Part shown: positions 1 through 64,000 of the stretch, one piece after another | Numbering within the stretch: position 1 is the first letter of the stretch | Layout: every line of letters begins with the position of its first letter | Source of the DNA: Alphaproteobacteria bacterium | Lineage (GTDB): Bacteria > Pseudomonadota > Alphaproteobacteria > UBA828 | Assembly (NCBI GenBank): GCA_965220745.1 | Contig: CBDCQT010000012.1 | Location: 32,001 to 96,000, forward strand | Direction: 5' to 3' | DNA: 64,000 bases | Notes under the pieces: generated by a model | Told to the model about the DNA's origin: nothing | Database searches by the model: none | The model's input: the letters and a program-made list of their open reading frames with translations, nothing else | Program-made: the position numbers and the translations under genes

Positions 1-556
1 TGACGGGAGCGGTCCCGACATGGCCGGCGGCGAGGGCGGCGTTCATGATCTGGCTGATGATTTCGAGCGCCTTGTTGGCTCCGCCCGGCGCGGTGCGGCT
101 GTAGGCGTCGAACCACCGCTCGACGTCGATCCGCCGGATGGCGTCCAGCGGGAGGCGGCCGAAGGCGGGGATCAACTGCCGCCTAAGTACAAGGTCGGCG
201 GATCGGCAGGACGACGGGGCGCAGCGGCGGCGGTACGCCGGCCACCACTCGACGAGAACGAAGTCGCGGAACAGGGGAGCGCGGGAACCTCCTTCCACCT
301 TGCACGGGACGGTTCCCAGGCGGAGCGCCAGGGCTCCCTTCCGAGCGTCCTCGACGGTCATGAGCGCAGTCGGGCCGATAGTCCTCCTGACCGGCTCTCC
401 CTGGACGCGCCCGTGCCAGACGAAGCTGCGATGCCCGGACGGGCGCACCCGCACGCCGAGGCCGGGCACCTCGCTGTCCCACACTACGTATTCCGTCTTG
501 CCCGGCTTCAACCTGCCGACGCCCGCGTCGGTCAGCCGGAGCCTCCGCCCCTTCAC
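1..556 (-). CDS. Tyrosine recombinase/integrase, N-terminal part (runs off the window); paralogue of 973-2133
   Basis: Absent from the ORF track. GTG at 556 overlaps the TGA at 553 (GTGA). Translates MKGRRLRLTDAGVGRLKPGKTEYVVWDSEVPGLGVRVRPSGHRSFVW, which aligns with MAAKRRRLTDANVAKLVPAAREYTVWDTRLAGLGVRVRPSGHRSFVY. Confidence 0.85.
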   Translation of the reverse strand, partial: MKGRRLRLTDAGVGRLKPGKTEYVVWDSEVPGLGVRVRPSGHRSFVWHGRVQGEPVRRTIGPTALMTVEDARKGALALRLGTVPCKVEGGSRAPLFRDFVLVEWWPAYRRRCAPSSCRSADLVLRRQLIPAFGRLPLDAIRRIDVERWFDAYSRTAPGGANKALEIISQIMNAALAAGHVGTAPV

Positions 557-858
557 GCCTGCCTCCCCGACAGGACGGGAGACAGGGTCTCGACCGCTTC
601 GCGAACCGTGGCGTCGGACAGGTGCGCGTATTTCAGAGTGGTCGACGCGTTCTCGTGACCGAGCAGGCGACCGACGGTGCGCACGCTCTCGCCGCAGAGC
701 AGTGCCATGCTGGCGTAGGAATGTCTCGTGTCGTGCAGGCGGACGTCCTGCAGCCCGGCTTCCTCCCTCACGCTGCGCCAGAAGGGATCCAGCCACAGCC
801 ACGGGGTGCGCAAACCGGCAACCGGGAAGACCCATCCGGACTGTTGCTCGGCGCGCAT
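553..858 (-). pseudogene. 5'-truncated tyrosine recombinase (C-terminal ~100 aa); paralogue of 2137-3270
   Basis: Contains VRLHDTRHSYAS, GRLLGHENASTTLKY, matching VRLHDCRHTYAS, GRLLGHRNPATTLKY of 2137-3270. The arm-binding domain and first catalytic Arg are missing. Confidence 0.85.
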
Positions 859-972
859 GTTGGCCGCCGATCGGCGTAGTAAAGCGTTGATTCGCTTCGA
901 TTCCGAGGGGTCAAACTTCGACGCCGAACAACGGGTGAGGGGCGCGGCGCCTGCTGGCGGCGGCGCGCCGGG

Positions 973-2133
973 TCAGCCGCCGTTTCCGGCGTCGCCGCCA
1001 TCCATTGTCCGCTCGATGGCTGCGCCGATTCGTTCCGCTGCCGCCTCGGTCTCCCGGTCGCCGACATGGGCGTAGCGCAGCGTCATGCCCGGATTCTTGT
1101 GACCCAGCAGGCGGGAGACAACCGGCAGCGGAACGCCTTGCAGGACGGCATGGCTGGCGAACGTATGCCGAAGGTCATGAATTCGCACGTCTTCGATGCC
1201 GGCTTCCCTGCGCGCCAAGTACCAGAGCGGCAGGTGAGTCGACAGCGGCCGCGCCGGATCGAACGGCGAGGGAAAGACGAAGGCGCTGCCCGATCGCGGC
1301 TGGCGCTCCAGGATGGCGCGGGCCGGCGCATTCAGGAACACCTGTCTCGGTCCGGTCTTGGCGTCGGCGAGGTTGAGCGTGTCTGCGTCCACATCCTGCC
1401 AGCGCATGGTCACAATCTCGCTCTTGCGGCAGCCGGTCAGCAGCAGCAGGCGGATGATGTCAGCCTGTTGCACGCGCGACGGCCGCGCGCCGGCGTAGCG
1501 GTCCAGCACGCGGTGGAGGCGATAGACTTCATCGCACGAGAGGAAGCGGGTGAGCCTGGGTCGGGGGTTGCGCTTGATGCCGTGCGTGGGGTTGGTGTCG
1601 AGGTGGCCGCAGTCGATCGCATGGTTCAGTATCTGGCGGAGCACGTTCAACGCACGATTGGCCCCGCCCGGCGCAGTCCTGCTGTACTCGTCGAACCAGC
1701 GGGTCACGGCGATCCGGCCGATCCGGTCTAGCGGCATCGGGCCGAAGGCCGGAAGCAGGAGCCCGCTCAGGACCAGGCGCACGCCCTTTTGCGTCGACGG
1801 CTTGCATGTGTCGAGCCGCGCCTGCGCCGGCCCCGCGACGAAGTCCGCGAAGGTCGGGACCGCTCCCCGTTCCGGCCTGCGGCCGTGCGGCGCGGTTTCG
1901 ATTTCGAGGCACCGCGCACGCGCTTCCTCGACGCCCATGAGCGCGGCAGGTCCGAGGGTGATCCTGCGCGCGCCGCCCTCGCCCTTGCGGCAATACACGA
2001 AGCTGCGGTGTCCCGACGGGCGGACGCGGACGCCGAGGCCCGCAAGGCGCGTGTCCCAGACCGTATACTCGCGCGCCGCCGGCACAAGCTTCGCCACGTT
2101 GGCGTCGGTCAGACGCCGCCTCTTCGCGGCCAT
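973..2133 (-). CDS. Tyrosine recombinase/integrase with N-terminal arm-DNA-binding domain (second of pair)
   Basis: Catalytic motifs LLTGCRKSE, DAKTG, HDLRH, LLGH and TLRY are all present; 386 aa. Confidence 0.93.
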   Translation of the reverse strand: MAAKRRRLTDANVAKLVPAAREYTVWDTRLAGLGVRVRPSGHRSFVYCRKGEGGARRITLGPAALMGVEEARARCLEIETAPHGRRPERGAVPTFADFVAGPAQARLDTCKPSTQKGVRLVLSGLLLPAFGPMPLDRIGRIAVTRWFDEYSRTAPGGANRALNVLRQILNHAIDCGHLDTNPTHGIKRNPRPRLTRFLSCDEVYRLHRVLDRYAGARPSRVQQADIIRLLLLTGCRKSEIVTMRWQDVDADTLNLADAKTGPRQVFLNAPARAILERQPRSGSAFVFPSPFDPARPLSTHLPLWYLARREAGIEDVRIHDLRHTFASHAVLQGVPLPVVSRLLGHKNPGMTLRYAHVGDRETEAAAERIGAAIERTMDGGDAGNGG

Positions 2134-2136
2134 GCC

Positions 2137-3270
2137 TCAACCCTCCACCAGTGCGGCGCCGACGGTCTCGGCTGCCTCGCGCACCATCGCGTCGGACAGA
2201 TGCGTGTATTTCAGCGTCGTCGCCGGATTGCGGTGCCCGAGGAGGCGGCCGATGGTCAGCACCGTCTCGCCCTGCGCGAGCGCCATGCTGGCGTACGTGT
2301 GCCGGCAATCGTGAAGGCGGACGTCGGACAGACCGGCTTCCGCTCTGACGCGATGCCAGAATTTGCCAAGCGTCACCGCGTGCACGAAGCCGGCCGTCCG
2401 CGGCGAGGGAAAGATCCAGGTTGCCGTACGAGGCAGTCCGTCGAGGACCGCGCGCGCGGGGGACGAGAGCCAGACCGTGCGCGGCCCCGACTTGGAGTCG
2501 CGCAGGAACAGCTTGCCCTCGCGGTACTCGCGCCACTTGAGCGAGACGATCTCGCCCTTGCGGCATCCGGTGAGCAGCAGCAGCCGTACGATCGCCACGA
2601 CCTGCGGATTATCGGCCTCGTGGCGTGCCAGCACTTCGCCCAGCCGGCGCATCTCGGCGGTAGACAGGAAGCGCTCCCGGCCCTGGCGGCGGTAGCGCTT
2701 GATGTCCGCGCACGGATTGGTCCCCTCCGGGCGATAGCCGTAGACCTCGGCCTGGCTCATGATGACCGAGAGCACCGGAGCCGAGCGGTCGGCCGCCACC
2801 GGGGTCTTGTGGAGGGAGGCGAACCATTGCCGGACGTCGCTCGCGGCGATGTCTGCGATCGGGCGCCCCTCGAACCAAGGCAGGATCTGGTTCTTGTAGT
2901 AGCCCCGGTTGACGTTGAGCGTCGAGGGCTTCCAGTTCCGGGCATAGCGGCGGAAGACTTCTTCGGCGACCGTCTCGAAGGCGACGTCCGCCGGTGCTGC
3001 AGTCTCGTCGCCGCTACCGTTGCGGATCGCGGCCAGCAGGCTCCTGGCCCGCTCGCGGGCCTCGTCCAGGCCAATGGCCCCGGCCTGGCCGACGATCTTC
3101 CAGAACCGCCGCCCGTTGTGCTGACTGTGGATGAAGTAACGCCTGGCGCCTGAGGGCAGGACCCTTACGCCAAAACCCTTGAGTTCGCGGTCGCGCACGT
3201 CGTAGGCGGACTTGCGGGGCTTGAGCGCATCGACCCGGCGTTCGCTGAGGCGAACCGTGGCCATTGACAT
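2137..3270 (-). CDS. Tyrosine recombinase/integrase with N-terminal arm-DNA-binding domain (first of pair)
   Basis: LLTGCRKGE, DSKSG, HDCRH, LLGH and TLKY present; GGAGG SD; 3-nt gap to the next integrase. Confidence 0.93.
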   Translation of the reverse strand: MSMATVRLSERRVDALKPRKSAYDVRDRELKGFGVRVLPSGARRYFIHSQHNGRRFWKIVGQAGAIGLDEARERARSLLAAIRNGSGDETAAPADVAFETVAEEVFRRYARNWKPSTLNVNRGYYKNQILPWFEGRPIADIAASDVRQWFASLHKTPVAADRSAPVLSVIMSQAEVYGYRPEGTNPCADIKRYRRQGRERFLSTAEMRRLGEVLARHEADNPQVVAIVRLLLLTGCRKGEIVSLKWREYREGKLFLRDSKSGPRTVWLSSPARAVLDGLPRTATWIFPSPRTAGFVHAVTLGKFWHRVRAEAGLSDVRLHDCRHTYASMALAQGETVLTIGRLLGHRNPATTLKYTHLSDAMVREAAETVGAALVEG

Positions 3271-3358
3271 TCCTCCGGCGTTCCGTTGCAGCCGGGGCGA
3301 AATCGGGGATCGACTCCGTGTCCTCCGGCTAGATCAGGAGGAAAAAAGCAACGCTGTG

Positions 3359-3939
3359 TCAGTATGTTAGAACCGTAGGTGCGCCGGCGGGTGTGAAGTT
3401 GTCTGTGGCTTCGCCGATGGCGTCCCAGAGTTCCGGGACGGTGCGGGCGGCGCGTCGCTTGAGGTAGGCCTTGAACTTGGAGAAGGCCATCTCGATCGGG
3501 TTGAGGTCGGGGCTGTAGGGCGGCAGGAAGTGGAGCTCGGCCCCGGCCTGGTGAATGGCGTCGCGGACAGCGCTGCTGCGGTGGCAGGCAAGGTTGTCCA
3601 TCACCACGATGTCGCCGGGCTTGAGCGTGGGCACCAGCACTTGGTCTACGTAGGCGAGGAAGGCGGCGCCATGCATGGCGCCGTCGAGCACCATGGGAGC
3701 GGTCATCCCGCTCAGCCTGAGGGCACCGACGAAGGTTGTGGTCTTCCAGTGGCCATGGGGCACAGGGGCGCGGCACCTCTGTCCGCGCGGAGCCCGGCCC
3801 GAGCGTCTCGCCATCTTGGTGGACGCGCCTGTTTCATCGACGAAGACGAGCTTCTCAGGGTCGAGATCGGGCTGGGCTTCGACCCAGGCGCGCCTGCGCC
3901 TGAGCACGTCAGCGCGTTGCTGCTCGCTGGCGTGCGCGG
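3359..3939 (-). CDS. IS630 transposase DDE part (orfB), reached by frameshift; aberrant C-terminus
   Basis: [15 protein letters not shown] and [16 protein letters not shown] motifs. The frame continues [12 protein letters not shown] from the A8 run at 3940-3947. Confidence 0.85.
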
Positions 3940-4384
3940 TTTTTTTTGAAGGTGATGCCGCGGCGGTGAAAGAAGCGCCACACCGCGCTCTGGGAGACCC
4001 GCAGGCCGTGCTCGTCCTCCAGGTGGGCGGCGATCTCCGCCAAGGTCATGTCCGGGGTCTCGTCCAGGAGCGCAAGCACCACCTCGGCCCGTGCCTCGAT
4101 CCGCTGCGAGCGTCTGTCGCCGCCCTGCGCTCTCGGCCGCCAGCTGCCCGTGCGGCGCCAGGCGCTGACCCACTTGATCGCCGTCGACGGCGCGATGCCG
4201 AAGCGTCTCGCCGCGCTCCGCCGGGACATGCCGCCATCGACCACCGCCGTCACCACCCGACGACGTAGATCATTCGAAAGAGGTCGCGTCATGCAGGCTG
4301 GCCTCCTTCACCAGCCTGCATCTTGAATCACATCTACAAGCAATTGAAAATTCTAAAGATTCTATAAGGTCGAAAAATGCTCTA
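3387..4384 (-). mobile_element. IS630-family element, 3' end truncated
   Basis: Left end TAGAGCATTTTTCGACC begins at TA 4383-4384. HTH orfA plus DDE orfB. No right IR; transposase-like sequence stops at NFTPA (~3387). Confidence 0.85.
3909..4292 (-). CDS. IS630 transposase HTH part (orfA)
   Basis: [14 protein letters not shown]...[11 protein letters not shown]...GITFKK, typical of IS630 orfA; AAGGAGG SD. Confidence 0.88.
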
Positions 4385-4551
4385 GAGCAATATCCGACCT
4401 GAGTGAATCGTATTAGTTTCCAATGACTTAATGCCCAACAGTCAGATGAACACGCTTTGTGCCGGAAGCTTGGCTAATGCGTCTGTGATGATTGTCAAGT
4501 TGCTTCGCCTTCAAAGCAGGCTGTGATCCAGGCTGATCGGATATTGCTCTA
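4383..4551. mobile_element. 169-bp IS630-type MITE
   Basis: Perfect 15-bp terminal IR TAGAGCAATATCCGA (4383-4397) / TCGGATATTGCTCTA (4537-4551), TA at both ends, no ORF; IR resembles the adjacent IS630 end. Confidence 0.8.
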
Positions 4552-4628
4552 ACAATCACCCACTGAGGGCTTGCCGGCCACGCAAGGCGATTCCTGACCG
4601 CAGGTACATTCGGACCAAATACCTGATG

Positions 4629-5256
4629 TGTTGTTAAGCGTGGAAAATTGCCCCCCCTTTGAATGTGTCCATGAACACGCCCCGTCGTTGGACGGACGGG
4701 GTGGGGGGAGATGCTGGTTGTGGAGACGATAGCGCGGATCCGTCGGGATCATCTTGTGAAGGGCGTTCCGATCAAGAAGCTCGCCCGTGATTTGAGGGTT
4801 TCGAAGAACACGATACGCAAGGTGGTTCGGGGCGATGCGACCTCGCACACGTATGAGCGCACGATCCAGCCGATGCCGAAGCTTGGACCGTGGGTGGACG
4901 AGCTGGAGCGCCAGCTGGAGGCCAACGAGAGGACGCCACGCCGGCTGCGTCTGTCTCTGCTGCGGATCTACGAGGACCTTGCGGCCCAGGGCTACGAGGG
5001 CGGTTATGACGCGGTTCGCCGCTACGCCCGGGCGTGGCGGCGCCGGCGGCGCCTGTTGTCACCGTCTCAGGCCTATGTGCCTCTGAGCTTCGATCCGGGC
5101 GAGGCCTACCAGTTCGACTGGAGCCACGAGTACGCGCGTCTGGCGGGGGCGACGAGCCGTGTGAAGGCCGCGCAGATGCGGCTCTGCTACAGCCGGATGC
5201 AGCTGGTCCAGGTCTTCCCGCGCGAAGGCCAGGAGATGGTCTTCGAGGCGCACGAG
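4629..5256 (+). mobile_element. IS21-family remnant (left end plus 5' part of istA)
   Basis: IS21-like end TGTTGTTAAGCGTGGAAAATTGCCCCCC; interrupted at 5257 by an IS3 terminal repeat. Confidence 0.8.
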
Positions 5257-5259
5257 TGA
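4711..5259 (+). pseudogene. istA: Truncated IS21 transposase IstA
   Basis: IKKLARDLRVSKNTIRK HTH, GYEGGYDAVRRY, FDPGEAYQFDW; its stop codon is supplied by the IS3 IR (TGA 5257-5259). Confidence 0.85.
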
Positions 5260-6035
5260 CCTGCCCCCGTCGACTGGTCCAAGTCGAATGTTAGTGCATT
5301 GCGGGTTTGCCGGCCAAGCTGGGTGACTGGCGGAGCGTAGCGGAGCCGGGCGGCCAGCTTGGCATGATGATCGTCTCCGGGGCGGGCGGCCGGTATCCCA
5401 GGCTGCCGTGTGGGCGGATCGCGTTGTAATGGCACCGCCACGATTCGATGAGAACCTGGGCTTCCTTCAGGGTGTAGAAGATCTCCCCGTTCAGGAGCTC
5501 GTCGCGCAGCCGCGCATTGAAGCTCTCGATGTAGCCGTTCTCCCAGGGTGAGCCCGGCTCGATGAAGGCGGTGCGGGCGCTGACCGCAGCGATCCACCGC
5601 CTGACGGCCTCGGCGACGAACTCCGGACCGTTGTCGGAACGGATCCAGGTCGGAATGCCGCGCAGGATGAACAGGTCGGTCAGCACATCGATGACGTCGA
5701 TCGAGGAAAGCCTCCTGCGCACCCGGATGACCAGGCTCTCGCGGGTGAACTCGTCCAGGACGTTGAGCATGCGGAAGGCCCTGCCGTCATACGTCCGGTG
5801 ATGGACGAAGTCGTAGGACCAGACGTGATCCGCCCTCTCGGCGCGCAGCCGGATGCAGGAGCCGTCATTGAGCCAAAGCCGGCCCCGCTTCGGTTGCTTG
5901 CCGGGCACCTTCAGCCCCTCGCGCCGCCACAAGCGCTCGATCCGCTTGTCGTTGACCTGCCAGCCGGCATCGCGAAGCAGGGCCGCGATGCGGCGATAGC
6001 CGTAACGGCCGTACTGGCGGGCCAGCTCGATCATG
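5257..6035 (-). mobile_element. Partial (3', 779 bp) copy of the IS3/IS407-group element
   Basis: Near-identical to 6036-6814 (offset 779); starts with IR TGACCTGCCCCCGTCGACTGGTCCA; a few substitutions near the orfB end. Confidence 0.92.
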
Positions 6036-6069
6036 TGACCTGCCCCCGTCGACTGGTCCAGGTCGAATG

Positions 6070-6966
6070 TTAGTGCATCGCGGGTTCCTCGGCCAAGCTG
6101 GGTGGCCGGCGGAGCGTAGCGGAGCCGGGCGGCCAGCTTGGCATGATGATCGTCTCCGGGGCGGGCGGCCGGTATCCCAGGCTGCCGTGTGGGCGGATCG
6201 CGTTGTAATGGCACCGCCACGATTCGATGAGAACCTGGGCTTCCTTCAGGGTGTAGAAGATCTCCCCGTTCAGGAGCTCGTCGCGCAGCCGCGCATTGAA
6301 GCTCTCGATGTAGCCGTTCTCCCAGGGTGAGCCCGGCTCGATGAAGGCGGTGCGGGCGCTGACCGCAGCGATCCACCGCCTGACGGCCTCGGCGACGAAC
6401 TCCGGACCGTTGTCGGAACGGATCCAGGTCGGAATGCCGCGCAGGATGAACAGGTCGGTCAGCACATCGATGACGTCGATCGAGGAAAGCCTCCTGCGCA
6501 CCCGGATGACCAGGCTCTCGCGGGTGAACTCGTCCAGGACGTTGAGCATGCGGAAGGCCCTGCCGTCATACGTCCGGTGATGGACGAAGTCGTAGGACCA
6601 GACGTGATCCGCCCTCTCGGCGCGCAGCCGGATGCAGGAGCCGTCATTGAGCCAAAGCCGGCCCCGCTTCGGTTGCTTGCCGGGCACCTTCAGCCCCTCG
6701 CGCCGCCACAAGCGCTCGATCCGCTTGTCGTTGACCTGCCAGCCGGCATCGCGAAGCAGGGCCGCGATGCGGCGATAGCCGTAACGGCCGTACTGGCGGG
6801 CCAGCTCGATCATGTACGCGACCAGGCGGTCCTCGTCGTCGCGGCCGCGCGGGATGCGGCGCTGGGTCGAGCGGTGCTGCCCCAGCACCCGGCAAGCGCG
6901 GCGTTCCGAGACCCCGAGCCGGTCACAGACATGATCGATGCACTGGCGCCGGCGCGAGGGGCTTAG
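6070..6966 (-). CDS. IS3 OrfB, rve/DDE integrase domain (OrfAB via -1 frameshift)
   Basis: YGYRRI, HVWSYDF, IRSDNGPEF and SPWENGYIESFNARLRDE motifs. Confidence 0.92.
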   Translation of the reverse strand, partial: LSPSRRRQCIDHVCDRLGVSERRACRVLGQHRSTQRRIPRGRDDEDRLVAYMIELARQYGRYGYRRIAALLRDAGWQVNDKRIERLWRREGLKVPGKQPKRGRLWLNDGSCIRLRAERADHVWSYDFVHHRTYDGRAFRMLNVLDEFTRESLVIRVRRRLSSIDVIDVLTDLFILRGIPTWIRSDNGPEFVAEAVRRWIAAVSARTAFIEPGSPWENGYIESFNARLRDELLNGEIFYTLKEAQVLIESWRCHYNAIRPHGSLGYRPPAPETIIMPSWPPGSATLRRPPSLAEEPAMH

Positions 6967-7241
6967 AAGTTTCCCCCTGCGGCCTCTTTGAGAATCTGCT
7001 TGTCCAGCGTCAGATCGGAGACCGCACGGCGCAGCCGCTCGTTCTCCTTCTCGAGCTCCTTCAAACGGCGGAGCTGATCGCCGCTCATCCCGGCATACTC
7101 CTTGCGCCAGCGGTAGAAGGTAACCTCGCTGATCCCAAGCTCGCGGATCGCGTCCGCCATCGACATGCCCTGGCCGTTCAGAACCTCAGCCCGCCGCAGC
7201 AGGCTCACGATCTCCTCGGGCTTGTAACGCTTCCTTGCCAT
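6963..7241 (-). CDS. IS3 OrfA (HTH)
   Basis: MARKRYKPEEIV...ISEVTFYRWRKEY...LKELEKENERLRRAVSDLTLDK; GAGGAGG SD. Confidence 0.92.
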   Translation of the reverse strand: MARKRYKPEEIVSLLRRAEVLNGQGMSMADAIRELGISEVTFYRWRKEYAGMSGDQLRRLKELEKENERLRRAVSDLTLDKQILKEAAGGNF

Positions 7242-7506
7242 CGTCGGTCCTCCTCTTTCCATAACCTAAGGGTGGACCAATCCGATGGGGGAGGATCAAT
7301 TGGAGGTCAGGAATGGTCGGGAGTTTACTTCGGAGTGCTTACTTGGTGAATATTTGCTTCGATCCGACGCCTCACTCGAATTCGAGCGTTCTTTCAAGCT
7401 ATTGACGTACAAAGAGTTTGACCGCTCGTGATGCAGACCGTGTTGGTGGTAAGAAATGCGGGTTAGACTCCGTGCCGGCTGCAATCCGGCTGAGGGAGCG
7501 CCGCCG

Positions 7507-8394
7507 ATGACTCGTATCGACATCCAGTTCACCCTGTTCTCGGCCTTCTATTCGCCACTAATCGCGACGATGGCCGGGGGGTTCCTGACTGAGGAGGGGC
7601 TGGAGGCGGACTGGTCGGTCGCGCCGCCGGGAGGTTCCGCCATCGCGGCCCTGAGGGAAGGCACCGCCCATGTCGTGCAGTCGGCGCCGAGCCAGGCTTT
7701 TGGGTCGCTGTCGAAGGGCGAAGACCCCGGCGTCGTCCACTTCGCCCAGATCAACGAGATGGATGGCTTTTTCCTCATCGGGCGGGCGCCGGACCTGGAC
7801 TTTGACTGGCGGAAGCTGGAGGGCGCTGAGGTCGTGCTGTTCGGCGGCGGCCAGCCGCTCGCCATGTTCAGGTATGCTTGCCACAAGGCGGGTATCGATT
7901 ACGGCCGGCTGAAGGCGATCCATCCGGGCAATGCCGCGGAGATCGACCGCGCCTTTCGCGACGGCGTGGGCCAGTACGTCCAGCAACAGGGACCGTTTCC
8001 CCAGCAGCTGGAGGCGGAGGGCATCGGCCATGTCGTGGCGCAGGTCGGCCGCCAGGTCGGCCGCTGCGGCTTCTCCAGCTTGTGCGCCCGGCCGGATTGG
8101 CTGGAAACACGCATGGCGCGGGCCTTTACACGCGCGTATCGCAAGGCCCGGCTCTGGCTCAACGAAACGCCGGCCGCCGAGGTCGCTCGCGCCGAGCAAC
8201 CCTACTTTCCGGAGATCGATCTGGCGGCGCTTGAACGCTGCATCGCCGCCTACCAACAACTCGGCTGCTGGGCGCCGCATATCGAGATTACCCGCCCAGC
8301 TTATGAGGCATCGCTCGATATCTTTGCCTACAACGGCCTGATCTCCGAACGCTTCGCCTACGAGCGGGTCTGTGTAGCGCCGCCGGAAGATTAG
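7507..8394 (+). CDS. NMT1/THI5-like solute-binding-fold protein, no evident signal peptide
   Basis: SAFYSPL...GFLTEEGLE...DGFFLIGR...GGQPLAMF pattern; GAGGGAG SD before ATG 7507. Confidence 0.75.
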   Translation: MTRIDIQFTLFSAFYSPLIATMAGGFLTEEGLEADWSVAPPGGSAIAALREGTAHVVQSAPSQAFGSLSKGEDPGVVHFAQINEMDGFFLIGRAPDLDFDWRKLEGAEVVLFGGGQPLAMFRYACHKAGIDYGRLKAIHPGNAAEIDRAFRDGVGQYVQQQGPFPQQLEAEGIGHVVAQVGRQVGRCGFSSLCARPDWLETRMARAFTRAYRKARLWLNETPAAEVARAEQPYFPEIDLAALERCIAAYQQLGCWAPHIEITRPAYEASLDIFAYNGLISERFAYERVCVAPPED

Positions 8395-8491
8395 CCCAAA
8401 ATCCTGGCCGCGGTTACGGCCAAAAAGCGCCCAGCCGGTGCAATCCGCCGCAAAACCATATATGCACCGCCCCTGACGCGCGCGAACCGGA

Positions 8492-8587
8492 ACCGGGCCG
8501 GAGGCCCGGACGGCGCGACCGCGCCGCGCGCCGAAGACGCGGAGCCAAGCGAGCGGAGCGAGCGCCCGGCGACTGAGGGAAACGAAC
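8492..8587 (+). repeat. Dispersed palindromic repeat, copy A
   Basis: CCGGGCC-GGA-GGCCCGG ACGGCGCGACCGCGCCG...GAGCGGAGCGAGCGCCCGGCG..TGAGGGA; also at 61944-62030 (-) and 63752-63872 (+). Confidence 0.85.
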
Positions 8588-8598
8588 AAGAGCGAATC

Positions 8599-9969
8599 AT
8601 GGCGGATTTCGATCTCCTTGTGATCGGCGGCGGCTCGGGCGGCGTGGCCTGCGCCAGGCGCGCGGCGGGCTACGGCGCCAAGGCGGCAGTGGTCGAGAAC
8701 GACCGGCTCGGCGGCACCTGCGTGCACCGCGGCTGCATCCCGAAGAAGCTCCTGGTCTACGCCTCGCACTTCAGCCACGACTTCGAGGACGCGGCGGGCT
8801 ACGGCTGGACCGTCGGCGAACGCGCCTTCGACTGGCCGGCCATGGTGCAGGCCAAATCGACGGAGCTCGACCGGCTGGAAGGCATCTACGAGCGCCTGCT
8901 GCGCAACGCCGGGGCGACGCACATCCGCGGCACCGGCCGCCTGCTCGACGCCCATACCGTCGCCGTCGGCGACGAGACGCACCGCGCCGAAACCATCGTG
9001 ATCGCCACCGGCGGCCGGCCCACCATGCCCGACATCCCCGGCATCGAGCTCGCCATCAGCTCAGACGAGATGTTCGACCTGCCGACACTGCCCGAGCGCA
9101 TCGTGATCGTGGGCGGCGGCTACATCGCCTGCGAGTTCGCCTGCATCATGCAGGGCCTCGGCTCGAAGGTGACCCAGCTCTACCGGCGCGACCTGCCGTT
9201 GCGCGGTTTCGACCACGACCTGCGCGAAGTGCTCTGCGAGGAGATGCGCAAGGGCGGGGTCGACCTCCGGCTCAACATCAACGCGGCCTCCCTCGCCCGA
9301 AACGGGTCGGCGATCGCGGTCACGACGACGACCGGCGAGATCATCGAGGCGGACCAGGTGCTGTTCGCCACCGGGCGGAAGCCCAGCGTCGCCGGCCTCG
9401 GGCTCGAGACCGCGGGCATCGAGCCCGCTGAGGGCGGCGCCATCCCGGTCGATGAGGCCTCGCACACGGGCGCCGCCAACATCTATGCCATCGGCGACGT
9501 CACCGACCGCATCAACCTGACTCCGGTGGCGATCCATGAGGGCCGCTGCATTGCCGAGACTCTCTACAACGACAACCCGCAGAACCCGGACCACCGCGAC
9601 GTGGCGACGGCGGTCTTTACCACGCCGGAGCTTGGCACGGTCGGGCTCACCGAGGAGGAAGCCCGGCAGACCTACCCCGCCGTGGACATCTACAAGACCC
9701 GCTTCCGCCCGCTCAAGCACACGCTCACGACGAGGGAAGAGACCGTCTTCATGAAGCTCGTCGTCGACCGCGCCTCGGGCCGGGTGGTCGGCTGCCACAT
9801 GGTGGGCGACGGCGCGGGCGAGGCCGTGCAGCTACTGGGTATCGCCGTCAAGGCGGGCGCGACCAAGGCCCAGTTCGACGCGACCATGGCGGTCCACCCG
9901 ACCGCGGCGGAGGAGTTCGTCACCATGTACGAGCCGGTTGCTGAGACCGTTGCCGACGCCGCCCAATAG
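8599..9969 (+). CDS. gor: Glutathione-disulfide reductase
   Basis: GGGSGG, GGTCVHRGCIPKK redox dithiol, GGGYIACEFA, HPTAAEEFVTM. Confidence 0.96.
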   Translation: MADFDLLVIGGGSGGVACARRAAGYGAKAAVVENDRLGGTCVHRGCIPKKLLVYASHFSHDFEDAAGYGWTVGERAFDWPAMVQAKSTELDRLEGIYERLLRNAGATHIRGTGRLLDAHTVAVGDETHRAETIVIATGGRPTMPDIPGIELAISSDEMFDLPTLPERIVIVGGGYIACEFACIMQGLGSKVTQLYRRDLPLRGFDHDLREVLCEEMRKGGVDLRLNINAASLARNGSAIAVTTTTGEIIEADQVLFATGRKPSVAGLGLETAGIEPAEGGAIPVDEASHTGAANIYAIGDVTDRINLTPVAIHEGRCIAETLYNDNPQNPDHRDVATAVFTTPELGTVGLTEEEARQTYPAVDIYKTRFRPLKHTLTTREETVFMKLVVDRASGRVVGCHMVGDGAGEAVQLLGIAVKAGATKAQFDATMAVHPTAAEEFVTMYEPVAETVADAAQ

Positions 9970-10084
9970 CCCATCGGCGCGCGCCGCGCCGGCAGATACC
10001 GCTGCCAAACAGGAAAATGCTGGCACGACGGACGGTTCGGGCGTATAGCACGGCAACAACGACATAATTCCGCGGGAGAACGAC

Positions 10085-11467
10085 ATGCCCGGCACGTGGA
10101 ACCCCGGCCGCTGGCGCGGGCTGCCGATCAAGCAGCAGCCGCAATGGCCCGACGCGGCCGATCTCGCCTCGGCCGAGGAACGCTTGAAGACCTCGCCCCC
10201 GCTGGTCTTCGCCGGTGAGGCGCGGAGGCTGCGCGAGAGCCTGGCACGGGTGAGCGAGGGCCGCGCCTTCCTGCTGCAGGGCGGGGATTGCGCCGAGAGC
10301 TTCGCGGAATTCCACCCCGACACGGTACGCGACACCTTCCGCGTCCTGCTGCAAATGGCGGTGGTTCTGACCTACGGTGCCAAACTGCCGGTGGTCAAGG
10401 TCGGGCGCCTCGCGGGGCAGTTCGCCAAGCCGCGCTCGTCGGACACCGAGACCGTGGGCGACACGACGCTGCCCGCCTACCGCGGCGACATGATCAACGG
10501 CATGGCCTTCGACGAGGAAGAGCGGACGCCCGTGCCGCAACGCCTGCTCCGGGCCTACGGCCAATCCGCGTCGACCCTCAACCTGCTGCGCGCGCTTGCC
10601 CACGGCGGCTACGCCGACCTCCACGCCGTGCACCGCTGGAACCTCGGTTTCGTGGCCGAGAGCACGCAGGGCGCGCGCTACGAGGCGCTCGCCAACCAGA
10701 TCGGCGACACGCTCGACTTCATGGCGGCCTGCGGGCTCACCGAGGAAACCTCGCCGCAGATCCGCGAGACCGAGTTCTACACCTCCCACGAGGCTCTGAT
10801 CCTGGAATACGAGCAGGCGCTGACCCGCGTCGATTCGACCACCGGCGGGTGGTACGACTGCAGCGCGCACATGCTCTGGATCGGCGACCGCACGCGGCAG
10901 GTGGACGGGGCGCATGTCGACTTCCTGAGCGGGGTCGGCAACCCGATTGGGCTCAAGGCAGGCCCCAGCATCACGCCGGACGACCTGCTTGCCCTGATCG
11001 ACCGGCTCAACCCGCACAACGAGCCCGGCAAGCTCACGGTGATCGCGCGCATGGGGCACGAGGCGGTCGAAGCCAAGCTGCCGCCCCTCGTGCGTGCCGT
11101 CCAGGGGGAGGGCCGGCACGTGGTCTGGGCCTGCGATCCCATGCACGGCAACACGATCAAGTCCTCCAACGGCTACAAGACCCGCGTCTTCGACCAGGTT
11201 TTGGCGGAGGTGCGCGGCTTCTTCGCGGTGCACCGGGCCGAGGGCACGTATCCCGGCGGTGTCCATTTCGAGATGACCGGCCAGGACGTGACCGAGTGCC
11301 TGGGCGGCGCCCAGGCGATCACCGAGGAGGACCTCTCCAGCCGCTACCACACCCACTGCGACCCGCGGCTCAACGCCTCGCAGGCTCTGGAGCTCGCCTT
11401 CCTCATCTCCGAGCATCTGAGGGAGGAGCGAGCGGCCACCGCCCAGCCAAGGGCGCTTCACGGCTAG
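10085..11467 (+). CDS. Class II DAHP synthase (3-deoxy-7-phosphoheptulonate synthase)
   Basis: [40 protein letters not shown]. Confidence 0.96.
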
Positions 11468-11487
11468 AGGTGCGGAAGGGGGTCGCG

Positions 11488-12645
11488 ATGTTGCCCCACA
11501 ATGGACCCCGCGACAGCGAGGTCACCCGCTACACCGACCACTACTTCACGCGCACGCGCAAGGCGATCGGCCGCTTCGGCGACGCTCGGGTCACCTACGC
11601 GCTGTTCATGCGGCGGCCGGTCTGTTTCGCGCCCCGCCTGATGATCGAGTGGCTGAACTCGGTCGCGGCGGAGCGTGGCACCGAATTCACCATCGAGTGC
11701 CGGTTCGAGGAAGGCGAGTGGGTCGGTGCCGGCGAGCCGCTCATCTACCTCTCGGGCTCCTTCCGTCACCTCGTCGATCTGGAGACGCTTTACCTGCAGC
11801 GGCTGGGCGCCGTCTGCGTCGCCGCCTACAACGCCTACGCCATGTCCCGCAGCCTGCCCAAGGTTGCGTTCATGGCAATGGACGCGCGCCATTGCGCAGG
11901 CATCGAGATGGCCGAGATGATGGCCTACGCGGCGAGCGTCGGCTCGAAAGCGGCGAAGCAGGAGTGCGGCGCGGTCGGCTTCATCGGCAACGCCACAGAC
12001 GCGACCGCCCACTATTTCGGCAATCAGCGGGGCTACGGCACCATGCCCCACGCCTTCATCGGCTACGCGGGCTCCACGGTCCGCGCCGCCGAGATGTATC
12101 ACGAAATTTTCGCGGGCGAGCCGATGACCGTGCTCGTCGACTACTACGGGCAGGAGATCACCGATGCGCTCGCCGTGTGCCAGCGCTTCCCGGAGCTTGT
12201 CGCGCGCGGCGAGCTGAGCTTCCGCCTCGATACCCACGGCAGCCGCTATGTCGAGGGCCTGGACATGGCGAAGTCATACGCCGTGCTGGAGCGCTACTGT
12301 CCGACTGCCGTTCGTGAATACCGCACCGAGGCGGAGCTGCGCTGGCTGCACGGCACCGGTGTCAGCGCCGCGGCGCTCTTCCACCTGCGCGCGGCGCTCG
12401 ACGAGGCCGGCTTCGAGAAAGTGAAGATCGTCGCGAGTTCCGGCTTCGGCCCGGCCAAGTGCAGGGTCATGGCCAGCGTGAACGCGCCCATCGACGTGAT
12501 CGGCACGGGCTCGTTCCTGCCCGAGAACTGGTCCGAGACCTTCGCGACCGCAGACGTGGTGGACTACGACGGCACTGCGCGGGTCAAGCTCGGCCGCGAG
12601 TTCCTGCTGCGCAACGGCGCGGACGGATCGCCCCGCTCCCGCTGA
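11488..12645 (+). CDS. pncB: Nicotinate phosphoribosyltransferase family protein
   Basis: TDHYF, GTMPHAFIG, VLVDYY, RLDTHG, IVASSGF, IGTGS; directly upstream of nadE; ATG 11488. Confidence 0.8.
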   Translation: MLPHNGPRDSEVTRYTDHYFTRTRKAIGRFGDARVTYALFMRRPVCFAPRLMIEWLNSVAAERGTEFTIECRFEEGEWVGAGEPLIYLSGSFRHLVDLETLYLQRLGAVCVAAYNAYAMSRSLPKVAFMAMDARHCAGIEMAEMMAYAASVGSKAAKQECGAVGFIGNATDATAHYFGNQRGYGTMPHAFIGYAGSTVRAAEMYHEIFAGEPMTVLVDYYGQEITDALAVCQRFPELVARGELSFRLDTHGSRYVEGLDMAKSYAVLERYCPTAVREYRTEAELRWLHGTGVSAAALFHLRAALDEAGFEKVKIVASSGFGPAKCRVMASVNAPIDVIGTGSFLPENWSETFATADVVDYDGTARVKLGREFLLRNGADGSPRSR

Positions 12646-12733
12646 GGTGCGCCCCCCGAGGCCACGCGAGTCGGGCGAGCGTTCGTAATCGGGGCCGGCA
12701 AGTGCCGGCTCCTTTGTGTATAACCGGCCGACC

Positions 12734-14395
12734 ATGACCGACACGCTCGCCATCGCGCTCGCCCAGCTCAATCCCACCGTGGGAGACCTGGAGGGCAACA
12801 AGGCGCTGATCCTGCGCGCCCGCGCTGAGGCCGCGGCCCAAGGCGCCGACCTCGTGGTCTGCACCGAGCTCGTGGTGACCGGCTACCCGCCGGAAGACCT
12901 GGTGCTCAAACCGATGTTCCAGGAGCAGTCGCGGGCGATTGTGGAAGCGCTCGCGGCGGCGACGGCGGACGGCGGGCCTGCGCTCCTCATCGGTGCGCCC
13001 TGGGTCGACGGCGGCAAGCTCTACAACGCCGTGCTGCTGCTCGACGAGGGCCGCATCGCGGCGCAGCGCTACAAGTACGAGCTGCCCAACTACGGCGTCT
13101 TCGACGAGGTGCGGGTGTTCGCGCGCGCCGGCCTGCCGGGGCCGATCCCGTTTCGCGGCGTCCGGCTCGGCGCCATGATCTGCGAGGACATGTGGTTCCC
13201 CGAGGTCGCCGAATGCCTCGCAGAATCGGGCGCCGAGATCATGATCGCAATCAACGGCTCGCCATTCGAGAGCGACAAGGGCGACACTCGCCTCAACCTC
13301 GCCGTCGCGCGCATCGGCGAGACCGAACTGCCGTTGATCTACGTGAACCAGGTGGGCGGCCAGGACGAGCTGGTCTTCGACGGCGCTTCCTTCATCCTTA
13401 ACGCCGATCACAGCCTCGCCGCCCAGGCGCCGGCCTTCGAAGAGGCGATCATGCTCACCCGCTGGACGCGCGAGAGCGACGGCTGGCACTGCGCGCCTGC
13501 ATCCCGTGCCACGCTGCCCGATGGCCACGCGGCGACCTATCGCGCCATGACGGTGGGGCTCCGCGACTATGTGGAGAAGAACGGCTTCCCCGGCGTGCTG
13601 ATCGGGTTGTCAGGGGGCATCGACTCCGCGCTGACGGCCGCCGTCGCCGTCGATGCGCTTGGCGCCGAGCGGGTCTTTTGCGTCGCCATGCCGTCGCGCT
13701 ACACCGCGCAATCCTCCCTCGACGACGCGGCCGAGTGCGCGCGCCTGCTCGGAGTCCGCCACGAGGTGGTGGGGATCGAGCCGGCGGTGGACGCGCTCGG
13801 CGAAACGCTGGGGCCGATCTTCGCCGGCCGCGCCGCGGATGAAACCGAGGAGAACATCCAGGCTCGCGTGCGCGGCGTCATCCTGATGGCGATCAGCAAC
13901 AAGCTCGGCCACATGGTGCTTACCACCGGCAACAAGTCGGAGATGTCGGTGGGCTACGCCACGCTCTACGGCGACATGTGCGGCGGCTACTCGGTGCTGA
14001 AGGACGTCTACAAGACCGACGTGTTCGCGATGTCGCGCTGGCGCAACCGCAACTGGATGGAGGGGCTCAGGGGGCCGCAGGGGCCGGTGATTCCCGAGGC
14101 GATCATCGACAAGCCGCCGAGCGCGGAGCTTCGGCCCGACCAGACCGATCAGGACACGCTCCCCCCCTACGAGGTGCTGGACGACGTGTTGCGCGGCCTG
14201 GTTGAGGAAGAACGCTCGACCGAGGAGATCGTCGCCCGCGGCCACGCGGCGGAGATTGCGGCGCGCATCTGGCGGATGCTCGACATCGCGGAGTATAAGC
14301 GGCGCCAGGCGCCGCCGGGCATCAAGCTCACGCTGCGCTCCTTCGGCAAGGACCGCCGCTACCCCATCACCAACCGCTACCGCGGGACCGGTTAA
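12734..14395 (+). CDS. nadE: Glutamine-dependent NAD+ synthetase
   Basis: Nitrilase-like N-domain (AQLNPTVGD, ICEDMW) plus GLSGGIDS, TTGNKSE, PSAELRPDQ. Confidence 0.97.
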   Translation: MTDTLAIALAQLNPTVGDLEGNKALILRARAEAAAQGADLVVCTELVVTGYPPEDLVLKPMFQEQSRAIVEALAAATADGGPALLIGAPWVDGGKLYNAVLLLDEGRIAAQRYKYELPNYGVFDEVRVFARAGLPGPIPFRGVRLGAMICEDMWFPEVAECLAESGAEIMIAINGSPFESDKGDTRLNLAVARIGETELPLIYVNQVGGQDELVFDGASFILNADHSLAAQAPAFEEAIMLTRWTRESDGWHCAPASRATLPDGHAATYRAMTVGLRDYVEKNGFPGVLIGLSGGIDSALTAAVAVDALGAERVFCVAMPSRYTAQSSLDDAAECARLLGVRHEVVGIEPAVDALGETLGPIFAGRAADETEENIQARVRGVILMAISNKLGHMVLTTGNKSEMSVGYATLYGDMCGGYSVLKDVYKTDVFAMSRWRNRNWMEGLRGPQGPVIPEAIIDKPPSAELRPDQTDQDTLPPYEVLDDVLRGLVEEERSTEEIVARGHAAEIAARIWRMLDIAEYKRRQAPPGIKLTLRSFGKDRRYPITNRYRGTG

Positions 14396-14398
14396 GCC

Positions 14399-15778
<1,380 letters not shown>

Positions 15779-15816
15779 CCGACCACCGGGGCCGCTTGCC
15801 CACGGCAGGCTGAACC

Positions 15817-16632
15817 GTGGCGGGGACCGACCGGCGCAAGGCCTGCGCGGCGGCCCACGTCGATGCGGGCGCGCCGGCGGTCATCCTCGTGCGCACCCAG
15901 CTCGGCGAGAATATCGGCGCCGCCGCCCGCGCCATGCTGAACTGCGGCCTCTCCGACCTGCGCCTGGTCCAGCCCCGCGACGGTTGGCCCAACGTGAAGG
16001 CGCTGGGCGCGGCCTCCGGCGCGGATGCGGTGCTGAACGGCGTGCGGCTCTGCGCGACCGTGGAGGAGGCCGTGGCCGACCTCAATGTGGTCCACGCCAC
16101 CACGGCACGGCCGCGCGAGTTGCTGAAGCCGGAGCTCGCACCGCGCGAAGCGGTCACGGCGTTGCGCGATGCAGGGCGCGGGGGCGCTCGCCTCGGCCTC
16201 CTCTTCGGGCCGGAGAAAGCGGGCCTCAAGAACGAGGAGCTGGTGCTCGCCGATGCCATCGTCCGGATTCCGCTCAACCCCGCCTTCGCCTCGCTCAACC
16301 TGGCGCAGGCGGTCCTCATCATGGCCTACGAGTGGCGCCTCGTGAGCGCCCCGCTGGAGGACGAGGACGAACCGGCCCCGCCGCCGACGGGGAGCGCGCG
16401 GCCCGCCACCAAGGACGAGATCCTGCATTTCTTCCGACACCTGGAGGGCGCGCTCGACGACCGCGACTTCTTCCCGACGCCGGAGATGCGGCCCAAGATG
16501 GTGCAGAACATGCGCACCATGTTCGAGCGCATCTCGCTCACCCGCCAGGACGTGCAGACTCTGCGCGGCGTCGTGCGCGCGCTCACCGGCGAGCGGCTCA
16601 GACGCGGCCGTCCACCGGGCCCGGCCGATTGA
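15817..16632 (+). CDS. trmJ: TrmJ/LasT-family SPOUT RNA methyltransferase
   Basis: GENIGAAARAMLNCG, LFGPEKAGL, SLNLAQAV. Confidence 0.88.
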   Translation: MAGTDRRKACAAAHVDAGAPAVILVRTQLGENIGAAARAMLNCGLSDLRLVQPRDGWPNVKALGAASGADAVLNGVRLCATVEEAVADLNVVHATTARPRELLKPELAPREAVTALRDAGRGGARLGLLFGPEKAGLKNEELVLADAIVRIPLNPAFASLNLAQAVLIMAYEWRLVSAPLEDEDEPAPPPTGSARPATKDEILHFFRHLEGALDDRDFFPTPEMRPKMVQNMRTMFERISLTRQDVQTLRGVVRALTGERLRRGRPPGPAD

Positions 16633-16656
16633 CACCGCACCGGCGGGGGCTATAGT
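16629..16656 (+). promoter_or_regulatory. Sigma70-type promoter for rpsD
   Basis: TTGACA (16629-16634, overlapping the trmJ stop) - 16 nt - TATAGT (16651-16656). Confidence 0.7.
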
Positions 16657-16716
16657 GCGCCCGGCTCGCCGCCAAAGGCCGCGGGCGCACGCGATTCTCC
16701 CACCGGCACGGGCACG

Positions 16717-17331
16717 ATGAGCAAGCGACAGCAGTCGAAATACAAGATTTGCCGGCGCCTCGGCGTCAACCTCTGGGGCCGGCCCAAGAGCCCCACCAAC
16801 CGGCGCGACTACGGGCCGGGGCAGCACGGCCAGCGGCGGCGCAAGCCGTCCGACTTCGGCGTGCAGCTCGCGGCCAAGCAGCGCCTGCGCGGCTACTACG
16901 GCAACATCACCGAGAAGCAGTTCCGCCGCTACTACCACATCGCCGGCGACCGCAAGGGCGACACCGGCGAGAATCTGGTCGGGCTGCTGGAGCGGCGCCT
17001 CGATGCCGTCGTCTACCGCATGAAGTTCGTGCCGACCGTGTTCGCGGCACGGCAGTTCGTGAGCCACGGCCACATCCTGGTGAACGGCCGCCGGGTGACG
17101 ATCCCGAGCTACCTGGTGAAGGACGAGGACCGCATCACGGTGCGCGAGCGCTCGAAGCAGCTGCCGCTGGTGCTGGAGGCGATCGATTCGCCGGAGCGCG
17201 ACGTGCCGGACTATCTCGAGGTCGACCACGACCGGATGGAGGGCCGCTTCATCCGTGCGCCCAAGTTCGCCGACGTGCCCTACCCGGTGACGATGGAGCC
17301 CAATCTCGTCATCGAGTACTACTCCCGCTAA
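16717..17331 (+). CDS. rpsD: 30S ribosomal protein S4
   Basis: [41 protein letters not shown]. Confidence 0.98.
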
Positions 17332-17426
17332 CCCCCGCGCGCTCACGGCCCCGCCCTGCCGATTGACAGGGCGCCCCATCCCGGCTTTTGTCTGCCCAGG
17401 GAAACCGAGGGTAAGGGAGGAGCGTG

Positions 17427-18011
17427 ATGGGCACGTTGGCATTCGAGCATCATCTGCTGAAGGAAGCCGGCACGAGCCCCAACAACGGGGCGCTGCCGCT
17501 CATCGTCTATCGGGGCGCCATCGATGTCGGCGGCGCCGAGCCGGAAGCGGCGGTCGAGCGCCACTTCGACTCCAACGGTTGGGGCGACGGCTTTCGCGGC
17601 GATACCTTTCCTTTCCACCACTACCACTCCATCGCCCACGAGGTGGTGGGCTGCGCACGCGGTGCGGCGCAGCTCCAGTTCGGCGGGCCGGAGGGGCCGG
17701 TGGTGGACGTGCAGGCGGGCGATGCCGTGCTGATCCCCGCCGGCGTGGTCCACGCTCGCCTCGACGACAAGCCGGGTTACGTCAGCGTCGGCGCCTACCC
17801 GCCGGGGCAGCAGCCGGACCTCTGCGTGCTGTCGAACCAGGATGCCGAGGTCTCGAACGCGCGCGAGGATACCGAGGGCCTGGAGCTGAAGGTGATCGGC
17901 CAGACGGAGATGCCCGCGATCAGGGCCTCCATCGCCGATGTCCCGCTGCCCGCGACCGACCCGCTCGCCGGCGGCAGCGGCCCCGTGGCCGAGCTCTGGC
18001 TGGAGCGCTGA
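17427..18011 (+). CDS. Cupin-domain protein (YjlB-like)
   Basis: PNNGALPLIVY, FHHYHSIAHE, IPAGVVH, GAYPPGQ; GGAGG SD. Confidence 0.85.
   Translation: MGTLAFEHHLLKEAGTSPNNGALPLIVYRGAIDVGGAEPEAAVERHFDSNGWGDGFRGDTFPFHHYHSIAHEVVGCARGAAQLQFGGPEGPVVDVQAGDAVLIPAGVVHARLDDKPGYVSVGAYPPGQQPDLCVLSNQDAEVSNAREDTEGLELKVIGQTEMPAIRASIADVPLPATDPLAGGSGPVAELWLER
17977..18011 (+). repeat. 35-bp direct repeat, left copy (3' end of cupin gene)
   Basis: GCGGCCCCGTGGCCGAGCTCTGGCTGGAGCGCTGA; 34/35 match to 19828-19862. Confidence 0.92.
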
Positions 18012-18375
18012 GCGCCGGCGCCAGCCGTTGGATCCGATAATCTTGTGCGCGTAGTACTAACGAGCACACTCTCGCAATCGTACATTTCCTGATGCAGTGT
18101 TGATTCTGACGTCTGCCTCAAGTCATGCTGTCTACACCACGTTACCCATTCAAGCTTACCAGCTCGGTAATGCACATGGTGCCATCTGTCTTGCTGAGCC
18201 ACCTATTCGGAAAATGTAAGTTTCGCCCAATGGTTCATTCGACGCCGTTTCGCTTTGAGAACTGTCAAGGAATTAATTTGACTTGTATGTGTATTTCCCC
18301 CAACTACAAATTACCCGTTAATTTTCTCCAAGGACACGCCATGTGCCGGCACCGTATCTAAAATCCCTGTTATGA

Positions 18376-19200
18376 TTATTTTATAACTGACTCAATAGAA
18401 TACAAATTGCATTTATCGATAGTAGATCGCATTATAAAGTAGTGATCGCTTGCCTCCTTGAACTCTCCATTACCTATAGCCATCTGGCGTTCATTTTCTG
18501 TTCGGAAAACAACGAAGTCTTCGATTCCACGAGCTGCGAAATCTCTTTCCACGTAAGCCTTATTTAGGGATTCCCATCTGCCAATCGGGCTATTCTTGTC
18601 TGCCGTATAATATCTATCTTGAAAGAATTCGTCACAATACAGGACAGGCCTAAATGTGTAATACAGTTCCGAAATCAGGGGTCCAACAAGTATAGAGATG
18701 GTTTCTTGATCGCAAACGTATTCACCAGGTTCCTTTTGAGTGCTTCCGGCCTCAAAAACTTCCATGAAATTGCCGCAATCATACATTAGAGCGATTCTCT
18801 GAAGAAGTGCAGTGAGAGACTGTCGTATTTCATCTTGATGGTTGGGTAGCTCCCTGTGGCCAAATACAAGAAGGGCCGCCTCTTCTTTTTCCCAGCTTTT
18901 TTCTTGCCAAATCAAATACTCTATCCTATGACTTAGTACTCTTAGTCGCTTAACTGCATCAGAATTAACAAAGTCTGTATATAGCGCTACAGCGCGGGAG
19001 ACTGCAGCGCGTTGGTTCTCCTGGATAGCGGAAACGGCTGCCCGATCATTCTCTTGCTTTGCTATCTCCCCCTGAATTTGCTGTCCCTGCTCAGCAATAT
19101 TTTGCTGTATGATGATTGCAAATGCCGCAACAATCACGGTTGCGATTACCGTGGGCTCTATCCATTTGCGCACGTAGGATCTAATGTTCAGAAACTGCAT
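18376..19200 (-). CDS. Hypothetical membrane-anchored protein (274 aa, low GC)
   Basis: Long ORF in AT-rich DNA; GGAGG SD; N-terminal hydrophobic helix TVIATVIVAAFAIII; internal repeat QENDRAAVS/QENQRAAVS. Confidence 0.75.
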   Translation of the reverse strand: MQFLNIRSYVRKWIEPTVIATVIVAAFAIIIQQNIAEQGQQIQGEIAKQENDRAAVSAIQENQRAAVSRAVALYTDFVNSDAVKRLRVLSHRIEYLIWQEKSWEKEEAALLVFGHRELPNHQDEIRQSLTALLQRIALMYDCGNFMEVFEAGSTQKEPGEYVCDQETISILVGPLISELYYTFRPVLYCDEFFQDRYYTADKNSPIGRWESLNKAYVERDFAARGIEDFVVFRTENERQMAIGNGEFKEASDHYFIMRSTIDKCNLYSIESVIK

Positions 19201-19622
19201 CCAGGTCCTCCAAGAGCTAACTGGCGCAGATGATTCGTCACGTCGTGTGTCTCATGCACATAAACCGTCAGGACAAAAGCTCTCGGCTTTGAAAAATTTG
19301 AGATAGAATCGTGCGATCTATTCGTGGCTCCCCCAAGACTTCTCTCGGTGCAGTGCAGGAGCCGAACACAGTAAGAGAGATGGAGACGTCTGCGGCGCTG
19401 GCGACCGAAGCACTTTTGCCAAGCTAAGCGCATTCGAACGCCCGCAGAGCGACTGGTCTCGACGTATAGCCAATCATGACGATCAAGGTGAGAGTGGGCG
19501 CCGGGCACATGCCCTGAAGGCATCGCCTGGCGCCCCGCACCCGTCGGGAGTGCACGCCGTTCCACGCTTCAACCCGATGTCAGCGCTCGGTCCTACGGAC
19601 GATTCCTATTCGCTCTCATGCG

Positions 19623-19745
19623 CTATCGGCAGACGGCAGGGTTGCGCGCACACGGATTGGCGTCCGCATCTGGAATGGCCGAAAGGGCACCTGCGCCTAG
19701 ACCCAGCACGATCGCCGTCACAAGGGCGAGCATGATCATCTTCAT
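19623..19745 (-). CDS. 40-aa putative secreted two-Cys peptide (below ORF-track cutoff)
   Basis: MKMIMLALVTAIVLGLGAGALSAIPDADANPCARNPAVCR*; GAGGAG SD 6 nt before ATG; Sec-type signal peptide with AxA sites. Confidence 0.65.
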   Translation of the reverse strand: MKMIMLALVTAIVLGLGAGALSAIPDADANPCARNPAVCR

Positions 19746-19827
19746 GGCGTGCTCCTCAAGCATCAGCTAAACCCCATAAAGTATATCTTATTCGATATAG
19801 CACGAAAGCATAATTTGCCGGTAGACG

Positions 19828-19862
19828 GCGGCCCCATGGCCGAGCTCTGGCTGGAGCGCTGA
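19828..19862 (+). repeat. 35-bp direct repeat, right copy
   Basis: GCGGCCCCATGGCCGAGCTCTGGCTGGAGCGCTGA. Confidence 0.92.
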
Positions 19863-19871
19863 AGGCCAGCC

Positions 19872-20216
19872 TCAATCGAACACGCTGAAGTCGAGGGAGA
19901 GCCGCTCGCCCAGCCAGATTGGGTAGTCGCGGTGATCGGCGAGATCGTCGCCGGTGTTGGGATGGACCAGCACCGAATGTCCCCGGCGGTTGAGCATGAG
20001 CCAGGGCACGAACGCGGCGAACAGCGCCGGCTCGAACGCCACCTGGAACATGTGCATCGGGTGCGGCCCCACCAGCTTGTCGCGCCAGCGCCCGAGCCGC
20101 ACGGGGAAGCGCGCGATCAGATCGGTTCTGACCGCCGCCGCGCTCTGCCGCGTCGCAGGCTCGTAGTAGACGTGGGCGTGGTAGCTGGCGATGGCCGCCG
20201 GCGGCAGTGGTGTCAA
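19872..20216 (-). CDS. DOPA 4,5-dioxygenase family protein
   Basis: [41 protein letters not shown]; TTG start overlaps the grxD stop. Confidence 0.85.
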
Positions 20217-20566
20217 ACGCGGGGCTCGACGCTGACGCCCCTGGTGCTCAGCAACTCCGAAAGCTCGCCGGTCTCGTACATCTCGCGCACGATATCGCAG
20301 CCGCCCACGAACTCGCCCTTGACGTAGAGCTGCGGGATCGTCGGCCAGTCGCTGAAGCTCTTGATGCCCTGGCGGACCTCCGGGTCTTCGAGCACGTCGA
20401 AGCCCTTGAAGCGCACACCGAGCAGCGAGAGCATCTGCACCACCGTGGCGGAGAACCCGCACTGCGGAAACACGGGCGTCCCCTTCATGAACAGGACGAC
20501 ATCGTGCTCGTCGATGAGGCCCCGGATTCGGTTCTCGACCGGCGCACTGGTCGTGGCCTCGATCAT
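20213..20566 (-). CDS. grxD: Monothiol glutaredoxin Grx4
   Basis: [26 protein letters not shown]. Confidence 0.96.
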
Positions 20567-20593
20567 GCGAAATCCCCTTTCATTCTCAGATAG

Positions 20594-20833
20594 TTACGCG
20601 TCCGTCGGGACGCTGGTCTGGAGCGCGAGCGCGTGCAGCTGATCGCCCATCCGCCCGCGCAGCGCGCGATAGACCATCTGATGCTGCTCCACCCGCGACT
20701 TGCCGGCGAACGAGGCCGAAACCACGCGCGCCGCGTAGTGATCGCCGTCGCCGCGCAGGTCGTCGATATGGATCTGGGCGTCCGGGAGCGCCTCTCGAAT
20801 GAGCTGCTCGATCTCCTGAACGTCCATGGGCAT
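20594..20833 (-). CDS. bolA: BolA/IbaG family protein
   Basis: GDGDHY, RVEQHQMVY, LHALALQT; lies between purL and grxD. Confidence 0.92.
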   Translation of the reverse strand: MPMDVQEIEQLIREALPDAQIHIDDLRGDGDHYAARVVSASFAGKSRVEQHQMVYRALRGRMGDQLHALALQTSVPTDA

Positions 20834-20870
20834 CGGCGGTTCTCTCAGGCGGTGCGGTCTGCGGGTGCGC

Positions 20871-23128
<2,258 letters not shown>

Positions 23129-23132
<4 letters not shown>

Positions 23133-23839
23133 GAGAGCGACTCCACCAGGTGATCGAACATGGCGCGCCCGTCGGCGCCACCCAGCGCAGGCTCCGCAGC
23201 GCGCTCCGGATGCGGCATCAAGCCCAGCACCGTCCGCGCCGGATTGAGGATGCCTGCGATGTCGGCGGCGGAGCCGTTGGGGTTGGCCTCGTTATCGGCC
23301 CTGTCGTCGTCCCCCACGTAGCGGAACGCCACCAGCCCGTCGCCTTCCAGCCGGGCCAGGGTCTCGGCATCGGCGCAGTAGTTGCCCTCGTGATGGGCGA
23401 CCGGCATCCGCACCACCTGCCCGGCCTCGTAGCCGGCGGTGAACGGGCTCGCGGCTTCCTCCACGCGCAGGCTCACCCAGCGGCAGACGAAGCGGAGGCC
23501 TGCGTTGCGCATCAGCGCGCCCGGCAGCAGCCCGGCCTCGGTCGCCACTTGGAAGCCGTTGCAAATCGCCAGCACGAGCACGCCCGCCTTGGCCCGCTTC
23601 ACCACGTCCGCCATCACCGGCGAGCGCGCCGCCATGGCGCCCGCGCGCAGGTAATCGCCGTGGGCAAAGCCGCCGGGCAGCACGATCAGGTCGCAGGCGG
23701 GCAGCGCGGTCTCGTCGTGCCAGACCACCGCGGGCGCCCGGCCTGTACTGGCCTCCAGCGCCACCATGACGTCGCGGTCGCAGTTGGAGCCGGGAAAGAC
23801 GACGACCGCGGCCCTCATCCCGCTCCCATCGCCGGGCAT
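23129..23839 (-). CDS. purQ: FGAM synthase glutaminase subunit PurQ
   Basis: FPGSNCD, GDYLRAG, ICNGFQ, MPHPER; start at 23839 or 23818. Confidence 0.96.
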
Positions 23840-24143
23840 GGCACGTCCTTGCTGCCGCTCAGGAAAGAGAGACGTGGGACGCGGAACTTTAATTTCATCC
23901 GGGCTATGCCGGGATTAAGCGGGATGGCTGAGATTGCGGGGGACATGCGACCGCCGCCCGTGACCGTGGCCGCGGCGCTAGCGCGGTCTGCGGTCATCAA
24001 CGTATTCCGCGCCCCGCGCTCACTCACCCCGCCTCGGACTGACGTGGCGTGATCTCCCCCGCGCAACATGATGCCTTCATCGCGCGGGCGCCGCGCCGCG
24101 TGCACCGGAACAAGGTCCGGGGAGTCTGACGCAGCGCGCCGGC

Positions 24144-24386
24144 TCATTCGGCGAGGTCGATGGTGTAGTCCTCGATCACGGTGTTCGCCAGCAGGCGCGC
24201 ACACATGGCGTCGAGCTGCTCCCTGGCGGCCTGCGGGTCGGTCTCGGCCAGGTCGAGCTCCAGGTACTTGCCCTGGCGCACGTCCTCCACGCCGGCGAAT
24301 CCCATGCGGGCGAGCGTGCTCGCGATCGCCTTGCCTTGGGGGTCGAGAACGCCGGGCTTGAGGGTGATGTGGACTCGGGCTCGCAC
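24144..24386 (-). CDS. purS: FGAM synthase subunit PurS
   Basis: VLDPQGKAI, VRQGK, LLANTVIE. Confidence 0.96.
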   Translation of the reverse strand: MRARVHITLKPGVLDPQGKAIASTLARMGFAGVEDVRQGKYLELDLAETDPQAAREQLDAMCARLLANTVIEDYTIDLAE

Positions 24387-24392
24387 GCGGTC

Positions 24393-25166
24393 TCACGCGC
24401 GCTCGTCGTCGTTGCCGGCGCCGTTCACTGCCTGCACCACCGTCTCCGGCATCAGGCCGAGCCGCCGGGCGACCTCCTGATAGGCTTCGGAGACCCGGCC
24501 GAGATCGCGGCGGAAGCGGTCCTTGTCCAGCTTCTCGTTGGTCTCGATATCCCAGAGCCGGCAGCTGTCGGGCGTGATCTCGTCGGCGAGCACGATGCGC
24601 ATGTCCTCGCCGTGCCAGAGGCGGCCGAACTCCAGCTTGAAGTCCACCAGCCTGATGCCGATGCCGTGGAACAGCCCGCTGAGGAAGTCGTTGATGCGGA
24701 GCGACATGGAGAGGATGTCGTCGAGCTCCTGCGGCGTGGCCCAGCCGAAGGCGGTGATGTGCTCCTCCGAGACCAGCGGGTCGTCGAGCTCGTCGTTCTT
24801 GTAGCAGTACTCGACGATGGAGCGCGGCAGCTGGACGCCCTCCTTGAGGCCGAGCCGCTTGACCAGCGTGCCGGCGGCGTAGTTGCGGATGATCACCTCG
24901 ACCGGGATGATCTCCACCTCGCGAATCAGTTGCTCGCGCATGTTGAGCCGGCGCATGAAATGGGTGGGCACGCCGATCTCGTTGAGGCGCGCCATCAGGT
25001 GCTCGGAGATGCGGTTGTTGAGCACCCCCTTGCCGGTTATCACGCCCTGCTTCTTGTTGTTGAAGGCCGTGGCGTCGTCCTTGAAGTACTGCACCAGGGT
25101 GCCGGGCTCAGGCCCTTCGTAAAGGACCTTCGCCTTTCCTTCGTAGATCCGCCTGCGACGGGACAT
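24393..25166 (-). CDS. purC: SAICAR synthetase
   Basis: [41 protein letters not shown]. Confidence 0.98.
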
Positions 25167-25317
25167 GATGGGGATCCTCGATGTGGGGGGCGTCGCGCCG
25201 GGTCGGCGCTGCGCGCGCCCGTTACCTCGCCAACATAGTCGTTACACGGGGTCAGTACAATTGCCTGTCGCCAGTCGTTCCGGGCGGGCCGCGCGGGTCG
25301 GCCGCCGCGATGGCGCT

Positions 25318-26067
25318 CTAAATCTCAATGCTTTCAAATAGATGACGATTCGGTGGCCCCGCCGCGAAAAGCCACACAGGGGCGGTGTCGGGCCGTCCGG
25401 GCGGCGGCAACGCAATCAACGACGCGTTAACCGTCCCGAATCCGCCGACGGGCTCGATGCACATGGCGGCCTCCGGGTCGCCGCCCGAGTCGCGCGCCCC
25501 CCGCGCGAGCAGCGCAGCCCAGCCGTCCCAGGCGCCGCGTTCGGGGTCGGGCGGTGCCGCCGCCTCGAAGGCCGCGAGATGGGTGCGAATTCGTGCCGAT
25601 TTCGCGTCGTTGCGCTCGCGCGCGGTGAACATGGAAAGCCCCTCCGGCAGCGCATGAAACACAGGGGCCTTGCCGCCGTCATGGCGCAGCCAGAACGCCT
25701 CATCGGAATCGGCCACCACGAGGTTGAAAGGGCGATAGGCCGCGCCGTCGATATCGGCGAGCGCCATGGCCGCCGCCGCGGCATCGGCATGATCCAGCGC
25801 ATCCAGCACCAGCTCGCCCCGCGAGCGCTTGCCCGCTGCGGGCCCGAGCGCGCCGGTGCGGTTCAGGATGCCAGCGCAGAGGCCGTCGTCGTTGACGCCG
25901 AGCCAGCTTCCGCCCGCGAGCTCGTCCTGGCCAGCGGTCACCTCTGCCCGGTCGGGCCAGTGCCGGCCCGGCCCGCGCCAGGGGCGGTCGATCATCTCGT
26001 CGCGGTTGGCGGCGATCACGACCGGCCAGTCGTGGCCGGGGCGCCGCAGGATCACGAGTGTGCACAT
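25318..26067 (-). CDS. NRDE/TANGO2 family protein
   Basis: MCT N-terminus, ANRDE, GGSWLG, SRGELV. Confidence 0.92.
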   Translation of the reverse strand: MCTLVILRRPGHDWPVVIAANRDEMIDRPWRGPGRHWPDRAEVTAGQDELAGGSWLGVNDDGLCAGILNRTGALGPAAGKRSRGELVLDALDHADAAAAAMALADIDGAAYRPFNLVVADSDEAFWLRHDGGKAPVFHALPEGLSMFTARERNDAKSARIRTHLAAFEAAAPPDPERGAWDGWAALLARGARDSGGDPEAAMCIEPVGGFGTVNASLIALPPPGRPDTAPVWLFAAGPPNRHLFESIEI

Positions 26068-26166
26068 GCCGCCTTACCCGCCGAAGGGACCGCGCCCGCC
26101 GTGGACCGGCGCGGGCCGCTCTGGCACAATGCGCGCGCGTCCAATCATCGGCTGGGAGCCTGGGGT

Positions 26167-26487
26167 ATGAACACGTTCGATGACCGCAAGAAAGCCGCCG
26201 AGGCGAAGTTCAAGCACGATCAGGAGTTTCAGTTCAAGGTCATCGCCCGGCGCAACAAGCTTCTCGGCCTGTGGGCGGCGGAGAAGATGGGCATCGCGGG
26301 CGACGATGCCGAGGCCTACGCCAAGCAGGTGGTCATGGCCGATTTCGAGGAGCCGGGCGACGACGACGTGGTCCGCAAGGTGGTCGGCGACTTGACGCAG
26401 AAGGGCATCGAGGCCGACGATCACCTGATCCGCACGCAGATGGAGCGCCTGTTGGACGAGGCCAAGGGCCAGGTCAGCACCGAATAG
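26167..26487 (+). CDS. DUF1476 / ATP synthase zeta-subunit family protein
   Basis: MNTFDDRKKAAEAKF, ARRNKLLGLWAAE, EEPGDDDV. Confidence 0.9.
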   Translation: MNTFDDRKKAAEAKFKHDQEFQFKVIARRNKLLGLWAAEKMGIAGDDAEAYAKQVVMADFEEPGDDDVVRKVVGDLTQKGIEADDHLIRTQMERLLDEAKGQVSTE

Positions 26488-26530
26488 CCCGCGCGCGTAC
26501 CTCCTCCATCCTCGACGTTCGGAACCGCCG

Positions 26531-27055
26531 GTGAGCGGAACTGCCTCCGGCTGGGGCGCCCACGCCCACCGGGCGCTGCATGCGGCCGGCGTGCGCCAGG
26601 TCGCCTACGTGCCGGATGGCGGCCTGTCGGCGCTACTCGGCCTGTGCGAGGCCGACGAGACCATGCGCATGGTGCTTCTGGCCCACGAGCAGGAAGGCCC
26701 GGCGCTGATCGCCGGCGCCTGGCTCGGCGGCGAGCGCGCGGCGCTGCTGATGCAGTCGAGCGGGGCCGGCAACTGCGTCGCCGCGCTCTCGCTGATCCGC
26801 ACCTGCCGCTTCCCCTTCCTCAGCATCGTCACCATGCGGGGCGAGTGGGGCGAGACCAACCCTTGGCAGCTCCCCATGGGCCAGGGGACCGCAGCCCATC
26901 TCGAGCAGTGCGGCGTGATCGTCTCGCGCGTCGACGACCCAGACGACGCGTTCGAAACCATCGAGGCGGCCGCCGCCATCGTCTTTGAAAGCCAAGCGGC
27001 GGCCGCGGTCCTCATCGGTCAGCGCGTGATCGGCGCCAAGAGCTTCGACGGATGA
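26531..27055 (+). CDS. Sulfopyruvate/phosphonopyruvate decarboxylase alpha-like (ComD-like)
   Basis: AYVPDGG, LLMQSSGAGN, RGEWGETNPWQLPMG. Confidence 0.8.
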   Translation: MSGTASGWGAHAHRALHAAGVRQVAYVPDGGLSALLGLCEADETMRMVLLAHEQEGPALIAGAWLGGERAALLMQSSGAGNCVAALSLIRTCRFPFLSIVTMRGEWGETNPWQLPMGQGTAAHLEQCGVIVSRVDDPDDAFETIEAAAAIVFESQAAAAVLIGQRVIGAKSFDG

Positions 27056-27657
27056 CGCACCGCGCGCAGCCGGATACGACCCTGGACCGGCGCACGGCGA
27101 CGGCAGTTCTGCTCGAAGGCCGCGACGACGTGCTCGTGGTTCCCGGCCTGGGCTCTGCCACCTGGGACTGTGCCGCGCTCGGCGACAACCCGCTGCACTT
27201 CTCGCTCTGGGGCGCCATGGGCAACGCGTCGATGATCGGGCTCGGTCTCGCGCTAGCGCAGCCTGCGCGCCGCGTGCTGGTGTTGACAGGCGACGGCGAC
27301 ATGCTGATGGGGCTCGCGAGCCTCGCCACCATCGCGACCCAGGCGCCGCCCAATCTCGCCATCGTCGTGCTCGACAACGAGCGTCACGGTGAGACCGGAA
27401 TGCAGCCCACGCATACCGCGCACCGCACCGATCTCGCAGCCACAGCAGCCGCCTGCGGCTTTGCCGAGGCCCGGCAGGTCGCGGACGAAGCCGGCCTCCG
27501 CGCCGCGCTCCCGCTGGTGCACGAGACGCCGGGGCCGACCTTCCTCACGGTGAAGGTGCACGCGAAGCCCCTGCCCCGAGTCCTCCCACCCCGCGACGGC
27601 GCCTACCTCAAGGACCGCTTCCGCGCGGCGTTATTGGGCAAGGACGCCGTCCTTTAG
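27052..27657 (+). CDS. TPP-dependent decarboxylase beta-like (ComE-like)
   Basis: WGAMG, TGDGDMLMG...LDNE TPP motif; ATGA overlap with the alpha subunit. Confidence 0.8.
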   Translation: MTHRAQPDTTLDRRTATAVLLEGRDDVLVVPGLGSATWDCAALGDNPLHFSLWGAMGNASMIGLGLALAQPARRVLVLTGDGDMLMGLASLATIATQAPPNLAIVVLDNERHGETGMQPTHTAHRTDLAATAAACGFAEARQVADEAGLRAALPLVHETPGPTFLTVKVHAKPLPRVLPPRDGAYLKDRFRAALLGKDAVL

Positions 27658-27913
27658 TCCCGGCAGCGCATCGTCGTCCCGGCGCAAGGCCGGCGTACGG
27701 AACCTCCCTCCCTGCGCCGTGTTGACTTGCCGTTCCGAGCGCCCCACCGTTTTCGGCATGCTTCTCTCGAGTCGCGACGCCGCCGGGATGCTTCGAGAGG
27801 TCGCTCCCTGAACGGCGCGCGTTTGCAAGGCTCGCTTGGAGTTGGCAGAGCGCCGCACTCCCCCATTGGGCCGCTGCCGCCGACCCACCCACGCTGCCGA
27901 GGAACCTGATGCC

Positions 27914-29191
27914 ATGAGACGCCAGACCCGATCCCTTCGCCCGGTAACGGCACTTCTGATGGTTGGAAGCCTGGCCGGTGGCCTGTCCGCCTGCGGTGGC
28001 GGAGGTGGTGACGGGTCGTCCCCTCCGCCGATGCCCACAGCCAGCGGTGAGGCGCTCGACGTAGCGATCACCGCGGATCCCCCGTCAACGGCACCGGACC
28101 TGCTGAGCGCGGACGGCTCGGGGACGCCCGCGGACGGCACGATGCTCGAGGAGGCAGCCGACGCGGCCAGAGCCACAATCGACGGCTGGGACGGCAGCGT
28201 GTACGAGCGAATGAACGAGGCGAATGGTACGCCGGCTTCGACAGAAACATTCGTGATCTATAGCAACAAAGACGCGCCGGAGGACACGCCGTTCAGCGAT
28301 GTTTATCCGTTCGATTATGACGCGGACAACGACGCAGCGAATGACTCTTTGATCGTCGACGACTCAAACGTGGGGTTAGTCAGTGGCGTGGCTGAGTTCC
28401 CTTCGGCAGTCAATCAAGTGGACGTGCCGTTCACGGACGACGATACGTTCATGGGCATGTTCGCCGGCGCGCCGGGCAGCTACACCTGCGTCTCGATGTG
28501 CACACTCTCAACCAATATGGATGCAGAATTGAGCGCCGTCGGCGGCGACTGGATCTTCGCACCCAACGACGATGAGTTCCCGGTGCCGGTTGACGACAGC
28601 GACTACATCCATTTCGGCTACTGGATGAATGAGTCGGAAGAGAACGACCAGCCCGTCATGATGGCAGCCGCCATCGCCGGCGGAACCGACCCGTCCCCCA
28701 TCGGCACCGTTCAAAGCCTCGAGGGTCAGGCCAGCTACAGTGGCGCGGCGACGGGCCTCTACGTGATCAGAACTTTTACGTTGGACGGTGAAGTCCAGAG
28801 CCGGACGGGCGGACAGTTCACCGCCGATGCGACGCTGACGGCCTACTTTGGCGGCGACGACGTAGCCGTCAACAAGCACTGCTCGATCGTCGGCACGATC
28901 GAGAATTTCGGGGACCAACGCGGCAGCCCCATCGACTCAAGCTGGAGCGTCGAGCTGGAGGCAGCGCGGTTCGGCAGTCAACAAGGCGGCACGTTCCGTG
29001 GCGCGACCGAGGGCGACCAAGGCCTGATGGGCTCCTGGGACGGCCGGTTCTTCGGACCTGTGGCCGTCGACGGCGACGATACGATGCCGGGGAACCAGTC
29101 TACGTTCCCGAGCGCCGTGGCCGGAACCTTCGACGCCGCGTTTACGAACGGCGCCGTCATCGGCTCCTTCGGCACAGAGAGAGACGACTGA
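27914..29191 (+). CDS. Acidic surface lipoprotein with TbpB-like C-terminal beta-barrel
   Basis: Lipobox LSAC followed by a GGGGG linker; ASYSGAATG, FTADATLTAYF, WDGRFFG, GTFDA...VIGSFG. Confidence 0.72.
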   Translation: MRRQTRSLRPVTALLMVGSLAGGLSACGGGGGDGSSPPPMPTASGEALDVAITADPPSTAPDLLSADGSGTPADGTMLEEAADAARATIDGWDGSVYERMNEANGTPASTETFVIYSNKDAPEDTPFSDVYPFDYDADNDAANDSLIVDDSNVGLVSGVAEFPSAVNQVDVPFTDDDTFMGMFAGAPGSYTCVSMCTLSTNMDAELSAVGGDWIFAPNDDEFPVPVDDSDYIHFGYWMNESEENDQPVMMAAAIAGGTDPSPIGTVQSLEGQASYSGAATGLYVIRTFTLDGEVQSRTGGQFTADATLTAYFGGDDVAVNKHCSIVGTIENFGDQRGSPIDSSWSVELEAARFGSQQGGTFRGATEGDQGLMGSWDGRFFGPVAVDGDDTMPGNQSTFPSAVAGTFDAAFTNGAVIGSFGTERDD

Positions 29192-29312
29192 CGCAGACGC
29201 TGTGGGCGCGCGCCGGCGCCTATCTAGAGGACCGAAATCGGGCAGCGCTATTGGATGGAGACGCGGCCGTCTGAATCCTGCCGCCCCTTCCCCTCTGTCG
29301 CTAGCACAGAAC

Positions 29313-29327
29313 TTGACAAATCATGAT
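29313..29327 (+). promoter_or_regulatory. Probable -35 box and autoregulatory operator of the TA operon
   Basis: TTGACA (29313-29318) followed by the palindrome ATCATGAT (29320-29327). Confidence 0.45.
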
Positions 29328-29367
29328 ATGAGAAGATAGGTCTGCGAGAAGCAATCGGGACCTTGCC

Positions 29368-29595
29368 ATGCCGCAGACGCGCGAAAAATTTGCCACCCAG
29401 GTTGACGGTGCGCTGCTGTCCGACCTGCGAGGGTTGGCGAAACAGGAAGGGCGTCAAATTCAGGCGCTCGTCGAAGAGGCGATCGCAGCGCTGATTGAGC
29501 AGCGGCGACACGGCACCGCCCGCCCACACGTGATGAGCGCCTATCTAAAGAGCCACGCCCGCTACGCACCGCTCTACAAGAAACTCGCGAAGTGA
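29368..29595 (+). CDS. Putative antitoxin (RHH-like) for Doc
   Basis: 75 aa, REKFATQVD strand followed by helices; C-terminus YKKLAK; GTGA overlap with doc. Confidence 0.8.
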   Translation: MPQTREKFATQVDGALLSDLRGLAKQEGRQIQALVEEAIAALIEQRRHGTARPHVMSAYLKSHARYAPLYKKLAK

Positions 29596-29972
29596 CGCGG
29601 GATTATTTGACCCTTGCCGACGTTCTCGCCATCCATGACGACCAGATCGCGACCTATGGCGGCGCGGAGGGTGTGCGGGATCCGGGCCAGTTGGAAGCCG
29701 CACTGTTCCGACCGCAGAGCGGCTATTACGCCGATGTGATCGCGGAAGCGGCGGCCCTTTGGGAGAGCCTCTCGCAGAATCATCCTTTCATCGACGGCAA
29801 CAAACGCACCGCTTTCGCCGCGACGTTCACGTTTCTCGCCATCAACGGTGTGGAGCTTACAGCCAGCGCTGACGAGGCGTGGACATTTCTGTCCCGCCTC
29901 TACGACCGCAGCGAACTCACGTTCGACGCGCTCGATGCATGGCTCCGCGACAACACGAAGCCTGTGAGTTAG
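29592..29972 (+). CDS. doc: Doc (Fic/Doc family) toxin
   Basis: YGGAEGVRD and the Doc motif HPFIDGNKRTA; 126 aa. Confidence 0.92.
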   Translation: MTRDYLTLADVLAIHDDQIATYGGAEGVRDPGQLEAALFRPQSGYYADVIAEAAALWESLSQNHPFIDGNKRTAFAATFTFLAINGVELTASADEAWTFLSRLYDRSELTFDALDAWLRDNTKPVS

Positions 29973-29984
29973 CGCCAGGCAGCG

Positions 29985-30359
29985 CTACTCGTGGACGTCG
30001 AAGCGGAACGACTTCGAGACGATCTTCCACTCGCCGTCGATCTTGACGAGGCTCAGGAAGTCCGTGAAGTAGCGCGGATGAATCGCGCACTCGCAGGTCA
30101 CGACGGCGGTGTTCTCGTCCGACATGTCGATGGAGAGGATCTTGTCGAAGCGCGCCTGCCCCGTCGACGCCGGCGGCACGCGGCCCCTCACGATTTCGAA
30201 CCACTCCTCGCGCGGCCAGTCGACGAACTTGCCGTCCATGTTCGCGAAGAGGCGGCTGGACGGGTGAAAGATCGTGGCGAGCTTCTCCGTGTCGCACTCG
30301 TATAGCCCGTCGAAATAGACCTGCACCACGTCGGTGATCTCTTGGTAGCTGTTGCTCAT
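29985..30359 (-). CDS. NTF2-like (lumazine-binding 2) protein
   Basis: YFDGLYECD...FHP...FTDFLSLVKIDGEWKIVSK; GGAGGGAG SD. Confidence 0.85.
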   Translation of the reverse strand: MSNSYQEITDVVQVYFDGLYECDTEKLATIFHPSSRLFANMDGKFVDWPREEWFEIVRGRVPPASTGQARFDKILSIDMSDENTAVVTCECAIHPRYFTDFLSLVKIDGEWKIVSKSFRFDVHE

Positions 30360-30554
30360 TCGTGCTCCCTCCAGTCCCTTGCGGCCCCTTGGCCCGTTCC
30401 GCCGACCACGGACCCCGTATAGGCTTTTGCGCCTACCCACAAGAGCCGTATCGCCGGCGCCGAGCTTGATCCCCGGACGGGCTGGCGTGCTACCGTCCCA
30501 CTCTGCGACAGCGAGGGCCGACCGGAGGCCGCGCCGGGCGCGGGAGGGAGACCG

Positions 30555-31745
30555 ATGAAGACGGTCGTGCGGAACAAGCAGTGGGCGGAGAAGTATCCCG
30601 ACCTCGGGACCGAGCCGGTGCCCACCGAGCCCTACTACTCGGACGAACACTACGCCCTCGAGCGCGAGCGCATCTTCCGCCGGTGCTGGATCAATGTGGG
30701 CCGCGTGGACGAAATCCCCGAGCCGGGCGATTACTTCGTGCGCGAGATCGCCATCTGCAAAGTCTCCGTGCTGATCATCCGGGGCTCGGACGGTGTCGTG
30801 CGCGGCTTCCACAACGTCTGCTCGCATCGCGGCAACACTCTGGTGCTGGACGGGCGCGGCACCTGCCCCGGCAGCGTCTACTGCCACTTCCATAACTGGA
30901 TTTACAGCGACACGGGCGAGCTCATCCGCGTGCCCGACGAGGAGAACTTCTTCGACCTCGACAAGCGCGACCACGGGCTCACCCCGGTCAACACGGATTT
31001 CTGGGAGGGCTTCGTCTTCGTCCACCTTGAACCGGAACCCGCGGAGACGCTGCGGCAATATCTCGGCGGCGTCGCCGACCAACTCGACGGCTGCCCGTTC
31101 CACGAGATGGGATTGATGCAGACCTACAAGGTGGAGGAGCAAGCCAACTGGAAGGTGGCGCTCGACGCGCAGAACGAGCTCTATCACCTGCCGTTCCAGC
31201 ACCGCCTGATCGTGGGTGATGCCTTCGTTAAGAACGACAAGGGCCTCATTCGCTTCCAGGACGTCAATCTCTACAACTATCACAGCGTCTGGTCGTGCGA
31301 GAACAACCCGACTCGCGCACTGCCACCGCTGGAGAGCATGCTGTTCGACGGCGACGACAGGGCGCCCGTGATCCGCATCCCGCAGATGATCGGCGAGTTC
31401 GACTTCTTCGTGGTGTTCCCGAACTTCGTGCTGCTGCTGTTCGATGTCGGCAATTCGACGAGCTACATCAGCTACAATTTTTGGCCGCTCGCCGTGGACC
31501 GGACGATCTGGGAGATCCGCATGCATTTCAGGGAACCCAGGTCCACGCGTGAGCGGCTGCAGCAGGAGTATTTCAAGTGCATCATTCGCGATGCGCTGCA
31601 AGAGGACGCATTCGCGCACGAGAACATTCATGCGGGTCTCGCCTCGCGCGCGAAGTCGCACGTGATCCTGCAAGACGAGGAGGCGCCGATCCGCTACTTC
31701 CACAAGGTGCTGGAGGATCACTGCGGGTTCTACCGGAACGCGTGA
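30555..31745 (+). CDS. Rieske non-heme iron oxygenase alpha subunit
   Basis: Rieske CSH...CHFH; mononuclear iron NWK...ELYHLPFQH; LQED. Confidence 0.93.
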   Translation: MKTVVRNKQWAEKYPDLGTEPVPTEPYYSDEHYALERERIFRRCWINVGRVDEIPEPGDYFVREIAICKVSVLIIRGSDGVVRGFHNVCSHRGNTLVLDGRGTCPGSVYCHFHNWIYSDTGELIRVPDEENFFDLDKRDHGLTPVNTDFWEGFVFVHLEPEPAETLRQYLGGVADQLDGCPFHEMGLMQTYKVEEQANWKVALDAQNELYHLPFQHRLIVGDAFVKNDKGLIRFQDVNLYNYHSVWSCENNPTRALPPLESMLFDGDDRAPVIRIPQMIGEFDFFVVFPNFVLLLFDVGNSTSYISYNFWPLAVDRTIWEIRMHFREPRSTRERLQQEYFKCIIRDALQEDAFAHENIHAGLASRAKSHVILQDEEAPIRYFHKVLEDHCGFYRNA

Positions 31746-31776
31746 GGGGCGCTGGCGGAAGGAAGGAGCGCGCACG

Positions 31777-32100
31777 ATGGCCGACGCTGCATTGCCGGAC
31801 GGGTTCGAGGACCTCACCCCCTGGCTCGACTGGGCGCTGGAGCCCGAGCGCGCGCGCTCGGCGAAGAAAACCGAGTCCTCGATGGAGGAACTCCGCGCCT
31901 TCTACGACGCGATGATGCCGCGTATGGAGGAGATCATCGCCTACCTGGATGGCGTTCCTGACGACGACAGGCCGGCGCCGGCGCACCGCCTCTACCTGAT
32001 CACCCTCTCACTCGTCGAAGTCGCCAACCTCGTGGAGATCTACAAGCGCCGCGAGGTGATCGAGGCCTGCGACCCCCTGCACTTCAACCCGCAGCACTGA
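31777..32100 (+). CDS. Small acidic hypothetical protein co-oriented with the Rieske oxygenase
   Basis: 107 aa, AAGGAG SD, host-like codon usage. Confidence 0.75.
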   Translation: MADAALPDGFEDLTPWLDWALEPERARSAKKTESSMEELRAFYDAMMPRMEEIIAYLDGVPDDDRPAPAHRLYLITLSLVEVANLVEIYKRREVIEACDPLHFNPQH

Positions 32101-32196
32101 AGGGGAAGGGCTGGAACAACAGGCCACTATCTGTAGACACTATCTATATAAACACGTTGTGACCATACTGCGGAAGAGTGATCATCCGAACTTAAT

Positions 32197-33072
32197 CTAC
32201 TGAGCCGGTTTCTCGGGCTGGGAATCCAGTGCACGTTCTGCCAGCTTTAGCGCCCCTAGCATGTCCTCTCGCAGGAACTTCATGTAATTCTCGAATACTT
32301 CCTGTGTCCATTCTGGCCCCGACAAAAGGCTCATCATGAATTGCTTTATTGTAGGATCAGTTTCATCTTCAATAGTTTGAGGTTTTTCGGCCTCCTCTAT
32401 TGTGTTTCTAACCATACGCAACACTGAAGCTCTCGATTTAGCTCGCGGCTTACGCTCTGCAGATGAATACAGACTTGTTGTTCCCCATCTTTCTCCCTTA
32501 AAGTACTTAAGTCTATCCTTGGCACTCAAATTGAGACTCCGAAATTTGAATCCAGATACTTTCTCCTTTGCAATTGCTTCTACGATTTCTCTTTGAGTAA
32601 TGATGCTTGGAAAGCTGGCCTTCATTCCAGTCAGGCGAAAGGCTAATACGACAGATCTCCCAACAAGATCAAAATGCTCTCCATTTTCGTCGGTCACCTT
32701 AGTCAACAAGGCGTCGTGCTCCACCGTTATACCATGCTTCAGCCGGAATCGAGTTTCTCCACTAACTCCCAGGCCAGTTACATTATTCATTACTGTGATT
32801 TGCTTGCTAATTGTGACGATTCTTGCGGCCTGACATCCTAGCTCCCTGTGCAACTCAATCGGAAACCACGCTAAAAATCCGTCCCCTGTCCACTTGACGA
32901 ATCGGCCACCGGCTGCATTTACGGCCAACTTACCCAACCAATGTAGCCTTTGGAAATATTCCTCTACAGCTTGTGCAGACTCATTCTCGTAAAGATATTT
33001 TGAGGAGTTCTGAATGTCACAAACCCAAACGATCCCCCGCCCGCGCTCAAATGTAAACTTGGTCTCCTTCAT
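32197..33072 (-). CDS. Stand-alone class III nucleotidyl cyclase-domain protein (low GC)
   Basis: VCDIQNSS, FVKWTGDGFLAWF, DLVGRSVVLAFRL. Confidence 0.82.
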   Translation of the reverse strand: MKETKFTFERGRGIVWVCDIQNSSKYLYENESAQAVEEYFQRLHWLGKLAVNAAGGRFVKWTGDGFLAWFPIELHRELGCQAARIVTISKQITVMNNVTGLGVSGETRFRLKHGITVEHDALLTKVTDENGEHFDLVGRSVVLAFRLTGMKASFPSIITQREIVEAIAKEKVSGFKFRSLNLSAKDRLKYFKGERWGTTSLYSSAERKPRAKSRASVLRMVRNTIEEAEKPQTIEDETDPTIKQFMMSLLSGPEWTQEVFENYMKFLREDMLGALKLAERALDSQPEKPAQ

Positions 33073-33297
33073 TTCTCAACGCGTCTCCAAACTTCCACTT
33101 GTTCTGTGGCGAAATATCAAGACTAGCTTTTCGGGCACTATCACTTTCAGTGGTCGAATTCTCGAACTGGGTCATTTTCTGCCAAGTGCACACGGCCCTC
33201 ACCCAGGCCGTACACTGGTTGGTGTCGAAGAGTTATTGGTTCCTCGCCATAAATTGAGTGCCGCCTGACCCCGCGACAGGGACTCGACGCCTGGTAT

Positions 33298-33462
33298 TCA
33301 CTTCGCCAACTGCTTCAGCACCTCGCGGTCGTCGCGCATGATCTCCTCGGCCAGCGCCTCCTGGCGAGCATCGTCGGACTCATTCGAGGGCAGCCGCTGA
33401 TCCTCGCCCGGCGTCTTGGGCAGATCGGGCAAATCGCCTTTCTTCACCTTGCTACTCATCAT
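33298..33462 (-). CDS. 54-aa orphan ORF with Doc-antidote-like C-terminus
   Basis: [54 protein letters not shown]; ATGA overlap with the aspS stop; GGAG SD. Confidence 0.6.
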
Positions 33463-35249
33463 CCTTCTCCCTGCTTTGGCGGCAGGTCGAGCTTGAGGCT
33501 CAGCTCCTTGAGGTGCTTGTCGGGCACGGTCGCAGGTGCCCCCATCATCAGGTCCTGCGCCGTCTGGTTGAGTGGGAACATGATGACCTCGCGGATGTTG
33601 GGCTCGTCCGAGAGCAGCATGACGATCCGGTCGATCCCAGGCGCGATGCCGCCGTGGGGTGGCGCGCCGTACTGGAAGGCATGGTAGAGCGCGCCGAAGC
33701 GGCGCTTCACCTCGTCCTCACCGTAGCCCGCGATCTCGAACGCCTTGACCATCAGATCGGGCTGGTGATTGCGGATCGCACCGCTGGAAAGCTCCACGCC
33801 GTTGCAGACGATATCGTACTGGTAGGCCAGCACGCTGAGCGGATCGTCGCTCTCCAGCGCCTCCATCCCGCCTTGCGGCATGGAGAAGGGGTTGTGGCTG
33901 AAGCCGATGGCGCCGGTCTGCTCGTCGCGCTCGAACATCGGGTAGTCGACGATCCAGCAGAACGCGAACCTGTCCTCGTCGATGAGCTCCAGCCGCGTGC
34001 CGAGTTCCAGCCTCACGGCCCCGGCATAGCGCGCGGCTGCGGCCGGCCTGTCGCAGCTCAGAAACACCGCATCGCCGTCCTCGAGGCCCGCGATCGTGCG
34101 AATCTCCTCCTGCACCGCCTCCGGCACGAACTTCGCGATCGGCCCCTTGCCGGCGCCGTCGGCAAAGGTGATGTAGCCGAGGCCGGGCGCGCCCAGGTCT
34201 TGGGCGAACCCGATCATCCGGTCGAAGAAGCTGCGCGGCTGGTCCGCGATCCCCTTCACCGGAATGCCGCGCACGACGCCCCCCTTCGCAATGGTGCCCT
34301 TGAAGGCCTTGAACGTCACCTCCTCGCGCCCGAACTGCTCGGTGAGGTCGACGATCTCGATGGGGATGCGCAGGTCCGGCTTGTCCGTGCCGAAGCGCAG
34401 CATCGCGTCCTTGTAGGCGAAGCGCGGGAACGGCGGTTTGGTGACCGCGCGCTCGGTGAACTCCGTGAAGACGCCGTGCATCACCGGTTCCAGCGCGTCG
34501 AACACGTCCTCCTGCTCGACGAACGCCATCTCGACATCGAGCTGGTAGAACTCGCCGGGGGAGCGGTCGGCGCGCGCGTCCTCGTCGCGGAAGCAGGGCG
34601 CGATCTGAAAGTAGCGGTCGAAGCCGGACGCCATCACCAGCTGCTTGAACTGCTGCGGCGCCTGCGGCAGCGCGTAGAAGGTTCCGGGATGCAGCCGGCT
34701 CGGCACCAGGAAATCCCGCGCGCCCTCGGGCGAGCTCGCGGTGAGAATTGGCGTGTGGCATTCCATGAAGCCCTGCTCGACCATGTGCCGGCGGATGCTG
34801 GCGACGATGGCGCTTCGGCGCACCATGTTCTGGTGCATGCGCTCGCGCCTGAGGTCGAGGAAGCGGTAGCGGAGCCGCACCTCCTCGCCATAGTCGTGCT
34901 CGCCGTGAACCGGCAACGGCAGGGTCTCGGCCGCGTTCTGCACCTGGAGCTCGGCGATCCGCACCTCGACCTCGCCGGTGGGAATCTTGGGGTTCACGGT
35001 CTCAGCGTCGCGCGTCACCACCGGGCCGGTCAGGGTCACCACCGTCTCGGGCTTGAACGCCGTCACCGCATCGAACAGCGGCTCGCCGCTCTCGGCAACG
35101 CACTGGGTGATGCCGTAGTGGTCGCGCAGGTCCACGAAGACGAGATGGCCGTGATCGCGCACCCGATGGACCCAGCCGGAGAGGCGCACGGTCGAGCCGA
35201 CATCGGACGGCCTGAGCGCGCCGCAGGTATGCGTTCGGAATCGATGCAT
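33459..35249 (-). CDS. aspS: Aspartate--tRNA ligase (probably non-discriminating)
   Basis: [37 protein letters not shown]. Confidence 0.98.
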
Positions 35250-35383
35250 GGCGGGAGGCCCCGTGGTGCGTGAGGTGGTGGGTGATGCCCGGAGCGGGCC
35301 GAGCCGGGCCGGAAAAGCGCACGGAACCGGACGCCTTGTCAAGCGCCGCTCCAGGCCGGCGCCGCGGCGCCGCTCAAGTCACG

Positions 35384-36160
35384 TCAATGCAGCGTCGCGA
35401 TGTCCTCGGCGGTCTCCTCGCCGGGCTGCTTGCCGAGAATGATCATGCTCAGCACCTGATCCTTGGTGACCTCGGCGGTGCGGTGGGTGCCGATCTGGCG
35501 GCCGTTCGTCATCACCGTGATCCGGTCCGACAGATCGAACACGTCGTGGATGTCGTGGGAGATCAGGACCATGCCGATCCCCTCCGACTTGAGCCGGATC
35601 ACCAGCTCCTTGAAGACCGCGGTCTCGCGGTGCCCGAGGGCAGCGGTTGGCTCGTCCATGATCAGGACCTTGGTGTCGAAATAGAGCGCCCGCCCGATGG
35701 CCACCGACTGGCGCTGGCCGCCGGAGAGCCGCTGCACCGGCTCGCGCAGGTTGACGAAGTTGGGGTTGATGCGGGCGATGACCTCGCGGGTGGCCTTCTC
35801 CATGGCGTTGCCGTCGAGGGTCGCCCAGCGGGTCATGATCTCGCGGCCGAGAAACAGATTGGCGACCGCGTCGAGATGGTCGGCCAGCGCCAAGTCCTGA
35901 TAGAGCGTCTCGATGCCGAGGTCCCTGGCGTCGCGGGGATTGTGGATCGAGACCTTCTCGCCCTGCATGTAGATCTCGCCGCTGTCCATGCGGTAGGCGC
36001 CGGCGAGAATCTTGATGAGCGTCGACTTGCCGGCCCCGTTGTGGCCGACGACACCGAGCACCTCGCCGCCCTGGACCGTGACCGAGACATCCTCGACCGC
36101 GTGGGTGCCGCCGAAGCTCTTGTAGATGTTGCGCATCTCGATCAGCGGCGGCGCGCTCAT
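35384..36160 (-). CDS. Sugar ABC transporter ATP-binding protein (single domain, orphan)
   Basis: [31 protein letters not shown]. Confidence 0.9.
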
Positions 36161-36269
36161 CGTGTCTCCCTGCGGGTCAGGCGACGTCGTACTGACGGGA
36201 TATTCTCGAAAGCACTCCCGCGCCGGTCAAGCACCCGCCAATCCCCGCCGCGCGGAACGTCCGCCCAAC

Positions 36270-36764
36270 CTACTGAGCCGCGTCGCCTTCCTTGAATTGC
36301 TCGATGGCCTCCGCCAGTTCCTCGGTCTCTTCGCAGGACGCGCAGATGTCCTGCAGGGTCGCGAGGTGCCCCTCGGCCTTGGCCAGATCGCCGACCATCA
36401 GGTAGGCCTCGCCGATGTACTCGTGGGCGCCCAAGTGCTTCGGATCGAGGTCGAGCGCCCGCCCATAATTCTCGAACGCTTCGTCGAGCCGGTCGAGATG
36501 GCGATAGCTGTAGGCGAGCAGGTTGAACACGTCCGCGTTGCGCGGGTTGGACTCGGCCGCGCGTTCGAGAAACGCGGCAGCGCGCTCCCAGTTGCCGGCC
36601 TCGATCGCCTGCTTGCCGCGCTCGATGTTGCGCTGGTCGGCCTGGGACGCTGCGTTGCTCGTGCTGCTGGAGCTCCCCGCAGCAATGGCGTCCGATGCGG
36701 GAAGCAAGGCCAGGGCGCCGCCGAGCAGCAGGATGGCGGCGAAAACTCTTATGTGAATCGTCAT
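36270..36764 (-). CDS. Exported TPR protein
   Basis: Signal peptide; NADVFNLLAYSYR, HLGAHEYIGEAYL, C-terminal CxxC. Confidence 0.82.
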   Translation of the reverse strand: MTIHIRVFAAILLLGGALALLPASDAIAAGSSSSTSNAASQADQRNIERGKQAIEAGNWERAAAFLERAAESNPRNADVFNLLAYSYRHLDRLDEAFENYGRALDLDPKHLGAHEYIGEAYLMVGDLAKAEGHLATLQDICASCEETEELAEAIEQFKEGDAAQ

Positions 36765-36825
36765 GTTGCACCTCTGCGGCTGAGTTGGGTCGACGGCCTC
36801 GTTCGGCCCGACCACGCCGCCGGCC

Positions 36826-39145
<2,320 letters not shown>

Positions 39146-39316
39146 CGACACCTCCTTCGTCGCGGCCGGGGAAAAGCGTAGGCGCACGGCGGTTGCGCGT
39201 GCAACGGGGCGCGTGGACGGTCATTGCCGGTTGCGCCTATAGTGGACTCCCCAGGCGCTCGACGAAGTAGAACAAACAATCGGGTGGCGCCCGGACAAGA
39301 TGGGAGGAAAGGAACG

Positions 39317-40546
39317 ATGCTAGGGAGATTCGTAGCTCTCGTGGCGCTCGGCGCATTGGTTGCCGCGCCATTGGCCCATCAACCGCAGGCCAAGGCTGAC
39401 GACCACGAGGTGGTGATCGGCTTCGCGATCGCGTTCAGCGGCTGGATGAACCAGTACGACGGCCCGCCCTATCAGGGCTCGCTGATGGCGATCGAGGAGT
39501 TCAACGAACAAGGTGGCATCCTCGGCAAGCAAATCCGGGCGGTCACGTCCGACACCAAGACCGACACGGTGCAGGGCGCCAAGGCCGGCGCCGATGTGGT
39601 GGCGCAGGGCGCGCAGTTCATGGTGGTCTCCTGCGACTACGACATGGGCGCACCTGCCGCGACGGTCGCCAACAGCAACAACATGATCTCGATCTCGTCC
39701 TGCGCATCGGACGCCAAGATGGGCGTGCAGGGCATCGGGCCTTACGCCTTCACGCTCAACACCTACGGCCAGGGCGAGGGCGCAGGCATGGCCAAGTACG
39801 CCTACGTGGATCGGGGCTGGCGCAAGGCCTTTCTGCTGCTCGATGCCTCGATCGAGTACGACAAGAGCATCTGCCACGGCTTCCTGGAGCAGTGGAAGGA
39901 CTACGGCGGCGAGGTGATTGGCGTCGACAGCTACATGCAGGAGGACGCCTCCATCGCCTCGCAGATCACCCGCTACAAGGAGCTGGCGGCGGAGCGCGGC
40001 GAGCCCGAGTTCCTCTATCTCTGCTCCTACGGCGCTGGCGCGGTGAGCGCGATCCGGCAGATCCGGGCGGCAGGCATCGACGTTCCCATCGGGGGCGGCG
40101 ATTCCATGGACGGCGACTACTGGTCCGAGGCGGTGCCCGGACTCAGCGATCACTACGCGTCGTCCTTCGGCTCGATCTGGGGCGACGACCCCCGGCCCGA
40201 GGTGAACGAGTTCTTCGACCGCTACCGTGCGAAGTACGGCGAGCCCGAGACCTCGTTCCCGCTCAACGGCTACAGCGTGATCCAGGCGATCAAGGTGGCG
40301 GCCGAGCGGGCTGGCTCCCTCGACTCCGATGCAGTGCTCGCCGAGATGAACAAGTTCGACAAGGAGCCGCTGCTCTGGGGTCCGACCACCTATACGGCCG
40401 ACACCCACATCGACCTCACCCACGTGCTGACGATCATCCAGATCCAGGATGGCAAGGGCAGCTACGCAGGCCAGGGCGGTGCCGAGAACCCGCCGGCGCT
40501 GCAGCTCATCTTCCCGGACTTCACCGAGGACCTTTACGAGAACTAG
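39317..40546 (+). CDS. HAAT/Liv-family ABC substrate-binding protein
   Basis: Signal peptide; EEFNEQGGILGKQI; upstream of livHMGF-like genes. Confidence 0.9.
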   Translation: MLGRFVALVALGALVAAPLAHQPQAKADDHEVVIGFAIAFSGWMNQYDGPPYQGSLMAIEEFNEQGGILGKQIRAVTSDTKTDTVQGAKAGADVVAQGAQFMVVSCDYDMGAPAATVANSNNMISISSCASDAKMGVQGIGPYAFTLNTYGQGEGAGMAKYAYVDRGWRKAFLLLDASIEYDKSICHGFLEQWKDYGGEVIGVDSYMQEDASIASQITRYKELAAERGEPEFLYLCSYGAGAVSAIRQIRAAGIDVPIGGGDSMDGDYWSEAVPGLSDHYASSFGSIWGDDPRPEVNEFFDRYRAKYGEPETSFPLNGYSVIQAIKVAAERAGSLDSDAVLAEMNKFDKEPLLWGPTTYTADTHIDLTHVLTIIQIQDGKGSYAGQGGAENPPALQLIFPDFTEDLYEN

Positions 40547-40558
40547 TCTGCGTTACCT

Positions 40559-40592
40559 GAAGGCCGGCCCGCCGCACGGCGGGCCGGCCTTC
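40559..40592 (+). terminator. Long GC-rich hairpin after the SBP gene (mRNA stabiliser/attenuator)
   Basis: GAAGGCCGGCCCGCCG-CA-CGGCGGGCCGGCCTTC; no U-tract. Confidence 0.6.
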
Positions 40593-40624
40593 GGCACTCT
40601 CGTGGTTGTCTTCCAGGGGCCGTC

Positions 40625-41539
40625 GTGACCGGACTGGTCCAGAACGCCATCGACGCGCTCGCGCTGGGCAGCCTGTATGCGCTGACGGCGCTGGGCATCG
40701 GGCTGATCTTCGGTGTCATGCGGCTGATCAATTTCGCCCATGGCGACCTCATCATGATAGGCGGCTACGCGCTGATCGTGCCGTCCAGCGCCGCCGCAGC
40801 CGTCGCCTTCATCGGGGCCTGGCCGGCGCCTGCGATGGTCGCCGCCATCGTCTTCATCGTCATGCTGTTCGCACTGGCCTGCGAGCGGCTGGCCTTCCGT
40901 CCGCTCCGTCGCGCTAACCCCTCGGTGCTGCTGATCACCTCGTTTGCGCTCAGCTTCTTCCTCGAGCACCTGGTGGTGATGATCTACGGCGGCCGGGTGA
41001 AGGCCGTGAGCATCTGGCCCGAGCTGCTGGAGGTCTTGCCCATCAGCGGCGTGCGCATTCCGTATCTGCAGATCGTCACCATCGGGGTGACCATCGGGCT
41101 GCTGGTGCTGCTGGTGCTCTTCCTCAAGCGCACCCCCATGGGCATCCAGATGAGGGCGGCGTCGGAGGATTTTTCCACGGCGCGGCTGCTCGGCGTGCGC
41201 GCCAACCGGGTGATCGCCGTGGCGTTTGCCATCAGCGGGCTGCTCGCCGCCGTGGTCTCGCTGCTCTACGTCTCGCAGGTGGGCGCGCTCACCTACAGCA
41301 TGGGGATTCCCCTGGTGCTATTCGCCTTCGTCGCCACCGTGGTGGGCGGCATGGGGAGCCTGACAGGCGCGGTGCTCGGCGGCTTCGTGGTCGGCATCGC
41401 AAGCGTGGTGCTCCAGGTGGCGCTGCCGGTGGCCATGCGTCCCGACCGCGACGTCTTCGTCTATGGGCTGATCCTGCTGATCCTGCTGATGCGGCCCTCG
41501 GGCCTCGTGAAGGTGAAGTCGATCGAGGAGAAGGTCTGA
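40625..41539 (+). CDS. LivH-like ABC permease
   Basis: LIFGVMRLINFAHGD, GGMGSLTGAVLGG. Confidence 0.92.
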   Translation: MTGLVQNAIDALALGSLYALTALGIGLIFGVMRLINFAHGDLIMIGGYALIVPSSAAAAVAFIGAWPAPAMVAAIVFIVMLFALACERLAFRPLRRANPSVLLITSFALSFFLEHLVVMIYGGRVKAVSIWPELLEVLPISGVRIPYLQIVTIGVTIGLLVLLVLFLKRTPMGIQMRAASEDFSTARLLGVRANRVIAVAFAISGLLAAVVSLLYVSQVGALTYSMGIPLVLFAFVATVVGGMGSLTGAVLGGFVVGIASVVLQVALPVAMRPDRDVFVYGLILLILLMRPSGLVKVKSIEEKV

Positions 41540-41540
41540 G

Positions 41541-42688
41541 ATGGCCGGGCCGGGTGGCAGCGGCATGGAACGGCGCGACCTGATCTTGCGCCTGCCCGTC
41601 GTGGGCCTGCGCGTCTTCTGGACGCCGATCGTCCTTTCGCTCGGCATGCTCGTAATCGTGCTTGCGGTGTGGGCGAGCGGCGACACGGTGCTGGCGCTGG
41701 CGGTGACCGCCGCGCTGATCCGCGCGGTCATGGTGATCGGCCTCTATATCTTCATCGGCAACTCGGGCGTTCTGGCCTTCGGCCATGCCACCTTCATGAT
41801 GGTAGGCGCCTACGGCGTGGCGTGGCTGACGCTCCGCCCCTTCAACAAGAGCTTCGCGCTGCAGCTGCCGGAGTTCCTGGCGGCGCACCAGTACCCGATG
41901 CTGCCGTCCGCGATTGCGGCAGCGCTGCTGGCGGCCATCGTCGCCTTCATCGTCGGCATCCCGATCATGCGGCTCTCAGGGATAGCGGCGGCCATCGCGA
42001 CGCTCGCCGTGCTCGGCATGTTCAAGACCTTCTACTCCAACTGGAGCGAGTGGACGCTGGGTGCCGCGACCATGCCGGGTATTCCGATCTATGTGGATAT
42101 GTGGATCGCGCTGGCTTGGGTGGTGGTGGCGCTCTTCGCCGCCTACATCTACCAGCGCTCGAAATACGGCCTCGCGCTCCGCGCCTCGCGGGAGGACGAG
42201 TTCGCGGCCCGCGCGGCGGGGATCAACATCCCGCGTCAGCGGCTCGTTGCCTTCGTGCTTAGCGCCTTCTTCATGGGCATCGGCGGTGTGCTGGAGGCGC
42301 ACTACCTCGGCACCATCGCGGTCAAGAATTTCTGGCTCACCATCACCTTTATTCTGCTCGCCATGCTGATCGTGGGCGGTCAGCGCAGCCTCACCGGCGC
42401 ACTGGTAGGCGTGGTGGTGATCTCGACCCTGATCGAGATTCTGAACTCCCTCGAAGCCGGCATGAACGTGGGCGTTGCGGTGCTCTCGGTGCCGATCGGC
42501 GCCCAGGAGCTCACCATCGCGGGCCTCATGATCATCATCCTGGTGTTCCGGCCGGACGGGATCATGGGCGGGCGCGAGGTGCCCTGGCCCTTCGGCAAGG
42601 CAGGACGCATCGTGCGGGACCCCGGCGCGGCTGAGAGCGAGCACGACCCGCTGCGGCGGGGCGTCGCACAGCGGGATGGCGCCCCCTG

Positions 42689-42689
<1 letters not shown>
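41541..42689 (+). CDS. LivM-like ABC permease
   Basis: AFGHATF, LRASREDE, FRPDGIMG; start at 41541 or 41565. Confidence 0.9.
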
Positions 42690-43481
<792 letters not shown>

Positions 43482-43495
<14 letters not shown>

Positions 43496-44222
43496 GAACC
43501 TGCACGTCCGCTACCGGCGGCTCCGCGCGGTGCGCGGCGTCTCGCTCACCGTGGGCGAGGGCGAGATCGTCTGCCTGGTGGGCCCCAACGGCGCCGGCAA
43601 GTCGAGCACGCTGCGCAGCATCGCGGGCCTGCACCCGCCGTCGGAAGGCGACATCCGGCTCGCCGGCCGCTCCGTCAAGGGCCTCGCGCCCGAGACCATC
43701 GCGCGCCTGGGCCTTTCCATGGTGCCGGAGGGCCGTCACGTCTTCACCCAACTCACGGTGGAGGAGAACATTCTGCTCGGCAGCCAGATGCGGCGCGACC
43801 GCAAGCAGGTGAGGGCCGACTTCGAGCGCATGCTGGAGAGCTTCCCCTTCCTGCGCGGGCGGCTCTCCACTCCCGGCGGCAAGCTCTCGGGCGGCGAGCA
43901 GCAACAGCTCGTGATCGCCCGCGCGCTGATGACCAGCCCCCGGCTCATCCTGCTGGACGAGCCTTCCCTCGGCCTCGCGCCGATGGTGGTGGACACCGTC
44001 TACGAGATCCTCAAGGGACTGCGCGACGAGGGCATCACGCTGCTGGTGGTCGAGCAGAGCACCCACCGGGCGCTGGAGAACGGCGACCGCATCTACATCA
44101 TCCGTTCGGGCCAGATCGAGCTCGAAGGCGAGTGCAGCGCGCTCACCGACGAGCGCGTCGAGCAGGCCTACTTCGGCTTCGGCGAGGCGGAAGCCGAGGT
44201 GGATCACCGAACGCGCTTCTGA
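43482..44222 (+). CDS. LivF-like ABC ATPase
   Basis: GPNGAGKSS, VPEGR, LSGGEQQ, DEPSLGLAP. Confidence 0.92.
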
Positions 44223-44266
44223 GCGGCCTGCCCTCACAGTACGCAACGCAGACAGGAGAGCATACG

Positions 44267-45052
44267 GTGGGCTATCACGACCGCCAGATCGAGAAGGGAG
44301 CGGGACCAGCCGTGGTCTTCAGCCACGGAACGCTCATGGACGCGACGATGTTCGACCCCCAGCTCGACCATCTGTCCGAGCGGGGCTACCGGGCCATCGC
44401 CTACAACAGCCGCGTGCTCACGGGGGCGCCCGCCGCGCATACGCTGGGCGATCTGGTCGAGGATTGCCGCGCGCTCCTGGACAATCTCGGCATTCAGAAA
44501 TGCGTCCTCGCGGGCATGTCGGTGGGCGGCTTCATGGCCCTGGAATTCGCCCTCGCGTATCCCGAGCGTTTGAGCGGGCTGATCCTCATCGCCGCCACGT
44601 CGAAGGACTATACGGCTGAGGAGCGGGAGGCCTACCACCGTCAGTTCGACAAGCTGGACATCGACGGCACGGTGCCGCGAGACTTTGCCGAGTGGGTGGC
44701 GCCCTTCTGTTTCGGCGAGACGACGATGGCGTGCAACAAGACGCTCGTGGAGCACTGGGTCGACCGCTGGGCGACGACGGTGCCGGCGCGCGCGGTGCTC
44801 TACCAGGGCCGCTCCTGGCTCGACAAGGAAGACATCACCGGGCGGCTCGCGGCCGTGCGTGTGCCGGCCCTCGTGATCCATGGCGAGGAAGACGTGCCGC
44901 TCCCCATCGGACGCGCGGCGTCGATGGCGGACGCGCTCCCCGACGCGACCTTCGCGCGGGTTGCACACGCCGGGCATTCGGTGAATCTGGAGCAGCCCGC
45001 GATCGTCAATGCGGCTATCGCCCGCTTTCTCGGCCGCCTCGACCTGTCATAA
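44267..45052 (+). CDS. Alpha/beta-fold hydrolase
   Basis: HG oxyanion motif, GMSVGG nucleophile, GEED, AGH; AGGAG SD with GTG start. Confidence 0.88.
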   Translation: MGYHDRQIEKGAGPAVVFSHGTLMDATMFDPQLDHLSERGYRAIAYNSRVLTGAPAAHTLGDLVEDCRALLDNLGIQKCVLAGMSVGGFMALEFALAYPERLSGLILIAATSKDYTAEEREAYHRQFDKLDIDGTVPRDFAEWVAPFCFGETTMACNKTLVEHWVDRWATTVPARAVLYQGRSWLDKEDITGRLAAVRVPALVIHGEEDVPLPIGRAASMADALPDATFARVAHAGHSVNLEQPAIVNAAIARFLGRLDLS

Positions 45053-45103
45053 CGCGACGGAACCGAATACGGTTGCCACCCTCCGACGAAAGGAAGACCA
45101 GCT

Positions 45104-45688
45104 ATGTCAGACTCCGCATTCCTCGTGTTGCACTTTCAAAACGGCGTCGCCCATCCCGATGGCGTGTGGGGCAAGTATCTGTTCCCCCAAGTCGAGAAGA
45201 ACGGATCGGTGGGCAATGCGAGGCGGGCGCTCGACGCCGCCCGGCAGCGCGGCATGCTGGTCATCTACGTGAACATTGCCTGGCGGCCGGGCTTTCCCGA
45301 GCTGCCCGACGACACCTGCGGCCTGCTCAAAGAGGCCAAGGACAACAACGAGTGCCTGGTGGGCTCCTGGGGCGCGGACGTGATCGACGAGCTCAAGCCC
45401 GAGGGCAACGAGATCATCGTCATCAACTTCGGCTCAGACAGCTTCGAGGGCACTGACCTCGACCTGATCCTCAGAAACCGGGGAATCAAGCGCGTCTATG
45501 TCGTCGGCCAGTGCATCGAGCACGTCGTCGTGACGACGGTGAAACGCGCGGTCAACATGGGCTACGGCGCCTCGGTCTTGAAGGACTGCACCAGCGGCTT
45601 CACCGACCAGAACTACGACGCCATGGTGGAGATCCTGCCGCTCTACGCCGATCTGGTCACGGCAGACGACTTCGTCGGCATGAACTGA
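45104..45688 (+). CDS. Isochorismatase-family protein with non-canonical active site
   Basis: Fold motifs GSWGA, FEGTDLDLILR and GY...DC are present; the D-K-C triad positions read H, N, V. Confidence 0.82.
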   Translation: MSDSAFLVLHFQNGVAHPDGVWGKYLFPQVEKNGSVGNARRALDAARQRGMLVIYVNIAWRPGFPELPDDTCGLLKEAKDNNECLVGSWGADVIDELKPEGNEIIVINFGSDSFEGTDLDLILRNRGIKRVYVVGQCIEHVVVTTVKRAVNMGYGASVLKDCTSGFTDQNYDAMVEILPLYADLVTADDFVGMN

Positions 45689-45716
45689 TCCGGTGCCCGG
45701 CTCATTCCGGCCGGGC

Positions 45717-46697
45717 TCAGACCGCCTCGATGCTCGCCTCCGCGATCAGGCGGTTGATCGCGCGGCGCTTGTCCTGCGCCTCGTCCACGGAGACGGCGCT
45801 GAAGCGGTAGACGTCTCCCGGCTTCGACTGCGCGAGCTTCCAGAACGCCGCCGATGGCACTGTATAAGGGTTGATGAAGCCGCCGGTGCTGGGCCCGTCG
45901 TTGACCAGGATGATGGGCGTCTGCCCGCACAGGTTGACCGCGCCCACCGGATAGCCGTGGTCGAGGATGTTGGAGGGGTCCTCGCCGTGCTCGGGGCGCT
46001 TGTCGGTAGCCCTCTCCGTGAAACTCCAGGCCGGTCCGTCGAGCCGGAAGCCCGTGCGGTTGCTCCGGGTCTGCACAGTCCAGTCGCTCTCCAGGAACCT
46101 GCGGTGGCCGGCCTCGTCGATCCAGTCGTCGTTGGGGCCGGGCACCGCCTCCATCTGCCACACCCGCTCGCCGGTTAGGTGCGGCCGGCATTCTTCTCGC
46201 ACCCTCCGACCCGACGTGCCGTTGCCCGTATCGCCACCGAGCGGCAGGCTCTGCTCCGCCTTGAGCGCGTAGCCGTCGAGCCCGCCGATCCCGGCCTGGT
46301 GGAAGGTCGCGCGCGAGCCCAGCACCGGCGTCGTATCGATGCCGCCCGCGACGGCGAGATAGGCGCGGGCGCCGAGGCGCGCGAACCCCAGTGTCAGCAC
46401 CTGGCCGGCACGGACGGCGAAGCTCTCCCACATGGGCGCGGGCGCGTTGTCGAGAGTGGGCTGCATGTCCGCAGCGGTGACCGCGACCACGGCGTCGCGA
46501 CCGAAGCGGAGCGTCGGGCCGGTGAACTGGCATTCGAGCCCGGCGGCGTCTGGCGGGTTGCCCACCAGCAGATTGGCGAGGCGGAAGGACCAATCGTCCA
46601 TCGGGCCCGAGAACGGGAAGCCCTGCTCCCAGTGGCCGATCCGCCCCGGCCAGTCCTGCACCGTGGTCTCGAGACCGGGCTTGATCACCTCCAGCAT
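45717..46697 (-). CDS. PxpC/AHS2-like (biotin-dependent carboxyltransferase family) protein
   Basis: PGLETTVQD, SGPMD, ANLLVGN, GARAYLAVAGG, SNRTGFRL, DGPSTGG. Confidence 0.9.
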   Translation of the reverse strand: MLEVIKPGLETTVQDWPGRIGHWEQGFPFSGPMDDWSFRLANLLVGNPPDAAGLECQFTGPTLRFGRDAVVAVTAADMQPTLDNAPAPMWESFAVRAGQVLTLGFARLGARAYLAVAGGIDTTPVLGSRATFHQAGIGGLDGYALKAEQSLPLGGDTGNGTSGRRVREECRPHLTGERVWQMEAVPGPNDDWIDEAGHRRFLESDWTVQTRSNRTGFRLDGPAWSFTERATDKRPEHGEDPSNILDHGYPVGAVNLCGQTPIILVNDGPSTGGFINPYTVPSAAFWKLAQSKPGDVYRFSAVSVDEAQDKRRAINRLIAEASIEAV

Positions 46698-46699
46698 GA

Positions 46700-47569
46700 C
46701 TAGAACCGCACCGTCTCGTCGATGGTGCCGAGCCAGCGGTGGTAGTTGCTGATCGAAAAGCGCTGATACTCGGCCACGTTGTGGAGGTAGGTACCGGCTT
46801 CGACCTGGGCGGCGACGTGGTCGTACTCCTCGGCGCTCGTCGGGATGAAGCGCACGCGGTCGCCCGGCCGGAAGAGCGCGAGGCTCTCGGCGAAGGCGGC
46901 GAGTCGTTGCGCGGGGTCCCAGATCGGCACCGGCGTCCGTGCGATCATCTGGTAGCCGCCCGGCGTCCGGTCCGGGTAGATCGAGCAGAGCGCGCCGCCG
47001 ATGCCGATGGTGCCCTTGTAAGTCCATGTGCGCGGCGGGTCGTACTTGGGCGCGGTCAGCCGGCAGCGCGGGTCGAGCGGCATCAGCGAGACCAAGCCGG
47101 GATAGAAACCCAATGCCGCTACCCAGTAGTCGGTGCCGGAATGGACGCGGGCGAGCTGCGCGAGATCGGCAAGGCCGTTGAGCCGCGCCACCAGCTCCGG
47201 GTCCCGCTCCTTGGGCGCGATCTTCGCGCAGTAATCGTCGTAGCACTCGCGCGTCCACGGATCGAAGTAGCGGATCGGCAGGTAGAAGATCCGGCTGTCC
47301 AGCTCCAGCCCATCGAGCGAACCCACGACGTGGAACAGCGCGGTCACCTCGGCCACGACGTCGGCGTAGGAGATACGCTCGAAGTCGTAGCTGATCATGA
47401 TCGAGGTGAGCTCGGGCACGATCTCGATAATTCCGGCAGGGCCCCTCTCGCGGATCAGCTTGGAGACGCTGTGCACGCGGAAGTTGAGATCGAAGCTCAT
47501 CTCGTCGCCGAGCTCCATCTCGATGAAGCGGTCGCCGCCGGGCCTGAAGACCGGCTCCGCGAAGATCAT
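46700..47569 (-). CDS. PxpB/AHS1-like carboxyltransferase-domain protein
   Basis: GDRFIE, YWVAALGFYPG, PRTWT, TPGGYQ, PGDRVRF. Confidence 0.9.
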   Translation of the reverse strand: MIFAEPVFRPGGDRFIEMELGDEMSFDLNFRVHSVSKLIRERGPAGIIEIVPELTSIMISYDFERISYADVVAEVTALFHVVGSLDGLELDSRIFYLPIRYFDPWTRECYDDYCAKIAPKERDPELVARLNGLADLAQLARVHSGTDYWVAALGFYPGLVSLMPLDPRCRLTAPKYDPPRTWTYKGTIGIGGALCSIYPDRTPGGYQMIARTPVPIWDPAQRLAAFAESLALFRPGDRVRFIPTSAEEYDHVAAQVEAGTYLHNVAEYQRFSISNYHRWLGTIDETVRF

Positions 47570-47656
47570 GAACGCGCCTCCCCGCCTACCCGCACCGGCG
47601 GGTCGTGGCGCAGTTTGATCGGACGTCGTGCCCTTCGTGGTCCGGCGGAGGGCGCA

Positions 47657-48382
47657 TCACCCGGTGCGCTCTCGCCCACCGTGGGTGACGCGCCAAGCGT
47701 AGGCACCGAGCGCCATGCCGATCAAGGGGCCGGCGACGTAGATCCAGTAGTGGGTGAAGTCGCCCATCGCGACGTAGGGCCCGAGCGCCCGCGCGGGATT
47801 CATCGCGGCACCCGCGACCGGGCCCATCAGCATGACCTCGATGCCGACGACCGCGCCCACGGCGACGCCCGCGAAGGGGCCGTGAGCGCGCTTGTCGAGG
47901 CCCACGCCAGCAACCACCCACATCAGCAGGAATGCGAGAAAAAGCTCGATCAGGAAGGCCGTCAGCGGCGTGATGCCGATGGCCGCATTGGGTAGGTTCG
48001 CGCCCATCGCGCCGTAGTCGCCGAGCGCCCAGAGCAGGCACATCCCCGCCAGCACCGAGCCCCCGAGCTGGGCCAGCGCGTAGCCGGGGACGAGGCGCCA
48101 GTCGAGATGGCCGATCAGCGCGGCCGCGATCGAGAGCGCCGGATTGACGTGGGCGCCGGAGACATGGCCGAAGGTATAGATGACGACCGTGATGATCAGG
48201 CCCGAGATCAGGCCGGGGCCAATGGCGCCGAGGGTGCCGCCCATCTTGGCGTCCACAACCACGGCGCCGGCCGCGAAGAAGACGAGCGAGAACGTGCCGA
48301 TGAACTCGCAGCAATAGCGGCGCAGGTCGCCGGGTGGTACCCCTGCGGGCAAGCCCGCGCGAAGCGTGGCCTCGTCACTCAT
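47657..48382 (-). CDS. MIP-family aquaporin (NIP/AqpN-like)
   Basis: EFIGTF, SGAHVNPA, GAAMNPAR, WIYVAGP. Confidence 0.92.
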   Translation of the reverse strand: MSDEATLRAGLPAGVPPGDLRRYCCEFIGTFSLVFFAAGAVVVDAKMGGTLGAIGPGLISGLIITVVIYTFGHVSGAHVNPALSIAAALIGHLDWRLVPGYALAQLGGSVLAGMCLLWALGDYGAMGANLPNAAIGITPLTAFLIELFLAFLLMWVVAGVGLDKRAHGPFAGVAVGAVVGIEVMLMGPVAGAAMNPARALGPYVAMGDFTHYWIYVAGPLIGMALGAYAWRVTHGGRERTG

Positions 48383-48441
48383 ACGACCGGAGAATAACCG
48401 GTATCGCCGCCGCGCCAATCGGTAGCGCTGGCGGCGGATAC

Positions 48442-51096
48442 TCAGGCAGCGTCCGCCAGCGCCTTCTCGATGGCCTTGAGCGCGTCGTCCAGACGCTCGC
48501 CGTCGGGGCCGCCGGCTTGCGCCATGTCGGCCCGGCCGCCCCCGCCCTTGCCGCCGACTGCCGCCGCGCCGGCGCGCGCGAGATCGACCGCGCTCACGCG
48601 GGCGGTGAGATCGTCGCTGACGCCGACCGTGAGCGCGGCCTTGCCATCGGTCCGGCTCACCACGGCGTAGACGCCCGAGCCCATGCGCTGCTTCAGGTCA
48701 TCCACCATGGCACGCAGCTCCTTGGGCCGCGCCCCGTCGAGCGAGCGGCCGACGAAGGCGACCCCGGCGATGTCGCGGGCATCCTCCGTGGCGCCGCCGC
48801 CGCCGGTGGCAAGCGCGTGGCGGGTCTCCTCGAGCGTGCGTTCGAGCTTCTTGTGCTCATCCATCAGCGAGCCGATGCGCCCGGCAAGCTCGGCCGGCGG
48901 CACCTTGAGCACCGCCGCAGCCTCCCGGAGCGCGGTTTCGAGGTCGACCCCGTGGCGGCGCGCCGCTTCGCCGGTGAGCGCCTCGATGCGCCGGACGCCG
49001 GCAGCGGTCGCCGATTCGCTCACGATGCGGAAGAGCCCGATGTCCCCGGTGCGCTCCACGTGGGTACCGCCGCAGAGCTCGACCGAATAGGGCGCGTCGG
49101 CGCCGTTCTCGTCGCCGCCCATGGAAACGACGCGCACCTCATCGCCGTACTTCTCGCCGAAGAGCGCAAGCGCGCCGGCGGCGGTCGCCTCCTCCGGGCT
49201 CATCAGGCGAGTGACCAGCGGCGCGTTCTGGCGGATCAGCCGGTTGACCTCAGCCTCGATGTCGTCGAGCGCGTCGGCCGAGACCGCGCCGGGGTGGCTG
49301 ATGTCGAAACGCAGGCGATCGGGTGCCACCAGCGACCCCTTCTGCGTCACGTGATCGCCGAGAGCGCGGCGGAGCGCGGCGTGCAGCAGGTGGGTGGCCG
49401 AGTGGTTGGCGCGGAGCATGGTGCGCCGCGCACCGTCCACGGCGAGCACCACCGCGTCGTCCACGCTGATCGTGCTCTCTTCGACGACGGCGTGGTGGAC
49501 GTGGAGGCCGTCGGCCTCGCGGCGCGTGTCGGTCACGCGGAGGCGGGCGCCGTCGGTCGAGACGACGGTGCCGGTGTCGCCCACCTGTCCGCCCGCCTCG
49601 GCGTAGAAGGGCGTCTGGTTGATGACCAGCGCCACCGAATCGCCAGCCTCGGCACCCGTGACCTCGGCACCGCCTGCCACAAGCGCCTGGACCACGCCCT
49701 CCGCGCTCTCCGTGCCGTAGCCCAGGAACTCGGTCGCGCCGACCCGCTCGCGAATCCCGAACCAGACCGCATCGCTCGCCGCATCGCCCGAGCCCGCCCA
49801 AGCCCGTCGCGCCGCCTCGCGCTGGCGTTCCATGCAGACCTCGAAGCCCTCCCGCTCTACCGCGCGCCCCTGCGCGCGAAGCGCATCCTCAGTGAGGTCG
49901 AGGGGGAAGCCGTAGGTGTCGTAGAGCTTGAACGCGGTCTCCCCCGGCAGTGGCACGCCGGCGGCGAGACCCGAGGTCGCGTCGTCAAGCAGGCGCAGAC
50001 CCCTGGCGAGGGTCTCCTTGAAGCGGGTTTCCTCCAGCTTCAGGGTCTCGGCGATGAGCGGCTCGGCACGCACCAGCTCACCGAAGGCCTGGCCCATCTC
50101 GCGCACCAGCGTCGGCACCAGGCGCCACATCAGCGGCTCGGTGCAGCCCATCAGGTGGGCGTGACGCATGGCGCGCCGCATGATGCGCCGGAGCACGTAA
50201 CCCCGCCCCTCGTTCGACGGCATCACGCCATCGGCGATCAGGAAGGCGCTCGCCCGCAGGTGATCGGAGACCACCCGGTGGGAGGCGCTGTGCCCGCCGT
50301 CGGCCGGCGTGCCGCTCAGCTCCACGCTCGCGTCAATCAGGTGCTTGAACAGGTCGGTCTCGTAATTGTCGTGGGTGCCCTGCAGGATCGCGGCGATCCG
50401 CTCCAGCCCCATGCCGGTGTCGATCGAGGGGCGGGGCAGATCGATCCGCTCCTCGGGCGTGACCTGCTCGAACTGCATGAACACCAGGTTCCAGATTTCG
50501 ACGAAGCGATCGCCGTCCTGATCAGGGCTGCCGGGCGGGCCGCCAGCCACGTGCGGACCGTGGTCGTAGAAGATCTCGGAGCAAGGGCCGCAGGGGCCGG
50601 TCTCGCCCATGGCCCAGAAATTGTCCGAGGTCGGGATGCGAATGACGCGCTCTTCGGGCAGCCCCGCGACCCTGCGCCAGAGCCCGTGGGCCTCGTCGTC
50701 CTCGGCGAAGACCGTGACCATCAGGCGTTCTTCCGACAGGCCGTAGTCCTTCGTGACCAGCCGCCAGGCGAGCTCGATGGCACGCTCCTTGAAGTAATCG
50801 CCGAACGAGAAGTTGCCGAGCATCTCGAAGAAGGTGTGGTGGCGCGCGGTATAGCCGACGTTGTCGAGGTCGTTGTGCTTGCCGCCCGCGCGCACGCATT
50901 TTTGGGAGGTAGCCGCGCGCCGGTAAGGCCGGGACTCGGCGCCGGTGAAGACGTTCTTGAACTGCACCATGCCGGCGTTGGTGAACATCAACGTCGGGTC
51001 GTTGCGCGGCACGAGCGGGCTCGAGTCCACGACCTCGTGCTCGTTGGCGGAAAAATAGTCGAGAAACTGCGCGCGGATTTCGTTGACGCTCGGCAT
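48442..51096 (-). CDS. alaS: Alanine--tRNA ligase
   Basis: [37 protein letters not shown]. Confidence 0.98.
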
Positions 51097-51238
51097 GGAA
51101 TGGCCCTGCATGGTTCCCCGGACCGCAGGAGGCCCGGGGCTTGGATGCGTGCCGTGCTACTTAGTGCGCCTTAGGCGGGCTGTCCAGATTTGCGCGCGCC
51201 TTCGCGCGGCAGCGTTTGCCCGCCCGTTCCCGAAGCCG

Positions 51239-52321
51239 CTAAGCGCCCTGGGCGCCGTGGTCTGGGTAAACCTCGGCGACGGGCGGCGCCTCGTCCTCGC
51301 CGTCGAGACCGGCGTGCCGTCGGATGGCGCGATTGATCGCGTCTGCCGCCTCCGCGTTCTCAGCGAGGAAGCGCTTCGCGTTCTCGCGGCCCTGGCCGAT
51401 GCGCTCGCTGTCGTGGGAATACCAGGAGCCCGATTTTTCGATGACGCCGGCCTTGAGCCCGTGATCGATGAGCTCGCCGGTGCGCGAGATGCCCTCGCCA
51501 TACATGATGTCGAACTCCACCAAGCGGAAGGGTGGCGCGAGCTTGTTCTTGACCACCTTCACCCGCGTCTGGTTGCCGACGACCTCGTCACGGTCCTTGA
51601 CGGCACCGATGCGGCGGATGTCGAGCCTGACCGAAGCGTAGAACTTCAGCGCGTTGCCGCCGGTGGTAGTCTCGGGGCTGCCGTACATCACGCCGATCTT
51701 CATGCGGATCTGGTTGATGAAGATGACGCAGCAGCGCGAGCGCGCGATCGATGCGGTGAGCTTGCGCAGCGCCTGACTCATCAGCCGCGCCTGCAGGCCG
51801 ACATGGGAATCGCCCATCTCGCCTTCGAGCTCGGCGCGGGGCACCAGGGCTGCGACGCTGTCGATCACCACCAGGTCGATGGCGCCGGAGCGGACCAGCG
51901 TGTCCGCAATCTCCAGCGCCTGCTCGCCGGCATCCGGCTGCGCGATCAAGAGCTCGTCCACATTGACGTGGAGCTTGCCGGCATAGACCGGATCGAGCGC
52001 GTGCTCGGCATCGATGAAGGCGCAGGTGCCGCCGAGCTTCTGGGCCTCGGCGACGCAGGAGAGCGCCAGCGTGGTCTTGCCCGAACTCTCGGGCCCGTAG
52101 ATCTCGACGATCCGGCCGCGTGGCAGCCCGCCGATGCCGAGCGCCACGTCGAGCCCGATGGAGCCGGTCGGGATCGCCTCGACCTCGACCGCGGCGCCAT
52201 CGCCGAGCTTCATGATCGAGCCCTTGCCGAACGCTCGCTCGATCTGGCCGAGCGCCGCGTCTAATGCCTTCTGCTTATCCATTGAACCCTCGGACACCAC
52301 GCGAAGCGCCGTACTGGCCAT
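51239..52321 (-). CDS. recA: Recombinase RecA
   Basis: [35 protein letters not shown]. Confidence 0.99.
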
Positions 52322-52377
52322 TGCCGCCTCCTTATTCCACACGGGCAAAACCGATGCAATGCGACTCCGATTTGGCC

Positions 52378-52406
52378 AATGTACTCTATTTGTTCTTACC
52401 CTGCAA
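52378..52406 (-). promoter_or_regulatory. recA promoter with alphaproteobacterial LexA (SOS) box
   Basis: Minus strand TTGCAG-N17-TACATT overlapping GAAC-AAATAGA-GTAC (52381-52395). Confidence 0.88.
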
Positions 52407-52468
52407 CCCCTCATTTCATCGCCGTCCGGGCGCGGGCACGCTATGATGGGCGCGGCTTTCCGCCCTTC

Positions 52469-52545
52469 GGGCCCGTAGTTCAACTGGTTAGAACCCGCCG
52501 CTCATAACGGCGTTGTTGCAGGTTCGAGTCCTGCCGGGCCCACCA
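52469..52545 (+). tRNA. tRNA with CAT anticodon, most likely tRNA-Ile2 (lysidine type)
   Basis: Acceptor stem GGGCCCG/CGGGCCC, anticodon arm CGCCG-CTCATAA-CGGCG, GTTCGAG T-loop, encoded ACCA. G1-C72 pairing argues against fMet. Confidence 0.92.
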
Positions 52546-52577
52546 ACTCCTTTTCATTTTGCTTTGAAATCAACATT

Positions 52578-52756
52578 TTACTTGTCCGAATTGACTAACC
52601 TTGGCGAAAGGTTAGTCAATTCTGTTCCCTCTTCGCTCCCCAGCTTTGCCATGCCGGAATCCGCGAGCGTCGCTCGATTAGCGGCCGCCACATAACGACT
52701 CGCCTCCATGGCGCTCGCGTGTCCGAGAAAACTCATGACCTCGAATTCAGTTGCCC
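52578..52756 (-). pseudogene. C-terminal remnant of a phage-type integrase
   Basis: ATEFEVMSFLGHASAMEASRYVAAANRATLA...DK* (LGH...Y motif), pointing toward the tRNA 3' end. Confidence 0.78.
52588..52622. repeat. Perfect 15-bp inverted repeat near the tRNA 3' end
   Basis: GAATTGACTAACCTT-GGCGA-AAGGTTAGTCAATTC. Confidence 0.85.
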
Positions 52757-52974
52757 GGCGCGGGGATTTGCCGCCGACCGGCTCTGTAACCTGTAGACCA
52801 AGCTGGACCCCGGCGGGGGCGGGCTATATTCGACGCTAAACATCGCGCTGCGCGCCTTTCCTGCCCTGCGGGCCGGACAGCGCCGCGCAGACCGTGACCC
52901 TGGCGAGAAATGCGGGCTAAGAGTATTCCAGAAGCCGTCCGGCCCACCGCTTTCATGAGGAGTGCCGCGCAGCC

Positions 52975-54801
52975 ATGGACCTGCGCAACATCGCCATCAT
53001 CGCCCATGTCGATCACGGCAAGACGACTCTGGTCGACGCCCTGTTGCGCCAGAGCGGCACGGTGCGCGCGAACCAGCCGATGCAGGAGCGCGCCCTCGAC
53101 AGCGGCGAGCTCGAACGCGAGCGCGGCATCACGATCCTGGCCAAGTGCACCGCGATCGACTGGCGCGGCGTGCGCATCAACATCGTCGATACCCCTGGCC
53201 ACGCGGACTTCGGCGGCGAGGTCGAGCGGGTGCTCGGCATGGTCGACGGCGTGCTCGTCCTGGTGGACGCGGCCGAGGGCCCGATGCCTCAGACGAAGTT
53301 CGTCGTCGACAAGGCGCTTCGGCTCGGGCTCAGGCCAATCGTGGCGATCAGCAAGATGGATCGCGCGGACGCCCGACCCGAGGTCGTGCACGAAGCCATC
53401 TTCGACCTGTTCGACGCCTTGGGAGCGAGCGAGGAGCAGCTCGATTTCCCCCTCGTCTACAGCTCGGCGCGCGACGGCTGGGCCTCGCGCGGTGCGGCCG
53501 TCGCGGGGGCCGACATGACCCCGCTCTTCGAGACCGTCATCGCGCACGTGCCCGCGCCTTCGACGGATCGGGACGGGCCATTTCGCATGCTGATCAGCCT
53601 GCTGGAGGCCGACCCCTTTCTCGGCCGGCTGGTGAGCGGCCGCGTGCTCTCCGGCCAAGTGGCAGCGAACCAGACCGTGACGGTGCTCGGCACGGACGGT
53701 GCCGTGGTCGAGGTCGCGCGCCTCACCAAGCTGCTTCGCGCGCGCGGGCTGGAACGGATCGCGGTGGACGGCGCCGGGGCCGGCGAGATCGTGACGCTCG
53801 CGGGCCTCAAGACCGCGTCGGTGGCGGACACCGTCGCCGCCTCCGGGAACTGCACCGCGATCCCGGCCGAGCCCATCGACCCGCCAACGATCGCAATGGT
53901 GTTCTCGATCAATGACTCGCCGCTCGCGGGACGCGAAGGAACGCAACTCACCTCACGCATGATCGCAGCACGCCTCGCCCGCGAAGCCGAGGGCAATGTC
54001 GCGATCCGGGTGAACGGCATGGCGGAGGACGGCGCCTTCGAGGTCGCCGGCCGCGGCGAGCTTCAACTCGCGGTGTTGATCGAGACCATGCGCCGCGAGG
54101 GCTTCGAGCTCTCCATCGGCCGCCCGCGGGTGCTGATGCGCGAAGACCCGGCGGTTCACGGGCCGCTCGAGCCCATCGAAGAAATCCAGATCGACGTGGA
54201 CGAAGCCTTCGTCGGCGACGTGGTGACTGCGCTCACCGAACGGCGCGCGGAGCTGGTCGAGCTCAGGCCCTCGGGGCGGGACAAGATCAGGGCGCTGTTT
54301 CACGGCCCGACGCGCGGCCTGATCGGCTTCAACGGCGAGCTGCTCACGGTGACCCGGGGCACGGCGATCATGCATCGGCTGTTTCACGGCTATGCGCCGT
54401 TCAAGGGCCCGTTGCCGGGACGGCAGACCGGCGTGCTCGTCTCGAGCGCGGACGGCAGGGCGGTCGCCTACGCGCTCTGGAATCTGGAGCCGCGGGGCAC
54501 GCTCTTCATCGAGCCGGGGATGCCCGTCTACGGCGGCATGATCGTGGGCGAGCACGCGCGGCCGCAGGACCTCGACGTCAACCCGCTGAAGAGCAAGCAG
54601 CTGACCAACATCCGGGCCGCCGGCAAGGACAATGCCGTGCGCCTGAGCCCGCCGCGGCCGATGCCGCTCGAGGTCGCATTGGCCTATCTCTCGGACGACG
54701 AGCTGCTCGAAGTGACGCCGGCGGCGATCCGCCTTCGCAAGCGCCTGCTCGACCCCCATGCCCGCCGACGCGCCGCACGGGCGCACGCGCGAGCATCCTG
54801 A
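52975..54801 (+). CDS. typA: Translational GTPase TypA/BipA
   Basis: [44 protein letters not shown]; G4 reads SKMD. Confidence 0.93.
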
Positions 54802-54905
54802 TCGCCTGCCCCACAATCAGACAAGCGCAGCACGACCTTGAGGCTTTGCCAAACCGAGCCCCACTGGCTAGGAATTCATCTGACCCCAGCGGAGCCTCGT
54901 CGATC

Positions 54906-57131
54906 ATGGACCAAGACATCCTCTCCGAGCTTGCACCGAGCGGCACCCTGCGCGCGGGTATCAACCTGTCCAACTTCCTGCTGGTGACGGGCAGGGCATC
55001 GTCGGGCGACCCGATCGGCGTCGCACCCGACATGGCGCGCGCGATCGCAGATCGCCTGGGTGTCGCGGTCTCCTACATCACCTTCGCTTCGCCCGGCGAG
55101 CTCACCGATGCGGCGGGACGGGATCTTTGGGATATCGGCCTTATCGCCGCGGAGCCCGCGCGCGCGGAGACGATCGCGTTCTCTCCGCCGTACGTCGAGA
55201 TCGAGGCGACTTACATGGTTCCCGAGAGCAGCTCCCTCGCTGCGATCGAGGACGTCGACCGCCCCGGCATTCGCATCGCGGTATCTGACAGGAGCGCCTA
55301 CGACCTGTACCTGACGCGTCATCTCAAGCACGCCCAGCTGGTACGCGCGAAGGGTCTTGCGGCCGCCTTCGAGCTCTTCGTGAACGAGAAGCTCGACGCG
55401 CTCGCGGGCCTCAGGCCCGGTTTGATCGCGGACGCCGACAAGCTCCCCGGCGCTCGGATTCTCGACGGGCGCTTCACGGCCGTCCGGCAGGCGGTGGGCA
55501 CAGCGACGACCAACCGTGCGGGCGCCGCCTTCCTGGCCGACTTCGTCGAGGAGGCCAAGGCGAGCGGTCTCGTCGCCCGCCTGATCGATCGCCACGGCGT
55601 AACCGGTCGTCTCCTGGTCGCGCCGGAAAATCCCCCCTCGCCTGAGGATTGTGGACCCGAAGTGAATCCGCAGGCCCAGGCCGCCGGCGATCTTCAGATG
55701 TCGCGTGAGCAGATGCTCGACCTCGGGCAGAAGGCGCTTGAGCTCGTGGTAGAGCGGATCGAGAGCCTGCCGGGAGAGAATGCCTGGGAGGGCGAGTTCC
55801 GGCAGGTCCTCGAAGAGCAGCTGCTCGAGGACCCACCCGAGGACGGGAGGCCGGCATCAGAAGTGATCGAGCGGGCGGCACGCGAGGTTCTGCCGTTCAC
55901 GGCGCGAATCGACCACCCCCGCTGCTTCGGGTTCATCCCGTCATCGCCCACCTGGCCCGGCGTGGTGGCCGACTTCATGGCCGCCGGCTACCACATCAAT
56001 CAATGCACCTGGCTGGTCGCGAGCGGCCCCAGCCAGCTGGAGCTGGTCGTCATCGACTGGTTCAGGCGTTGGCTCGGCTATCCGGAGGGCGCGGGCGGGC
56101 TCTTCACCAGCGGCGGCTCGGCGGCGAGCGTCGACGCCTTCGTCGCGGCGCGCGAGGCGGCGGGCCACCCCGATCGCGCCGCCGTCTACATGAGCGACCA
56201 GAGCCACAGCGCGCTCTCCCGCGCGGCGATGATCGTGGGCGTCCGCCGCGAGCGCATTCGCATAATCCCCAGCGACACGCACTTTCGCATGGACCTGGAC
56301 GCACTCGCCCGCGCCGTCGCCGCCGACCGCAACGCCGATCTCACCCCCATCGCGGTCGCCGCCAACGCCGGCACGGCGGGCACGGGCGCCATCGACCGGC
56401 TCGATGAGTTGGCCGACTTTTGCGCGGCGGAAGGCCTCTGGCTGCATGTCGACGCCGCCTACGGCGGCTTCGCGGTGGTGACCGAGCGCGGCAAGCGGCT
56501 TCTCCGCGGCATCGAACGCGCCGATTCGGTCGGGCTGGATGCGCACAAGTGGCTCTTCCAGCCCTACGAGGCAGGCTGTCTGATGGTGAAGGACGAGAAT
56601 ACGCTCACGAACGCCTTCGGGGTCCGGCCCGACATCCTTCAGGACACGGTCTGGGGAGCAAACCATCCCAACTTCTCGAACCTCGGCCTGCAACTGAGCC
56701 GCTCGGTTCGTGCGCTGAAGGTCTGGATGTCGGTCCAGACCTTCGGCATGGCGGCGTTCCGGCGCGCTGTCGAGACGGGGATGCAGCTGGCCGAGACGGC
56801 GGAAGAGTACATCCGTGAGAGTCCAGTCCTGGAAGCCACAAGTACGCCGACGCTGGGGATCGTGTGCTTCCGGGTCAATCCGTCTGACGATGAACTCGAC
56901 GAGGCGGTGCTGGACAAGGTCAACAGGACGGTCCTCGCCCGCATGTTCTGGGATAATCCTGCGTTCATGTCGTCAATGCTGCTGCACGGGACGTTCACGC
57001 TCAGGATGTGCATCATCAACCACACCACGACCTGGGACGACGTGCGCGAGACCCTGGAGGCGGTCGAGCGCTTCGGGCAAGAAGCGCTGTCGAAGAGCGA
57101 CGCGCTCGACTCGCGGTCAAGAAGAGTCTGA
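54906..57131 (+). CDS. Fusion: SBP-fold domain plus group II PLP-dependent decarboxylase
   Basis: N-terminal ELAPSGTLRAGIN...DVDRPGIRIAV...SAYDLYL; C-terminal TSGGS, LHVDAAYGG, DAHKWLFQP; one uninterrupted ORF. Confidence 0.85.
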   Translation: MDQDILSELAPSGTLRAGINLSNFLLVTGRASSGDPIGVAPDMARAIADRLGVAVSYITFASPGELTDAAGRDLWDIGLIAAEPARAETIAFSPPYVEIEATYMVPESSSLAAIEDVDRPGIRIAVSDRSAYDLYLTRHLKHAQLVRAKGLAAAFELFVNEKLDALAGLRPGLIADADKLPGARILDGRFTAVRQAVGTATTNRAGAAFLADFVEEAKASGLVARLIDRHGVTGRLLVAPENPPSPEDCGPEVNPQAQAAGDLQMSREQMLDLGQKALELVVERIESLPGENAWEGEFRQVLEEQLLEDPPEDGRPASEVIERAAREVLPFTARIDHPRCFGFIPSSPTWPGVVADFMAAGYHINQCTWLVASGPSQLELVVIDWFRRWLGYPEGAGGLFTSGGSAASVDAFVAAREAAGHPDRAAVYMSDQSHSALSRAAMIVGVRRERIRIIPSDTHFRMDLDALARAVAADRNADLTPIAVAANAGTAGTGAIDRLDELADFCAAEGLWLHVDAAYGGFAVVTERGKRLLRGIERADSVGLDAHKWLFQPYEAGCLMVKDENTLTNAFGVRPDILQDTVWGANHPNFSNLGLQLSRSVRALKVWMSVQTFGMAAFRRAVETGMQLAETAEEYIRESPVLEATSTPTLGIVCFRVNPSDDELDEAVLDKVNRTVLARMFWDNPAFMSSMLLHGTFTLRMCIINHTTTWDDVRETLEAVERFGQEALSKSDALDSRSRRV

Positions 57132-57148
57132 CGCGCGGCGGCAGCGCA

Positions 57149-57258
57149 CCCCCTCCTCACCCCGACCCTCTCCTCCCCCGAGGGGAGGAGAGGGAGAACG
57201 GGCGGCGACGCCTGCGTTCCCCCTCCGCCTTCGGGGGAGGAGACAGGGGGAGGTGGGG
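57149..57258. repeat. Alphaproteobacterial CCCTCTCC-type palindromic intergenic repeat
   Basis: CCCTCTCCTCCCC-CGA-GGGGAGGAGAGGG plus a second C/G-rich hairpin between convergent genes. Confidence 0.7.
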
Positions 57259-57275
57259 CGCTGTGCCGCGCAGCA

Positions 57276-58103
57276 CTATCTGTAGGGCGAAAGCTCGGGC
57301 GGGAGTTCGTAGGACTCCCGCAGGCGGCGGTACTTGCCGGTGGCGACCATGGCGGCGACGGCGTGCTCGACCGCGTGGTGCAGCTTGTCGTTATCCGCGC
57401 GGATGGCGAAGCCGACCTCGCGCACCGGGCGGAACACGCCGTCGACCAAGCGGTTGCGCGAGTCGGGATCGGCGTCGACCGCCACCGCGCTCACGGTCTG
57501 GATAAAGTAGCCCTGCGCGTGCCCCATTGAGACCGGGAAGTGAGTCCAGCGCTCGTCGGGGAAGGAGTGGACGTGCATGGGCTCGCGGCCTGCTTCCTCG
57601 AACTCCCGGTTGAGGGCGTGGGCGAACTGCTCTCCCGTCGAGCCCGAAGTAACGGAGGTGACCCGGCCGCTCAGGTCGCCCGACTCGCGGATGCGGAATG
57701 GGTTGCCGCGTAGCACCATCAGGTGATCGCCGACCACCAGATAGGGCACGGTCTTGACGTTCGTGGGCTCTCCCCCCATGGCAAGGGTGTTGGCCGTATC
57801 CACCTCGCCCGCTGCGAGCGCCGCCGCCAGCTTCGCGCGGGGCAGGCGGACGACCTCCAGCTTGAGCCCGTGAGCCTCGGCGACGGCCTGCGCCATCTCG
57901 ACCTCGAAGCCGCGCACCACACCGTCCCTCTTGTAGGCGAATGGCTGGCCGGTGAGGGCGATGCCCACGGTGAGCGTGTTCTTGCTGTGCAGCGCCTGGT
58001 TCAGATCGACGTAGTGCGCCGCGGCCGCCGCCGGCGCGGCGACGAGCACGAGCAGGAACAGCGCGAGTCTGCGGACCATGCGTGCCATGGTGGTCCCCTT
58101 CAT
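57276..58103 (-). CDS. Polar amino-acid-type ABC substrate-binding protein
   Basis: Signal peptide RRLALFLLVLVAAPAAA; PFAY...GFEVEMA...TGKYRRL; ATGA overlap with choV (alternative start 58088). Confidence 0.82.
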   Translation of the reverse strand: MKGTTMARMVRRLALFLLVLVAAPAAAAAHYVDLNQALHSKNTLTVGIALTGQPFAYKRDGVVRGFEVEMAQAVAEAHGLKLEVVRLPRAKLAAALAAGEVDTANTLAMGGEPTNVKTVPYLVVGDHLMVLRGNPFRIRESGDLSGRVTSVTSGSTGEQFAHALNREFEEAGREPMHVHSFPDERWTHFPVSMGHAQGYFIQTVSAVAVDADPDSRNRLVDGVFRPVREVGFAIRADNDKLHHAVEHAVAAMVATGKYRRLRESYELPPELSPYR

Positions 58104-59338
58104 GGTTCGGGCGGCGGCGGCGCGGCCTCGGGCGCGTCCGCCTCCTCGGGCGGCGGGCCCGCGCCCCGGTGCACCAGCGCCGCCAACAGCTCCTTGGCGC
58201 CGATCACGCCGACCAACCGCCCACCGTCGTCGAGCAGCGGCATCGCCCGCCCGGTCTCGTGGCGCACCTCAAGCGCGGTGCGCATGGTCGTCTCGGGCCT
58301 GCCGGCGACGATCGTGCCGTTGCCGAGCGAGTCAAGATCGAGGCCGTCACGGTACGGCACGAGCACGGCCCGCGCGCCTTCGAGGCTGAACGCCTCGGGG
58401 CGCCCGTCCGCGTCCAGCCGGCAGAACATGGCCGATGCCTCGTCGAGCAGGTGAACGTCGTCCTCGCTGCGGAGCTCGGCCAGCGGGCGCATCAACGTGA
58501 CGCCGCGCAGGACGTTGAGCGGATTCACGTTGGCGACGAACTGACGCACGTATTCGTCCGCCGGCTCGGTGACGATCTGCTCCGGCGGCCCGACCTGAAT
58601 GATGCGTCCGCCCTCCATGATGGCGATGCGCGTGCCGATCTTCAGCGCCTCGTCGAGGTCGTGGCTCACGAACAGGATGGTGCGGCGCAGCGTCTCCTGC
58701 AACGCCAGCAGCTCGTCCTGCAGGCGCTCGCGGATCAGCGGATCGAGGGCGGAGAAAGGCTCGTCCATCAGCAGGATTTCGGCATCGGTGGCGAAGGCGC
58801 GGGCGAGCCCCACGCGCTGCTGCATGCCGCCGGAAAGCTCGTGCGGGTAGTGGTCGAGCCACGAGCCCAGCCCCACCTGCTCCAGCACCTCCGCCACCCG
58901 CTTGCGGCGCTCGGCCTTGGGCACGCCGCGCACCTCCAGCCCGAAGGCGACGTTGGCGCCGATGGTCCGCCACGGCATCAGCGCGAATTGCTGGAAGACC
59001 ATGGAAACGCGGTCCATGCGCAGCCTGCGCATGAGCTTGGGGTCGCAGTCGGTGACGTCGATCTCCGTGCCGCCGTCGTCGATCAGGACCCGTCCGCGCG
59101 TGGCCTGGTTGAGGCCGTTGACGCAGCGGAGCAGGGTCGACTTGCCGGAGCCCGAGAGCCCCATGAGGACGAAGATCTCGCCGGCCTCGACCTGAAGCGA
59201 GGCATCCTGCACGCCGACCACCTGGCCGGTCTCCTCGAAGATGCGGTCCTTGTCGGCGCCGGCATCGAGCAGGGCAATCGCCTCCTTGACCCGCCGGCCA
59301 AAGATGACATCGACCCGGTCGAAGGTGATGACGGCCAT
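58100..59338 (-). CDS. choV: Choline/betaine ABC ATP-binding protein
   Basis: GLSGSGKST, VFQQFAL, LSGGMQQRVG, DEPFSALDPLIR. Confidence 0.9.
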   Translation of the reverse strand: MAVITFDRVDVIFGRRVKEAIALLDAGADKDRIFEETGQVVGVQDASLQVEAGEIFVLMGLSGSGKSTLLRCVNGLNQATRGRVLIDDGGTEIDVTDCDPKLMRRLRMDRVSMVFQQFALMPWRTIGANVAFGLEVRGVPKAERRKRVAEVLEQVGLGSWLDHYPHELSGGMQQRVGLARAFATDAEILLMDEPFSALDPLIRERLQDELLALQETLRRTILFVSHDLDEALKIGTRIAIMEGGRIIQVGPPEQIVTEPADEYVRQFVANVNPLNVLRGVTLMRPLAELRSEDDVHLLDEASAMFCRLDADGRPEAFSLEGARAVLVPYRDGLDLDSLGNGTIVAGRPETTMRTALEVRHETGRAMPLLDDGGRLVGVIGAKELLAALVHRGAGPPPEEADAPEAAPPPPEP

Positions 59339-60213
59339 CAGCGTGCGGCGGAGCCGCGCTTGCCCTTGCGCCTCTCGACCTGCTTCAGGATGCGATCGAG
59401 CACAATGGCGACGACCACGATGGCCAGTCCGGCCTCGAAGCCCTGCGCGACGTTGACCGTGGTGAGCGCACGCACCACCGGCACGCCGAGGCCGTCGGCC
59501 CCCACCAGGGCTGCGATCACCACCATCGAGAGCGAGAGCATGATGCACTGGGTAACCCCCTGCATGATGCTCGGCATGGCATGAGGAAGCTCGACCTTGA
59601 GCAGAAGCTGCGTGTCGCTGGCGCCGAAGGCGCGGCCCGCCTCCAGCAGCGGTCGGGGCGCGCTGGAGATGCCGAGATGGGTGAGGCGGATGGGCGCCGG
59701 GATGGCGAAGATCACGGTGGAGATCAGCCCCGGCACCAGGCCGAGCCCGAAGAAGGTGAGCGTCGGGATCAGATAGACGAAGGGCGGGATGGTCTGCATC
59801 AGATCGAGGATCGGCCGCAGCATCCGGTAGAGCCAGGGCCGGTGCGCCGCAGCGATGCCGATGGGCACGCCCACCAGGATGCAGACGACGGTGGACGCCG
59901 AGACCAGCACCACCGTGAACAGCATCTCGTCCCAGTAGCCGATGTTGAGGACCAGCAGCAGCCCGATGACCACGCCGATCACGAGCACGATGCTGCGATG
60001 CAGATAAAAGGCGACAGCCGCCACGAGGAAGACAAAGACCGGCGGCGGGATCAGGCCGAGGAAGTAGGCGAAGGCTTCGAGCACCCAGTCCAGGCCGCCG
60101 GAGAACGCTCGAAGCTCGTGGAAGAAGTTGTCCTTGATGAACTCGATTGCGTTGGCGACCCACTTGCCGATCGGAATTTTCTCGGTAAGGACTCCGAGAT
60201 CGTCGGTGCCCAT
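59338..60213 (-). CDS. choW: Choline/betaine ABC permease
   Basis: LDLMQTIPPFVYLIP, IRLTHLG, IMLSLSMVVIAA. Confidence 0.9.
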   Translation of the reverse strand: MGTDDLGVLTEKIPIGKWVANAIEFIKDNFFHELRAFSGGLDWVLEAFAYFLGLIPPPVFVFLVAAVAFYLHRSIVLVIGVVIGLLLVLNIGYWDEMLFTVVLVSASTVVCILVGVPIGIAAAHRPWLYRMLRPILDLMQTIPPFVYLIPTLTFFGLGLVPGLISTVIFAIPAPIRLTHLGISSAPRPLLEAGRAFGASDTQLLLKVELPHAMPSIMQGVTQCIMLSLSMVVIAALVGADGLGVPVVRALTTVNVAQGFEAGLAIVVVAIVLDRILKQVERRKGKRGSAAR

Positions 60214-60309
60214 GACGCCCCTCCCCGACCGGACGGGACAGGCGGCCGGCGCCTCTCAGCACCGACCGCCCGCAGACTCGGCCCGCTGGACCGCCCGCGT
60301 AATCGGTCG

Positions 60310-61260
60310 CTACATGCCGAGATGGGCCTTCACGGCAGCCGCGCCATCCTGGCCGTCAAGCGTGGTCACGCCCGTGAGCCACTCGTCGACCAGCTCGGGG
60401 TGCATCTCGACGAGCTTCCGGGCGGCCGCCTGCGGGTCCATCCCGTCGTCGAGCATATAGCCCATCATCTCGTTCTCAAGCGCCAACGAGAAGCGCAGGT
60501 TCTTCAGCAGCGCGCCCACGTTGGGGCAGGCCTCGGTATAGCCGGCGTGGGCCAGCGTGTAGACCGTGGCGCCGCCGAAGTTGGCGCCGAAGTAGTCGTC
60601 GCCGCCATCGAGATAGCTCATGTCGAAGCGGCGGTTCATGGGATGCGGCTCCCAGCCGAGGAAGACGATCCACTCGTCGCTCCTGACCGCGGCCTCGACC
60701 TGGGAGAGCATGCCCTGCTCGCTCGATTCCACGACCTCGAAGCCACTGAGGCCGAAGGCGTTGTCGTCGATCATGCCCTGGATGATCATGTTGCCGTCGT
60801 TGCCGGGCTCGATGCCGTAGAACTTGCTGTCGAACTTGTCGGCATGGGCGGCGATGTCGCCGAAGGTCTTGACCCCTGCCTCGAAAACATAGGTGGGCAC
60901 GGCGAGGGTGTACTTGGCGCCCTCGAGATTGACGCCCACGTTCTCGACGGTGCCGTCGTTGAAGTAGGGGTCGATCATGCTCTGCTGGGTCGGCAGCCAG
61001 AGCCCGAGAAAGGCGTCGATATCGCCGTTGGAAAGGCTGGCGAAGGTCACCGGCACCGAAAGCACGGTCGCCTTCGGCTCGTAGCCGAGCCCTTCGAGGA
61101 CGGTGGTTGCCACGGCGGTGGTCGCCGTGATGCAGCTCCAGCCGACATCCGAGAATTCCACCTCGCTGCAGGTGGCGGCGTCGTCGGCATAAGCATTGCC
61201 CGCCATGGCCGCGGCGCCCATGGCGACGGCGGCGATTGCAGATGTCATCCGAATGTGCAT
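60310..61260 (-). CDS. choX: Choline ABC substrate-binding protein
   Basis: FSDVGW, FLGLWLP, YGIEPGNDGN, SSEQGML, GWEPHPMN. Confidence 0.9.
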   Translation of the reverse strand: MHIRMTSAIAAVAMGAAAMAGNAYADDAATCSEVEFSDVGWSCITATTAVATTVLEGLGYEPKATVLSVPVTFASLSNGDIDAFLGLWLPTQQSMIDPYFNDGTVENVGVNLEGAKYTLAVPTYVFEAGVKTFGDIAAHADKFDSKFYGIEPGNDGNMIIQGMIDDNAFGLSGFEVVESSEQGMLSQVEAAVRSDEWIVFLGWEPHPMNRRFDMSYLDGGDDYFGANFGGATVYTLAHAGYTEACPNVGALLKNLRFSLALENEMMGYMLDDGMDPQAAARKLVEMHPELVDEWLTGVTTLDGQDGAAAVKAHLGM

Positions 61261-61307
61261 TGAACCCTCCCTCACGCTCGCTTCGTTCAGGCGACTCTCG
61301 CAATCTT

Positions 61308-61336
61308 TTGTTGATTGGTCAACCAACCAATATAAT
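61308..61336 (+). promoter_or_regulatory. BetI operator overlapping the betI promoter
   Basis: Imperfect palindrome TTGATTGG-TCAA-CCAACCAA (61311-61330) between TTGTTG and TATAAT (61331-61336) in the divergent choX/betI gap. Confidence 0.75.
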
Positions 61337-61359
61337 GGTCCCGAGTACAGGAGTAGCCG

Positions 61360-61941
61360 ATGCCAAAGACCGGAATGGCGCCCGTGCGCCGGCGCGCCTT
61401 CGTCGAGGCCGCGATCAGGAGCATTCACGACCGGGGGTTCGTCGACCTGACTACCGGCGACGTCGCGCGGGAGGCCGGCCTCTCCCAGGGGCTGGTCCAC
61501 CACTACTTCGGCTCCAAGGGCGCGCTCATCATCGCCACCATGCGCCACCTCCTGATCGAGTTCGGCGCCGGCATCAGGGAGCGCCTGCGCGAAGCCAAGA
61601 CCCCGCGCGAGCGGCTTTCCGCGATCATGGACGGCAGCTTCTGCGACGAGCAGCTCCAGCCCGAGGTGATCTCCGCCTGGCTCACGTTCTACGTGCAGGC
61701 CCTTACGGAGCCGGAGGTGCGCCGCTTGCTGCTCATCTACCAACGCCGGCTGATCAGCAACCTGCGTCACGAGTACCGGCAGTTGCCGACGCGGGAGACG
61801 GCGGAAATCGCCGCCGAATCCACCGCGGCCATGATCGACGGGCTGTGGCTCCGCCGCGTTCTCGGTGACACGGAGCCCCACGGCGAGAGCGCGATGGCGA
61901 TCATGGAGGCGCACATCGACAGCCAGCTCGAGTCTTTTTGA
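61360..61941 (+). CDS. betI: Transcriptional repressor BetI
   Basis: MPKTGMAPVRR, HYFGSK, WLTFY, RRLISNL, AMIDGLWLR. Confidence 0.95.
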   Translation: MPKTGMAPVRRRAFVEAAIRSIHDRGFVDLTTGDVAREAGLSQGLVHHYFGSKGALIIATMRHLLIEFGAGIRERLREAKTPRERLSAIMDGSFCDEQLQPEVISAWLTFYVQALTEPEVRRLLLIYQRRLISNLRHEYRQLPTRETAEIAAESTAAMIDGLWLRRVLGDTEPHGESAMAIMEAHIDSQLESF

Positions 61942-61943
61942 TG

Positions 61944-62030
61944 TCCCTCAAGCGCCGGGCGCTCACTCCGTTCGCTTGGCTCTGCGCTACGCGCGCGGCG
62001 CGGTCGCGCCGTCCGGGCCTTCGGCCCGGT
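61944..62030 (-). repeat. Dispersed palindromic repeat, copy B
   Basis: Reverse complement closely matches 8492-8580. Confidence 0.85.
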
Positions 62031-62079
62031 GCTCCTGACCGAGCGGCGGCGGGCGCGTGATCTCGATAACTGCAGATCG

Positions 62080-63750
62080 ATGACCGCCCGCTTCGACGAC
62101 GAGTTCGACTATGTGATCGTGGGATCGGGGTCCGCCGGCTGTGTGCTCGCCGCGCGGCTCTCCGAAGACGAGCGCAACCGCGTGCTGGTGCTGGAGCACG
62201 GCGGCACCGATGCCGGCCCGCTTATTCAGATGCCGGCCGCCCTCTCCTACCCCATGAACATGCCCCGCTACGACTGGGGCTTCGTGACCGAGCCCGAGCC
62301 CCACCTCGGCGGGCGGCGGCTCGCGACGCCGCGCGGCAAGGTGATCGGCGGCTCCTCCTCCATCAACGGCATGGTCTACGTGCGCGGCAACGCCTGCGAC
62401 TTCGACACCTGGGAGGAGCTGGGCGCGGCGGGCTGGGGCTATCGCCACGTGCTGCCCTACTACCGGCGCATGGAGCACGCGCACGGCGGGCAGGCCGGGT
62501 GGCGCGGCAGCGACGGCCCGCTCCATATCACCCGCGGGCCGATGGAGAACCCCCTCTACAAGGGCTTCGTCAAGGCGGGCGAGCAGGCCGGCTACGCGGT
62601 CACGGCCGACTACAACGGCGAGCGCCAGGAAGGGTTCGGCGCCATGGAGATGACCGTGTGGCGCGGGCGCCGCTGGTCAGCCGCCAACGCCTATCTCAAG
62701 TCCGCGCTGCAGCGCCGCAACTTAGCGCTCCGGTCGCGGGCCCACGTCCGTCGCGTGGTGATGGAGGGCAAGCGCGCGGTCGGCGTCGAGTACGAGACCG
62801 GCGGCACGATCCGTCGCGTGCGCGCGAACGCCGAGGTCATCCTCGCGGCGTCGTCGATCAACTCGCCGAAGCTCCTCATGCTCTCCGGCATCGGCCGGGC
62901 AGAGCAGCTGCAGGAGCACGGCATCGAGGTCGTGGCCGACCGGCCCGGCGTCGGCGCCAACCTGCAGGACCATCTGGAAATTTACCTGCAAGTGAAGTGC
63001 CGGCAGCCGATCACGCTCTATCGCCACTGGAACCTGTTCTCCAAGGCCATGATCGGCGCGCGCTGGCTCATGTTCAGGGACGGGCTCGGCGCCACCAATC
63101 ACTTCGAATCCTGCGGGTTCATCCGCTCCCGTGCGGGCGTCAGGTACCCGAACATCCAGTACCACTTCCTGCCCTTCGCGGTGCGCTACGACGGCAAGGC
63201 CGCCGCCGAAGGCCACGGCTTCCAGACCCACGTCGGGCCGATGCGCTCGAAGTCGCGGGGCCGGGTGCGGCTCACGTCATCGGAGCCCGCGGCGGCGCCC
63301 TCGATCCTCTTCAACTACATGTCCCACGAGGAGGACTGGCAGATTTTTCGGGCCTGCATCCGGCTGACGCGGGAGATTCTCTCGCAGCCCGCGCTCGCCG
63401 ATTACACAGGCGAGGAGATCGCGCCGGGCTCGAAGGTGCAGAGCGACGACGAGATCGACGCGTTCGTGGAGGGTGCCGTGGAGAGCGCCTACCATCCCTG
63501 CGGCACCTGCCGCATGGGCGCGGCCGACGATGCCGACGCGGTGGTTGACCCAGCCTGCCGCGTCATCGGGGTGGATGGGCTGCGCGTGGCCGACAGCTCG
63601 ATCTTCCCGCACATCACCAACGGCAACCTCAACGCGCCCTCCATCATGGTGGGCGAGAAGGCGTCGGACCACATTCTCGGCCGCGAGCCGCTGCCGCCGG
63701 CCAACGACGTGCCCTGGGTCCACCCCGACTGGGAGAACCAGCAACGCTAG
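62080..63750 (+). CDS. betA: Choline dehydrogenase
   Basis: [44 protein letters not shown]. Confidence 0.97.
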
Positions 63751-63751
63751 G

Positions 63752-63872
63752 CCGGGCCGCAGGCCCGGACGGCGCGACTGCGCCGCGCGCGAATGCGCGT
63801 AGCGTCGTGCGGCCACGCGCGCGGAGCGCGCGATCGAGCGGAGCGAGCGCCCGGCGCCTGAGGGAAATGAAC
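63752..63872 (+). repeat. Dispersed palindromic repeat, copy C (internal expansion)
   Basis: Same 5' double hairpin and same 3' GAGCGGAGCGAGCGCCCGGCG..TGAGGGAAA as copy A. Confidence 0.85.
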
Positions 63873-63965
63873 AGTCGTGGCCCACCGGTGTTGCCCGCCC
63901 CCGCCCCCGGTGAGACAGTGGGCTGAAATTGATTCGCAACTGACGACAGCGACAAGGAGGGAGCG

Positions 63966-64000
63966 ATGGAAGTCCGCGCGGCACTGGCGACCGGCGCAGG
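63966..64000 (+). CDS. Start of a CDS, possibly a Zn-dependent (class III-like) alcohol dehydrogenase; runs off the window
   Basis: AAGGAGG SD; MEVRAALATGA; only 11 codons visible. Confidence 0.45.
   Translation, partial: MEVRAALATGA

Follow-up and report, generated by a model that had tools for sequence, protein, structure and literature searches.

Two adjacent P4-type integrase genes as the probable left end of a family of mobilizable islands in Alphaproteobacteria

The window analysed here, a 64,000-nucleotide stretch of an alphaproteobacterial contig (C12), carries near its start two tyrosine recombinase genes, A and B, flanked on one side by remnants of a second recombinase module (c7) and on the other by a truncated insertion sequence. 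The features are as follows, with positions counted from the first letter of the window.

1–550, minus strand: N-terminal part of A' of module c7, the gene running past the window to C12:31384
553–841, minus strand: B' fragment, ~95 residues from the C-terminal end of the B gene in the second, diverged module c7, with a Phage_integrase C-terminal match
841–933, strand not given: ~93-bp dispersed repeat, MITE-like with terminal inverted repeats, from an alignment of 12 copies
933–972, minus strand: final stretch of island sequence following A, beyond which the interior is absent
973–2133, minus strand: integrase A, a P4-type tyrosine recombinase of 386 aa
2137–3270, minus strand: integrase B, a P4-type tyrosine recombinase of 377 aa, assigned by Pfam domains, membership of the monophyletic B clade and catalytic residues
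3271–3383, minus strand: conserved island left end, beginning CGCACCTACGGTTCTAAC (family consensus CGCACCTTCGGTGCTAAC) and including the leader of gene B
3384–3394, minus strand: attL core, ACACC (3394–3390, native IS630 sequence) plus the 6-base spacer CGCCGG (3389–3384)
3385–4385, minus strand: IS630-family element, the island's target, without its last ~62 bp; DDE_3 and HTH domains

Both recombinases possess Arm-DNA-bind_3, Phage_int_M/SAM and Phage_integrase domains in Pfam (Arm-DNA-bind_3 at 29.3 and 37.1 bits against a cut-off of 27, Phage_int_M at 28.5 bits), and all six residues of the R-K-H-R-H-Y catalytic set are invariant in A and B alike across 52 of 52 unique pairs, the catalytic tyrosines being Y354 in A and Y355 in B. 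This catalytic set, with N-terminal arm-type and core-binding domains, is that of P4-type heterobivalent integrases. The ATG of A lies 3 nt past the stop codon of B, with a GGAGG inside the final B codons. An earlier note, made from the sequence of this locus, had described two co-oriented recombinase genes 3 nt apart, each with an arm-binding N-domain and a complete catalytic set, and both observations hold.

Together B and A form a conserved module of ~2.4 kb that turned up in all the genomes searched within the genus; a single genome may hold up to a dozen, whole or fragmentary. A full B gene lay directly upstream of A at 35 of the 40 loci with enough upstream DNA and a partial B at four more. 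Of the 59 intact pairs, 55 have a gap of exactly 3 nt between the genes; counts across these genomes are not independent, because they are related MAGs. In the tree A and B each formed a monophyletic clade, with congruent branching between the two, and their sister clade holds single integrases. Divergence of A and B is closely correlated (Mantel r 0.929, 0 of 999 permutations as high) over identities down to 50%. The consistent pairing of A-type and B-type proteins on which the earlier note depended was borne out. Given this pairing, the common 3-nt gap and the co-divergence, its proposed two-enzyme recombinase is plausible, the heteromer being something we infer.

The left end of the module is sharply defined, with homology starting abruptly in 25 of 25 aligned copies. 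ACACC was present in 41–45 of 45 unique left junctions, followed by five variable positions and preceded by flank that shows no conservation; intact IS630 has CGCCGA where the window attL spacer reads CGCCGG. A genome-wide search for a second copy of the left-end 18-mer, direct or inverted and with up to 3 mismatches, returned none; each module has a single occurrence, which rules out a second end of this type. Inverted copies with up to 6 mismatches were likewise absent from two complete islands. Judged by eye, an outer CTAA is nearly all that the left and right arms have in common. The two core half-sites around the spacer differ, being CACACC on one side and, read on the opposite strand, GGTGCG.

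The A side has no such fixed boundary: homology gives out anywhere from about -50 to +140 nt relative to the A stop codon, and nothing was conserved in the DNA downstream of A aligned from seven copies of this genome. BLAST homology between the window and a relative (L047) extends 20 nt past the A stop, and by eye reaches CCCCTCACC at about 933–941. The adjoining ~93-bp repeat (nhmmer match C12:32841–32933, E = 2.3e-24) is one of 31 nhmmer hits in this genome, 27 with E < 1e-3, and a 249-nt metagenome contig from runs X18 and X19 spans window positions 715–963 without differences. Beyond the repeat, B' is 91% identical to copy c4 at the nucleotide level, the homology beginning at 841, which confirms the third recombinase seen to begin abruptly near 850. 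The 3' half of tRNA-fMet stands right after A in five relatives (L053, L054, L059, L055 and L056), an observation left unexplained by the island model set out below. Permuted integration via this tRNA-fMet-like piece was rejected, because the DNA upstream of B at these loci is not a right end.

Five complete elements of 19.7–48.2 kb were recovered with B-A at the left end and ACACC+N5 direct repeats (at most one mismatch in N5).

G005 C1 island: ~19.7 kb, both ends with ACACC+N5
G005 C4 island: ~23.9 kb, both ends with ACACC+N5
G000 (this genome) c2 island: 25,718 bp, both ends with ACACC+N5, junctions at C10:293062/318801
G000 (this genome) c6 island: 48,246 bp, both ends with ACACC+N5, junctions at C5:128330/176597
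G011 L048 island: ~30.3 kb, both ends with ACACC+N5

Their layout begins on the left with the target ACACC and a spacer of ~5–6 nt, followed by CGCACCTTCGGTGCTAAC..., B, A and variable cargo, and closes on the right with a NikA-like gene, a TrwC relaxase, the end ...GT(T/A)GT(C/G)C and again ACACC plus spacer. The relaxase matched TrwC at 3e-74 in c2 and 5e-76 in c6, in a scan that covered 15 c2 and 10 c6 proteins (~14 kb of c6 being unannotated), and the NikA-like matches in both fall below the Pfam cut-off. Empty sites were found in relatives, the flanks overlapping by 8–10 bases at the c2 site in at least 9 of 20 (attB in G011 reads ...ctcaagcACACCTTCATCgacaagg...) and by 10 bases at the c6 site in 15 of 20; another relative, G020, has a related island of ~56 kb at the c6 site. 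ACACC was already in the targets, namely intact IS630, the 5' end of tRNA-Pro and the G011 attB. The islands are thus insertions relative to empty sites, with ACACC plus ~5 nt of target present at both junctions; in being att-bounded and missing at the corresponding site of relatives, they have the form of integrative mobilizable elements (IMEs).

The window copy was inserted at ACACC-CGCCGA of IS630. Its IS630 is 100% identical over 1000–1001 bp to C12:403473–404473 and C5:340675–341674, both of which continue further, and insertion of the island has cut off its final ~62 bp; the break that the earlier note had placed at ~3387 was located at 3385. The missing tail of IS630 sits at the matching right junction, at C12:276793, 241 kb away and in the opposite orientation, so the island was split. 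The attL (...AACTTCACACCCGCCG meeting GCGCACC) and attR (...CTTGTTGTC meeting ACACCCGACGAATGCCAAAAC, C12:276793) together rebuild IS630, no other orphan 5' and 3' halves of IS630 are broken at this position, and leftward of 276792 the sequence runs collinear with the right module of c2. The window copy is a broken remnant of a mobilizable island, split after insertion into IS630, and the rearrangement suspected at the element is real. The reciprocal junction of a single inversion restoring the island (the N-terminal part of B' beside cargo) was absent among tblastn hits, and the downstream DNA of the close relatives L046, L047, L051 and L052 gave no lead on its history. Contigs of four metagenome runs compared with window 1–6000 were short; among those listed none bridges 3385, and loose ends there continue into intact IS630.

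These results bear directly on the earlier reading of 849–3386 as an autonomous, cargo-less IS-like transposon of ~2.5 kb with imperfect inverted motifs, moved by its two recombinases. A ~2.4-kb block is indeed common to many copies per genome, some copies are alike over this block only (L048/L049, 97.6% over 2389 bp; L053/L054, 96.9% over 2452 bp), and the window contains exactly two instances of the motif CGGCGC-N25-28-AGCGTTGMTT where shuffled sequence predicts 0. The motifs are not element ends, however, as the left one (849–892) lies inside the unrelated dispersed repeat and the right one straddles the actual left end, its first three bases (CGG) being variable spacer, unconserved among 45 left ends. 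Copies end at the same bases in different contexts on the B side but not on the A side, the matching right junction of the window copy is elsewhere, and L048 itself is the left end of an island (~30.3 kb) whose right end is typical. The window copy lacks cargo only because it is broken, whereas intact family members carry it. The compact transposon is already largely refuted and we consider it very improbable; wherever both ends could be located, the unit is instead the left end of the 19.7–48.2 kb islands, which are bounded by direct repeats.

The best named-family matches of A and B were Xer models, all far below cut-offs (NCBIfam scores of 45–73 bits against 220–335), as might be expected of a resident Xer-like resolution or DNA-inversion system merely located in variable regions. 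This is scarcely credible for proteins with arm-binding N-domains typical of integrases, in modules that recur, fragments included, as many as a dozen times in one genome, and the insertion of islands relative to empty sites contradicts it. XerC and XerD at dif lack arm-binding domains and serve chromosome resolution; they offer a model of working only, as two paralogues each reading an unlike half-site around a short centre.

As a whole, window positions 973–3394 are probably the left-end integration module of a family of 20–56 kb IMEs, two-integrase mechanism included. Translational coupling would produce A and B in a fixed ratio, and co-divergence together with asymmetric core half-sites suggests a heteromeric integrase in which each protein would read one of the two half-sites (CACACC; GGTGCG). 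The element would move when attP on its circular form (right end-ACACC-spacer-left end) undergoes conservative site-specific recombination with ACACC sites, those chosen being predicted to match the element's own spacer over the next ~5 bases with about one mismatch tolerated, and could pass from cell to cell via its relaxase and a helper conjugation system. When the attP junction was sought in metagenome contigs, the sole match was an ordinary attL inside a gene. The L053 and L054 modules, 96.9% identical, differ widely in spacer (CAATCG and ATTATG), which strains the idea of targeting guided by spacer homology.

The islands could also be as described with no heteromer, one integrase handling integration and excision at ACACC sites and the other having a separate role, such as tRNA-fMet target specificity, directionality control or tandem/dimer resolution. 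Full catalytic sets are present in both A and B, so each could act alone; this genome has two single integrases of the sister clade next to 3' fragments of tRNA-fMet, the five relatives have the tRNA-fMet 3' half right after A, and coupling and co-divergence would also fit two enzymes with separate jobs. We nevertheless judge this division of labour unlikely, since the strict 3-nt coupling, near-obligate adjacency and co-divergence (r = 0.93) suggest joint function, the half-sites around the spacer are unlike each other, as at XerC/XerD sites, and none of the islands seen had tRNA-fMet sequence at its boundaries.

A more far-reaching form of the heteromeric mechanism, which we offer tentatively and hold to be doubtful, is that an obligate A/B heterotetramer moves these widespread mobilizable islands in a transposon-like manner, reading the GCGCACC arm and ACACC separately, with the attP overlap setting targets and specificity drifting. 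In attP and in the target alike, one subunit would recognize the invariant ACACC half-site; the other would read the GCGCACC arm of the element, and the ~5-base overlap carried in attP would decide which ACACC sites serve. Because one mismatch would be tolerated and inherited, each lineage could slowly re-programme its target specificity. If true, this would explain the many islands per genome at unrelated loci.

Islands and IMEs with a single P4 integrase (arm-binding, DUF4102) share with the B-A islands the protein architecture, an integrase at one end, target direct repeats and a relaxase. They differ in having one integrase rather than two that co-evolve, and one tRNA or gene target rather than ACACC plus a variable spacer at many loci, several per genome. 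Tn554 has tandem tyrosine recombinases TnpA and TnpB at its left end plus TnpC (PMC10214605, PMC3414803). The B-A islands are alike in the tandem pair at the left end, asymmetric ends and a short variable core beside the end; going by these descriptions they differ in arm-binding domains, cargo, relaxase and target-like sequence at both junctions, and no conserved third gene follows A as in the tnpA-tnpB-tnpC trio.

Strand-biased circularizing integrative elements, or SEs (intA-tfp-intB and srap), and GInt islands (ginABCD), in the sections of PMC10214605 that describe them, resemble the B-A islands in carrying cargo, with several recombinase genes in an operon at the left end, and in a 6-base spacer beside the terminal motif that varies with site. 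In those sections SEs have tfp between the integrase genes, need srap, carry imperfect inverted termini of 13–19 bp and occur only in Gammaproteobacteria, whereas the B-A genes are 3 nt apart, leaving no room for tfp, their termini are unlike and their hosts are Alphaproteobacteria MAGs. The flanking hexamers of SEs are there given different origins, whereas both B-A junction spacers resemble the target. Compared by gene layout rather than by IntA/IntB sequence, the islands do not show the SE/GInt core gene set, and the 13–19 bp inverted termini were absent from two complete islands at up to 6 mismatches. RIT elements, in the excerpted account of PMC3414803, are three tightly packed tandem recombinases without cargo, multi-copy in Alpha- and Betaproteobacteria; the B-A islands share the tight tandem packing and differ in having two recombinases and cargo, with flank upstream of B and nothing conserved downstream of A where a third could stand. 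Two further candidates were set aside on the parts of the sources that describe them, BIM ‘bipartite modules’ as one recombinase with an unrelated protein (PMC3414803) and the Vibrio mutS element as having single integrases (PMC5296598). A literature search on tandem or paired tyrosine integrases, supplements aside, did not find this architecture described.

The B-A family would add a two-integrase class beside Tn554, RIT, GInt and SE, and its anatomy is clear (both ends, empty sites, relaxase and a 5-base target). The islands are abundant in uncultured marine Alphaproteobacteria, carry tens of kilobases of cargo and seed rearrangements such as the splitting of the window copy. In annotation, B-A pairs should not be taken as two prophage integrases. 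Similar integrase pairs, overlapping, occur on plasmids of the cultured Shewanella oneidensis MR-1 and Paracoccus versutus, annotated merely as ‘site-specific integrase’, and the heteromer question is therefore testable at the bench.

The window end that holds the two adjacent P4-type tyrosine recombinases, A and B, carries the following features, all on the minus strand.

4385 to 3385, minus strand: IS630-family element, cut at 3385
3270-2137, minus strand: integrase B, 377 aa
2133-973, minus strand: integrase A, 386 aa
the next 40 bp in minus-strand reading order: DNA past A, between A and the ~93-bp repeat
933-841: ~93-bp repeat with terminal inverted repeats
841-553, minus strand: B′, the C-terminal ~95 codons of a further B-type gene
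from the 553 side outward, leaving the window, minus strand: A′, a further A-type gene

Both A and B possess the arm-binding, core-binding and catalytic domains of P4-type integrases; Xer models match them only far below cut-off, and the closest solved structures are Xer-like, HP1 and integron integrases (E 1e-9 or weaker). The start ATG of A lies 3 nt past the B stop, with GGAGG within the final B codons. Elsewhere in the window are a truncated IS21-like istA frame (4711-5259) and an orfA-like frame (6963-7262) followed by two IS3-family transposase frames (5291-6376 and 6070-6888) that overlap, are nearly identical and look like a partial tandem duplication.

An earlier note had proposed a compact two-recombinase transposon at 849-3386, bounded by the inverted motifs CGGCGC-N25-28-AGCGTTGMTT. 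The genes and broken flanks it described are real: two other IS630 copies match it at 100% identity as far as ...TTCACACCCGCCG and extend ~62 bp beyond that point, and the abrupt third recombinase, B′, is indeed truncated, its 91% match to c4, another B-A copy in this genome, beginning at window 841. The compact transposon itself was not borne out, as the A side has no common end and the modules terminate far larger islands. The motif pair does occur twice in the window and in none of 100 shuffles, but it does not mark element ends. Its left member lies inside the dispersed ~93-bp repeat, the opening three bases of its right member are spacer that varies between copies, and the pairing of these two unrelated sequences is fortuitous.

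The ~93-bp repeat has terminal inverted repeats TGTTGTTCGGCG...CGCCGAACAACA (12 copies aligned), and nhmmer returned 31 matches, 27 with E<1e-3; the AGCGTTGATT part is not conserved among copies. A short-read contig from runs holding this DNA, possibly the source sample, spans window 715-963, hence the junction of A tail, repeat and B′ is not peculiar to the assembly. The repeat is also found at C10:275735-275828, C5:64181-64274 and about 24 further places in this genome, and directly adjoins N-terminally truncated integrase genes at three places (B′, an A fragment at C10:275831 and a fragment at C5:64297). In the relative locus L058, the A side is interrupted by a similar GTTGTT... sequence.

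The B-A module forms a family. The window's genome holds six full copies (60-81% protein identity), plus c7, whose remains are A′ and B′, and several fragments. Matches were detected in 20/20 other genomes searched in the genus, often many per genome, and nearly always extended from window ~988-1025 to 3384-3396. A wider scan, one genome per species, found 204 relatives, of which 80 loci were kept, the labelled hosts being MAGs of Alphaproteobacteria, Defluviicoccus, Rhodospirillales and a few others. The A/B pairing implied by the earlier note was recovered: among the 46 of 80 loci with a full A-type gene at ≥50% identity, a full B lay directly upstream in 35 and a partial B in four, six lacked upstream sequence, and in one (L099) B was 3.4 kb away. 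The gap was 3 nt in 55 of 59 intact pairs (some loci counted twice); the others were 2 nt in two rows representing one locus twice, a 1-nt overlap in one, and c4, which was not callable. In 52 unique pairs, A and B of one pair were 33-42% identical and the six catalytic residues were invariant in both proteins. A and B formed monophyletic sister clades with congruent branching, and A-A and B-B distances were strongly correlated (r = 0.929, 52 unique pairs; 0/999 permutations as high), although the genomes are kin, and counts of both pairing and co-divergence overstate independence.

On the B side, homology began at one common place in 25/25 aligned copies, and here the earlier expectation that copies end at the same bases held. 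It failed on the A side, where no shared end was found and pairwise homology stopped at points scattered between ~50 nt short of the A stop codon and 140 nt beyond it. The 45 unique left junctions consist of unconserved flank, ACACC (41-45/45 per position), five variable bases, G (34/45), then CGCACCTTCGGTGCTAA. The distal ends became visible in the relative G005, where two copies are alike over >13 kb past the module and a third matches them over the module and, distally, over a ~9-kb block. At their right ends homology stops at ...GTAGTGC/ACACC (slash, junction), followed by a hexamer sharing 5/6 bases with the copy's own left hexamer (CTGATG/GTGATG; TACATG/AACATG). Three further complete islands were located by this rule of ACACC plus a matching hexamer.

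c2, 25,718 bp: junctions ACACCTTCATG and ACACCTTCATC
c6, 48,246 bp: junctions ACACC-GCCTAA and ACACC-CCCTAC
L048 (relative G011), ~30.3 kb: right end ...AGTGTAAGTGC/ACACCACCGGA

In these islands the B-A module occupies the left end. L048 had earlier seemed to consist of the 2.4-kb unit alone; 1.45 kb of the common right module leads up to its right end. Near the right end, a TrwC relaxase that also has helicase domains is encoded in both c2 (3e-74) and c6 (5e-76); each of these two islands additionally contains a weak NikA-like protein. The c6 cargo includes Fic, ABC-transporter and oxidoreductase genes, among others.

Empty sites were found for both. The c2 flanks lie 25.7 kb apart in the window's genome; at least 9 of 20 relatives have them contiguous, with an overlap of 8-10 bases, and the G011 site reads left flank-ACACCTTCATC-right flank. 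For c6, 15 of 20 relatives show contiguous flanks with a 10-base overlap. In G020 the c6 flanks are separated by ~56 kb (C6:182281-238653) and a B-A module lies at the left one, hence this site holds a related island. The empty-site comparisons indicate that ACACC was already in the target before insertion; native ACACC also occurs in intact IS630 and at the 5′ end of a tRNA-Pro gene beside locus L056.

Conservative site-specific recombination, with an attP carrying the same core, would yield target-like ACACC+N5 at both junctions. The junctions show differences at two spacer positions, which would confine the exchange to the central bases: position 1 resembles the target in attL and the element in attR, and the G at position 6 of attL derives from the element. 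Loci L053 and L054 are 96.9% identical with unrelated spacers, which counts against strict spacer homology. The half-sites around the spacer are unlike: CACACC reads toward it from one side, and GGTGCG does so on the opposite strand. Such half-sites would by analogy suit two different recombinases, as with XerC/XerD. A and B may thus form a heteromeric enzyme, a reading that coupled translation, obligate pairing and co-divergence in the sequences would fit; that they divide labour instead of forming one such enzyme seems rather unlikely.

In L053, L054, L059 (G012), L055 (G004) and L056 (G008), a tRNA-fMet 3′ half, from CTCATAACC to CCA, follows A within the island, at or ~100 nt past the A stop (partial in L054). 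Single integrases of a sister clade in the window's genome adjoin similar fragments (C5:35537, C12:126980). The fragments are possibly a relic of a tRNA-fMet-targeting ancestor.

The window's own attL reads ...AACTTCACACCCGCCG/GCGCACC..., and on the opposite strand at C12:276793, 241 kb from the window copy, ...CTTGTTGTC/ACACCCGACGAATGCCAAAAC... is a c2-type right end fused to exactly the absent IS630 tail. Apart from these two, no orphan IS630 half is broken at this position, and the ~6 kb left of the right end is collinear with the c2 relaxase module. On the simplest interpretation, one island inserted into one IS630 and was later torn apart; as a single inversion does not restore the island, more than one rearrangement event is needed. 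The window's B-A is best read as the integration module left by a now broken member of a putative two-integrase IME family. A solo left end (C12:265490-265507, minus strand), ACACC-GAGCGG-CGCACCTGCGGTACTAAC followed by unrelated DNA with no integrase gene, is present ~5 kb from the detached right module of the window's island.

No mobilizable island with two P4-type integrases was described in the portions of the literature covered by our search (including PMC3414803, PMC10214605, PMC8138268 and PMC5296598), whose supplementary tables might list such pairs. The nearest multi-recombinase elements, Tn554, RIT, GInt and SE, are each mismatched here in a defining feature (gene number/content or terminal repeats), as far as the accounts consulted go; by these descriptions the family is set apart from them and apparently undescribed.

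The paired-integrase architecture extends beyond the B-A island family, to plasmids of cultured bacteria. Co-oriented ‘site-specific integrase’ pairs, ~40% identical to A and with a 4-bp overlap, occur on the Shewanella oneidensis MR-1 megaplasmid (L157, 32496-34993) and Paracoccus versutus pTAV1 (L158, 27945-30475); pairs of this type are also present in Vibrio and Shewanellaceae contigs (L107-L109). The window's genome contains a second family of co-oriented pairs (C3:182259-184706, C8:8337-10778, C9:24971-27372, C10:806612-809127 and C13:705777-708494), 35-40% identical to A/B with gaps of -4 to 39 nt, whose upstream and downstream members likewise fall in separate clades.
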